Shown here: piece by piece, positions 1 to 64,000 of the stretch | Layout of the letters: the number at the start of each line of letters is the position of its first letter | How positions within the stretch are numbered: position 1 is the first letter of the stretch | From: Setoptus koraiensis | Taxonomy: Eukaryota > Animalia > Arthropoda | Direction: 5' to 3' | Length of the DNA: 64,000 nt | NCBI GenBank assembly: GCA_048013815.1 | Contig: CM106585.1 | Location: forward strand, 15,872,001 to 15,936,000 | Translations under genes and position numbers: made by a program | The notes under the pieces: model-generated | Database searches by the model: none | The model's input: only the letters and a program-made list of their open reading frames with translations | What the model was told of the DNA's origin: nothing

Positions 1-705
1 GGCGCATTAACTAACGCGGGCAAGCAACGAATGTTCAAATTAGGCGAATATCTACGCGAACATTATGAGCGTTTTCTCACGGCAAATCTCAACGAAGCTT
101 ACAGTATGAGCTCTGATGTTGACCGTTGCATCGGTATGTATCGGGTTGTATCGGGTTGTATCGGTGTGTGGCTTGACACATGCCAAGGCAAATAGCGAGG
201 CAACTTGTAATTATCTAGACTGGAAATAACGCAACTCACTTGTTTGTCGCCATCGTCTGACAGAGAGCGCCCAATTCGGTCAGTTGCTGCTTGTCGGCCT
301 GGATTGATAGTGGCAATGCGACCAACAATTAGCCCCCAACTGCCTACTGGCGATAATTATAACAACTATAGTTGCATGCTGACTTAATGAATGGCATCCA
401 CAGATGCTCAATATATTCTCTCACTGTCCAGCCAGGTCGAAGGAAAGAAATATAAGTATAAGGTCTGAGGATATTTTCTCTCAAAAAGATGAAGGCTTGG
501 GAGAAAAATTAAATCCAGAGTGCGGCTACACAATATTCAGGACCCTTGATTGCCTGAAGGCGTATGTGATGCTCTCAATGGTCCATTGACAATGGAAAAT
601 GATTCGAAATTGAAAACTAATGAGTGCACACTAGATAATTTTGACATTTTCACGAGGCCTTACCGATTGACGATCGCCCAGTGGCACAACGAATGCGCCA
701 TATAA
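1..705 (+). pseudogene. Histidine acid phosphatase (lysosomal/prostatic ACP-like), 5'-partial and disrupted
   Basis: 1-133 translates GALTNAGKQRMFKLGEYLREHYERFLTANLNEAYSMSSDVDRCI, typical of clade-2 histidine phosphatases. A GT-AG intron (134-263) resumes in frame with ESAQ..LLLVGL. That frame has stops at 305, 308 and 380 before MLNIFSHCPA. 553-705 is in another frame and resembles the ACP C-terminus (ECTLDNF..TRP...WHNEC). Confidence 0.7.
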
Positions 706-3700
706 GCCACTCACTTTGTATTATTGTATAATGTTGCATACTACGTGCCCTCACGCTGACGGCCACCGTCAATAAAATAATAATATTAATCGTCTGCCTT
801 GTTGTTTCATCCCATTCGTTACTGTGTCGTCGGCTCGAGCTATTCAACTTTGATTCATAACACTGGGTATTGTGTGCGCGCGAGTGTTTGCAAATATCAA
901 TCGCCCATATTGCACAAGTTTCTATTTCTCTGCCTGTGCTGGCATTGTGCAAATATTGTTTGGGGTCCCCGTTCTATGATGGCTGGTCGAAATTGAACAA
1001 TTGAGGGGTGAGCTCCGGCGTGTGTCGACTTGTTAGCCGGCGTGAGTGAGAAGCATTTGCAACCAGCTTGTGAATTGTCGCAGCCTCTCGTGGCAACTTA
1101 CACGACACAGGCTGCGACAATTGATCTGGGGCTAGCCAGCGGCTCCATATCCGGGGGCACTTCTCGCTAACTTGTGATGAATGTGTCATCGTTGTTGACA
1201 TTTCAATCAGTTGAGCCGCTTGCAGAGTGCATAAAGAGCAGCCAGTTGCGAACTGCGTTAACCGGCCGGGGGCCTCGAGCAGCAACACGAACTGATGTGA
1301 TGCCGCTGCCGAAGCAAATCAATTGAATTATGGCAAATATCAATATGTGTGAATTGGCTTATACCAAGTGCCGAGATATTACTCATGCATCCTGGCTTGA
1401 CAAGTCGGCCTGAGCCGATCGCCCTTTGTTTGCTAGCCATTTGAAGCGATTGCCTGATTGGCCTCTTTCCTGTCGCCAATCGGCTGGCATTGGCGCGGCC
1501 AGCCAAGCGGCGCGACTCCATAGGACAAATGAGACAATGTTAGAGCCGGCCAAGTGTGACAACGGCAACCACCGAGACACCAACGAGCAGTGACGCCACA
1601 CAGGATATCGATGGCGAATCATCGAACGGCGATGATCAACGCCTCAGTTGTGGCCCCAATCGATTGCACGCTTGTTACGGGCCCCAATCTGTTGGGACAT
1701 GCGCCAGTCAGACTTACAGCCGCTCACAAGGGATGGGGCAGCCGTCAGTAAGATGAGCTGCTGGCCCCTCAGATCCCGGCTATCATGTGGCGGTTGATAT
1801 TGAGTTATGCAACAGCCCTATGGCCCAGTGGTTTAACTGCATCTCGTTGGGGCCCGGCGAAAAGCAATTCTGTTAATGCACTTTGCAGCTTGTGTCCGCT
1901 GTATCAACACATTTATATATTTAATGCATTTATAAATAAATATATATATATCTATATGTTGAGAGAGAGAGAAAGGACAGGTTGCAATCTCGTTAATAAT
2001 ATCCTGTGAAAGTATCGTGTGAATGCGCCGGGGCAGCCACCTACGCACAGGTCAACTCGCATTCCGAGAGCTTGGGCCTATTCACTGAGCAGATATTTGA
2101 GGATCCTTGAGAGCCTTTGAGCACCTCTGAGAACATCTCAAAACCCGAGAGAGCCGTTCTACGCATGCTGAAGAATAGGGCAATGGGCCCCCGTGCCATG
2201 TATGGGGTAGTGTGTTTGATGGCGCAAGTAGCAGTGGTGAATAGTAGTATGTTCAATGAGCTCTAGCAAGTCGAAATCGCTCAAGCGAAAATAATAATCA
2301 TAACACACATACACACAGGAGGCTCCCAAAAGAAAGATGAAATAAGACGACGACATGAGATGGCATTAAGGGTATTAGACGGGCCCATCCATCAACTAGG
2401 TGAATGGCTGGCCCCGTGTGTCTTCAATAGTTCAAGGATAACACCCGTTGGCTGGTATTAGCGGCCATTGGTGGCCACTGGACAGGAATAAACTGCATAC
2501 ACACTTGAAAAAGAAGCGGCCATTCTGCTCTGGTCCAGTCTGGTCTGGTCTGGCGAGCGTGAGCGCCAATCATTGGCGAGCTGGACACAATGATTGTCTC
2601 ATTGCCTAGACTATGGCGCGCCAGATCAGACAATTTGGCCAATTGTCACGCCGTGAATATGACACGCACAATAACCTATACAAACACACGGCCCGGCCTA
2701 TACAAAAACTATGTTCATCATCATCTTTCAGCAGCAACAGCACATGATAGATACGAGCTGGCCCACAACTGGGGCACCCACAAACCAGTTGTTGTGGCGC
2801 TGGCGCAATTTGCGGCGGCCGGCTGGCAATATATTACCACTTCCTCTAGTTTAGATATTAACAACAACAACAACAACAACAACAGCGGAGGCAAATGGTT
2901 CGGGTTTTGCCACTAAAACGATTTAGCTGCTGGCCATCGACAAAGAAGAATGGGCCCTAACCAGCACTCCATCAAGGCGCCGTTTGCGTCCGACGTTCTC
3001 TTCGCCAGTCTACGCGCCAGTCTCTACATACACATATCTCTCTGTGCGGCGTCTATGCCGTCTATCCGACAACAACGTCGGCACAGCGATAATAATAATA
3101 ATGATAATAATATTGGCTAGACAGTTATGTTTAACCAGCAATAGACTGCTCCCAACTAACGCAGCTCTCGACTGCTAGAAAAGTAAATACGCACCAACAA
3201 GGCACACTATGTGTCACGGTGAGATAATGGATGACAATCAAGATCCATTAAGTATATGCAGTGGTGGTTTGATTGAATCGCATACGAGCTCCGGCGGCTG
3301 GCAAGCTCGTCGTGTCGTTTGTCTGGCCTTGTCGTTGTGCCTGCGTGTGGCTCTCGTTGTCGATTTGATCGTCGAGTCGTCTAGCCGAGTTAGTCTAGTT
3401 AGGCCGAGTCAAGTGTCAGTGATGCTGCTACTGTGGCGGTTTTGTGCGCCGGGGGCCCGCGTGTGGGCGTCTAAAGAGCAACTCGGATTGCGTGCTGTCT
3501 GGCTGGCTGACGGGGCCCCAAACCGCAAGTTTGCAGACGCACAAGTTGCTGCTACTGGGACCCGACGACACATTTACACTCAAACGGGCCTACGACGAGC
3601 GCGACCCCAACGAGCAAACAATGGCCAGTTGTCAGTTTACATTTTCGACAGTTGTTGAGCGGCCGACCGGCCGGCTTGCTTGCTGGATGCTTAATTCTGC

Positions 3701-3986
3701 GAGCGAGCGGTCGGGCCGGCCCGGCCCACTCTCGACTGTCGGCCGACGTTTGGGGCCGCTCGTAAATCGCTCCCTAATCTACGCTGATCATCTACCTAAT
3801 AAATAGTTGCCGTCTACTCCACTAGTGTCAGCCATCTAATAACTGGCTGGTGTACCCCAACCAGCCTGGCAGCGCGATCCGGTGTTGTTGTCATCGCCAT
3901 CAGCATATTAGTTTCAGCAGGGCGGTTATCTGGGGCCCGTGCGGTAGTTTATGCGGCTGTTTCATTATTATAATTTTATATACAGC

Positions 3987-4037
3987 TCAGCTCTAATACG
4001 CAGTCAGCTCTAATACGGAGTCAGCTCTATTACACAG
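3987..4037. repeat. 17-bp tandem repeat x3 (TCAGCTCTAATACGCAG consensus)
   Basis: Units at 3987, 4004 and 4021 read directly. Confidence 0.85.
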
Positions 4038-6152
4038 TCGGCGACAGTATGCGCACACAGGGCAGACGTGTTGTCAATTGCTAATGTCCTGTCATTTGCA
4101 TAACAGTCGCCCCTGCAAAGGCATTTCTGGCCCCCAACTAGCAGCTCCATCTTTTAAGAGTTGTTGCGCTTGTTGTCCGCTGGGCCAACCAACCCACCCA
4201 CCGACCAAGCCGGGCCCGATCCACGATCAATGACCCCACCTCGTTGGCGAGCCCGGCCAGCCAGTTGGTGACTTAATAGATATAAGGCACGTTATTACGT
4301 TATTACGTAACAAGCCGTTGACATGCCAGTCGGAAATGGGCGCCCTCTACTCCGTCATTACACGCACACTACAATGCTCTGTTACAATACATTGTGGCAC
4401 ATCGCAGCAACTGCTTTGCTACCACTATTCCGATATTAGTGCTGCTATTGGCGCCGGCAGCAGCAGTAGTGTACGGCTGGTACGGGATATCTGGATATTC
4501 ATTGTCTGGATATTGTCATGCGATACACCGATATTGGGCACCAACTTGTCACTTGGCGCGCGCGAGCGCCCCATTCTGTGCATCATTCGAAGATTTGCGC
4601 GAAATAGTGCGTACGCAATGTGCACGAATTTCGTCATTCTGTGCGTAACAGCAGCAGCAGCAGCAGCAGCAGTAGCACGGCAACACACACACACTGGGCA
4701 CCCGATCGTCCGTATGATTGTTTCTCCTAATTGATATTAATACCGTTTGTTGTTATTATCCGCCAATATTATATATATATATTATTATCATTATTATTAT
4801 TATTATTATTTTGATTGTTATCATTTTGATTACTATTATTTTGATTATCATTTTACAATCCCTACTTCGGCCAGCGTCTGTTATCATCGCCCCAGCTTCG
4901 GCATCAACTACACTGAATGCACCACAAAATCCATACGCCAGAGCGACAAATCCCAAGTTACACGGCCAGTTACATTGGAACATTCTCACAAGCAATTATC
5001 CATCCGCAAGAAAAGACACGAACAAACAGTGAATAGTGACAATTTTAATTTTGCAACACGCAATTAACAGAGCGATTTGGTGGTGGCACCCAGATAACAA
5101 TGTTTTCAAAACCATGCCGTCAGTCTGCAGCTGTAAAGTGCCAACGCAAGCTGGCAAACAGGTGATGCTCATGTCCGAATGTTCACCTTGATTCGCGACA
5201 ACAAACAGAGTAACAACATCAAACTAGTAATGACAAATAAGCAATCCACATCGAGCACACATAATTCACCTGATCAGAAGCAATACAGAAACTGAACAGA
5301 AGCCCGTTTTTATCTAGCGGAAGCCACATATTCCTCCTATTCGTCTATAGCTCCACAAATAACATAATAATAATAATAATAAATTGGTCTTCACGCAAAC
5401 ATTGGCCGCTGGGCATTTGCTGAGGCTGACGTTGCCATTATCAGGACCATCTTCCACTGTTTGCGGCTACATTCTACAAGCAGGCAAATTATTATCACAG
5501 TAGTAGTGCCACCAAACAAACACACTTGAACAGGTACCTTATATTAGACGGCATGCCCTCTGTACACCTATCAGCTCGTTCACCTGAACTCATCTGAGTA
5601 ACTTAACAAATCTATACAAATAGCGGCCAGTCGTTCTCGACGAAATGTTACATTACGAATCAATTCTCACCTAATTCTCTGTCTCGACTACGGGCCAGCG
5701 GCCAGCTCTCAATAGTCACTCAATGTTACCACGCGTCTCATTCGTCTAGTCAGAAACACATCTCAAGTGGAGAGGGAGATTAAGAGACAGAATCAATAGT
5801 ATCAACAATATTAAAAAAAAATATGCTCTTCGGCTTCGATGAGTTGATTCCGATCTAGTCAGAAAAAGAAAAGCAGCCCCCTGTTCACACCAACTCAACA
5901 CAGTCAGCTCACTATCTATCGTCAGGCCATTATCTCAAAATCAGAACTCTTGCTAAATTCAATAATTATACACATTACATAGGTCGAAATCACAACTAGC
6001 ACTAGTCAACAACACCTAGCATAACTATGAGTCTATTCCATAACCAATCCTGTCTAAAATGTCTATGTTGGCTCGATCAAAGCTCCTACAATCCACAAGA
6101 CCAGGAGAGGAGCCAAGAGAGGCGCCAAAAGAGGATCAACTCAGACACAAAA

Positions 6153-7752
<1,600 letters not shown>

Positions 7753-7991
7753 GAATTCATTACATAACATTTATGTTATATATGAATAATGATATTGTTA
7801 AAATTAACAACATTGATTGAGCAATCATGACAAACTGAGTCAATGGAAATTATACGAGAAGATTTGAGTTTAAACTGATGTGAGAAAATACCACTATCAG
7901 TCTAATCTTGATCACAAATAACAATAAATTGATTATTATCATCAATCCATGATGATATGTTGGGAAATTTTTATCATAGCGTACAGTGAAC

Positions 7992-8025
7992 TGTACAAGA
8001 GGACACTGTTGCACTAAAGAATAGC
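7992..8025. repeat. Dispersed element copy 1 (core TGTACAAGAGGACACTGTTGCACTAAAGAATAGC)
   Basis: 33/34 identical to 9648-9681 and 30/34 to 10498-10531; weaker similarity extends about 45 bp upstream and 60 bp downstream. Confidence 0.9.
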
Positions 8026-8942
8026 CACTGACGATATGTTTCCGATGTTTGATCGAGACACAAGTCTCGATTCATTATATCTGATTGGAGCTAATGATAG
8101 GCTTCAAGAGCTGAAGATGGCAAGGAATTTTCGCAAAATAAATTGGTAGCGAGAAGAAAGACCCAAGTAGGGATGGCGTAAAATCAGGTGATGAGATGAA
8201 GAGTAGCAGTGTTTCGATGGTTTCCACCTAAACAGATTTTGAAATACTTATGTGCTATAAATAATCCAAAAGAATAACCTCGGTATCACGTGCATGCAGC
8301 TTGTTGATCATGTGCTCATCAGCCTAGATCATTTGACATGATTTGACAATTGCAGGTGTCACCTTGTGGGCTGGATTATGGGGCGCTCAATAGTTGAAAG
8401 AAAATCTCTTCCGCATTGTCTAACAAGGTAACCTAACTACTATGAACTGTCGTATTTTCTTTTCTGGTGGGCCAACCGTGCACAATCAAATCTGGGACGC
8501 GCTTGCAAGTTGCGACCAATCCACTCTTGAAGGCTTCACAACGACGGAGACCAAGACATGCAAATGGTTATCCGTGTTTGACTCAGCTCTTTGAGATCCC
8601 CAAGAGTGGACCCAATAGAAAAAAAATCATTTCACCAAAATCATAATACCTAGATTACCCTGTGAGCTTGAATTATTATTATTATAGGTGACATTGATAT
8701 ATATAGAGTTTGCATTAGATTGTAGCTACTTTCACAAGTGTCACGTCATCTGCGAACAATGCGTTTGATTTTGTGTCGAAAATAGCTCCCTGTGAGCCAT
8801 CGACGGCCCAAAGATGCGCTTCAGCTCAACAATCGAGTTATTCATCAGAAAACATACCAGACTGATGACTAGATCGACTGACTGATTGCCTGAGTGGGGT
8901 GCCATTATCCGCAAACTTAATTGATCTGAAAAGAAGGGAAAA

Positions 8943-9569
8943 ATGAAAACAATTAATTCAGCGACTGTTATGCTGTGTCTGGCGATGCTAGTGACCGTCG
9001 TCGCTTGCCACAAGTTTCACATAAAGAACCTATTTCGTCAAAAACTTGAGCCTAAGTTTGCGAATCTTGGAAGGGAAGATCAAAAATATATTAGGCGGCA
9101 CACACGTAACAGCAAAATTTATGAACGACATTTAAAGAGACTGGGGCAACATTTGACTAAAAATCCAGGCGACGCCGATGATTTATTCGAAAAGCAATAT
9201 TATCTAGACTTGCTAGCGGCAGAACAGGGGGTGCTTGCCTACGCAGAGAAAAAAATTGAAGCAGGCGAACCAGTGCAATGGGGAAACATTAATGACTATT
9301 TCCCAAACATGAGATATCTGCCAGAATTATACAAGAAAATCAAGAAAGTGAATTCGATTGTGGCCGGCAATGAGGTGGGTGATGCGACAAAGTTGAAGCA
9401 AGAAATAGAATCCGAGCTAGAAGAGAGAGGCAAATTCAGAGATGAATTGCGAAGTGGCACCTATCCAGAGATGATCAATCATAAATTTGGTGATAATCAG
9501 GATGATCAAAGCTATTCTCGTATGCTGATTTTTATCAAAAATCTCGCTGGTTTTAAATTCTCTCAATAA
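8943..9569 (+). CDS. Orphan secreted, charged, probably helical protein (208 aa), intronless
   Basis: Clean ATG in AAAATG context, signal-peptide-like N-terminus (VMLCLAMLVTVVAC), K/E-rich mature region, AATAAA at 9638, and a decayed paralog immediately downstream. Confidence 0.8.
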   Translation: MKTINSATVMLCLAMLVTVVACHKFHIKNLFRQKLEPKFANLGREDQKYIRRHTRNSKIYERHLKRLGQHLTKNPGDADDLFEKQYYLDLLAAEQGVLAYAEKKIEAGEPVQWGNINDYFPNMRYLPELYKKIKKVNSIVAGNEVGDATKLKQEIESELEERGKFRDELRSGTYPEMINHKFGDNQDDQSYSRMLIFIKNLAGFKFSQ

Positions 9570-9647
9570 AAGATATGTGCTAGACTAGATGAGGGGTCAG
9601 ATGGCAACTATCTTGTTTGAATTCTTATCACAGACTCAAATAAAGTC

Positions 9648-9681
9648 TGTACAAGAGGACACTGTTGCACTAAATAATAGC
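9648..9681. repeat. Dispersed element copy 2
   Basis: TGTACAAGAGGACACTGTTGCACTAAATAATAGC, directly after an AATAAA. Confidence 0.9.
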
Positions 9682-9779
9682 AACTCATAATTAATTTCGG
9701 ATAATTGATCCGCATGAAAGTCTCGAATGATTTTATCTGACTATTGAAACTCACGATACACTTGCCAATCACACTGGCG

Positions 9780-10310
9780 AAAAAAGTGATTAAGCGTAAT
9801 GTGTTGGGCGATGTTGTTGGTTCGTCGGTCGGCTATCTCGAACCCGTTTTTATGGAAACTTGATCCCGAGTTTCAAGGTTTGCAAGAGGGACATCGAAGC
9901 TATGTTACGAGCGTGATATCAATACTTGTGAGATGCAAGTGAGAAGATTGGAGAAACAATTAAGAAACAACCAACTGACAGAGAATAGTATTCCAATGTG
10001 CTGCCTGCGTAAAGAATAATCGAATGCAAGACGAACTCGTGGAATGAGAGGACTCTGGCGAAAGCTCTTCTCCCATTATTCCTAAAATTGCAACTTTATA
10101 TGAGACATGAGATAATCAATTCAATTGAATGCTTGAGAAAAAAGGGCTACGCAGTAGAATTGCAGCGACTAATCGAGCGCAAGCTAGGAGTGAGACGCAA
10201 AGTCAGAGATGAATTCGGAATTGGCCAATGATGAAAAGACATCGGATCAAGCCAAGCTCGTGATCATTGTATATGCGATTAATCTCATAGAAAGAGTTTT
10301 GTCTCTGAAC
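9780..10310 (+). pseudogene. Decayed tandem paralog of the 8943-9569 secreted protein
   Basis: Colinear peptide matches across frameshifts and stops: VMCWAMLLV vs VMLCLAMLV; ISNPFLWKLDPEFQGL vs IKNLFRQKLEPKFANL; EMQVRRLEKQLRNN vs ERHLKRLGQHLTKN; IERKLGVRRKVRDEF vs IESELEERGKFRDEL. No start ATG. Confidence 0.8.
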
Positions 10311-10497
10311 ACAAAAGTAAAAGCTCTGTATCAGGCTGAACGCTGTACGTTGTTGTTTTTTTCTCTCACTAGAAAGATTTTCTTAATGAAACATAGCGTC
10401 ACGAAACACAACTGAATGCACTTTATTCCCGGAAGACAGATCAGAAGAAAATTATCTTGTTTCAATTTTCATCATGGCAATAAAGTGTCCAATAAAG

Positions 10498-10531
10498 TGT
10501 ACAAGAGGACACTATAACACTAAAGAGTAGC
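10498..10531. repeat. Dispersed element copy 3
   Basis: TGTACAAGAGGACACTATAACACTAAAGAGTAGC, preceded by two AATAAA. Confidence 0.88.
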
Positions 10532-12020
10532 AATTGACTTTATATTGCCAACAATTGATCGACATAACTGACCGAAGGGCCATGATATAATGTTAAGGCT
10601 GAAGGGTCAACAAACTGTTAAGACAAACAAATTGGCGAGCCTTAAATTGAATAAATATAAAGAATAATAAAAACAATTTTGGCTGGCACTTTACAGAGAC
10701 AATCGAAAAGAGACAAGTGCATGCACTGACCACATAGCGTTACACTAACGATCTATTGTTGTTGCTGGATTTATTTCACGTTTTGTGGCCCCACAAACAA
10801 CTCGTTAGTGGTGAAACGGGCATCAATATTGATCGATATACCGATATATGGAAATGAAAGTTATTAAATATGAAATTATGGTTACATAATGGTGTGCCTA
10901 CTACTTGTTGTAGTTGTTATACTTGCGCGGCTTGTTGTTTCTAGTTGTAGAGGGAATATTGTTTCACTCGATTTGTTTGTTTTTCGCGTCACACTTACAA
11001 AGAATGTTAGAATGCTAACGCTGTCCGTTTCTGTGTGCAATGATGTGAACAATTAGACGGTCATTAGACGGTGATCATTCATGACTAGTCAACGTTTCAA
11101 ATTTGGTTACGGTTCGAGGAGGAGAGAGAGCGAGAGAGAGAGAGAAAATTGACAAAAGTGTACGTTAAGAGTGTGCAACAACTGCAAACAATTGACTCTT
11201 GGTTTATGCAAGAGCAAACTGTCCCGTTGTATTTATTTACCTGTTGGGCTGTGTAAGAGCGTTTGTAGTAGTTGTCGTTGTTTATATGGGGTCAATAAAG
11301 GACTGAAAGTAAATGTGAATGTTGCAGCAGTTGGCCGATCATCGATCAAGCTGTTAGTTTATAGGGTTCAATGCAAAATAAACATGAAATCCATTGGTTG
11401 GCCATTCCGTGAAGCGTGATGATGATTATGATGATAGACACAGCATTGGATCATGCCTAAAATGATGCCGTTGTTGGCTGTCGCTCGACCGACTGTGTGA
11501 ACTTTGGGCATCTAATTTGCATGATTGAAACACAGCTCATGTTGTTGAGCCCAGAAAGAGCGAGCGAGCGAAACAAAAAGAAGAAAGTGAACAAAAGTGT
11601 TACAAAGGCACCTGTTGGCCGTCCAACATGGCCGCCGTGGAAATCGCATATCGAGTGTGTCGTGTTCTATCACATGAATACATTGAACGCATCAAGACAT
11701 GACATCGCTCGGAGAGAGAGAATTCTCTCTGTTATTGTCAGCTAAAAATAAGCTCTTTATCTGGTCAGTTGGACGCATACACAAAAAGATTATATTTAAC
11801 TCGATGCTCAATAATGATTGGCTTGCCAGAGCAAGCAGTCGGCAGTTGGCCAGAGAAGTTTGCTTGCTATCGGCGGGCCACTTTTGACAGCTGCCCAGAG
11901 ACAAAGCAACAACAACAGGCCAACATGGCAATGTCATTTTTCATTTCAATGACCACCAGTCGGCCGGCCAATGGGTAGCTCGAGTGGCCGGCCATTGAAA
12001 TTGCCCCATTGAAGTTGGCC

Positions 12021-12056
12021 AATTCATTGGGCCATTTATTATTGGCCCAATGAATT
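12021..12056. repeat. Perfect inverted repeat, 14-bp arms, 8-nt spacer
   Basis: AATTCATTGGGCCA (12021-12034) / TGGCCCAATGAATT (12043-12056). Confidence 0.9.
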
Positions 12057-13385
12057 ATTATTATTCTGTAACAGCATTGGGGCATCCCGTTTGGCGGCAT
12101 TGTTTTGTGCCGCTACTGCAGATAAACAAATTGCTGTCCATAGCTCATTGCGCCGATGCCAATGCCGATGCAAATCAATCCCAAACAATGCGTAACAAGT
12201 CACTGCAACGCCAACGCACCACACAACAGGTGATGCAACAATAGTATTTATCTAGCAGCAAGTATGAAAGTGGTGCGCATGCTTTTCATTAATTTACCGC
12301 TTAAATTTGGGTTAAATGTGTGGCGGCAATTACGGTGATTGGGCCCATGATACTGCCCATGCCGATACTGTCATGATGATGCTATCATGCCGATACTGTC
12401 ATGATGCTAGTGGCGCAATTTGCAATTATTCTAAATTTAGCCTCGCAGCAGCAGCGCCCATTTCGATGGTATCAATTTGAAAATCACGACTCGAAATCAT
12501 TGAGTCAATGATGATTCTGTCCAAGTTGTCGTGTGCGATTGGCCCCACCAATAGCGGGCTACTAACAATAGTGGGTCGCAGCGGCAGTGGTCGTATCATC
12601 ATTTTGTCGTGGTGAATAACGGCTCAACGAGATAATAACATAATAATTAGATATTGCGCGCATTCAACTCACAAAGTCAGGGCAAACTTTCGTCGTTGGT
12701 CGCGCCCGTAAGTTACGGGCCGTAACGGCAACGGCGGCCATCGGACTTGACAAGCGGCCGATGTTTGCATTGCGCACACATGCTGCTGAGTGTTTACGAT
12801 GATCTAACAAGACATAACAGGTGTCTGTTGTTGATAGAGCTCATTGGTTGTTGGCGCAAATACAACAGGTATGTGACAGATTATGGCTGATTGATGTGGC
12901 TGGCAGCGGACAGCGCGGAGCTGGCAATTGATTGAGCATTTGCTGCGTCGCAGTTGGCCAGTTGGCCAGTCGTCCGGCCAACGGGTCACCAGAAACACTT
13001 GAGCCGCTCAAGTTGGGCGAGAGTGAGCGTCTTCCATAAGGGCACTTGTAGTGGTAGCGAGCCACGGAGAGCCGGGCCGACTCCAGGGCGAGCCGGTGTG
13101 TTATGAGTGGCCGGGCTCGAACAATCGAAGAGGAAAAAGGCAACGAAAAATAACAAGTAGACAGCCAATCATGCCTGTCATATTTGTTTACAATTACCCA
13201 CTTGGCCTGGCCTATTATTGCGCAACGTACGTTACCTGGCCGGCGAGAGGCTTTTGTTTATCCTGACACTGCCACTAACGCTGCCGCTGGCTCTGCTGGC
13301 TCCGCTGGCACCACGGACACTGCTGCACCGGCAAGACGTCTCGGGCGAGCTCGGGCGACTTGGGAGGCAGCTCCTCGGACTGGCG

Positions 13386-13456
13386 GCCCGTTATCGACAG
13401 AACGCTGTTGAGAGTCAACACTGCCGACTGCCAATAGCGTTCTGTCGATAACGGGC
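13386..13456. repeat. Perfect inverted repeat, 21-bp arms, 29-nt spacer
   Basis: GCCCGTTATCGACAGAACGCT (13386-13406) / AGCGTTCTGTCGATAACGGGC (13436-13456). ORF-track peptides on both strands contain ARYRQNA. Confidence 0.95.
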
Positions 13457-15368
13457 TAGGCCGCCGATCACGATCGGCCGTCGGATATAATGGCGGCCGT
13501 GTCGATGCTCGCACACAAATATTGTGAGTAGCGGGCATGATTGATGATGGTCGCCGTCGGTTTGGTGGTCGGCCAACGAGCCGTTGTTGTCGCTGTCGCT
13601 GTTGTCGCTGTCGTTGTTGCTGCTGTCGTTGTTGTTGGCCGAGTCAGTTTGTTGGCCTCTGTCGCTCGTCCAGCACACGACCGCCGTCCGGTTGGCGGCG
13701 GCCCGTTCGAGGGGCTAATCACACTTGCACTTAGACCATGACCAACGCGTCCATCTGTACCTGTTGGCTGCAAACGAGATAAGGCTGACCATCAAAACGG
13801 TCGGCCTGCATTGCGTTGCCGCGCAGCTCCACTGATGCCCGGTCGCTGGCTGGCTGGCTGCCTGTTTGCATGAGTGAGCGTCGATAGTCGGAATGGCAGC
13901 GGCGCCAGCAGTTGCGTAATAGCTCGTTGCGCACAAAGCGGGCATGCGTTGCAACAGGTGCGCTGATAATTCACTGATAATTGATATCTTTGTCGGGCCG
14001 GGCCGGCCTGTCCGATTGATCGACATGCACTTGTTTGTACAGTGTGTTGTGTGTGTGTCAGGGTATCGGAGTGTTGTAGTGCCCGAGCGTCGGAGTGCCA
14101 AAGAGCACGGATGGCTGGCTGCTGACTGCTTGCATGTATGCAGATATCGGTTCGCTGGCAAGATACTAATAATGATCCGGCCCGAGCGAGTATGCGTGCA
14201 GGTCGACACACACATAATGTTACACGGTGCGCATAATGTCGAGTGATTAATGCGCTCACGGTGACCCCAAGCAAGCTGGCCTTACGCAATAATGTGCGCT
14301 CATGATGCGGGCCACTGGTCAGCGCAACTGTATCGAGCCGGCTGGCGCTGGCTTGCTGACACAGGCTGCCGGCCGACGGCCGACAGCCAACAGCCAACAG
14401 CCGACAGCCAACTGCAGCGCACTGTCAGATACAGTTATCAGCGGCAACAGCGACAACAACGACAACAGCGACAACGGCGACATACGCGCATGGGCACAAT
14501 CAAGGCTGGACGGCGGATAGGCACAATCGGCTGGCAAGCGGCTCATGTGACTGGAACCGTCAACACGACAATGGCAGTTGTTTTTTGTTGTCGTTGCTTG
14601 TGTCGTTGTTGTTGCCGTCGCCGTTGTCAGTGTTGTTGCCGTTGCCGTTGTCAGTGTTGTTGTTGTTGTCTGATAACTGCATCTGACAATGCCAGCGCAG
14701 GCTGGGCGAGCGCTCGGCGCGCAGATAGGAAGCGAATGATTAGCAAACAGGAAGACTTGACCATTTTGCCTGCTTGCAGCAGGTTTGTTGTTGGCTAACT
14801 GGCTGCGCGCCGAGCCAGAGCGCGACCGAGCCAGAGAGCGACCGAGCCAGCGAGCCAGAGAGCGAGAGTGCAGTGGCGGCGGCGGCGGCGGCGGTTAGTG
14901 TGTCAAGCCAGTTAGAGCTCGGTCGCCGGTTAGCGCTGGCATGCGGCTCGCTCACTCGAGCTCGCAAGTCGAGAGTGGCGTCGCTGGGCCGGATCCGCGA
15001 CGACGACACCAACGCCAGGCCAACAGGCAGCCCGATAAGATTTATTTACCAATTAACTGTTGGCCTGGCCGCTGGCTGCCTGGCGGTGTCGTATATCGGG
15101 CTGGCGGTGTAACATTAGGCTAACCGGTGTGCGCTGCGAGCTGCGAGCTGCGAGAGTAACAGGAAGAGCAATAGGAAAAGAGCAGACAAGTGTCAGGAGG
15201 AGGAAAACAGGAAGAATTGCGTAATGGCTGCCAGTGTCGCCGTCGCCGTTGCCGCCGCTGCCGCCGTTGAGACGGTCTCGCCACTTTCGCTCACTTAAAG
15301 GTGTTATTAGATCAACGAGCGCACTCATACAGGTTATTGTTGCGCTGTTGGGACACGCTGGCTGTGTG

Positions 15369-15403
15369 AGTCTGTTCTTTGCAGAACCTGCAAAGAACAG
15401 ACT
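15369..15403. repeat. Perfect inverted repeat, 16-bp arms, 3-nt loop
   Basis: AGTCTGTTCTTTGCAG-AAC-CTGCAAAGAACAGACT. Confidence 0.93.
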
Positions 15404-15410
15404 GCGGCTT

Positions 15411-15480
15411 CTCGCCGTCGTTCGCCAGCGTTCGCCGTCGTTCGCCAGCCCCGGCCAGCGTTCGCCAGCCCTCGACAGAG
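15411..15480. repeat. 10-bp minisatellite x7 (TTCGCCAGCG consensus)
   Basis: Seven consecutive degenerate units read directly. Confidence 0.85.
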
Positions 15481-16231
15481 CCGGCGAGCGCATTGTGCCA
15501 AGGGAACGGCACATAAGCAACAGAGCACATAATGTGGCTGCACTAATGGCAGCCCAGTAATGGGCCAGCACGCAACAGCAAACGCCAGCCAGTGTGACGC
15601 AACTGGCGACACTGGCCCGACTCTCGCAAGTGTCGCTCGAGCCGCGCCAGCGAAACTTGTTCCGTTGGCGCGCCACTATTTGTCCCATTGTGCCCGGCGC
15701 CGGCGGCGCCGGCGATAAACGCTGCCCGCCGCAAGCGAGCGCCGGCCGGGCCGCCTCCCACTGTCCCTCCGGTGCGGCCAGCCGATGGCCCGACTGTTGC
15801 CGGCCCGACCGTCGCCGGCCCGAGCGTCGCCGGCGAGACACCCTAGAGCCGACGGCGCTGGGCCGGGCCAGCGGCGGCGCAGCCGGCAGCGGCCGCCTCC
15901 GAGCGAGCAGCGCAAAACAACTTTTCGAGCCGTCTCAGCGCCGTTTTGTTGCTTTGTTTCTGCAACAAGTGGCCGACTCAGCTCGCAGGCCGGCAGCTCG
16001 CCAGCAGGCCGGTGTGACAGGCAGCGCTGCCAGCCAGCCAGTCGCAAAGACAATTGGCCCGACTTTGGCTCGCTTCCACCGGCTCACACACACTCTCGGC
16101 CGAGAGCGACTCGCCGAGAGTCGCAGGCTCAACGGGCGCACTCATACCTGAGACGGCGGCCGTGCGTCGCGGGCAAAAAAGGCTCGCTCTCACAGGTGTA
16201 ATTGACAAAAGTGTCAAAAATTTGTCTCCCT

Positions 16232-16316
16232 GCTCGCGGGCTGCACAAGCTCGCGGGCTGCACAAGCTCGCGGGCTGCACAAGCTCGCGGGCCGCACAAG
16301 CTCGCGGGCTGCACAA
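16232..16316. repeat. 17-bp minisatellite x5 (GCTCGCGGGCTGCACAA)
   Basis: Units at 16232, 16249, 16266, 16283 (one T>C) and 16300. Confidence 0.95.
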
Positions 16317-16400
16317 GCGGCCGCCTTGCGCAAGCGGCTGCCTCGCACAAGCGGCCGCCCGGCCGCTGGCATGACGCTATCTAGCCAGCGCCTAGCCAGC

Positions 16401-16489
16401 ATCTGGCCGGTATCTGCGAGCGGTATCTGCGAGCGGTATCTGAGCGGTATCTGAGCGGTATCTGGCCGGTATCTGGCCGGTAGCTGAGC
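16401..16489. repeat. 11-13-bp minisatellite with CGGTATCTG core
   Basis: About seven copies of CGGTATCTG or a variant separated by G, AG or CGAG-type linkers. Confidence 0.88.
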
Positions 16490-17260
16490 ACAATGTGAGC
16501 GGTATGTGCGACGCAGCGAGCCGCCAGCCGAGCAGCCAGCGGTAGTGGTGCAAGCGTCTATCCTTGTGGATTTATATCAATGGATAACGACACAACACAA
16601 TGGCTCAACTTTGCAGAACACGACAACAAGCCCGCTCTCGCAAGTCGTTAGTTTTCATTAGATGGAGCCATTAGATGATGGCGCATCTCCTATGTCACCA
16701 GCGATTTCTCTGTCTCTCTCTGTCGCACGCCTAGCCAGTCCATTGTAGACGCACCGTACGCCTATCCAAACGTCGTCGTACTATCGTACCGACCATACGA
16801 GCCGCCAGCCAGCCAGCCAGCCAGTGTGTGTGTGTGTGTGTGTGCGCTAGCCAGTGATACGTTTCCACCTCTCGGCGAGTGTCATAATATATTGGCTCAA
16901 CAGCTACAACAACAGCGATCATCAACAACGACAACGACATCATTACTACACATGTATAACTCGATGCCCATCGCCATTGTATTGTAAATTACGCAATTTG
17001 TTGTCGATTCGCCCAATTCGCCGCCGCCGCCGAGCAGCAAGTACGCGCCAAAAGCCCCTTGCCCGTTTCCCTTTCGCAGGCGATAAAGCCCACACACTGC
17101 CTTCACAATTGCCTTCGTTCGTTCGTTGGCAAAGTCAAGTTGCACACTGCCAATCACAAAATCAGCTACTTGTTAGCAAGCCAGTGCAACAGACGCACAC
17201 ACAGTGTGTGCGATCCGACGTGATGCTCATATTCCCTGCAAGCAATACCAAGCAATTCAT

Positions 17261-17332
17261 TATTATACAATAATCATTATACAATAATAATTATTATACA
17301 ATATTCGTTATACAATAATCGTTATACGTTAT
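17261..17332. repeat. AT-rich tandem array (TTATACAATAAT-like)
   Basis: Four to five degenerate TTATACAAT units. Confidence 0.75.
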
Positions 17333-17450
17333 CTTCGGCAAACAAATGTGTTGTAAATAGCAACAGATCCACACCCGACCGTCAGCAAGCACCGTTCCAC
17401 CCAGAACCAACAATTCACCCTCAAGCCCCTCGCATTGTCTATCAGGCGCC

Positions 17451-17520
17451 CATCATCGCCGCATCGTGGCCGCATTATCGCCGCATTATCGCCGCATCGT
17501 GGCCGCATTATCGCCGCATT
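17451..17520. repeat. 11-bp tandem array (ATCGCCGCATT / GTGGCCGCATT)
   Basis: Six degenerate units read directly. Confidence 0.85.
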
Positions 17521-18339
17521 GTAACATTGTAGCGTTGCGTCAAGCATCAACACCAAGACAACTGATAGCAGCGCAACAGTAAGTAGAACCCAAACGTTGC
17601 ATCAGCGCAATTCAATCGTATTGTTCCCAAAAATGACGCCACAGTGATTGCAACAGCAGGCCGGCATGTCTGCGAGCCGCTCCATCGCCGCTCCATCGAC
17701 GCTCCATAGACACTCCATGGAGACGCGGAGAGCGCCCAGTGTCAGTAGAGGCACGGTCCATGATGGCGAAAGTGTATCCGTTGACAGCCGGCGCACAATG
17801 CAGCCAAAACTAGAAAACATTTGAGTTATTTGACACCATTGCCATAGTGTCGTGTCATCGCAACAGTGTATCATATAAACTCCTGTTATATTACATAATA
17901 TTATATAATACAAACGATGCACAAACAACAACAGTGTTGCAATTTTGAAGCACGGCACAACATCCGCGCCTGATGGGCCACAGTTGAGCGCGAGGCCCGT
18001 CGGTATGTGATATTGATTGGTATGTGCCGGTGATAGTTGCGCAATGGCGCCAGTGGACAGTCTCGACAACGTCATTTGCAACAATCCATTGATAGCGATC
18101 CGTCGATAGCAGTCCATCGTTGGCGTCGATTGATTGCGACGACAGCGAGCATTCTGGCACACATACCAAACAAGTCAATAATAAACTCCGACAGCGCTTA
18201 TTACATTGTCTGGCAATTGTGGGAGCAGCGCGTATCTGGCGAGCTTTCTCAAAGCTGTTTTGCGATCGTCACTCTCGCCCAGCGCCATTGCATAATAGTC
18301 GTTCGCTAGGAAAGTTTGCTGTAATGTGGCTGCATTGCG

Positions 18340-18382
18340 CACTGTAATACACTGTATCACACTGTGCATGTGTATTACAGTG
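18340..18382. repeat. Perfect inverted repeat, 13-bp arms, extendable with G:U pairs
   Basis: CACTGTAATACAC (18340-18352) / GTGTATTACAGTG (18370-18382). Confidence 0.88.
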
Positions 18383-18808
18383 TGCCGAGCAGCGACAGGT
18401 AATGCGACGAGGTGCTGCAGCGCACAGTACCTGTACCGAGGTGTCAAAGTATTAACAAGCGCCGCATGTGTTAGCTAATAAACGTCAGACCAAATAAAAG
18501 TCGTCCTGGGGAATCCTGGAGAGAACGCGGGCGCGATATTAATGCGAATAACAACAACAATATTGTTAATCCGCTCGTTATAAGTGTGTGTGAAAAGGCG
18601 AGTTGTTTTTGTTTTTAACGACACACTTACGCTGGCTTGCGCCTATGCAAACACACACACACACACACACACACTCACCTTGATACGCGCACACTCACGA
18701 CGGTTGTGCGACTCACAACTGTTTTGAGTCTCACAAGGAGCGAGAGCGTGCTGTCGCTAGTCGACGCACAGTCGCGAACCAGCAACGAGAGAGCGCTCAC
18801 TCTCACTT

Positions 18809-18848
18809 TGTTGTTGTTGTTGTTGTTGCTGTTGTTGTTGTTGTTGTT
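18809..18848. repeat. (TTG)n microsatellite
   Basis: About 13 TTG units with one CTG interruption. Confidence 0.9.
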
Positions 18849-19228
18849 ATGCACATAATTGCCGTGGCCCGCGAACACACAAACGTAAACATGTGATGTG
18901 TGGCGAGCGGCACGGCAGTGCAGCCCGTGAGTTGTACAGCCTATACTGTTGTTAGTGCACGCTGCCTGTCGCAAGTGCACAAACGAGCAAAAATTCGATT
19001 ATCGCCACAACATTGTGGAAAAATTCCACGTTCAGCTGTCGCAATCCAGTCTGAAAAATTCGATCCGGAGAATTTCGTTTCTGGGCTCGGCGGCAAAATT
19101 CTATTTCCGCGCCAGAGGAGAAAAATTCGACGCTCAATAGTTCGATTTGCGCGAGCGAGCAATATTTGCAGAAAATTTCTAGGTTGCAGTGGCACGCAGT
19201 TGATCGGCCGACCTGGTCCAGTCGAAAT

Positions 19229-19294
19229 CACTCATTAAATAGACAATTAATTAGACACTCATCAAATAGACAATTAATTAGACACTCATTAAAT
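19229..19294. repeat. 27-bp tandem duplication (2.4 units)
   Basis: CACTCAT(T/C)AAATAGACAATTAATTAGA at 19229 and 19256, plus a partial unit at 19283. Confidence 0.9.
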
Positions 19295-20154
19295 TCACTC
19301 AATCAATTGACCAGATCAACGGTTGATGCAAGTTGCACACAATTGCCAATTTGCATGAAGCGACCTGAGTGAACGCACCTATTACATGTAGTATAATGTT
19401 TATTATTTTCTTTCCATCATCCCAGCCTCAACATGGACTTGGCCAGCTCTTGAGTCGACCGACACCAGCAATACTCGATAAATCACATTAATTACAGCAA
19501 AGCGAGCCAGCAACAACCAGCGATTTGTCCAAGCTCACAAACAATCGACGCAATCACGCAGCAAGATAAATCATCATCGTCTTGCACTAGACGACACAAA
19601 CGCATGACACCACAACAGGGATTGCCAATTGCCAAAATCATCATTGTGCAACCATAATCATTATTATCATCATTGTTTGTAAAATAATAGCATAGACTCT
19701 CACCGAATACACCAAACTCATTACCTCTGACAAAGGCACTCTCAAGCACATCAAAACAAGTCTTGTGTGCAACAACTATAGCTACAACTAGCACTATCTG
19801 CAGTATCCAAACAAACGGCTACCTTATACCACAAGCCTGGGTTGTCACAGCAACCACGGGGCGCATCCAGGCCAGCTCAATCAGACAAAATCAAACGAGG
19901 ACACCACCACTTTTCACTTCACTATATTCATTCACATCTCAACCATCTCAACTAGCTGCACCAAATCGCCACCAATATTTATAAGTGAACGGACATATCA
20001 CTTATACAATCAACATATTATATAAAATAAAATATTATATTATATTAAATATATACACGCCACCATTTAGGCCAAGTGCAAGACACCTTGCATCAAACCA
20101 TTCGACACATCGCACGGCAGCTATCAAGTAGCGCGCATTCACCCCATTGGCACC

Positions 20155-22305
20155 ATGTTAATCAACAAATGTTTTGCAACAATATGTAATCTCATAAAAC
20201 TAAAAATGTCACTAGTGATAACTCTGGCCCTTTTCATGGTCTTGAACAGCTTACACCATCAACATGTTGAAGCGTTCCAATACGACATATGGTTTAAATA
20301 TCCTCACCCGTACACAGTCACAGATCCCATAACCTATTGTCAACAGAATGCAACTCAACGCAACAATAATTGTCAAACTTCTCTACCTATTTATGTCAAT
20401 ACATTGGACTCACAAAAAACACTAATTCCGTACACTATTGGACAATTGCTTGATTTTTGCTCCCTATCAGACGCTAGGGAATTCGATCACTCTCAGCATA
20501 CCGAATGGGACGACAACATCAGATTGGCACCATTTGATATTAAGTTCATGCGAAATGAAGAATGTAAGATCTTGTGCAAAAAAAGCTACAAAATGAGCCA
20601 ACACAATGATTTATACAGACTCGAGGAATTAAGATTGGGTATTACACGTGATTATTATCATCATTGGTTCACCGACACATTTCCGGCATCATGGTGCTAC
20701 AAGCAACCACCTACTCCAGCTACTCTAAATAGTCACACGCGTAACAAGGAGTGCTTCATTGGTTTCCCCATTGGTTACAGCACAGACGATAGAGGTCTGC
20801 CGGAAGACGATAGAGTATTGATGGGTAATTTTAGTAAGCCAAACTCGTTATTTTTGTTCAATCATTTTGATTTTACCATATTCTATGAGAGTGGAGAAGG
20901 TAAACCGTGGGCCGGTAAAGCTGGCTCTCAAGCTGGAAGAATAACAGCATTTAGAATTAATCCCAGAAGTATTAAACACAATCTGGATAATAATCAACCC
21001 AACGCCGATACTACTAATAAATGCTCCTGGGCTGAGCTACCAATGGAGATACCATCCTATTATCATTATGGTATGAATGTTACTCTACAGATTTCCTTCT
21101 CATATTCTGTCAAGTTTGTTGAAGATGAGCCCACAGCCACATGGTCTCAACGATGGCAACGACTAGAATCCACCTTACCTGGTACGGCCAAAGGAAAATG
21201 GATTATTGTATTGGCTGTATTGACATTACTTTTAACAGCTGCCCCGGCCGCCTATGCCATAGCAAGGACTATATTCTCTGATCATGTTCTCATTTATATT
21301 AATCCACGAGACTCTAGCGATGAATTAACCTGGAAATTAATGGCGGGCGATATATTTCGTGAACCGTTACACATTGGTCTCTTCAGTGTTTTAGTTGGTA
21401 GTGGATGCCAATTTATAGCGTCTGTATTGTTATCGGAATTTTTCTCAGTATTTGTTGCTTTATTATCGACATCACTATTAGTCATAATAGTATCACTCTT
21501 TGTATTGATACACGGATTTGTTGGTGGATATGTGGCAGTTCGTTTATACAGAACTTTCGGCGGCGAATCATGGCGTACTATTTGCATGTTAGTCACTGCT
21601 TTGAATCCACTAGTCCTATTCTGCTTATTAGTTATGTCAAGAAATCTATTACTGCTATATAATGGTAGTCTAATGGCACTAAATGTGGGCTTGTTTTGGT
21701 CTTTATTCATGGCACTGCTTTGTTTTGCCTTCTCATTGCCATCCGCAATGGCCGGAGGAAATATAGCTTTCAAGAAATCATCAATAGAATTCCCAGTCAG
21801 GCCAACAGCAAACGCAAGGGAATTACCAGAGCAGCTACTATGGCGACAACCGTTGATTACAACACTCCTTGTTGGCCTAATACCTTTGTTAGGATTCTGG
21901 TACGTCGAGGCCTATCCATTCTACGATTCTGGAGGATATGTAATAACTGTGATTACAATAATGACGGTGATATGCGTATCAATTAGTCATTGTTATTACA
22001 ACCTAACCCTACAAGACTACCGTTGGTGGTGGCGCTCATACTTGGCCTGTGGTGTCGCAGCCGGTTACTACTTCGTCCACTGCGTATTCTATATATTTAG
22101 CAATTTATTTGTTGATTCCCTATCGAATGCTATGTTATATATATCGTTTGCATTCTTTATATGTCTAGCATTGTTTTTGTTGACAGGAACCATAGGTTTC
22201 CTTGTTACATTTACTTTCCTCTGGCAAACATACAGTCGCGCGAACCCCTCGCCTGATATGAACTATGCAGTATTCCACAAATCAAGTGAGATGACCGTGC
22301 AATGA
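20155..22305 (+). CDS. Transmembrane 9 superfamily (TM9SF/EMP70) protein, divergent, intronless; likely start ATG 20206
   Basis: Signal peptide, lumenal motifs VNTLDS..TLIPY, PFDIKF...CKILC, GFPIG and LFNH, then WKLMAGDIFREP, VGSGCQ, GFVGGY, YRWWWRSY and multiple hydrophobic helices. Confidence 0.88.
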   Translation: MLINKCFATICNLIKLKMSLVITLALFMVLNSLHHQHVEAFQYDIWFKYPHPYTVTDPITYCQQNATQRNNNCQTSLPIYVNTLDSQKTLIPYTIGQLLDFCSLSDAREFDHSQHTEWDDNIRLAPFDIKFMRNEECKILCKKSYKMSQHNDLYRLEELRLGITRDYYHHWFTDTFPASWCYKQPPTPATLNSHTRNKECFIGFPIGYSTDDRGLPEDDRVLMGNFSKPNSLFLFNHFDFTIFYESGEGKPWAGKAGSQAGRITAFRINPRSIKHNLDNNQPNADTTNKCSWAELPMEIPSYYHYGMNVTLQISFSYSVKFVEDEPTATWSQRWQRLESTLPGTAKGKWIIVLAVLTLLLTAAPAAYAIARTIFSDHVLIYINPRDSSDELTWKLMAGDIFREPLHIGLFSVLVGSGCQFIASVLLSEFFSVFVALLSTSLLVIIVSLFVLIHGFVGGYVAVRLYRTFGGESWRTICMLVTALNPLVLFCLLVMSRNLLLLYNGSLMALNVGLFWSLFMALLCFAFSLPSAMAGGNIAFKKSSIEFPVRPTANARELPEQLLWRQPLITTLLVGLIPLLGFWYVEAYPFYDSGGYVITVITIMTVICVSISHCYYNLTLQDYRWWWRSYLACGVAAGYYFVHCVFYIFSNLFVDSLSNAMLYISFAFFICLALFLLTGTIGFLVTFTFLWQTYSRANPSPDMNYAVFHKSSEMTVQ

Positions 22306-24474
22306 TGATTACCGACATAATTTACGGCTTGGAGAATGAATCAAGCCATTTTTGAATCAAGGAATGTAAGCCAAGAAAAGGAAAAAAAGAGAAAATTTAG
22401 AAAAGAAAGGTAGAAAGATTTTAAATTGAAGTGATTTATAGACCTAACCGATTGCTGTCTTAAAAAAAAGCTTAAAGTCACAAACACACAAATCTCAATT
22501 TGATCGACACCAAACTGACAAAACTGATAAACATGGAACAATCACCGATGAAAAGTTGATGGTTTTGAGCACATGCGACTAGTAGCACATGTATATTAAT
22601 CATATAAATATTAACAATCAATAAAAAAATCACAAATCACAAGAATATCATTCAGGTAAATAGTTTCTACTGTTGAACCCATTTATACATTGTACCGTGA
22701 CGAGCAGTTTTCGGAGCAAATGAAACAGCGAAAGCTTATGCAACCATCAGTGTGAATACTAAAATGATCGATGGTCGTATGCATTTGAATATTTATGGAT
22801 TCGGGAGATAAAGATTAGTGTTTGAGGAGCAGTTTTTGGGTCCATCGAAATTTCGAGAAATTGATTGCAAGGAAAGCATGCTTCCGACTTTGCGACTAAA
22901 AAATTCGAACTACTACTTGTGTGAACCAGATGGAGGGCTCTTGCTCGAAGTAATAAACACTTGACAATCGAATTAGACGTAACTAATCGAATGATCGTAA
23001 TTAATTAATTTTCATAGACAGGCGATTTAATTTGGCAAAAGCGTGGCGTAACGGTGCAACATCCAACGATATATTTCAACAATGTAAATTTTTTATGTCG
23101 CCACTCTAGATTCTTGTGTCTAGATTTATTTACTAGTGAACCAGTTATTTCGATTGTGTGTTGTTTTTGTTTAAAACAAATCACTGTTATTGTGTGCTTC
23201 CTCCTGATTACTTTCGAAATGGAAGCGTGACCTATAGAGGATCAACAATTGATTACATAATTTGTTGTAGCCACCTATACGTTACAAATTTTTTACAGTA
23301 CACGGTTGTACCGGTATTTGTCGGAGCAGATGGAATAGAGTTTTTCACTATTCATCCTCATACTAAGATCTATGCTCCATATGAGTCTATTGTTGTTCTG
23401 TTGAGTTTTGTTAGATGCCGTTGAGGATACAACAAGATCAATTATCACCCTAAACAAGAGTGTCCAAACAGAGTGCCATTCGGATGTTCAGTGTAGTGGC
23501 TAGAAATAGAGGAAAGGGGCAATTCTAATCTAATTATAAGATCCTTCTCTGTATAAAAGAAGTAGTAGTGAGAAGAATGTCGCTCACAAAATAAGCTTGT
23601 TATCAGATTAAGAAAGTTTGTAGTCTAATGTCTGGTGTCTGGCGCAAATTGACTTGTACACTTAGTGGACATCGGTGGACAAGAATAGTAAAACTCAATC
23701 GTCTATTGTTTCTATTATGATTGACCTTGAGACATGTAGACTTGTTTGTGTCGGGCGGGATGTATGTGAATTTGTTGTGATCGCAACAACAATAGAGCCG
23801 TACGCACATTTGTTGACTCTTGAACATCAGATCCAGTTTGACTTACTTTGGTTGTATTACTTGGTGTAGGTGACAATTTTCTTTTTGTCACTATTGGAGC
23901 TAATCGTTGGCATGGATAGTGAGTGTCCCAAGTGTCTAAATGGTCACTCTTTCTTCATGCTTGCATAAAGCAACAGATTGCGACGAATTGTGTCATCAAT
24001 TCACCGCCCAAGCAACAACAACAATGAAGACAGCGATGATGTTTATTGATAATGTATGTAGCGCCTAGGAGTAGCGGGCTTGCCCATTCGCTCAGTTTTG
24101 ATTTCGAAGGGTGTCGATAACAAGAGTGAGTTAGTCGGACGTTAGAGCAGCATGTGTGAGTTGTCTTGCGAAGCTAAAAGTATTCAGTTCACACTATGCC
24201 CTATAGCAACAGGATAGACCAATCCAGTCTCAATTTGGTCACTTCGAGACGACACTAGAAGCTGAATTTGGCCGTCATTTGATGTCATGAGCATTAATCA
24301 CCATGATTCAACGCAGACCTTCCACGAGATTGCGACTGTTGCCTACAACATAATAGACGAAAGATCACTAACAATTCAAACTTCAAACAAATTTATTTTG
24401 CGAATTATAATTGGCGAAAGAGGGATTGTAGTAACAGTAGAGCAGTGATTTAAATTAATTAATTTATTAGGCAA

Positions 24475-27393
24475 ATGGAGGCCAACAAAGAGAGTGACAT
24501 TGGTCTCCAGATAGGGTCTAGAGACCAATCGATAATAGTGTATAAGAGCCTAGAAGAAGTATGCCGCAATCGGTTCGTTTATGCAACAACAATTAAGCTA
24601 AATTGTCCTCTGCTCACATCTAGAACAAATACAAGAGTGACATCATCACAGCATCAATCAGCAACAATTAATCACAAACAAATAATGCGAACACATCATC
24701 ATCACCATTTGTACAGGCAGCACAATCATGAGTGTTATAATAAGCGCAGTCTGTTATCACCATTGTTCCTAACGATGCTAATAATGTTTATTGTGGCATT
24801 CAAAATAGTCAAAGCCAACCACGATATTGAAAACAATAGATCAACAATAGACAGTCAGCAACAGCAGCAGCACCAGAGGCCCAGTTTCGAATCATATGCT
24901 CCGTCATCGGTGGACCAGTGGTCGATGTACGATAGAGACGGCCACCAAGACACCGCAGCGTCCGCGGGCGCGTTCAACAGCAACAACGAAAAGCACAACA
25001 ACGGATCCGATGTCGACCAAGCAATCATTGAACCAGTCAACTATAAGAGCAGAGAAGATGCGAAAAAGAAATCGTCGGCCAGATACCATGGGCGCACACC
25101 TCAAACGTCGTCGGCCAAAGCTGGCAATTATGACGATATGGCCAGTTCGGCAAATAAACAGCAGCAACAGCAACAGCTAGAAAGCGGTGATATATCAACT
25201 ACTTCGTCGTCTCTGGCCGACAGCGCCGGCAACGAGCAGCAACAACAGCATCAATACGGCAATTTGCAAATGCACGCCGAAACAACCTCGTCGCCCACAA
25301 TTCCAGACGATTCACCGACCAGTCTGCTGCAAGTGGACCCATCGCCGGGCTACAACGGCAAAGAGTCATCGATGGGGTTCATCGATCGGGCCAGATCGGA
25401 CCATCAACTGGCCACCGCAAGCGGTAGCGACAACACCAAGGTGAATGGCATCAATCATTATGGCAACAGTGGCGACCCGGTGGACTACACGAGGGCGACC
25501 AATCAGGAGCATGTGGACGGTAACGGCGATGCAAACACAAACGAGTCAAGCGGCACCAACATCAACAAAGCTCAACAACAACAAACCACCGACTGGGACC
25601 CCATCGACACCAACACCAAGCAAGTGCCAGCAACAAACACAGTGGCGACAACGAATCATCGCCACAAACAAACGAACAGGGATCGTCATCACGAGGTAAG
25701 CTCGGCGCAGCCCCTGATAATTTCGCACAAGGACAGAACGAACGAGCTGGTTGATTGGCAACAGCAGCAGCCACCGCATAGACAAAGCAACAAACAACAA
25801 TCCAGCGACGACTACCCAAATTTATCCGCCGACGGCGACAGTCCGACTGCCCACAAGCCAGCACATTCCAGGTATATTGGCCATGCCAGGCAATACAGTG
25901 TGTATAATGGGGCCCAAGCGCAAGAGCAGCAGCAGCCCCATTATATCGCGTCGGAGTGGCAGAATTCTCTGGACCAGGAGGCCGAAACAAACAGCAACCA
26001 CAATCAGCAGCACCACCACAGACAGGTGAAAGCGGCCTCATCGCATCACCGTCAGCAGCAGCAGCCGACATATCCGAAGGCGCTGACCGGCGTGAGTGGC
26101 GGCTTTCAGCGGTACGCGCCGTCGGGCAGTCCCAGTGTGTTGTTGTCCGCATCAAACGCCAATAGTGCCCACCATCATTCGTCGCGATACGCCGGCACCG
26201 GTGACATTGAGCTGGCCAGCGTTGCCCGCGCATCACAAACACGAGCGCCCATCGAGCAGGCGAGCGCGACGCCCCAAGACCAAGACAGCGCCCGAATGCA
26301 CGAGCAGGCCGAGCCCGCCACGGGTCCCAACTCGCCCGGCGGCACAAGCCCCAATTCGCTGGCCAGCACCGGACGAACCGGACGACCGGTCAACCGGCAA
26401 CAGATCAGATATTACCTGGTGCAGCAGCAGCCCAGTCAGCAGGCGAGCAAGCTCACGAGCAACGACAACAACAGCAACAGCGTGGTCGGCATCTTGAGGG
26501 CGCCCGCGGGCGCCCAGCACCAATCAGTGTTACATAACCAGCAGCAGCAGCGACCACAACAGGTGGCCACGTCCAGCACGCAACACATTCTGTACCACGT
26601 GCCGCTGGTGTCCGCGGCCGGCCGACTGGTCAGCGCGGGCCCGAGCGCGCCCGGCCCCCTGCTGGCCAGCTCCATCGGGCAGCTGCAGTACACCGAGAGC
26701 GGGCCCCAGCGCGTCGGTCACAGCAGCGCCTCGCCAATCAATTATGACACAGCAGCGGCACCGGGCAACCTGTTTCCGGCGTCCAGCAACAACAACAACA
26801 ACAATGCCAATCGTCAATATCGGCACTTTATGGCGCCCAAATCCCGATCAGCTGTTCACCTGGCCAAGATGAACAGGGGCGATCGGGAGCGACGAACCGA
26901 GCTTGTGTGGTCGAGCGGCGGCGGCTCCAGCAACGACCAGCTGGCGTCGCCCTCAAATCAGCAGGACGATCTCGACGATCAGCCGCAAACTATTCAGATA
27001 ACGGCCGTGCCCAATTTGGGCCTGCAGGCGCCCGGTTTCTTTGGCAACGGATTCGCCAATGGCTTCGGAAATGGCTTCGGCAACGGCCTAGTGGGCGGCT
27101 TCAACGGAATGAACGGATTCAATTTGGTGGGCACCGCGCTCGATCCAAGCGGCCGCCAGGTACTGCTGGTGAACGCGGCACCAGCGGCCCCCCAACGGCG
27201 CCTCATCGATTGGTCCGTTTGGCCCATATTGCTGGCGCTGGCCTTTCCATTGATAATAGGCGCCATGTTTGTGCCCATATTTCTAAAGAGTCTCATGTTT
27301 CTCATACAGATACTGCAAATATTGGGCCTGTTGTTGCCCGCATCGTCGGCGGCCATCACCCATCTGGCCCAGAGTCAAGTGAGCAAAACATGA
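24475..27393 (+). CDS. Large Q/N/S/H-rich low-complexity protein (972 aa) with an N-proximal signal-like segment and a C-terminal hydrophobic membrane segment; function unknown
   Basis: 2.9-kb uninterrupted ORF with hydrophobic LFLTMLIMFIVAF, GNGF repeats and WPILLALAFPLIIGAMFVPIFLKSLMFLIQILQILGLLL. The true start may be a downstream Met, and a GTGAGC donor at 27379 may replace the last codons. Confidence 0.78.
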   Translation: MEANKESDIGLQIGSRDQSIIVYKSLEEVCRNRFVYATTIKLNCPLLTSRTNTRVTSSQHQSATINHKQIMRTHHHHHLYRQHNHECYNKRSLLSPLFLTMLIMFIVAFKIVKANHDIENNRSTIDSQQQQQHQRPSFESYAPSSVDQWSMYDRDGHQDTAASAGAFNSNNEKHNNGSDVDQAIIEPVNYKSREDAKKKSSARYHGRTPQTSSAKAGNYDDMASSANKQQQQQQLESGDISTTSSSLADSAGNEQQQQHQYGNLQMHAETTSSPTIPDDSPTSLLQVDPSPGYNGKESSMGFIDRARSDHQLATASGSDNTKVNGINHYGNSGDPVDYTRATNQEHVDGNGDANTNESSGTNINKAQQQQTTDWDPIDTNTKQVPATNTVATTNHRHKQTNRDRHHEVSSAQPLIISHKDRTNELVDWQQQQPPHRQSNKQQSSDDYPNLSADGDSPTAHKPAHSRYIGHARQYSVYNGAQAQEQQQPHYIASEWQNSLDQEAETNSNHNQQHHHRQVKAASSHHRQQQQPTYPKALTGVSGGFQRYAPSGSPSVLLSASNANSAHHHSSRYAGTGDIELASVARASQTRAPIEQASATPQDQDSARMHEQAEPATGPNSPGGTSPNSLASTGRTGRPVNRQQIRYYLVQQQPSQQASKLTSNDNNSNSVVGILRAPAGAQHQSVLHNQQQQRPQQVATSSTQHILYHVPLVSAAGRLVSAGPSAPGPLLASSIGQLQYTESGPQRVGHSSASPINYDTAAAPGNLFPASSNNNNNNANRQYRHFMAPKSRSAVHLAKMNRGDRERRTELVWSSGGGSSNDQLASPSNQQDDLDDQPQTIQITAVPNLGLQAPGFFGNGFANGFGNGFGNGLVGGFNGMNGFNLVGTALDPSGRQVLLVNAAPAAPQRRLIDWSVWPILLALAFPLIIGAMFVPIFLKSLMFLIQILQILGLLLPASSAAITHLAQSQVSKT

Positions 27394-27488
27394 CCAGTTA
27401 CATAACTATTTATTACTATTATTTATTTACTATTTCATCAGCGTGGTCAGCATCGTATGTCAATATTTGCTATTTTATCATTATATGT

Positions 27489-27626
27489 CACTATTATGTC
27501 ATCCTATGCCACTATTATGTCATCACGTGTCACTATTATGTCATCATGTGTCACGTGCTGCCTGCTGGCTTACCAGTAACCAGGCTCGCGTAACCAGGCT
27601 CGCGTAACCAGGCTCACGTGACCAGG
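27489..27626. repeat. Two adjacent tandem arrays: 21-bp period x3 (CACTATTATGTCATC core) and 14-bp x3.6 (GTAACCAGGCTCGC)
   Basis: Cores at 27489, 27510 and 27531; 14-mers at 27576, 27590, 27604 and a partial unit at 27618. Confidence 0.88.
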
Positions 27627-28100
27627 TTGGTGAAGCGACAGGTAAATTGTAAGCTCGCAAATTGTGAGCAAATTGTAAATTGTGTCAGGTCGCGCGTTGC
27701 ACGCGCCAGCTTGCGTAACACGCACACCGCGTCCGGTATGACAGAAATAGCATAACAGTATCAGGTGTATAATAAAGTAAGTTAACGGCCAACATTGCCA
27801 ACGTGGCAACTTTTGTGTTCGGGTGTTCGCTGGTATCGACAAAGAGTCGCGAGGAGCCCTGCAACGAGGCTCGCATCGCATTTATCTGCCAGATAATATC
27901 GGGCCTGCATTTGCAGCGCGCCACGAGCTGACGAGCGCCACGAGCCTCAAATATGGTCGGCAAGGCAGTATATTTTTATGCTGGCTAGATATGTCACATA
28001 TGGCGCCATTATAAATGTGTGCGCACGGATGCGGGCATTTATCCATTTATCCATTCATTCATTTATCCATTTATCCAGATATCGGCCTCTGACTCGGAGG

Positions 28101-28136
28101 CCGTGAGCTGTGGGCCCCACAGCCCACAGCTCACGG
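28101..28136. repeat. Perfect inverted repeat, 15-bp arms, 6-nt loop
   Basis: CCGTGAGCTGTGGGC-CCCACA-GCCCACAGCTCACGG. Confidence 0.92.
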
Positions 28137-28205
28137 GCTCACAGTTGCTCTAGGCTGGCTGGGCTGCTGGAAATGATTAATAGGCTGTGGCTTTGGTGCG
28201 CCTCG

Positions 28206-28239
28206 CTGGCATATGGCACCTAAACGTGCCATATGCCAG
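28206..28239. repeat. Perfect inverted repeat, 14-bp arms, 6-nt loop
   Basis: CTGGCATATGGCAC-CTAAAC-GTGCCATATGCCAG. Confidence 0.92.
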
Positions 28240-29765
28240 AGATACGGCGAGTGCAGTTGCTGTTGTTGCTGCCGATCGGTTGTGGGCTGGCAAATGGGCC
28301 CCCGATCGCGATTCGGGGGGCCAAAGTTAGAACTGTGATTACTATGTTGTTGTATTAGATTAACAGCGGTGGCCGTGCATTGTTGAGAGTTATTGCGTGC
28401 CAAGCCGGTCGATTGTCGCTGACGGAAGTGGGACCGAAGCCATGGTGTGTCGATGGCCGGCTATTGGCTGTTAATCGGATCAATCATGCCCGTTGCGATC
28501 CGGTTGCGCTAGCAGGCACTATATCATATTACCATAATGCCATTACATATATTAAATTAAATGTGCCACATACAGCTCGTTGCATACAACCGGCCAGGCT
28601 CCCCCGCGATTCGACTCCACTGAGAGCCGTTCGAAGGCGGGGGGGGGGGGCTCGCCTCGGCGAATTATTCTCAGTGTCGGGCTTCTTTTTTGTTGCGAGG
28701 CTCCATCGAGTTGCCAAGCGGGCGGCCTGGGCAGCAGCATCGCATATCAGTCTATGGGGCCGATATATAATGCCGATGTAACAGCCATTGTGTAGGTATA
28801 AACAGTCACGTCTCTGGCGAGTCTCTCGCTCGACCCGCTTTACCGTTCGCCCGAGTGGGCCCAACGAGGGGCAACACACATTTGGTGATACACACATTTG
28901 GCAAGACAGCGCCCACGAGTGAGCGGACGCTTGGGCCCCATTGGATTCTTTTGTCGCGTGTCTTCACAGCAACGACAAAAGAAGTGGGGCCCACTGGTCA
29001 CCGTGAATAGCAACAACATTGTTGTCTGGCGCGCTCACCTTGATGGCCTCGCTCACTTGTCGGCTTGTTGTTGGGCTCGTTGTCGCCTGGCTGGCGGCGC
29101 CCCGTTCTGTGTGTGTGTGTCGCCTGGCGCGTGTCGGATATCCGAACGCTAACAAAACGCAAACGCAAGCATACAAACGACACGATCCGCCGACTAGCTC
29201 GAAAACAAGCCTGTCGGCTGATTGTGCTATGCGCGCCAAGGGGCACGGGCCCCACAGCGGCACCAGCAGCGCCACTGGCCCATTGAAATGAATGAAATTA
29301 ATAGACAGGCTTCGTTATTTACTTCGTCGGTGTGCTTGTGCGCGGGCCCCAAATTTAAAATGACAGATCCTTGTCCGTATTGTTACGTCATAAGTGACTG
29401 ACACAAACACAAACACAAACGCAGCACAGTTATTTTCGTCGCTTGCAATTACTGTTATATAAGAGTCAACTTTTGTCTATCCGACACACGGCAACTTTTT
29501 AACATTGTGCCTGTTACGTAATAATACACACACACACACACACTATAAATAATCGACAACAAACGCCACTATGTGTGGGCGCATTGTAGTTGTCTAATTA
29601 GCAGGGCAGCGTAAGAAGCGCAAAAGTGTCAGCTCGCAACTCACAATTGTCATTCGAATTCCTTTGTTGAATTCCAGTGAAAAACACGCACACATCATTA
29701 CTATTGCCACTACCGATAGCCGCCGGTTGCTAAATGAGACAAATAAAAAAAATCAATCACCAACG

Positions 29766-30273
29766 ATGCCGCCATCAACAAACGAAACAACGACGAAAAT
29801 ATTTAGCGCGCGCTTGGCAAGCTCCTATTGTCTATTGCTCGTGTTATGGGTGCACGGCGTCAACGCAAAGGGTGGCGGAAAACGCACCTATGGCTCAAAG
29901 TCGCAGAGTGCCTCGCAATCGCAAAATCTAGGTAAGAGCATGCCCCCCGCCGATGTCACATATGGCACCGATAAACTAATGCCAACTGACCACTGGTCAG
30001 TTGGCTAACAATAATTGACTCACGTTGAACACACGCACAATCGGCCCGCTATGTACATGCTTTAATTAAGCCTCTTAATCAATCCCAATCATCCTCACCG
30101 AACCATCCGTAGATTGCACCGACCAAAGCTGCATTGACTCAACCTCGTGGGCCTCATTCTTCGCGGCCACACTTGCTCTGGTAGGACCCTTATGCCTATT
30201 GCTGGCGCTCATTTTGGTAATAAAACTGTGCTATGCCAGGATTCACCCAAATCTGCTCGAAGTGGACGCATGA
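29766..30273 (+). CDS. Small type-I membrane protein (108 aa); exons 29766-29931 and 30113-30273
   Basis: Signal peptide (YCLLLVLWVHGVNA), strong GTAAGA donor at 29932, a phase-matched acceptor at 30112 giving ...QNL-D-CTDQSC, a TM helix (FFAATLALVGPLCLLLALILVI) and a short tail ending in TGA. Confidence 0.72.
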
Positions 30274-30702
30274 GACACATCACTGTCGCTGGCAACTCAA
30301 TCAAATCCAGGTTGTGACCTTGGGGCGCCATGTCCAATCAATGCGTGCGCCCCAATATTTTATCCCAATTTTATCATTAAGCTCTCATAAAAATTTAAAC
30401 CAGTAGACGTACACGTTGCGCTTTGCACACACACACAAATTAGTTTAGTCCGGTTCGAATTTCTGAAATTGATTGATCCTTCTAATTAGTCGACATGAGA
30501 GCAGTCAGGTAACATTTTGACTTTATTTACATACAGAAGCGTGTGTTATGTAAACGATAAGACTGCACTATATATATATATATATATATATATCTAATAC
30601 TCTGCTACTATGAACAATATCAACCGATCGCACTTTTGGTGCTGAGTAACAACGTCAGTATCAGATTCGGGGTCCTGTGGGCGCTACATGGCCAGTAAGC
30701 TG

Positions 30703-31966
30703 CTAAGCCTCTTTTCTGGCCGCATCTTTCTCTTCCACATCTGCTTGGAACATTATCCAGTTCAGATAAAAGTAGCCTATTAAAAAGAATATCGCCGTCA
30801 CGGTAGAACCGTAAAATGTTCCGTAGTAAATATACAAATTGACGATCCACATTATCAGAGGAACAAACGTGAACAATGTCCAAAAGATCCAGTTACCTAA
30901 TGAACTCCATCTTGGCTTATAGGGGCGATCGTCGATGACGCCAGGAAATCTTTTGTGCTTGTTGAAATATTCCTGATATTCATCCTTTTTAATATACAGA
31001 TTTCTTAGCCACGCGGCACATTCTTCGTCTCCGTCCGGCACGTCAGTTATGTTGAGCCTGTGAAAATACATGTGACCTTTGGCTTGTAGGCCCCGTTTGG
31101 TGATATCGGCCAAGTTGAGTGCGCCATCGTGCTCATAAGCAACTTGAACATCGTAAATATTAACAGAATCTGGTTGATTTTTTTCGCGCAATCGTTGTTT
31201 CAGATGCTTTATCACTGCCACGAAACCCTTCGTTCTAGGAATAAGATGAAATTTGGGCGCTTCCATATTTCTCTCTTGTGCAAACTTAATACTACCCTCT
31301 AGTCTGTCTTTGGTGAATCGGGCTCCCTCGCAGAAGAAAGTGCAAACCATTGGGTCGTATTTGAGTAGTATATCAATATAGTTGCTTAGGCCGTGCTTAT
31401 CCTTTTCCCAATTTCTGTCGAGAAATATCTGATCGCTCATAGCCCACGTCCAGCCAACAACAGGAATGTATTTGAGATCTTTCTTCAACATGGCCTTGCA
31501 TGCCTGGCAGTTGTTCATGAGATTGAGATATACAAATGAATAGAGAGTTAGTATATGTCGATTGTCATCAAAAGATATTCATGCAGAAATTCAATGATTA
31601 TTATATATTTACCGCAAGATTGTTGTTTTTCTCTGTGACAAGCCAGGCGCCTACCCAATCCAGTTCGTAGCCGTGATTTGCCAAGAAGATGCCGTTCTGA
31701 TTGAACAAATCGCCTTGCAATTCCTTTTTGCTGTAATATGTAGTAAAATGGGCATTGTAGAACCAATCAAAACAGGCGACTATTTGCGACCAGCTTGAGT
31801 ACATCAGGTAATAGTTTATATCACAGAATAATCTGAAGTTAATTCGTCGCACTAGCAGGTAATTGACCAGTTGTAACAGGTTGATAACAATGCCACTCCA
31901 TAGGAAAGTTATGATGGTCACCAACGTGACCAATCGGATAAATATGAGCCTCAATGTGCTTGTCAT
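30703..31966 (-). CDS. 1-acyl-sn-glycerol-3-phosphate acyltransferase, AGPAT3/4-like (384 aa); exons 31966-31613 and 31503-30703
   Basis: NHGYELDW (HxxxxD), KKDLKYIPVVGWTW, FLDRNW, FCEGARF and LIPRTKGF; 109-nt GT-AG phase-0 intron. Confidence 0.92.
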
Positions 31967-33782
31967 TATGGGCGCTGTTGGCTGTTGTAATGTGATGCAA
32001 TGTATGTATATAGATATACGCTCCAATTGAAGATGGTCTTTATGATAAAATGTCACTGTTTGTTGAATTAGAGCTATCGTTGTTGTCACTTGTATTTATA
32101 CTAAATTATGGCCAATATTTGCTGTCAAAATATTGATGAGGTTGAATCCTAGATGAACGAGAGACAATGGTGATGAAAAGTTGAATAGGATTCAAGTTAG
32201 GGTCAGGATTGAATTTATTTCACTAAAAATTACGATGACTTGTATGGATATGATGATGATATGTTATAAAATTTATGACGATATGGTCTGAAAGAGTATT
32301 GATTGGCTATTAAAGTGTGTACCAGAAAAATCATTCATTTATGAATTGTGACGGGTGGTTGAAAACCTCTAACGTAGGGTCTTCGATATGTCTGTTGCTA
32401 TCGATCTATCATGTTGTTGTCGATATTATTCACGAAGATCGCTCTTGTTCGACACACCGCCGTCATAATCATCAAACTTATTTATAAACTTTACACTTAT
32501 TCGCTGAATACGGTTTGCATCGCGAACATGGTTTCGCTCACATATTCTTTGATTCAACTGCAATGTACAACACCACTCACAGTCAACAGACTCGACGCAA
32601 TCAATCACTTATGTTAATATTTATGAGATGATATAAATGTTTTGGCTTGTTTTAGATGAAATGTACGCAACTCATTGATGACAAGTTGTAGTTATTGCTG
32701 ATCATTGATGACGCGTAGCAACACCAGCTTGTGAGGCCCTCATATTGCGACTATTGTCTGTATGAACATCTCTCGGGTCGCCACTCGTATGTTACGTACG
32801 TAGCTGATATAAAATTTACGAAAACTAATAAAGTTCGCCTATAACATATCCATGGTGAACTAACACAATCGAAGCATGACATCTATGCCATTGGGGTCAG
32901 ACAGGTGTAACCATCTATCCTTGGAGGTCCGATGGATTCAATTAATCAATGCAACCCGATCGACACAGATTTCGCTTGTCTAGTAACAACACTGCTCCAA
33001 TATCAGATTTTTGTGTAACATGATACCTCACCCATGTCAAAAAAATCTTTGTGAACTCATTCGTGAGGGCGGCGCTGCTGCACAATGCAAGTCCGGTCTC
33101 AGTGGACCGGAGTGATGCTGATCGATCCATGCGTTTGTGGTACAACAAACGCAATCTAACGAAGGATGCTCTTAACAGAACACTGCAAGCTTCGTTGTGC
33201 ATTCCAGAGCGCTGCCAGCGTGCCAAGCGGATATTTATTGCACCTGTATTTCAGACACAACGCAATGATCACATCGTACATTGGGAACATGTGATTGGAT
33301 CCGCGATCCAGTTACGTTTATAACGGGGGGGGGGGGGCGGTGTCCAGCACGTACAATGTAACAGTGCGGTGCATGCGCCGTTGGTCCTCAATACGCAATC
33401 TTAGGTGTTGTGATTCGCAACTTGTGACACTGAAACAAGGCGCCAATTTTGAACAACTGACCAATTCAAAATGGGGCCCAAACGGGCTACCGTGGACAAT
33501 TGAATTCGACTGGCTAGCTAAACTGGGACACAATTTTCAGTTTGTTTTGAGATTACTATCAAGTTGAATGAAGATATACTCACGATGCTGCGGTTGCCAA
33601 CACAAACGTTCGGCTTTTGGTGAGACGAGGCACTTTACATTTGATTTTTCACACAGAAGATTTATCCGATTCGATGGTCCAACTTTTGGGCTTACAGTTG
33701 CTTCTTGGTCATAAATAGTTGACTGAGACTGGCAAGAAGAACTGAGAAACACATCAACTAGGGTGCTATTGACACCTCAACC

Positions 33783-33786
33783 ACTG

Positions 33787-33822
<36 letters not shown>
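33783..33822. repeat. (CTA)n microsatellite
   Basis: About 12 CTA units. Confidence 0.9.
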
Positions 33823-33825
<3 letters not shown>

Positions 33826-36800
33826 TCTACGGTGTTGAGAGTGACTGACAAAAGCGATTGCGACGCCAAGAGGCTCTTGGTTTTCGAGACTGCTTGCGAT
33901 GTTTGTGGCCAGAAAAGAATATATATTATTCTTATGCGTGCTTGATAACAATGTCGTTGCATGTAATAACAGTGAGCAATGATTGTGTTGGCAAGACGGA
34001 GAAATTCTCTTGATTGCTGTCATGACTCATGAGGAATGAAGCAAAAGTGACTTGTGTGAGCTAGCAAGAGCAACTTTGCTGCACTTGTCTGGGCATATCG
34101 TGTTCTGATAGCTAGACGGCTAGATCAGAAACGTAGGCTTGTGTAAGCCGATGATATGTCATCTAACATATGTGTTTATGTAGATGTTGTTCCAATTGAT
34201 CAATTGTCGATTCGAAACAGGCAACAACGAAAAGCGAACATCGCAACAGAACGTCAGCAAACAACCAAAGTAGCGTCAAGAGTTTCAGACGACGCAACAA
34301 ACAGACAGTAGCAAGTGTGTTGTTTTGAGACTCTGTCAGAAGACTCTGTCAGAGCAAATGACAAGACTCGCTCATGTAGCGGTGCGTATCGAGCGGATAA
34401 TAATCGTAGAGACTCAATCGGATTTACCATCGGATCTGACATTTGCACGCTGGTACACGCACTGCATACATATTGTATGTTGTATTTATTCACTTGTATA
34501 TACAATTTATATCCAAAGGCAATAATAGAGTAACATTATATCGACATGAGCTGACAACATGACGTTGACACGACGATAGCTCCATAGGCAACGTGTCAGT
34601 GAACACTTGCCGGTGGTTGATATTACCACTACTACTTATACTTTTACAGCCAATTCAGCAGCAGCAGCTGATGAAGATCGCATAATTGTTGAGATAACGC
34701 TGTCAAGATCAGAAATATTAGCTCGTTGTTTACGTTGTTGTTCACTGGTATCGTTGTCGGTTTATTAGCAACCGCTTTCTTGGCAACCACTTTCTCGTCG
34801 CTTGTGCTGCGCCGTAATTGCTGCAACAACTGTCTACGATCTCAATAGCAACCGAAGTAAAGGGCAACGAAAAAGGTCGCCTATATCATGGCTTAGATTA
34901 TCATCGCTTCCTCGTCGTTCCACAATCATGATCAACTTGTTTGTTTGTTGTTTGCTATTTGGAATATTTTTGTTCGTCTGTCAACAACACGGCCAAGATG
35001 AGGGAATATCCATCTCGAGTATCAGTCACTTCGAACGTGAATGTGATTTGGTACAGTTTGTTTGTTTGGCAAATTTCCGTTCACATGCGCTGCCTAGCCA
35101 AATGCCGATGACACTCGTGACACGAGCAATCATGATCGGCAACAGAGCCGCTGACAGTTGCGGGTGCCCACTGTCGTGAGGCCTCCTCAAATTGCAACTG
35201 CTAATTGATCAACATTGAGCAATCATCGTCAGATGAGATATTGCAAGTTGTGACAGTCGCGAGTTGTTGACGACAAGTGGCACGGCCAACAAAAATGATG
35301 ATTGCATGATAATGTGAGCTCACCTGTTGGCGTTGTGTCCGTCGACAATGATGCTCACTGGCGAGAGGGTGTTTGTTGAAATTGCATTGTTTTTTTTAAT
35401 TGCACATGTTGCTGCGTTGCAATGAATGAATTAATCGCTTGATGCTGATGATGTAGACCAAATGTGGTCGGCCCTCTTTGTTTTTTGCTGCTGCTTTGTT
35501 TTGTTTTTTGCTGTGATTTACTTGCGATTCTCAACTTTGATTTAGCTTGTTTTTGTCTATCGTCGTTTCAATGGTTCACTGACGATGATTCTTTTTTTGT
35601 GAGCCACCACTAATTTGACGACTTTATTCGTTTGTCAGTGTCGCCTTTTGCCCATGCCACAGTGCTCATTCAATGCACGTCGCTCTTCTCATGTATTGGC
35701 GTTCGTGAATTGGTGTGCCTTTATAATTCATAATAATTATAATAAGTTAACCATAAACAGAAGGATGAGCCTGAATTTTCATTTGATTTAAGCATTACAA
35801 GTTCACTCTTGTGTACAACAACCCGGCCGACTATCGTGCCGACCAATAGCGTGTTAGCGAGAAAAGAACCAACTGACTCCTTGCTGAGTTCCTTTTGAGT
35901 GCAATTGGTCTCAGTATAATAACTAATGTGGCTCTAACTTGTGAGACTTGACTCGACTCAATTGACTACCACCATACGATACGAACAACCTAATGTGAAA
36001 TGGCGCCCATACAATTCGGTTATGAGTTGCTAATGAGTTAGAGAGCCAGCCAGCTAGCAAACAATTGGCTACCATGGTAAAGGGAGGAGAGCAGAGTCGC
36101 CTTCACGGCCAACAAGCCACTAACGAACCTACTTAATCCGGTAATATAAGATAGTTAAAGTCAGAATGAGATCAGCCTGCCAGTTGCGTCACCGCCACTT
36201 GCTCTGTCTCTTTCCATAGACTCGACTCCATAGGACATGCACTCGAGCCGTGCACTCGAGCCAACAACAACTGGCCCTACTGGATAACGTAACGACGACG
36301 ATCATCAACGGCTTGTGTGTGTGCAAATCGATACAATAATCTAGCTTACGTAATACTCAATATTCACTTGTAAGTAAGCTTGTGTTAGCGAATGTTACAC
36401 AAGTTAACAAGTGAGTGTAACTACCTCTCGATCGATGCCATTGAACTTGTTTCAACTTGATCGGGCGACTACTCGAACAAAAAACCTTCCAAACCTTTTT
36501 TTCGTGCAAGCCTTGCAAGCAAACCTGGAAACTGAACGGCGTTAGATCAATTTTTTATTTTATTTACTATCATTCATATTCTCTCTCTCTCTATAATACA
36601 TCTGTATTATCTTGAACTTCGTCCTTCAACAAGAGGCTCATTCATGCACGCAATACACGGTACTGGGTATTTTTGTCGCACCGCTAGCTTACTTTCGCAA
36701 TTATCATCAATCTTTCAATGAGAATTAATTCCAATTAGCACTCTAATCGCATCAGTGCCCGCCAAAAATGAACATGCCACAATTTAATTGAATTGATTAA

Positions 36801-37050
36801 TTGGTGCCAAACACCTCAAAAAGCCGCTAGCGAACGCTTTTTAGCTACTCTAACCAGGTACCAAGGTATAGCGTATACTGTGTACATGAATTATCGTGAT
36901 GTGATGAGTCTGAATATCAATTGAATGGCACGCTCTCCTTGCATCATTAATTTTTTTCCTAATTTTATTCTATACCTTTATCTCTATATATAATATAAGT
37001 TAAATCAATAATTTATTAGTAGAGTACCTAGTATCAGTATTCTATAACAA

Positions 37051-40000
37051 TCAATTGCACTCGAGCCCTTGCTGTTGTATGATAAGTGGCTGATGATGAT
37101 TCATTGGCGGGTGGGCTGGTGGCGCCATAGATGCGCCGATATTTTGGAACTGTTGATTTTTTAATTCGGAAAAAACCTCGGCAAAAAATGACGGATCTGA
37201 ATTAAGTTTAAGCATCTTACCACTCAACATGTTTATGATGAGCAATGTACGATCCCAGAAGTTTTCATGGTCATCTTGGTCGCACAAAAACGGCTGCAAT
37301 GGATAGGATATTTCATTGCCCATATAGGAATAAGATAAATATAAACAGGTCATGATGATCGATTGCAGTTCCTGTTCCGATCCAATATCCTCTCTAATGA
37401 GATCACGCAATAGCATGTATAAGAACACAACATTTGCTGGATTTATGAAGGCAATCTCTTGCCAGCCCTGATCCGATAGAGTACGATCGACATTACGCAA
37501 CCAATCTACCGCAATGGCCGGCTGAAAGTTTTTCAGTCTTGAGCATTTCCTCATTAAAAAGTCGCCCAGACATCTCATCAATTCTGAGGTGGAGGCCTGC
37601 ATCGTTGCCGTAAATTAGTTGTAAGTGGAACAGTGGAGTGCGGATTAGCGTTTTAGTATAGTGAGAATATGATTATAAATATTACGATTATGTGATGAAA
37701 AGAGGAGGATAAACTCACCTGTATGATGATCCGCTGATGCTGCTGTTTGGGCCTCTGAGATCGTTTTCCCGATGAGCGACAACCGTTGGTTGTGTCATTG
37801 CTCACGCTTGAGGCGCTGTTGTAATTATATTTTGGGGCTTTGTTGGTCCTGTCAACGCCATAACAATTGTCATCGTGGTCAGAGCTGTTCTTCACATTAA
37901 CAATACTGTCCACATTAACCAAATTGTGTCTTCCGTTCAATTCTGCTCTCTGATCCAAATTGTAATTCACCACCTTAGAGCCACTGTTGATGTTGTGAGC
38001 ACGGTCATTATAGTCCAAGTTGGTTCTATCTTGCAGAGGATCCACATTCATACAGGTGACACTGCTGTAAACTGACTTGTCCAGCTTTGAATTAGACGAC
38101 TTGACTGCGTTGATGTTGTTGTGGTAATTATCCATTGGTCGGATCGGATGAACTACGTAAGACGACTGATGGTGATGATGGTTGTTATGACCGGCGAGGT
38201 TGCTATTGTGATGATTATTCAAATTATTGGACAAGTGAGAAAACTTTGATGACCACGTGGGAAGTATATTATAATGGTTAATGCCGCGCTGTTTAAACTG
38301 TTGCTGGAAAGATTGTTGTTCGTGGCTTTGATTGGCAAGAGTGGCCGTCGATGACGAAGAAAACCAGTGTCCCTTGTTGAAGAAAATGGTCTTGGTCTTT
38401 TTGACTGGTTGCATTTCTTGAGCGGGCGACTGGCCCAATGAGTTGGTCCTCAGCTGGCCGTTAGCAATCGGCAATAGGTTCTTTTTATCATCTGTGGTAG
38501 CCGATTTGCCATTTTCTTGCTGGAATGGGTCCCCGCTGTTGTTAATGTTACCACAATTCACATTCATGATTGTCTTGCAATTGTTATCCAACTCTATACT
38601 ATTATTGTCGTTATTACTGTGATTGTAATAGTTGTTGCTGTTGTCAATTGTTAACAAGTCTAGCTCCTTCTTTTTAACAATATTCTCGTCTAGGGACAAT
38701 GTTTTGCATAGGACACGCTGCTGATCTTGCTGATCTTGAAACTTGTGAGCCTTATCATTAATCATCTTCTGTTGTTTCACTGATGCTTGATTTCGAGCCA
38801 CTAATTCGAGCCCAATCGGCTGACCATTGTCTTCTTCGGTTGACGTTATAACTTTGCTGTTATTATTATCATCATAACTCTCTTGCTGTTGTTTATTGAG
38901 TTGAGCCTCTTGAAAGAAACTTGAGAAGCACATGCCATTGCTTCTGGGTAATAGTTTAGTTTGTTGTTGTTGTTGATGCTGCTGCTGTTGATTGTTATTA
39001 TGTATTGCAGATATATCCGTCGTTAAATCATCATTATAACCATTGTTATTTATGTGTGCCGAATTACAACTGCTATTGCTATTGTTGGGCCGCTTGTTTT
39101 TGTTGTTATCTGGCATGTTTCGAATATTATTTATAGTCAAATCACTAACAAGTGCATTGAAGGGAATTCTCTCTTGCAAACTCCTTCGTTGATTGTAATG
39201 GTTACTGTGATGGTGATGAAAGTGATGATGATGTTGACTAGCATTTGCGTACTTACAATTGTTTCCCGTGTCCCGGTGACTATTCCGATAACTAAAGTCA
39301 CCGTGGTTTCTCTTACCATGATCGTAGATCAACGATGTGGGCGCATAAGACCAGGTGAACATTGATTGTGCGGACATGTTAGACTGTGTTGAAGAGGATG
39401 CAGTCGACGATCTATTAGATAGTTTCCATAAAATTGAGGACGACGAACTAGAGAAAGAGTCGCTTGAAGACATGGATATTGTTGACGACGATGAGGAATT
39501 GTCGTGGTTGCAAGAGTTCAATTCTTGCTTGTTCAAATTGAGCTCCAGTACTTTGTTGGATAATTCATCATTGGTGAACGATTTATTCAAGTGTCCTCCG
39601 GATTTCTGGTCTTCTGAATCATTATTAAGCATTATATCGTCAGTCGGAGCGTAGTCATTAAGCGTCCTACCTGTCGTTTTGTTGTCATTTGCATTAGTAT
39701 CGACCGTACGTGAGCGACCTTGATCGTCATCTGTCACGTCTCGTTGGCCATTTTCATCTTTCGATCGGCCACCAAACGCATCGTCACATCCTTTAAGATC
39801 ATCGTCAACGTTATCATCATGAACATCATTGTCGCCATGGTCACCACGGCCACGATTGTCGTTGTCGTCATCATCGTCATTATCAGATATGTTAGCAAAG
39901 CAGTGATTTGTGACAGTTATTGTAGGTTTAAGCGATAATCTTCTTATCTTGTTGCTTGCCTTCATCTTTGATTGTTCGATGAATTGCTGATCCTGTTGCC

Positions 40001-40505
40001 GATACTGCTGATCGGGCAAAACATCGTGCGACAACCGTCTGACAAAATTTCTATACTCGTATTGATGGTCGACATGCGTTTTATCCGGCATAACAATGTA
40101 CTCTCTTTTGACAGGTGGCTCATCTCCGATAAGATTTTCGTCCTCTTCATCATAATGGTCATCGTAATTAAAAGAATCCATTATTTGTTGGCATAGCTTA
40201 TTTCTACCAAATCTGTCAAATCTCTTGCTGAGATCCATGTCGTCCTCAAAGTGGTTGCTCCTGGCCAATTTAGCCTGGCCATTTTCATTCAATTTTCTGT
40301 CGTTGTCCGATAAGACATTCTTGAATTTTAGCAAGCGCCATATATGTTTGGTTTTGATTTTTCTGACCTGGCGACTCTTGTCTCTGATCCAGCCCCAAAG
40401 ATCGGAGGCCTTAGATTTTATTTTGCTGGCCGATCTTTTATTCGGTTGCTTCGTTGGTTTGTTACGCGACTGTTTAACGGTCACCATCTCCTCGGCGACC
40501 CTCAT
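37051..40505 (-). CDS. CDK5R1: Cyclin-dependent kinase 5 activator (p35/p39 family), about 1110 aa; exons 40505-37719 and 37596-37051
   Basis: Splicing GTGAGT (37718) to CAG (37597) rebuilds RIIIQ|[14 protein letters not shown], followed by [29 protein letters not shown] and LTCLY-type [19 protein letters not shown]. The upstream part is N/Q/D/S-rich. Confidence 0.9.
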
Positions 40506-41333
40506 CTTGGTAGCTTGGTGAAGCTGAAACTGTGCGAGTTACCTGACTGCAGCGGCTGATGGCGATAGCTGGACTTATCGGCTTGACTACGCTGAAGCCT
40601 ATAACAAGATAAGACTATATCTATCTGAATGAATGAGTGTCGCGAATGGCGTAGATACTACTGAGTTGATGGGTAATTCATGTTGGCGCTTGCCTAAAAA
40701 CAACGATACACATTCAGAGCGTCGACATTGACCGTTTGACGCAAGGATCGATAGGAGGTATCGCTGGACTATTGCGGGCTATGACGGGTAGAAATGGGCG
40801 CGAGCAACTAGCCAGGTTCAGAGCCTGATAGAGGATTATTTTGTCGAGCCTATGCAAATGTTGACACCAACTAAATTGCTGGCTAGTGTGGCGAAAAGAA
40901 TCCTAGAATGTGACGTGAGAACGTGTGTTGGATTGTGGGGATCTCTCAATGTTGAAGTGATGCGATTGCTGGTTGCTCTAGTCTGTCCTGCAAAGTGGTC
41001 GCTGCTGTTTTGATTGTGTGTCGTCTTGCTGGTTGGCCAAAGCAAAATCAGTGGTATTGACTGGCCACGAGATATGTGTCTGGTCCATCAATTGTTGATA
41101 ATACAACGGCTGGCAAACAATAGTCTAAATTAGCTAATAATAGCCCTCAGTGTCCAATCGAACCCAACAATAATCCGAGCGACAAAGTTGCTTCTCTGCG
41201 CTGCGCGGAGCCTGCATAAGAGAAGCTTTGTTGGCTGAGCCACGTACAGCAAGATAGAGCGCGAGCAAACCTAAAACCTGCTGCAACCGACCATTGGGCC
41301 TCTGTTCCAGGCGCGGGCGCGCGCGCGCGCACG

Positions 41334-41369
<36 letters not shown>

Positions 41370-41618
41370 GTGAGATGATCTCACATGCTGTGCGTGTTAC
41401 TATGTTTGGCCTCAGCGTTTGGCCCACAAACACTACGCACACACACTGTGCGAGCGTCTTCACTGGTCGGTGGCACAGCCCGCTCTGCACTGGCACTGGC
41501 ACCGACTGAAGCCGAGCCAATTGTGCAATTGTGTGACACAAAACGGCGCCACCCGTAAAAACAAACACTGCTAACTGGTGGCGAGCGTGCATTCCGCAAC
41601 ATTCGGCCTAATTTATTC

Positions 41619-41682
41619 TGCAACAATAACCAATTATTTGCAACAATAATCAATTATTTTGCAACACTAATCAATTATTTTG
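41619..41682. repeat. 20-21-bp tandem repeat x3 (TGCAACAATAATCAATTATT) just upstream of the LAMP-like ATG
   Basis: Units at 41619, 41639 and 41660. Confidence 0.85.
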
Positions 41683-41762
41683 TAAATAGTCTGAGAATGT
41701 GAAACTGGTCGAAGGCGTCGGTTGACATCGATCACGAACCAAGTCTTTCATCCATTTGCAGC

Positions 41763-43309
41763 ATGGCCGGCCCCAAATTGAGGCCAGCATCGTCGGTGGG
41801 CAGCAGCAGGAGCGCCCCGCTATCGGGACCGTCGTCGCCAGTTGTATTATTGTTTCTATTATTCATTTATGACATTATCGGCCCCGGCAATCATATTCTA
41901 AATAATGGCGCCCAGATAGTGAAGCGTGCATTTGCAATGCAATCCATCGACGCACCCGATATCGAGCACACCAGCAAACAATTGGAACAACAAATCGTCC
42001 TACAACAACAACAACAACCACTAGCTCCGGGCCCCACTTGGGCTCTCGAGGCTGCCCCAGAGGCGACCAAATCCATCACTAGAATACGTCACGATAGGAA
42101 CAAATCCAATAGGAATAGCAACAACTCGCTAGCAACCTCATCTTCCACATCCGCCACTTCTACACCATTGCCTACAAGAATCAAACAAGTCGTACCGCCA
42201 TCTATTCACGCTGCCTGGGATGAATATGGAAAAATTTGTATATTGGCCAAATTTCAGGCAACATTCACAATTAAATACGAGGCAAACTCGGGCACACAAC
42301 AATTGATAGATAAATTGCCGGCTAATGCGCGCAGCAAGGGCCGTTGTGACCAATTTGACGAGCTGCCCGTGCTGGACATCATGTGGAAGGGTACGGTACA
42401 GTTTGAGAAAAACAATTTTGCCTCTCGATATATTACAACACAGGCTGATAGCATGTATTTTTTCTCTATATTCTCGCAGATTCATTCTCGTTCAGCACCA
42501 ACGGTCAAACCAAAGGAACAGGAGGCTTCACGTTTAGGATGATATTTGAGAAAATAAGCGAAGAGAATCAATGGGGAGTTCAGCAGATGCAACTACTATA
42601 CAACACTGGCCATCCGATATTCCGGGGTGCACTTGAAGGTGAGCCCGATTCTCCAGCTTGGCCTTATATTCATTAGATTCATTAGGCCTCTCAATAACTC
42701 TAACATTTTTAAAACAAAGCATCAGTACTGAATCAATCTCTCTTGATTTGATCACAAATCCACATCGTTCACAACAGGTAAAAAGAAGATTGTCAGATCC
42801 ATCAAGGGCGACAAAGTTGCTCAATTCAGAACCCTATTGAATAGATCCATGCTGTGTCCATCCCCGCCGCCAATCAAGATGTACGATAGTGACGGTACTC
42901 TTCGAGTGATCGCTCGATTATCCAACATGCAAATACAAGCTTTCGACTTCAAAGAGCCAACTTTTTCTACAGGTAATGAACCGCTGCATGCTATAACGAA
43001 TTGATTTTCTGATTGTCAGAGCTACATTGACGACGAACAGAACAGAGAGGATTCGACAAGAAAAAAAAATTAATGATTCTCATCTCTCTTTTATATCCAT
43101 AAACCATTATTTCAGCATTCATGCGTTGCGAACAGGTTAGTTTTGGTTCGGGAGTTGCTCACACATTGACATCTTCGACAGTTCGTAGCGATTCGCTGAC
43201 TTTTGCCATTGGACTCATGACTGTATTCATCGCATCCACAACAGTTGCCGGTTATGCTTTCTACAGAGCTCGTATAGCTAAAAAATATGAATACAAAACG
43301 ATGATTTGA
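41763..43309 (+). CDS. LAMP-family membrane glycoprotein, single LAMP domain (LAMP5/UNC-46-like), 377 aa; exons 41763-42390, 42522-42638, 42778-42972, 43116-43309
   Basis: CILAKFQATFTIKY, GRC, RSMLCP, MQIQAFDF and RCEQ give the LAMP cysteine pattern. It has an S/T-rich stalk, a TM helix and a YxxPhi tail (YKTM). All three introns are GT-AG, phase 1. Confidence 0.85.
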
Positions 43310-45516
43310 TTTGGCATCTGCAAATGTTTTGATCAAAAGAAGAAGAAAAGCATAGTTATAGTTTTTACGAATCTATGATGAATATATTTGTACATATTAG
43401 GAAACGCAGATGCAGTAATCATATTCAACCATGATAATTGGAACAAGCGAGAAAATCCATCGAGGTTCGACAATCCTTACACTCAAGTCTTTCATTGAAT
43501 TTTGTTACAAGTGCACAATCAATAATCGTGTAGATTAGATGTTTATGCAACACACACTCACATATGCATAAATTGTTTGTTTGTTGTGTATCTGTTAAAA
43601 CTAAAAAAGATTTATACACGGGCACACACAGACACACTCACAAAACACCGTACATAATTTAGATCCGGTAAAGATAGCGGACCTTTTCTTTTCTGTTGAT
43701 CCGACGCACCGAGTATCACGTCATTACTTTGGCCGCAATAAAAACTTAAGTTAACTTTAAGATAATTTATATAATAATATATCGTATATGATGGTTAGAG
43801 TGTAAACAAGAATAGAAACACAGAAAATTTGACTAATCTCCGGCGTGTTTGCAGATGTTTTACAGCATGTCGCTATCTTGATTGTTGGCTCATGAGTCAT
43901 GAATGTTGAACGTTGCACAATGGAACATGATAGGAATTGTAGGCCAAGTTTTGCAAGTTTGAACCGTGATTAGTTTTTTTCTTTTTCTATCGATCTTTTT
44001 GATCTTGCCAGGGCGGGAGGTGCGCTGGAGAGCGGCAACTGTTATTAGGAGCATGCAAGATTAACGATAGCACCACTATTGATATAGTCACCATGTTATG
44101 ATGTTATGATGGCGCAGGGCAATAAAGACACGCCAGATGAGTAAATGGCTGTATAGTGGCGCTGATGGATTAGTATTTAGGATAATGGACACAGTGTGAG
44201 AGGATAAACAGGATTGTTTGTTGGTGCAACACGCCAATAGTAGATATAAAAAGCCAGTCCATTGTTGTGGCTGCTTTTTGCATTGACATCGGCACCACTG
44301 GCGAGTTGAGCGTCATTGGCAGTGGAGATTTTAGTGTGTATGGTGGTTGAGATTGTGTTTGTAGGCAAGCATTCAGTGTTTAAATTTCATCAAACAACAA
44401 AGAACACACACATAAGGTGAGTTTTGTGGAATAGAGATAAAGTCGGTCAGTTGCCCAAAGAGTGTGATGGAGTTGTAAGCGAGCGAAGAGTTTGTTGTTT
44501 GTTTCAAAGTGGCGCGCCCAAATCGGAGGCATCATACAGAGTGCGAGAGCGAGTGAGAGAGAGAGAGAGAGAGAGAGCGAAAGAAAAGAATGCACAGAAA
44601 AGAATTCTGAGGAATAGAGAAGCGAAAAGGAAACGAACTAAAGCGACCAACGACGACGACATCAACAACAACGACAACAGCGACAACAACAACAAAGTCG
44701 TTGTCATTATCATATCCGACCGCTGCTTCAACGACGACGACCACGGCGGCGCCAGTTGCAGTACTGAAGCCAACTAGTGATCATCGTCGCCGTCCCGAGC
44801 AACGGCAGCATGCGAACAAATCCAGTAAGATATAATGACAATGGCAGCGCCAGTAGCAACAGTGGTAGCCTAGTGGCAAAAGGAAACAATTTGTCCAATT
44901 GAATTCGATCGAGGCCAGCGCTCACTACACAATTATGCCATCATTTACAAATTTGTGCCAGTGAATACGATTCCAGTTATACGTTAAAAATTTTCAAAAT
45001 TGATATTTATACCCGCACAATACCAATACTCAAATTATATTTCGACGACATTATTCACACAACCAGCAACTACATTATTCACACAACCAGCATCAACATT
45101 ACTGCTACCCGACGAGACAGAAACATTTATTGTTTACACGTTATATTTCTCCACACATTCTATCTCTGACTAAAAAGTCCAGAGACATATGTTGACGTTG
45201 CATAAATTGTTTACCACACAACAAATCACATAGCATTGGTGGTATTTTTTGCAGTATTTAGCCAGTTAGTTATAGGAGCTAGCATTGGCCACAGCAGCAA
45301 CTCAATCGTATGCCCGTGTTATATGACTCACACGAAGCTTGCACCTCGCAGCAATAAATCGATTATCTCAACAGCCTGACAGTTATTACATATACATTTA
45401 TATATATATATTTATATATTATTAGTTATCAGAACAAACTATTTCGAACAACAACATTTGGCGGCCAGCTATTTATTTTGAGCCAGTCATCAGTAACGGT
45501 TATTTGAATTCTAGCC

Positions 45517-47358
45517 ATGGCAACCAACAACGCGCCCTCAACCGCGAAAAAAGTGCCCATTCATTTGCAGAGCTCCCAAAATCGGTTGCTCATAAAAAAT
45601 GGACGCATCGTCAACGACGATCAAATTCTCGATGCGGACATTTTCATCGAAAACGGAACTATAGCCCAAATTGGAAACAATCTAATTGTGCCCGGCGGTG
45701 TCAGGGTGATCGATGTCAAGTCAACTACACCTCATCAAGTCAACTATATTGTTCCGGGCGGAATAGATACGCACACTCATTTACAATCGGTATTTATGAA
45801 TCAACAAAGCGCCGATGATTATTACTCGGGCACTAAGGCCGCATTGGCGGGCGGAACAACGTGTATCATGAATTTTGCATTCACATCCAAAAAGGAGCCT
45901 AGTCTCATTTATGCGTATGAACGCGAAAGAAAACTGGCCGACGAAAGGGTCTGTTGTGACTATTCACTTCACGTTGTCATTGCCGAATGGATCGAGGGTC
46001 AAACAGACAAAGAGATAGCTGCACTAGTGAACGAGTACGGCGTTAACTCGTTCAAAATATTCTTGTGCTACGACATGAAACTGACCGACAAGGCCATCAT
46101 CAGAGTTTTGGAGACCTGTCTCAAATATGGCGCTATTGTTGTAGCCCATTGCGAAAATGGTGACATAATTGAATTCAATGCCAACAAACTTATACAAAAT
46201 GGCGTCACTGGACCAGAGGGACACGTTCTTAGCAGGCCCGAATGCGTTGAGGCCGAAGCGACCCTTCGGGTCAGTATGTTGGCCGACCAGGTTGGTTGTC
46301 CAGTTATGATAGCTCATGTTATGAGCAAATCCGCCACTAAGGCCATATCTGACGAACGAACACGAAATGCGCCAATATTTGGCGAGACATTGGCGGCTAC
46401 GTTGGGCACAAATGGTACCCATTGCTTCAACAAATGCTGGCGACATGCAGCGGCACATGTTATGTCGCCGCCGCTCAGGCCCGATCCAACAACGCCAGAG
46501 TACATGATGGACAATCTGGCTGCGGGCAATTTACATATTGTGGGCTCGGATCATTTTGTTGTTAACTCTCATCAGAAGGCCCTAGGTGAAAATGATTTTA
46601 GAAAGATACCCAACGGCGTAAATGGTGTGGAGGAACGTATGATGATAACCTGGCAAAACGGTGTTAGGTCAGGAAAAATTGATCCTTGCAAATTTGTTTC
46701 AGTGACCAGCACAAACGCTGCCAAGTTATTTAATATGTATCCCAAAAAGGGCAGAATACAAGTGGGCTCGGATGCCGATCTAGTGGTACTGGGCTACAAT
46801 CCGAAAATAATCAAAGCAGAAACTCACAACTCCAAATGCGATTTCAATATTTTCGAGGGATTCAAAGTGGACTACTCACCCATTGTGGTTGTTAGTAACG
46901 GAAGAGTGGCCTTGGATCAGACTGGACTGCACGTAACTCAAGGCAGTGGTCGCTTTATTTCCAGGCAACCGTTCTCGCAACTGGCATTTGGCGCTCTCCG
47001 GTTCAAAGCGGATCTGAAACCGTCTAAAGTTGATAGGTCCACTCTTAGCCTTGAACAACAGCAAGCCTCAGCGGATTTAGTTGAGAGATTGGGTTCGTTG
47101 CAGGTGAATGTAGTAGCGGCAGGTCAAGATCCTCGCAACTTTGTTCATCAAACTCAACAGTCATCATCACCTAGGCCCAATTCAACTGATGGCAATGATC
47201 CAGATGGTTATCATTCACGACAAACAAAGAGTGGTGTAAGAAATATGCAAGACTCAACATTCAAGTTATCCGGTGAACAAATGGACGACAAACAACAAAG
47301 ATCCAACATTAGAGTCAGTGGTCAACCACCCGGTGGAAGAAGTAGCGGAATTTGGTAG
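45517..47358 (+). CDS. DPYS: Dihydropyrimidinase / CRMP family amidohydrolase (613 aa), intronless
   Basis: GGIDTHTH (HxH), GVNSFK (carbamylated Lys), AHCENG, AHVMSK, GSDH, GVNGVEERM, KKGRIQVGSDADLV and the CRMP-type tail PPGGRSSGIW. Confidence 0.95.
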   Translation: MATNNAPSTAKKVPIHLQSSQNRLLIKNGRIVNDDQILDADIFIENGTIAQIGNNLIVPGGVRVIDVKSTTPHQVNYIVPGGIDTHTHLQSVFMNQQSADDYYSGTKAALAGGTTCIMNFAFTSKKEPSLIYAYERERKLADERVCCDYSLHVVIAEWIEGQTDKEIAALVNEYGVNSFKIFLCYDMKLTDKAIIRVLETCLKYGAIVVAHCENGDIIEFNANKLIQNGVTGPEGHVLSRPECVEAEATLRVSMLADQVGCPVMIAHVMSKSATKAISDERTRNAPIFGETLAATLGTNGTHCFNKCWRHAAAHVMSPPLRPDPTTPEYMMDNLAAGNLHIVGSDHFVVNSHQKALGENDFRKIPNGVNGVEERMMITWQNGVRSGKIDPCKFVSVTSTNAAKLFNMYPKKGRIQVGSDADLVVLGYNPKIIKAETHNSKCDFNIFEGFKVDYSPIVVVSNGRVALDQTGLHVTQGSGRFISRQPFSQLAFGALRFKADLKPSKVDRSTLSLEQQQASADLVERLGSLQVNVVAAGQDPRNFVHQTQQSSSPRPNSTDGNDPDGYHSRQTKSGVRNMQDSTFKLSGEQMDDKQQRSNIRVSGQPPGGRSSGIW

Positions 47359-49104
47359 AGAGAAAGAAAAAATCTTTATGATAAGAATCTCATATTGAGG
47401 TTCTTCTGAAGATGATGGCATCATCAATCTACGTTTATACCATTTGAAAACAGTAAACCAATAAATTAACAATTATTTAACAAATCATGTCAACCTGACG
47501 TGATAAGAAGTTGTTGGTGAGCGTAACAATCATCTTTTTGCTTCGCGATCACATGATGATCTTTGTGGACGGGCGGCATCAGAAATCGGACGTCAGTGAG
47601 GGAGTTGTCGTTTGAATTTCGATATCTCCGGGACTGTTGACTTTATTTACATTCGTTGTTTCGGCTCAGGACTGAACACTGAAGTCTATCACACAATATA
47701 GCCTCTATGTGAGTTAAATGCCTCATAATAATCTGATAGTGTAAAATGTTCCAGGCGGACAAGTTGGTAGATTTGGGGTTCGGTGGGTGGTAAACTGTTA
47801 CCACTGAGTTGATTCAATGAAGGGGCTGAAATATTATCATCAAGATCATCTGGCCGAACGTTGTGAAGATGATATTCGGTGTCAAATTGATCGCTGTGGC
47901 ACTGAAAACGACAAATGAACTTGGAATGAGATTCGCACTCCTGGCGCTATTGTAGTTGATGCTGGAGCTAAAAAGAATACACCAAATCAAGTGCGAGCCC
48001 TACAAGATAACAGGCAATTTCAATCAGTCGAGCAGTCGGTATAATATGGACTGGTCGACATCTTATCATGGGCAATGTCCTGGTCAAGTTGGGAGATTCG
48101 CAATCGAAACACTTGCCGGGTTGCCTCTGATCAATTAGTCACATGTTGACATTTGTCGATGCCGAGCTAGAAATTCTTTCAACCTCGTGATGATCGCACA
48201 GGCACACGTGAGTTTTTATGTGGTTACCGGAGACAAAGCTCAGTACGCAAACTATTGAGCAGATTAATAAGTAGGGGTTGAATTTTTCCAGTTGAAACTC
48301 ACACACAACAGCGTCACCTTGTCATTTATGGCTGACCCAAATCTACACTGTGGCCAGTATTACAAGCCACAGTAAACAAATTCATTGCTTTGCATGGCAA
48401 AAGCACCAATGAATCTGGTTTTGTTGGCCGTTAGCTTGCCAAGCCAACTGACTGACTGACTGACTGACAGACTAGCCGGCTAGCTGGCTGACTGACTGAC
48501 TGAGTTACGCATCTCGTCTCGTTATGCCTCCTGTCCCTCCCCTGATGACTACTGCTAACAGGTGAAAAGGGTCTCAGTCGTGTTTGTGATTAAATGTTGA
48601 ATCGAAACAACTACTGCCTACCCAACCAACAGGCCAATTCTAATCAACAACCACAGCAACAACTTGCGCTTCTTGACTAGAAATGGCGCTGGCAAGCGAG
48701 TTGGCACCCACGCACTCTGTTACAATCAGCTCGATTTGTTTGTTTGTCTTCTTACCGTTCGCTTTCTCTCATTTTATTTTATTTTATTTTATTCCCACTA
48801 CATGTTTTGGCTAGGTGCCACTTTGAGCACCGATGGCTGTGGGCTGAAGGCTGTAGTCAAATGAAAGTTGTGAGTATGCCCAAAATGATCACTTGTCGGT
48901 GGCAGTTGTTTGTTGGCGATTCTTAGCAAACATTTATCGCGCTCGACACACAAATACGCAAACAATTCAAGTGAAAACTTTTCAATATTATCACGAACAA
49001 TATCACACTAATATTAAGTTATTGCAATAACGGCAAACATTAGCAAAGAAAGAAAGAAAGAAAGAAATGCAAGAGCCCCAATATTATATGTGAGCGTCGC
49101 CGAG

Positions 49105-50817
49105 ATGGACAGGTATTCATTTGGGGGCCTGTGGAGCAAGAGTAGGACACTGTTGGAGAGGAATATTCGCAAATTCGCAAAGCAAAAATGGACCTTTATT
49201 GGATTGCCCAGTCATGTTTGCCGACACACAAATATTAATCAACAATGCAACAACACATCGGCCTCAAAATGTTGCTGTGAGATGGGCCCCAGGGCACGTG
49301 CTGCCATGGCCGCAAATTCAACGTTTTGTTGGTCCAAAGTCACGTTGGCATTCGCGTCACTCAAATTGTCGGGCCTGCCGCCGATTGTCATCACAATCCT
49401 TTTGGCAACAGCAATATTTGCCAGCATGCTAGTCACATCAAGCATCGTCTTTTTCTTCTGTCCAACTTTTTCTAGTTCATGTTTATTTTATCGTTATATG
49501 AGCTTGTATATCACCAATACAGTTACGTCATCGAGTCAACATGACATGCACTACAACAATGACAAACTCTATATAACGAAATTGTTGACCTCGAAACAAC
49601 AACTTTATCTCATTGAAAATAACAACATGTGCCGCCATACTGGACAAAACAAGGATCACGTTATATTGGTCACTTCGGAGGCTCACCATTTTCATCATAG
49701 GTCACTTATAAGAAAAAATAAACCAGCCAATGCCATTATGGTGTTCATGTTGAGCAGGCCAATAGTGTCGCCGTCGTCATCGGCCGATGGATTCATCGAA
49801 ACGACAGATAGCGCACAATCTATGATTGACCAAGAGTCCATTACAAACGGCGATATAGTTCAATTCAACTTTAACGATACTTACCACAATCTAGTCTACA
49901 AAAACTTGGGTGCATTAGTCTGGTTCAATGATCACTGTGTGCCACTAAAATCAAACTCTCCCAATGCAACCATTTCACTAGACACTAACACACGACAAAA
50001 TAACATAGATTATGTCGTCAAAATGGACGATGATCTATTTGTAGACTTTGAACAGCTATCGAGATATGTCGCAAAAAAATACAATGCATTGCCCACAACA
50101 GACGTGCCAAGCCAAGCCATTGAATCGACCCACCGACAGTCTGACACCAATGTGAAAAATAAATACTTCATAGCTTGCAAGGCCCTACATAACAGAGTCA
50201 TACGTGACAAGCGAAGTAAATGGTATGTTCCGAAAAGTCTCTATCGGCATGATTACTATCCGAAATACTGCTCCGGCTGGCTTTATATAATGAATCCGAG
50301 TACCATCAAAGAGCTATTGCACAAACTACCTGAGTCGCTGCCAACATTCTGGATAGATGATGTCTATATCACCGGAATGCTCAGGGAGAATGTTGTAACG
50401 GCCTCCGGAGAGAGTATTGTATTAGATGATATAGTTGATATCTTTGAAAATGATCTCTACATAACGCAGCAATGGATCAATTCGATCACTCTAGAATACG
50501 TTCCTACAAGCTACATTTCGGACATTAAGCATCGTCAAAGGCAGGATGGTGACGCTAGAAATAATAAAAGTCATCACAAAGACCAGAATGATATACTTGG
50601 ATCGCAAAAAGAATCGACTCTGACATTTCCACGGCCACAATTCATCGTTTGCAGTTTGGATGGCAATTTCGAAGTTATGAAGATACTCTACGACTCGCAT
50701 TATGACTGCAAAAACAACAGACTCAAGTGTATTAGGCCAAGAAAATTGTTCACTGGAAAGGAGAGATTTATCAAGCCTAAGCGCAGAAGTGGGATCCTAA
50801 GAGAAATAAAGTTTTGA
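49105..50817 (+). CDS. GT31 family beta-1,3-glycosyltransferase (B3GALT/brainiac-like), type II membrane, about 570 aa, intronless
   Basis: TM anchor followed by DIVQFNFNDTYHNL, YVVKMDDDLFV (DxD), VIRDKRSKWYV, YPKYCSGWLY and WIDDVYITG. First in-frame ATG is 49105; the track ORF starts at a GTG. Confidence 0.9.
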   Translation: MDRYSFGGLWSKSRTLLERNIRKFAKQKWTFIGLPSHVCRHTNINQQCNNTSASKCCCEMGPRARAAMAANSTFCWSKVTLAFASLKLSGLPPIVITILLATAIFASMLVTSSIVFFFCPTFSSSCLFYRYMSLYITNTVTSSSQHDMHYNNDKLYITKLLTSKQQLYLIENNNMCRHTGQNKDHVILVTSEAHHFHHRSLIRKNKPANAIMVFMLSRPIVSPSSSADGFIETTDSAQSMIDQESITNGDIVQFNFNDTYHNLVYKNLGALVWFNDHCVPLKSNSPNATISLDTNTRQNNIDYVVKMDDDLFVDFEQLSRYVAKKYNALPTTDVPSQAIESTHRQSDTNVKNKYFIACKALHNRVIRDKRSKWYVPKSLYRHDYYPKYCSGWLYIMNPSTIKELLHKLPESLPTFWIDDVYITGMLRENVVTASGESIVLDDIVDIFENDLYITQQWINSITLEYVPTSYISDIKHRQRQDGDARNNKSHHKDQNDILGSQKESTLTFPRPQFIVCSLDGNFEVMKILYDSHYDCKNNRLKCIRPRKLFTGKERFIKPKRRSGILREIKF

Positions 50818-51054
50818 TGCTTGCGCTAAAATGATTGCCACGACATGGTATTGTGTTTGCTTGCTTGCTTGTTTGATTGTAATGCTGTATCGTAATTGAA
50901 TTGTTGAGAATTCAAAATTTAATTTATTCTGGTGGGGCAACTTTAACTCGGTAAAAAATCTTCTTTACTGTACATTACTATCATACACATTATTTACATA
51001 TTGATTACTTATTAACAAAACTAATAATGGTGATTCAGTAATTAATTTACATCA

Positions 51055-52671
51055 TCAAACCATATATGCGTCGCGCATATTGGCATATTTTACCATAGTC
51101 CGAGTATGATAGATGGGTCCATCAACAACATCATGGCAGGGTGATGTTCCCAAAAAGGAACTTATGTTTTCTTTGAAATAACTTTCAGAAGCTAGCTGTG
51201 GAGGGTTGGGGAATGGTTGGACACAACCACAACCACAGCTTTGAATGTGCATACTGTGATCGTGAGAGAGGGGCAGCAGTTGTTTAGCAGATGCTGGTGG
51301 TGTTGTTTCGTATTGAGGTGCAGTTGCTGTGATTGATTTATCGCCAGAATATTGTGCTGGTTTGCTGTTTTTTTGTCTGTTAAAGATGCATATAATGGTG
51401 AAAACGAATGCAAATCCCGAAAAAATCATCAGCACTAGTAATATTACAAGAAGTACGGTGTCGTGAAGCTGTGCTGGGCTGGACGGATTCAAACTAGAGG
51501 CGCTGATAACGGCGCTAACAGGCGGCTGAGCGGCCTTGTTTCTGCGAGCTGTTTGCTCTCTAAGTAGCTCGGTGAACGGAGGCTTTCCCCTGATTGTATG
51601 CTGGATTGGGCGATTTGATGCTGGCATGGGCGTCGTGATGTCTTGTTCATCGTAGGCTTGCGTTGCGAATTTGTTGGCAATGGAAACCTCATAGGATAGG
51701 TTTTTCATCATTGCTTGATAGGTACGTGTAGAGAACTTGGCCAATAGAGGGTCGGGCTTGAGTTCGCCATCAGTCTGGGTAGTTGCCGAAAAATTCGTGT
51801 TGTCTATCGCATTTTGTGGAGGCATGTCTTGTACATCATCCTCTGAAATGGTTGGTTCCTCGGGTGCGTCATCAGTGGTGTCGTCCAACTGGGGCTGTAC
51901 GGTGGTGATCGGTTGTTGATTGCTTGAATCAGCGCTGGCTTGCGTTATTGGGCCACTGTTAGATTGTGTGATGCCAGCTATATAAGCGACAGGGTCTGTG
52001 ACGGGCCTGGCATAGTACTGAGGCTCTTTTTGCCCTGTTTCGATGAGCTCGAATGGGGGCACATAAGGTACTGTGTGATTGACGAATTCCCTGGTGATAA
52101 ATTCCATTTTTTTCTTGATGAATGGATTGGTCTTGTTGAGGCATCTGTAGGCGATTTCAGCGGCTCTGTCATAGTTGAGACATTCAGTGGGTGACAACTT
52201 GAGGGCCTTGTTGTGCAGGTGGAAAGTGCATTGTTGTTGAAATTGGCATTTGTAAATTAGATGAGTTCTAAATTTTGAGTCTGCGGTGGCTGCATCACAA
52301 TATGTTTTGTTGGCCTCTGTCATTGGTTTGTCGTTGTGGCCGCAATGTGCTCGCAACTGGGGCACATTTTGTCTGGCATATGAACTAATAATAATATCGA
52401 TGACCTGCTCGTGCTGGCAGGTGATGTTTTGTTTGGTGTTGTAGCACTGAGTTATTTGGCTAACGGTGTTTGTTTTGTCGCTGTTGCTTGGGGTGCTTGT
52501 GTGTTTATCTGTTTGTTTGTCTGAGGGCATTGTGTTGTTGTGGGTGTCGGCGCTTACGGCGAGCGGTTGCATTTGGGTGATGGTTTGCGTTAGTAGAATG
52601 GACACAACGACGCCCATCAGACTTGCTGTGGGCCTGGCGGCGAGCCGGGGGCTGAAATTGAGGCAATCCAT
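51055..52671 (-). CDS. Single-pass receptor with a SUEL/rhamnose-galactose-binding lectin-like domain and mucin-like stalk (EVA-1-like architecture), about 538 aa
   Basis: Signal-like segment; eight-Cys pattern ITC...IDIIISSYAR...C...C...KC.FQQQC...TEC...IAYRC matching the RBL fold; P/T/D-rich stalk; TM helix VLLVILLVLMIFSGFAFVFTIICIF; Tyr-containing tail. First ATG at 52671. Confidence 0.78.
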   Translation of the reverse strand: MDCLNFSPRLAARPTASLMGVVVSILLTQTITQMQPLAVSADTHNNTMPSDKQTDKHTSTPSNSDKTNTVSQITQCYNTKQNITCQHEQVIDIIISSYARQNVPQLRAHCGHNDKPMTEANKTYCDAATADSKFRTHLIYKCQFQQQCTFHLHNKALKLSPTECLNYDRAAEIAYRCLNKTNPFIKKKMEFITREFVNHTVPYVPPFELIETGQKEPQYYARPVTDPVAYIAGITQSNSGPITQASADSSNQQPITTVQPQLDDTTDDAPEEPTISEDDVQDMPPQNAIDNTNFSATTQTDGELKPDPLLAKFSTRTYQAMMKNLSYEVSIANKFATQAYDEQDITTPMPASNRPIQHTIRGKPPFTELLREQTARRNKAAQPPVSAVISASSLNPSSPAQLHDTVLLVILLVLMIFSGFAFVFTIICIFNRQKNSKPAQYSGDKSITATAPQYETTPPASAKQLLPLSHDHSMHIQSCGCGCVQPFPNPPQLASESYFKENISSFLGTSPCHDVVDGPIYHTRTMVKYANMRDAYMV

Positions 52672-52807
52672 TTTGTCCGTTGTGTTGTTTGTTGTGTTCG
52701 CTTGATTGACGCTGGTTCGACTGTCAATTTGAGCACGCACTTTGCACCGCTGAGTGTGATCGATGAATGTTGGTCTTGGCGAACGATTGAGGGGGCGGCC
52801 TATGTGC

Positions 52808-52888
52808 TAATTAAATAGAGGCGACGGCTAAATAAATAGAAGCGACGGGTTAATTAAAATGGAAACGACGGTTAATTAAAAATGGTCG
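52808..52888. repeat. About 22-bp degenerate tandem repeat x3-4 (TAATTAAATAGAAGCGACGG-like)
   Basis: Units begin with TAA(T/A)TAAA and end with GACGG. Confidence 0.75.
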
Positions 52889-53125
52889 TGATTGGCCGAG
52901 CGCTTGCGTTGCACTGCCACGCAATTCGGTGTGCTGGCCGCTGCTGCTGCCGTTTGGCTAACGCTGGCTACTGTTGCCGCTTGGCTACTGTTGATGTTGG
53001 TTCGCTGGGGGGCGCACAACAAGTGAGGGGCGGGTTGGCGTGCGATGCGGAGCTGACGACGCCTGCAGGCAGAATGGAGCGCCTGGCAAATGTCGCCTGT
53101 TTATATTGTGTGTTGGATATTCACA

Positions 53126-53210
53126 GTTCGATACTCGGTGTTCGATATTCAATATTCGACGCTCGACGTTCGACGCTCGACATTCGACATTCGATTGCGC
53201 CAACGTTCGA
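53126..53210. repeat. 7-bp degenerate array built on TCGA (TTCGACA/CTCGACG)
   Basis: Repeated TCGA cores, mostly at 7-bp period. Confidence 0.8.
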
Positions 53211-56200
53211 TGGTCGTTGCAGCGAGTCGCCACTCGCAACGACATTCGCTGCAACGTGCGCGCCCGACCGTCTGTCTCTTGGTGCCAGACCGCTGGTGCC
53301 ATTGTCTGCACCACAGTGTCGCACAACACACACACACAGACTCTGCAACAGAGTCTTGTGCGCATTGTGCTGCAGACTGCACAATGCGCACTCCAGTTGC
53401 ACTATATTATACAGTTTACACACACAATTTGTGTACAGTCTGTGTTCGCGATGGCGCGCCGAGCCATACGGAGCGGCATAAATAGAATCGAACCTAATCC
53501 CGTCTCAAGCCGCCGCAACCGCTGCACACGACACGCCGCAATTGGCCATGTCGCCGGCGCAAGTCCCGCCTCTGCGCATAAAACGGCCCATGTGCCCGGG
53601 CAACATGTGCGCGCCGACGCCACGCTCTCGCTTAACATTTGCGAGTCGCAAGTGTACCCACAAGTCGCCAGCCGCTACAGGCGGGGTTCGCAAGCCCTCT
53701 GGTCGCGCAGTGATTGGCCCGAGAGCTGTTTTGGCAAAACGACGACGATAAACAACAACAACAACGACAGCAACAACAACAACGACAACAACAGTGTTGC
53801 TGCGAGTCGCGGCGACGGCCGACGAGACCAACTGACATACGCACCGTGGGCCAGCCAGCCCACGAGGGACCGCGGCGTCTCGAATGGCCGCCACTTTGGC
53901 CGCTGGTCGTTAATTGTTGCTCGAACATAGCGGCGATTCGCTGCCGATCCACTAAAGCAACCGCTCCAATCTGACCGCTCATCACGGCTCATTATCGCAT
54001 GTTGTTGCTGAGAAACGGCGCTTTTGCCGGGCTCGCCCCATGGGCGGCCAGCCAACCTATGACAGTGATAGCCGGCACTATCACTGTGATAGTATCACAC
54101 ACGGCAGCGCCAGTTTGCCGAGACAGCGGACATTGTGTTAGTTTCGCAGTTGATCAATCATTCACTGGCGACGTCCGCAAATGACCGACACCGGCCTCGC
54201 CAAAGCAGATGAGCCACTGGTTTGGACAGTCTAAATTAGACCGGCTGCTGTGGGTTTAACTGATGCGCGCGGGCCACAACGAACCTCTTTTGCTTGGCGA
54301 GCCTCTTTCGTTTTTGTTTTTGTTCGGGTTGCGGTTGATTGGCGACCCGAACATCGACCATTCTCACTGAGGCGCACGGTCGAGCCGGCCGACCGGCCCA
54401 ATGGCACGGAACGACGACGAGGACCGCACTGCGGCTCGCCGGTGTCGGGCATCACCGTGAGCGGTGACAGAAGCACTACGTACTATGTATCATGTGTCGT
54501 CTTTATTATGCATATCATATACAGCGAGCTTGGCACGCTGGCTCAGGCAGTTCGCCAACTCACATACGGCATGACACAGAACAAACAGGAAGCAGGGACC
54601 TATTTTTGACGACTAAACAGATCATCATCTTGTTCAGCTAATCCGTGTATCATGTATACAACATCTGAAATCTTATCTTGGGCTCACACACACACACAAT
54701 ATATAGATACATCTTCTTTTCTAGATGGATATCTAGCGAACAAGATAGTCATAAGCGCTGAGATCGACGCAAGAGATCGCAGGATTGAGTCTAGCCGTTT
54801 GGCTGGCGTTGCCGCTTGACATTTGACATGTTGGCCTTAGTGAGTTACTGTCATCAGATGGATGAGTATTTTGAGCATGACTCCAGTTGTGTCACTGCGG
54901 CTCCCTCGGCGCCAAACTGGCCACTATTTCAGCGAGGCTGATGCGCTGTTATCAACGCCGAACGTGTGTGTGTGTGTGTCACGGGCCCCAGCCGGGTATG
55001 TATCGAGCTGCCGTGGGGCCCGCAACAACAGAATTGAACGCAGCAACAACGTTATCTATGGCAAATGTACTCGTGAAACTTTTAGAGCAGAATGATCAAA
55101 GAATGTTATTACATAATGTTTGGCCCATGCGCCAGTAGATCAATCTCACTCCTTCGGCGCTTTGCTGATGCAAGCGCCCCCCACCCCCCCTCTCTGTGAG
55201 AGATAAATGGACTTTGTTTGCGCCTAGCACACGCAGCCAACAGTAATAGACGTCGTCGAGCCGAGTCGCTGTTGAACTGTCGACACCAATTCAAATAAAT
55301 CCATTGAGTCGGATTCACTATGTGTTCAACAAACATACACATTACAGGCGAGAGGGAGGGGTGCTCTCAATGAAATCATCGTGTCTGATAGATAGCTCAT
55401 GGATATGGATGTGCTATATGCAATTGCGAGCATGCACACATAATAGATGGCCATCACAGGCAATCGTCATCGCAATTGCGCCCCTCATGCCATATCCAAT
55501 GAGGGCCATCGCTTGCAATGACGAAGCGCCAATCGGAGAGGGTAGTAAAAGTTGTTTAGTAGCGAGTGGGGGGCGAGCAAGCCTCAAAACCATTGCATCA
55601 TTGACTTGATGGCTGGCCGGCCGGTCGGCTGGGGGCCACGCCTGTTTGGCTTCTGTTCTTGAGCGGGGCAGGGGATTTTCTCCAGGCAACTTCAAGAACA
55701 GAGAGTTGTGTAATAACACTAGACACGCTGGTGCATGGCAAAGACGGATAGACAGAGAGATAAAAAGCAAAAGGCATTATCTAGCCAGTATATCGAGTTC
55801 TTTCTTTGCCATTTAGTTTTACACTAGCAGCAGCGGCAGCTTACGTGAGGGCACGCAGTATAATGGTGCTGTTGTTCGGAGGCGATCAATCAGTTGGCCG
55901 GCCGATGATAATAGTCGGTGATTTCCAGTGAATCGCAGCCTTGAGGGCGACAACGAACACCCGGACTAGGTAATAGGTGGGTGGAATGGCTAGGTACGCG
56001 TGCAACTCATAATGGAGGTGAACACGATCATTTCTGGCCGCTGGATTGCTTATGTAACTCAAGTTATGTTGTTTGTGCGCCGCATTGGCTCACACAATAA
56101 CTTACACAAAATTGGACCGGACCGGCAATCGCAATTGGACTGGCCCGATCGAGCCACATGCAGTGGTACGTGCACCAAGCAGCACGTTCTTGTTAACAAG

Positions 56201-58883
56201 TGCACTGCTCAGCACGTGTTTTTGTTTTGCGCGATTCCTGTTCTCCTCACTCGATCTTGGGCCTGCTCGCCGGGCTCCCCCTGGCTATAGCGGCGATTCT
56301 GGCAGCAATTGTGTGATGGAAAATCAATTTTCGACAAATAAACAGATTAACACCATTATCGCTGGGCCTTTCACAACAAGCCAGCCGCTGCTGTCTTGTT
56401 GAATTGACGTGTCTGCTGGCTGAGTCACACTCACACAAACATTAATCTACACTTACTGGCACTGTTTTGGCAGCTTGTTTTGTTTCGTTTCGTTTCGTCT
56501 TGCTTTGTGTGCCTAGTTGGCGGTGCCCGCAAAACAATGGTACAACATTGGTGCAAGCTCGAGAGTTAAGTGTGAGAAAATTCAAACAAATTTACACGAC
56601 GAGAAGATGGGAAAATTATTGCAGCGCACCAAAGCCAATTTAAATATGCATATAACTGGGCCGGCCAGGGTTGAATCGCTTGATTGGTAACACTTGTTCT
56701 GGCCGAATGTATGTACATGTATTTATATTTAACAGTCGAGCGGCAACATTTCGGCAGCCATCCCATGCCGGCCGCTGGTGTGCCCATGCAGCAGCCATGT
56801 CAGACAGCAATAATAAAGCGGACATAAAAGTGAAAAAAGGCAACTCCAATTTGGCTGGTTCACACTAACAACAAGGAGCCTGCTCTACATGTGTTGGCCT
56901 TCTGTGGGCGCTCCACTTGTGTCGCCGGCTTGCCCCGGCCCAACAATAATAACAACAAAGTGTTGTTGGTGTTGCTGCTGTTGATGTTGTTGTCGCTGCT
57001 GCGGTTGCTGCCGTTGTCGCTGCTGTTGATGCTGGCCGATGGTCAATCGGGCGCGCTGCAAGCCACTCTCACGAGGCCCATCAAGATGACCCGCGGCCAG
57101 AGTTACGTTTAAGTGGCTACGCTGTATCTCGGATATATGTGTATTTTTATACGTGCTCTCGTGTGCATTGGTGGCTGTCGCCCCAATCGTCGTCCGTTGT
57201 CGTTAAAACTTGTCCGAGCCGGGCACCGTTGAACTGTAACCAACGCTCGTCTCAGCTTCAACGTGACCAGTTGGCCACTCTAATTGGACTACAGTAACGG
57301 CTTTGTTCGGCCGTGGTGGCATATGCTTCTCGGCTCGGACAGTGTCCAGTGCAAACACTATGCTGCTGTGGTTGAGCCACACTGCATACGACTGCAGTTT
57401 ATGCCGGCCAAATTATTATGTTGGTGCAACTTTCTAGAGGTGATCCCGCGCATCATCATTAGACGACGACAACAACGACGACGACGAGATGATTTACCCT
57501 TACTCGACAATCAAATCTATGGGCTCTTTTATGTCTGCTGTTGCTGCTGCTTGCAATTATATTGCGCACTTGTGCCCACTATCGATCTGATCTCGTATCA
57601 TCAACAACAATTAATGCTGGTGTCAATGTGTCACACCATTATTATTATTTATGGCCAACAATCACGATCAGCTCACTGATACAAACACTGCACGATACTG
57701 CTCGATACTACACGATACTGCATATGCGAGCTGCTGCGGCAGCAAAAATAGTATCAAGACAATCGCCCTTTGCCTCATCGGCTGATCATCAGCCGCTGAT
57801 GGAGGCAACTCCAATAAAACGACAAATCCAATAAATTCGAGCAGCAATGAAAATCGTGAGCCTTCTGCACGGGATCATCATCAAGTCCGATGAGTGTCGC
57901 TAGTGAACAACGCCAAGTTTGGCGCGACTTTAATTGTGGTCAAGCAGCCAGCACTCGCTTGGGTCGCCATCGTCGGCTCATCTCTAACGTCGACTGACTA
58001 ACCGTCTATCTGGTGTTTGTCGCCATTGGATGCAGTCTGCTGACTCGACCACGGGTCCACGATGGATCCACCTTCTGCCGGGCAAATGATACAAAGACAG
58101 TCTCCGATGAACGAGTCCATGATTATGCAAATAGTATAGTACGCGGCCGGGTTGTCTTACAACTCTCGTTGGGGGCTTATCGGTGATGGCCATCTTGTAG
58201 CGGGCTACCGTGGCTCCATCTGAAGTACGATGACATTTGTTCGCCAGCAATATTTGTTGTTGTAATCGCACATACTCTATTAACGACTTGCTGATAACTT
58301 GTGATTACTACTGTCGACTAAAGATCACAGATCACAGACTGCAGTCTGTAGTTGAGTAACTAAATTAAATACTGTAAGTAAATTTGCGCGGTTTTATCTT
58401 TGTCACGCTCAACAAGTGTCGTTGGTGTCGGTCGCGGCAACACTGATAATCCTGAAGATTCTACACTGCACTCGCAGTCGATTTGTCATGTTTGAGTATA
58501 AGCTATCATGACTCTGTTGGCCCGAACAAAGCAAACAACACGAATACTACACTCGACAACGGAAAGTTTGTGCAACCCTCCAAGTTTGAATCTGTTTCCC
58601 TTGCTGAAGCGGCCGCGAAAAAGGGCGCCCTATCTCCGCCGTTTGTGTTGTTTTGTGTTCAGCCGTCTATTGTTGTAAATTTATACTTGCTGTTCACTGT
58701 TGTTGCTACTGCTGCCGCTGCTGCTGTTGTTGCCGTTGTTGTGTGCACCCATTCTCACAGTCAGTAGTTAATTCAGTGGTTGGTTTCTAATTGGCGCTTA
58801 CGCAATGCTCATTGCGAAACCACCTTTCGCATATCGTCTCGGGCCACAATTTGCCGTTTACCATTTTGTGCGTATGCCTGCCT

Positions 58884-59439
58884 ATGTGGGGTGCCTGCCT
58901 GTGTGAGGTGCCTGTGTCCGCCGTGAGACAACTAATCGGATTTCATCAGTTACATATTGAGCAGATTGATTGATTAATTAATTAGAACTGATTAATTAAA
59001 GTTGATTAACGAGTAGAATTTTGTGTCGAAATCACAATTCGTAATATTGCCCGAAAGCGGGGTGCATGCGCAATCCGATATCCGCAACCATGTGATTTGT
59101 AGAGTGTGGCATGGGTACAGCAAAGCGTACGGTTTGCATAGGCTGTGCAAGGAGTGTCCATCGTGTTTGGTCAGGCTGATTCCATCAATTTGTACAATTG
59201 GCACTGGTTGTGCGTGCCGCTTCCACAGCGCATTTCATTGGGATGCACGACAAAGGGTGTGCGTCGCAACAGTACCATCTGTGCACTGCGCGCCATTTTC
59301 GCATGCATTTCAAGACGCACACCACTCACGTAGAAGCCTCAGGCGCACACAAACAACCCACAGCGTTCTGTGCTTGTGTGCAGCACACAGCGTCGAACAG
59401 CTTGAAAACTGGCTTGGTTCACCCTATCGTAAACAGTGA
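58884..59439 (+). CDS. Candidate small Cys-rich protein (TIL-like cysteine spacing); putative exons 58884-58922 and 59017-59439
   Basis: The ORF has C..C..C..C..C..CAC...FHWD..RVCV...C. A GTGAGA donor (58923) and TAG acceptor (59016) are phase-compatible (94-nt intron). The start codon is uncertain. Confidence 0.42.
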
Positions 59440-60231
59440 ACACTGTTCATTAACATCAATGTGAGGATTTGTGTGAGTGTTTGCTAACTCAACAACCACA
59501 CAAACAAAATGATATAGGCGCTCAGATATTCTACACACATTAATTATAATACCTGGCAAAATAATGGACCAGTAATTCTGACAATAAAACACTAATAAAA
59601 GATACAAACCCAAGAGAGTTTATCGTAATTATTCACGGACAGCATAAATACCGTTACCCCTTTATTATTTGGCTTTCTCAATCCATTCTCTGACCTTCCA
59701 GGCTAACACTACACATTCCAGCAGATATATTTCAGCGCACAAGCAATCGTGTTCTACTTCCCACATCAACCATACAAATACGAGCCTCAACACGGCCTAC
59801 TGGCACCACCACGACAGCAGCATACAAATAAACAACATATAAATAAACAACAAGAAACCGATTGACGGCCAACACGCAAATGAGCCAACTCCCCGTTTCG
59901 AACGAAAGAGCAACAGCTACCCATGAAACAATATTAGATAGAGACAACTACGCCAGGAACTAGCTTATAAGATGGCCGGCGCTATGATTCTGGCAAGATG
60001 GTTGTGACTGTATTAATAGCGTTACCAGTTATGTCCACTTAAACTGTTCCTTTTTCTCGTTATTATCATAATAAGTTCAGTCGTTACAATTATGTTATCA
60101 TTCGTTTTGAAACACTCATTAAGGTTCAAATCAGCGAACACCAAACACCTCCACTGACATATACAATAATTTTATTCCATTAGCAATCGTCACTAGATTT
60201 TTCATCGGCCAATATTAAAAACCACAAAAAA

Positions 60232-60796
60232 ATGGTGGATCCCTCGCCAAATAACGCCAGCAAGCGAAAGAGCTCGTCATCAACAGTAGCATCTTCCACA
60301 TCCAAGAGCTACACACACAAACCGACAATACCCGCCACAAGTTCCTCCAAAACCAATAGCGAGCCACCCTTTACTAAATACTCACGCTCCCTCAACAAAT
60401 TTATCGATATGGAGCTCGTTGATATCGACCCTATTAGGGCATGGGTTAAAGCTTACCTCACTACATATCATATTCAAGATGCGCCACTCTTATACGACCT
60501 CGTGTTCGACCGGCTCACCAATGAAAAGGTAAGATTGAGTCATAGATTGTATTCCAACATGTTAAAATAACTGTTAATACCTACGTATACTATTCACAAC
60601 GCCTGTTCTAAAAACTATTGCACTAAATCTCATCTCGAGATAGTGGCCAGATCCAAAGGTCTTACAAGCAGGATTAGGCGACGTCTTCATGTTACCCTTG
60701 GATGCACGCGAATTCGTTAAACGACTGTGGTTGACGCTGACAAGTCAAATTAATCATAGAGACTCCTCGAGTCGAAAAAAGATGAGAAAAGAATAA
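60232..60796 (+). CDS. Stand-alone PWI-domain protein (SRRM1-like domain), 149 aa; exons 60232-60528 and 60644-60796
   Basis: KYSRSLNKFIDMELVDIDPIRAWV...LVFDRL|WPDPKVLQ..L..F...DAREFVKRLW aligns by eye to the SRRM1 PWI domain; GTAAGA donor and ATAG acceptor, phase 0. Confidence 0.82.
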
Positions 60797-61009
60797 TCTT
60801 TAAACTTGCTAGGCCACCGTTGTAGTGGAATCTGTAGTTATGGTCAAATGGCAAATAGACAAAACAATAAGTAACTGGTGATATCTCAGCCCCGAGTGGA
60901 AATACAAAGGATTCCTGTCACTCGATACCCTATCTAAATGCGTATGTAAATATATATATGTATATTATATATCTAGCCTTGTACATAAAAAACTCAACAT
61001 CGTGACAAT

Positions 61010-63358
61010 TCATTTGGATGAAGAGAATCCCAATCGCTGCGCAAATAATGGTTTACCTACGAACTCTTGGAGATTATCCTTGGTTACCTGAATATCCTCG
61101 ATACCCTGTTCGACGACCTGAAAAGCTGCCTTTCTCATTATCTTCTCAATGTGTTTTTGCAAGTTTCTCACTCCGCTTTCCATACAATATGTTGCAATAA
61201 TTTCATTGATAGCTTCCTCGTTCACGGAAATAGTGCCATCTTTCAATCCAGACGCAAGCCTAGCTTGAGGTATGAGATATCTCTCTGCAATGGCGAGCTT
61301 TTCTTCAGGCTTGTATCCTGATACTTCTATCATTTCCATACGGTCTTTGAGAGGTTCGGGTATAGTATCAGTATAGTTGGCGGTACATATAAATAAGACT
61401 CTAGATAGATCTATCGGAACATCTAGATAATGATCTAAGAAATTGGCGTTCTGTTCAGGGTCCAATAATTCCAGTAGCGCAGCAGATGGGTCACCTTGGT
61501 AGCCTCTTCCTATTTTGTCCACTTCATCTATTAGTACTAAAGGATTCTCAGTTTTAGTACGTTTCAAGCACTGAACAAGTTTTCCAGGCATAGCGCCGAC
61601 ATAGGTTCTTCGATGTCCCTTTATTTCAGCGACATCACTCATTCCTCCAACGCTGAAACGATAATATTGTCTGTTCAATGACTTAGCGATTGATTTAGCT
61701 ATGGAAGTTTTTCCTACTCCAGGAGGCCCATGGAAGCATAATATTTTTCCCTGAGCAGACCCCTTCAATTGACTGACTGCGATGAATTCTAATATCCTCT
61801 TCTTGACGTCTACCATACCATAATGGTCCTCATCAAGAATTTCTTTCGCAGATTTTATATCTAACGTTTCCTCACTACATTTACCCCAGGGTAGACTTGA
61901 AAGCCAATCTAAATAATTCCGTGTTACACTAAACTCTGATGAGTGGTTATCTAGAACAGACAATTTATTCATTTCTTCATTGATGATTTCCATTATGTTG
62001 GCTGGCACCACTAGTTCCTTAAGTCTACTCCTAAAGCGGTCTTCAATTGCATCTTTGTCATCTTTCTCAATGCCCAACTCTTTTTTGATTATTTTAAGTT
62101 GTTCATGTAGTAAGTATTTTCTATGTTGTGTCTTGACCTTTTCCTCTACTTCTACTCTTATCTTCTCCTGTAGTTTGGTGAGTTCATATTCTTTTTTAAG
62201 CATCGTCAGTGCCATATCTAGTCGCTCTTGTACGTCTACCTCATTCAAGAATGCTTGCAATTCATTAGTGGACGCAGCTGTGAGAGAAGCAGCCAAATCT
62301 GCAAGATGAATTGGATTATCGACAACATTTTGGCCCGTGTGTAATATTTGGGCTATAGACTCTCTATATAATGGGTTCAAAGCTATAATATCTCGTATAG
62401 TTCTAATGATTTCTTGTGTGAGAGCTTGCATTCTTTCGGATGATTCATAAGGCTTATGCTCAAGATTCTCCACTTCAACCATTAGTAAAAGATTTTTGAG
62501 ATCGTCACTTGTTGGCACGGCTTGTTGGTCTGTTGCAGTTGTGTCAGATTGAGCTTCGGACTCTTCTTGGGATTGGCCCGGCTGCTCAGATAACTTATTT
62601 TCATCTTGTAGAACTGTTTCCTCAGTTTTGCTTTCATCGGATGTTGTATCACCTGTGGAGTCCTCTTTTGCCCCTTCGACGGATTCATCGGAAATATGAC
62701 TAGCTGTCAGATTGTCATCAGCCCAATCATTTGTAATTGTTGCTGAATTTCTGGCCAGAAATTTGGATTTGTTCTTACGAAAGAATCTAGTTTTCGAGCG
62801 TGCACCATTGTTGAGGGTTGGGACTGGAGGTATATTACTCTCGTATATTTGTTTAATAATCTGAACTCTTCTGTGTGCCATGACAATCATTCGCAATTTA
62901 TCGCCCATGTCGTGTACTTCGTGTATGTGGACAAACGTTCCGACATGATGAATGTCATCTAGACTTCCGACAACTTCATTATAATTTGTATCATCTTTCT
63001 TAAGAAACACTCCAGCGTATGGCTGTCTGAGCTCCAATTTCCTTCTAATGATCTGCATTAACCCTGGATGACTGATTTCTACGAGTTTGACAAATTTGGG
63101 AAATACTGGATTCTTTGTGACAGCTATCACAGGTAAAACAGGCCATTTGTCGGGAATATTGTCGGCACTTAATTTTCCATGTGAATCGCTCTTTTGGGGA
63201 CTGACGACAACAGCTTTAGTGGACGAGTAGTATTTGATGTGTTGTTGTTGTAATCGCAAATATTGTTGTTGTTGTTGTCCTAGGGGTCTGTAATACTCAA
63301 GTAAATGCCGTGCGGGGCTCAAACAACGAAAACGGTGACACATCGAAGCCAGAGCCAT
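61010..63358 (-). CDS. LONP1: Mitochondrial Lon AAA+ protein (782 aa), intronless; reading frame ends before the protease domain
   Basis: Arg-rich targeting-like N-terminus, LON N-domain ([18 protein letters not shown]), LDEDHYG, Walker A GPPGVGKT, Walker [32 protein letters not shown] and ESGVRNL. Ends [21 protein letters not shown]-stop. Confidence 0.95.
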
Positions 63359-63927
63359 GTTGTTTTGAGATGTAGCAATGGAAATAAGAATATTATAAAG
63401 AATAGTTCCAGATCGTTGTTGTTGTCAGGCTGGCCAGTTTCTTTCGAGATGCTTCGATTTTGTCAGGGAGAATTCATTACGATCCACATACCATGTGTTT
63501 CAATTCAACGTGTTTTAGGTAGTCGGGGGTATTCTTGAGCCGACTTGGGTACTACGTGGGTACTGAACAATGGCCATGGAGTTTCTCACTGTTGAGGGTA
63601 TTTTAATTAATTAATTTCTTATCAACTCACCATTTTGGAAGATATTTTTGCTGAAGCAACTTTCTATCGAGCCGCTTGATCGATGAGATAGGATAATAGA
63701 GCGATAATTGTATGCTACCCGGCATAAATTGCCCATGTGGCCGAGGGTTTTTCTCCTGTCATAAGCTGGCATAACTGTTCACCAGGTGGCGCTGCGCAGA
63801 GAAAAGTTGGAAACTTGCGATGAAACTGTAGGTTGTTGATCAGGAAAAGAGAGTTACCGACCCCTCATGACGTTGTTTGTATCCAGGTGAGACAGAGAGA
63901 TGAAAAAACTTCTGGCTCCTCCCCTCC

Positions 63928-63947
63928 TCTCTCTCTCTCTCTCTCTC
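63928..63947. repeat. (CT)n microsatellite
   Basis: About 10 CT units preceding a TTTTCAG acceptor-like motif. Confidence 0.85.
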
Positions 63948-64000
63948 TTTTCAGTGCCAGACAACTTGTTCTAGGTTCATATTTATACTTATAAATAGAG

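Follow-up and report, generated by a model that had tools for sequence, protein, structure and literature searches.

Lon is an AAA+ protease that carries its motor and its protease on one chain, and animals other than the mites considered here need its proteolysis, which is important or essential for them. In HslU-HslV and in the proteasomal ATPases, the C-terminal tails of the ATPase insert into the peptidase. We know of no natural split of LonA and of no precedent for a Lon-family ATPase that uses ClpP, and to our knowledge HslV is not expected in animals.

Two papers (PMC8368198, PMC7801493) describe a chaperone-like function of LONP1, in folding and in preventing aggregation, that is supported by its ATPase and not by its protease. 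The ClpP-docking loops of Clp ATPases share the consensus (L/I/V)-G-(F/L) (PMC8745299), and human mitochondrial ClpX carries LGF, the Phe of which is buried in a ClpP pocket (PMC12852852). Here we analysed a 64-kb stretch of Setoptus koraiensis DNA (hereafter, the window) that encodes a truncated mitochondrial Lon, and compared this gene with its relatives.

Results

A Lon gene that ends at the AAA+/protease junction

The truncated mitochondrial Lon is encoded on the minus strand by a complete coding sequence (61010-63358; 782 aa plus a TGA stop at 61010-61012), which was delimited using the open reading frame (ORF) list, Pfam and TIGR00763. All features of the gene given below are on the same strand. 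The N-terminal ~50 residues (63209-63358), read from the translation, are Arg-rich with one acidic residue, which is consistent with the presumed presequence, and a mitochondrial location of the protein is likewise presumed. The substrate-binding N-domain spans residues 74-389 (62192-63139; PF02190, E 1.7e-28, profile positions 1-200 of 200) and contains a fast-evolving, acidic, Ser/Thr-rich insert (residues ~200-300). It is followed by the AAA+ ATPase core at residues 540-678 (61325-61741; PF00004, E 2.9e-25), which includes Walker A (61706-61729), the pore-1 loop TYVGAMPGK (61580-61606), Walker B (61514-61534), the sensor-1 CTAN (61376-61387) and the Arg finger DR (61340-61345). The AAA+ lid covers residues 703-752 (61103-61252; PF22667, E 3.5e-18; AlphaFold2 pLDDT ~88-93), with the sensor-2 GVR (61166-61174) inside it. 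Walker A and B, the pore-1 loop, sensor-1, the DR Arg finger and the sensor-2 GVR were all invariant in an alignment of 49 sequences.

The protease domain is missing from this chain. The ORF scored 761 bits against the endopeptidase La model of NCBIfam (TIGR00763; cut-off 608), matching only profile positions 1-609 of 795, and the last 186 positions (610-795) have no counterpart in it. A Pfam search of the 782-aa protein gave no Lon_C (PF05362) match. With structures of human LONP1 (7nfy among others), the phmmer alignment stops at residue 773, just past GKPLF, and the TGA stop codon lies 10 codons beyond GKPLF. The ClpX and ClpA models reached 25-28 bits, in the P-loop region only, versus 761 bits for the Lon model; judged by these profile scores, the truncated Lon does not belong to the Clp/Hsp100 or ClpX family by homology. 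The first-pass annotation of this DNA had described an unbroken 782-codon frame (61010-63358, minus strand), an intact N-domain with all AAA+ motifs, and an end at the AAA+/protease junction; the ORF list bears out the first of these, Pfam and the 49-sequence alignment the second, and Pfam, TIGR00763 and the LONP1 structure alignment the third.

The convergent neighbouring gene (60232-60796, plus strand; 149 aa) has a 115-nt GT..AG intron at ~60527-60641 and a stop codon at 60794-60796. Its spliced translation places its end exactly 213 nt from the Lon stop, i.e., the distance given in the first-pass annotation. A Pfam search with its first exon returned no match, so that its earlier label as a PWI gene is unconfirmed, and the gene is kept downstream of the Lon ortholog in another lineage (L085).

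The truncated gene is correctly assembled and transcribed

Logan contigs from four public runs were placed on positions 59500-63990 of the window. In run X2, which comes from another study, a single 3398-nt contig spans 60529-63915 with 0 differences, and two contigs of run X3 bridge the Lon stop site. As the X2 and X3 contigs are identical across the stop, an assembly error at 61000-61060 was excluded.

Runs X7 and X8 were taken as RNA-derived, a reading that comes from the contigs and not from the run records, because one contig lacks 60527-60641 (with GT..AG ends) and the coverage consists of exonic patches only. The 60526>60642 joint of the neighbouring gene is spliced in both runs. Within Lon, their contigs are colinear with the genome over 61025-61258 (X8 record 28), 61517-62076, 61722-62293 and 62671-62894, the first of these spanning position 61056, and a further contig (63153-63391) is colinear across the start codon. 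No joint and no loose end was listed for the X7 and X8 contigs in the Lon gene, at a low depth at which rare isoforms could escape. One contig (60642-61039) passes the Lon stop; as the contigs are unstranded, it may represent the 3' UTR of the neighbouring gene.

The possible splice donor that had been noted near the end of the frame, a G|GT within the V-G-K codons (61055-61057, with the boundary at 61057|61056), is present, and its use was not seen. The earlier argument that it is unused, since Lon similarity runs past it, has become stronger, as 43 sequences conserve the tail that follows the donor. The first-pass annotation had also named findings that would speak against a genuine truncation. 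The RNA-derived contigs show no splice from 61056; the assembly is unbroken, the site being bridged with 0 differences by contigs that come from independent studies; and neutral evolution is excluded by a dN/dS of 0.06 at a dS of 0.78.

One ancient truncation shared by a clade of mites

The truncated form is not restricted to the window. A protein search revealed at least 42 further proteins (577-817 aa) in which the N-domain, AAA and lid are present and Lon_C is absent, including one of 783 aa that is 90% identical to the query Lon (P0001) and one from the eriophyoid mite Aceria tosichella (A0A6G1SA24), known here from its UniRef entry alone, that ends at the equivalent junction. All truncated Lons end 4-17 residues past one common point, and the stop is shared with the ortholog of a sister species (90% amino acid identity). 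Six genomic contigs from other lineages have TGA, TAG or TAA at the end of the ORF, beyond which read-through would give only short nonsense; stop-codon recoding was rejected on these grounds, given that all three codons occur. In contig L003 the next gene, which encodes an isochorismatase on the Lon strand, begins 194 nt past the Lon stop.

The region common to all sequences (119 rows, 699 columns) was used for a maximum-likelihood tree, which was obtained with a quick search and midpoint rooting and carries a long-branch warning. In this tree the 43 truncated Lons, i.e., the query and the 42 others, form one clade with an SH-aLRT of 100, so that a single change suffices, and the query and P0001 together are sister to the remaining 41. 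This single, fully supported clade indicates an old truncation that took place once. Members of the truncated clade share 61-67% identity with the query, and the full-length Lons of other mites 56-60%; divergence within the clade is nearly as deep as that to the full-length mite Lons. The substitutions fixed in the clade were inspected for marks of the lost protease interface; the 25 sites are mostly conservative changes and show no clear clustering.

The protein search found no full-length Lon assignable to the truncated clade. Two full-length proteins were considered as eriophyoid paralogs and rejected: P0118 comes from a different JGI sample, P0039 groups with Halotydeus, and neither showed a link to the truncated clade. 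The suggestion in the first-pass annotation that the gene is a paralog is therefore unsupported, as the truncated Lon is a lineage-wide form with one origin and no full-length Lon could be assigned to its clade.

Strong constraint on the ATPase

Selection was evaluated by a Nei-Gojobori comparison with the L085 ortholog, in which the stop codon is conserved. Over the whole gene, dS was 0.78 and dN 0.047 (dN/dS 0.06). The ratio was lowest in the AAA+/lid part (0.018), remained low over the last 40 codons (0.054), and was higher in the acidic insert (0.28) and the first 70 codons (0.21). The low dN/dS and the invariant ATPase motifs together suggest an active translocating ATPase under strong constraint, and no decaying remnant.

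A conserved motif in the C-terminal tail

The ten-residue C-terminal tail (residues 773-782; 61013-61042) directly follows GKPLF. The first-pass annotation had treated these last 10 codons as mere divergence, but comparison of the 43 sequences revealed a conserved new motif. At this junction, full-length Lons read GKP-x-F-x-x-D-R-[M/L]-Y-x-x-T-P-P-G, whereas the truncated clade reads GKP-x-x-E-Q-R-[L/I/M]-G-F-K-L-S and then stops. The tripeptide [L/I/M]-G-[F/L], L-G-F in the query (residues 776-778; 61025-61033), was detected in 43 of 43 truncated Lons (LGF, n = 29; IGF, n = 10; MGF, n = 3; IGL, n = 1) and in none of the aligned full-length Lons, which have DR[M/L]Y instead. Since all truncated Lons carry the motif and the aligned full-length ones have R-[M/L]-Y, we consider it derived and fixed along with the truncation, although its hydrophobic residue and the preceding R go back to the former linker.

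When residues 479-782 were modelled with AlphaFold2 (mean pLDDT 80), the AAA+ and lid were confidently folded and the last nine residues had a pLDDT below 50, on which basis the tail is predicted to be flexible. The tail leaves the lid at the former attachment of the protease, on the exit face of the ring. Except for the three MGF tails, the tripeptides fit the (L/I/V)-G-(F/L) consensus of the Clp ATPases, here on a flexible tail. A conserved flexible tail at the exit face with a Clp-like consensus makes a docking function plausible as judged from sequence, with the three-residue match itself being a weak indication that we take as a lead only.

Searches for the protease domain

The earlier report of no protease motifs downstream of Lon was extended to the whole window using two methods. 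A regular expression for Lon_C motifs had no match in the six frames of the 64 kb, and tblastn with four mite Lon_C domains gave a best E of 0.08, which is noise, with 61 kb downstream of the gene covered. Lon_C was also not found beside the truncated Lon in L001-L004, L085, L088, L090 and L091, and, counted by lineage, none was present within ~10 kb of the truncated Lon in seven (the window and six others).

For a partner encoded elsewhere, a word-index search was performed with the Oppia nitens Lon_C as query, and the best 120 short proteins were inspected (identity floor ~55-57%). None of these 120 is a stand-alone mitochondrial-type Lon_C with its own N-terminus. Nearly all of them keep a lid/junction prefix, which marks them as parts of ordinary full-length genes, and the others start inside the Lon_C domain. 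HMMER, run exhaustively against 1.84 billion cluster representatives (50% identity), likewise revealed no stand-alone Lon_C partner among the best 150 representatives, which reach down to ~50% identity. Three short matches of this second search that are prefix-less (P0267, P0313 and P0316) were set aside, as their composition suggests other kinds of organism. A regression on 70 full-length Lons, with a weak fit (r = 0.32) and by extrapolation, predicted that a Lon_C partner evolving at the pace of the AAA+ part would be ~58-69% identical to the query. Such a partner would not fall below the ~55-57% identity floor of the word-index matches listed, and none was among them.

In a metagenome scan for Lon_C, the matches listed were dominated by bacterial Lon; three of the loci (L071, L072 and L078) are contigs of bacteria in metagenome assemblies of the human gut. 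A literature search, extended to the genome paper of Aculops lycopersici and to 200 of its 225 supplements, found no account of an eriophyoid, split or protease-less Lon. Taken on sequence grounds, the absence of a canonical Lon_C partner is mildly favoured, and the genome may have lost Lon_C completely.

Discussion

Given these results, we conclude that the truncated Lon is a real and expressed gene, that it is conserved in a monophyletic group, and that purifying selection on it is strong. As to what its product does, we give roughly an even chance to a lineage-wide LONP1 ortholog without the protease domain that works as an ATP-driven unfoldase or chaperone. An ancestor of the eriophyoid-type mites would have lost the C-terminal Ser-Lys protease domain from Lon once, long ago, leaving a protein with a presequence, a substrate-binding N-domain, an intact AAA+ translocase and the lid. 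We infer hexamer formation and unfoldase-only activity for this protein, which would most likely be hexameric. The hexamer could thread or remodel matrix proteins without cutting them, continuing the folding and anti-aggregation role of LONP1, with bulk proteolysis falling to other matrix proteases. The linker DR[M/L]Y would have been remodelled into the conserved flexible R-[L/I/M]-G-F tail at the former protease face of the ring, where it is a putative docking or regulatory element. Because Lon proteolysis is important or essential elsewhere, its complete loss would be surprising, and the combination of a conserved pore and a new tail seems to fit a peptidase-feeding machine at least as well as a pure chaperone.

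Three other explanations were weighed. The truncation might be an artefact or mark a dying gene, i.e., a misassembly, a protease exon far away that is reached through an unannotated intron or an alternative splice, or a pseudogene of recent origin beside an intact LONP1. We regard this as highly improbable, even though a G|GT exists at 61056 and rare isoforms are compatible with the contig data: independent assemblies are identical at the site and the RNA contigs are colinear, the equivalent end recurs in 42 other lineages (including the Aceria tosichella protein), three distinct stop codons are used at one conserved position, the 61 kb downstream hold no Lon_C, and the dN/dS is 0.06. Rather unlikely, in our judgement, is a split Lon, in which a separate nuclear gene would encode Lon_C with a presequence of its own, and the Lon_C ring, tethered by the R-[LIM]-G-F tail, would dock below the AAA+ ring by non-covalent contacts, leaving the mite with a Lon protease in two pieces. 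Such a partner was sought at several levels, and the 42 truncated N+AAA+ proteins that were found stand against 0 candidate partners, with no stand-alone Lon_C among the 120 best short proteins or the 150 best representatives, no Lon_C within 10 kb in seven lineages (window included), and no natural LonA split found by a literature keyword search. A partner that has diverged to below ~50% identity or is hidden within a cluster would nevertheless be compatible with both searches. A split would also suit the fully conserved translocation machinery and a tail that is conserved, flexible and protease-proximal, and as Lon proteolysis is, by general knowledge, important in other animals, retention of the protease is likely a priori.

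The tail motif raises the further possibility of a hybrid machine, in which [L/I/M]-G-[F/L] would plug into the hydrophobic pockets of mitochondrial ClpP in the manner of ClpX, and ClpP would degrade the substrates selected by Lon. The motif is present in 43 of 43 truncated Lons and is derived with the truncation, fits the published Clp consensus bar the three MGF tails, and is LGF in human mitochondrial ClpX; six such tails per hexamer, predicted to be flexible, would emerge at the exit face of a ring whose pore loops are conserved. Nevertheless, we consider the hybrid unlikely: a match of three residues is weak evidence, the R and the hydrophobic residue were inherited from the old linker, and the tether from lid to motif is only ~8 residues long. 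The ClpX loop is much longer than that.

Whichever explanation applies, an old, species-rich animal group that keeps the Lon motor under strong selection, and not the protease on its chain, is a natural experiment on the old question of which mitochondrial Lon functions require proteolysis and for which ATP-driven unfolding suffices. If the protease is gone, these mites would reveal the extent to which ClpXP and the membrane AAA proteases make up for it. A protease encoded at another locus would make this the first naturally two-piece LonA known to us, and would define a minimal docking interface. Should the tail bind ClpP, AAA+ motors would be able to swap peptidases in evolution; the hybrid, if true, would join the substrate choice of Lon to the ClpP chamber in a natural partner swap between two AAA+ protease families. 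The conserved tail offers an immediate experimental handle.

Comparison with known systems

By descent, the truncated Lon is an ortholog of LONP1/Pim1 (mitochondrial LonA, MEROPS S16), with which it shares the N-domain, the AAA+ motifs and the lid; its AAA+ module is 72-75% identical to that of LONP1 from other animals. In contrast to LONP1/Pim1, it has no protease domain (~190 aa, with the Ser-Lys dyad) and carries the [LIM]-G-F tail instead, and since the proteolytic domain is missing, it is by definition not an S16 peptidase. Protease-dead mutants of LONP1/Pim1 resemble it in combining ATPase and substrate binding without proteolysis, a state that was found in experiments (PMC8368198, PMC7801493) to support mitochondrial folding and to counter aggregation. 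These mutants are engineered point mutants that keep a folded protease ring, whereas the mites lost the domain across an animal superfamily.

ClpX, ClpA and ClpC belong to AAA+ families different from Lon, with both within the HCLR clade, and are comparable to the truncated Lon as putative hexameric AAA+ translocases with no peptidase on the chain and a consensus tripeptide on a flexible element. In the Clp ATPases, however, the motif is on an internal loop, whereas in the truncated Lon it is on a short C-terminal tail, and binding of ClpP by Lon is putative. With HslU-HslV and the proteasomal ATPases the likeness is one of analogy, in that the C-terminal tail of an ATPase could dock to and activate a separately encoded peptidase ring; unlike in those systems, the Lon motif is at a variable distance from the C-terminus, with 4-17 residues after it. 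By analogy with these systems, the truncated Lon may behave like a protease-dead Lon, or possibly in a ClpX-like manner.

Transcription at the 3′ end of the Lon gene

The region where Lon meets its convergent neighbour spans 60232–61039. The neighbour encodes a product of 149 aa and contains a 115-nt GT..AG intron, as confirmed by spliced contigs. A single RNA-derived contig is continuous from 60642 to 61039, spanning the entire 213-nt gap between the two genes and reaching the final Lon codons. Given this unbroken contig, we conclude that Lon and its neighbour probably share overlapping 3′ UTRs.

Additional short contigs, about 90% identical to 60347–60620, were found in the DNA runs X2 and X3. 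These differ from that stretch at 19 of 194 nt and run into unrelated sequence at both ends. A second, diverged copy covering a portion of the neighbour seems to be present at another place in the genome.

Genomic context of truncated Lon genes

Upstream of the Lon gene lies an (AG)n microsatellite (63925–63955), and in several runs the reads seem to be cut around its position (63916–63990). Two other long ORFs of the window, at 24475–27393 (plus strand, 972 aa) and 37653–40505 (minus strand, 950 aa), had no Pfam match at E ≤ 0.001; they are flanked by ordinary genes, i.e., EMP70, amidohydrolase, galactosyltransferase and acyltransferase.

Gene order near truncated Lon is partly conserved between lineages. 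A bHLH (NPAS4-type) gene lies upstream in the sister species (L085) and in L090, and a septin gene lies downstream in L001, L088 and L090. In contrast to these septin-bearing contigs, L002, L003 and L004 have an isochorismatase gene after Lon.

Comparison with full-length Lons

The last lid helix of Lon (residues ~738–748; about 61115–61147) is basic in full-length Lons (RK-A-KIV-K) and acidic in the majority of truncated ones (RKTAYEIVEE). This charge reversal sits close to the lost protease junction, and is absent from the query and the group of the homologs P0031 and P0035.

Another very compact arthropod genome, L089 (ENA contig ctg129957), is apparently intron-poor, and its LeuRS is one single ORF of 1191 aa. 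This genome has a full-length Lon of 1033 aa, which groups with that of Halotydeus, so compaction of the genome by itself is not accompanied by protease-domain loss.
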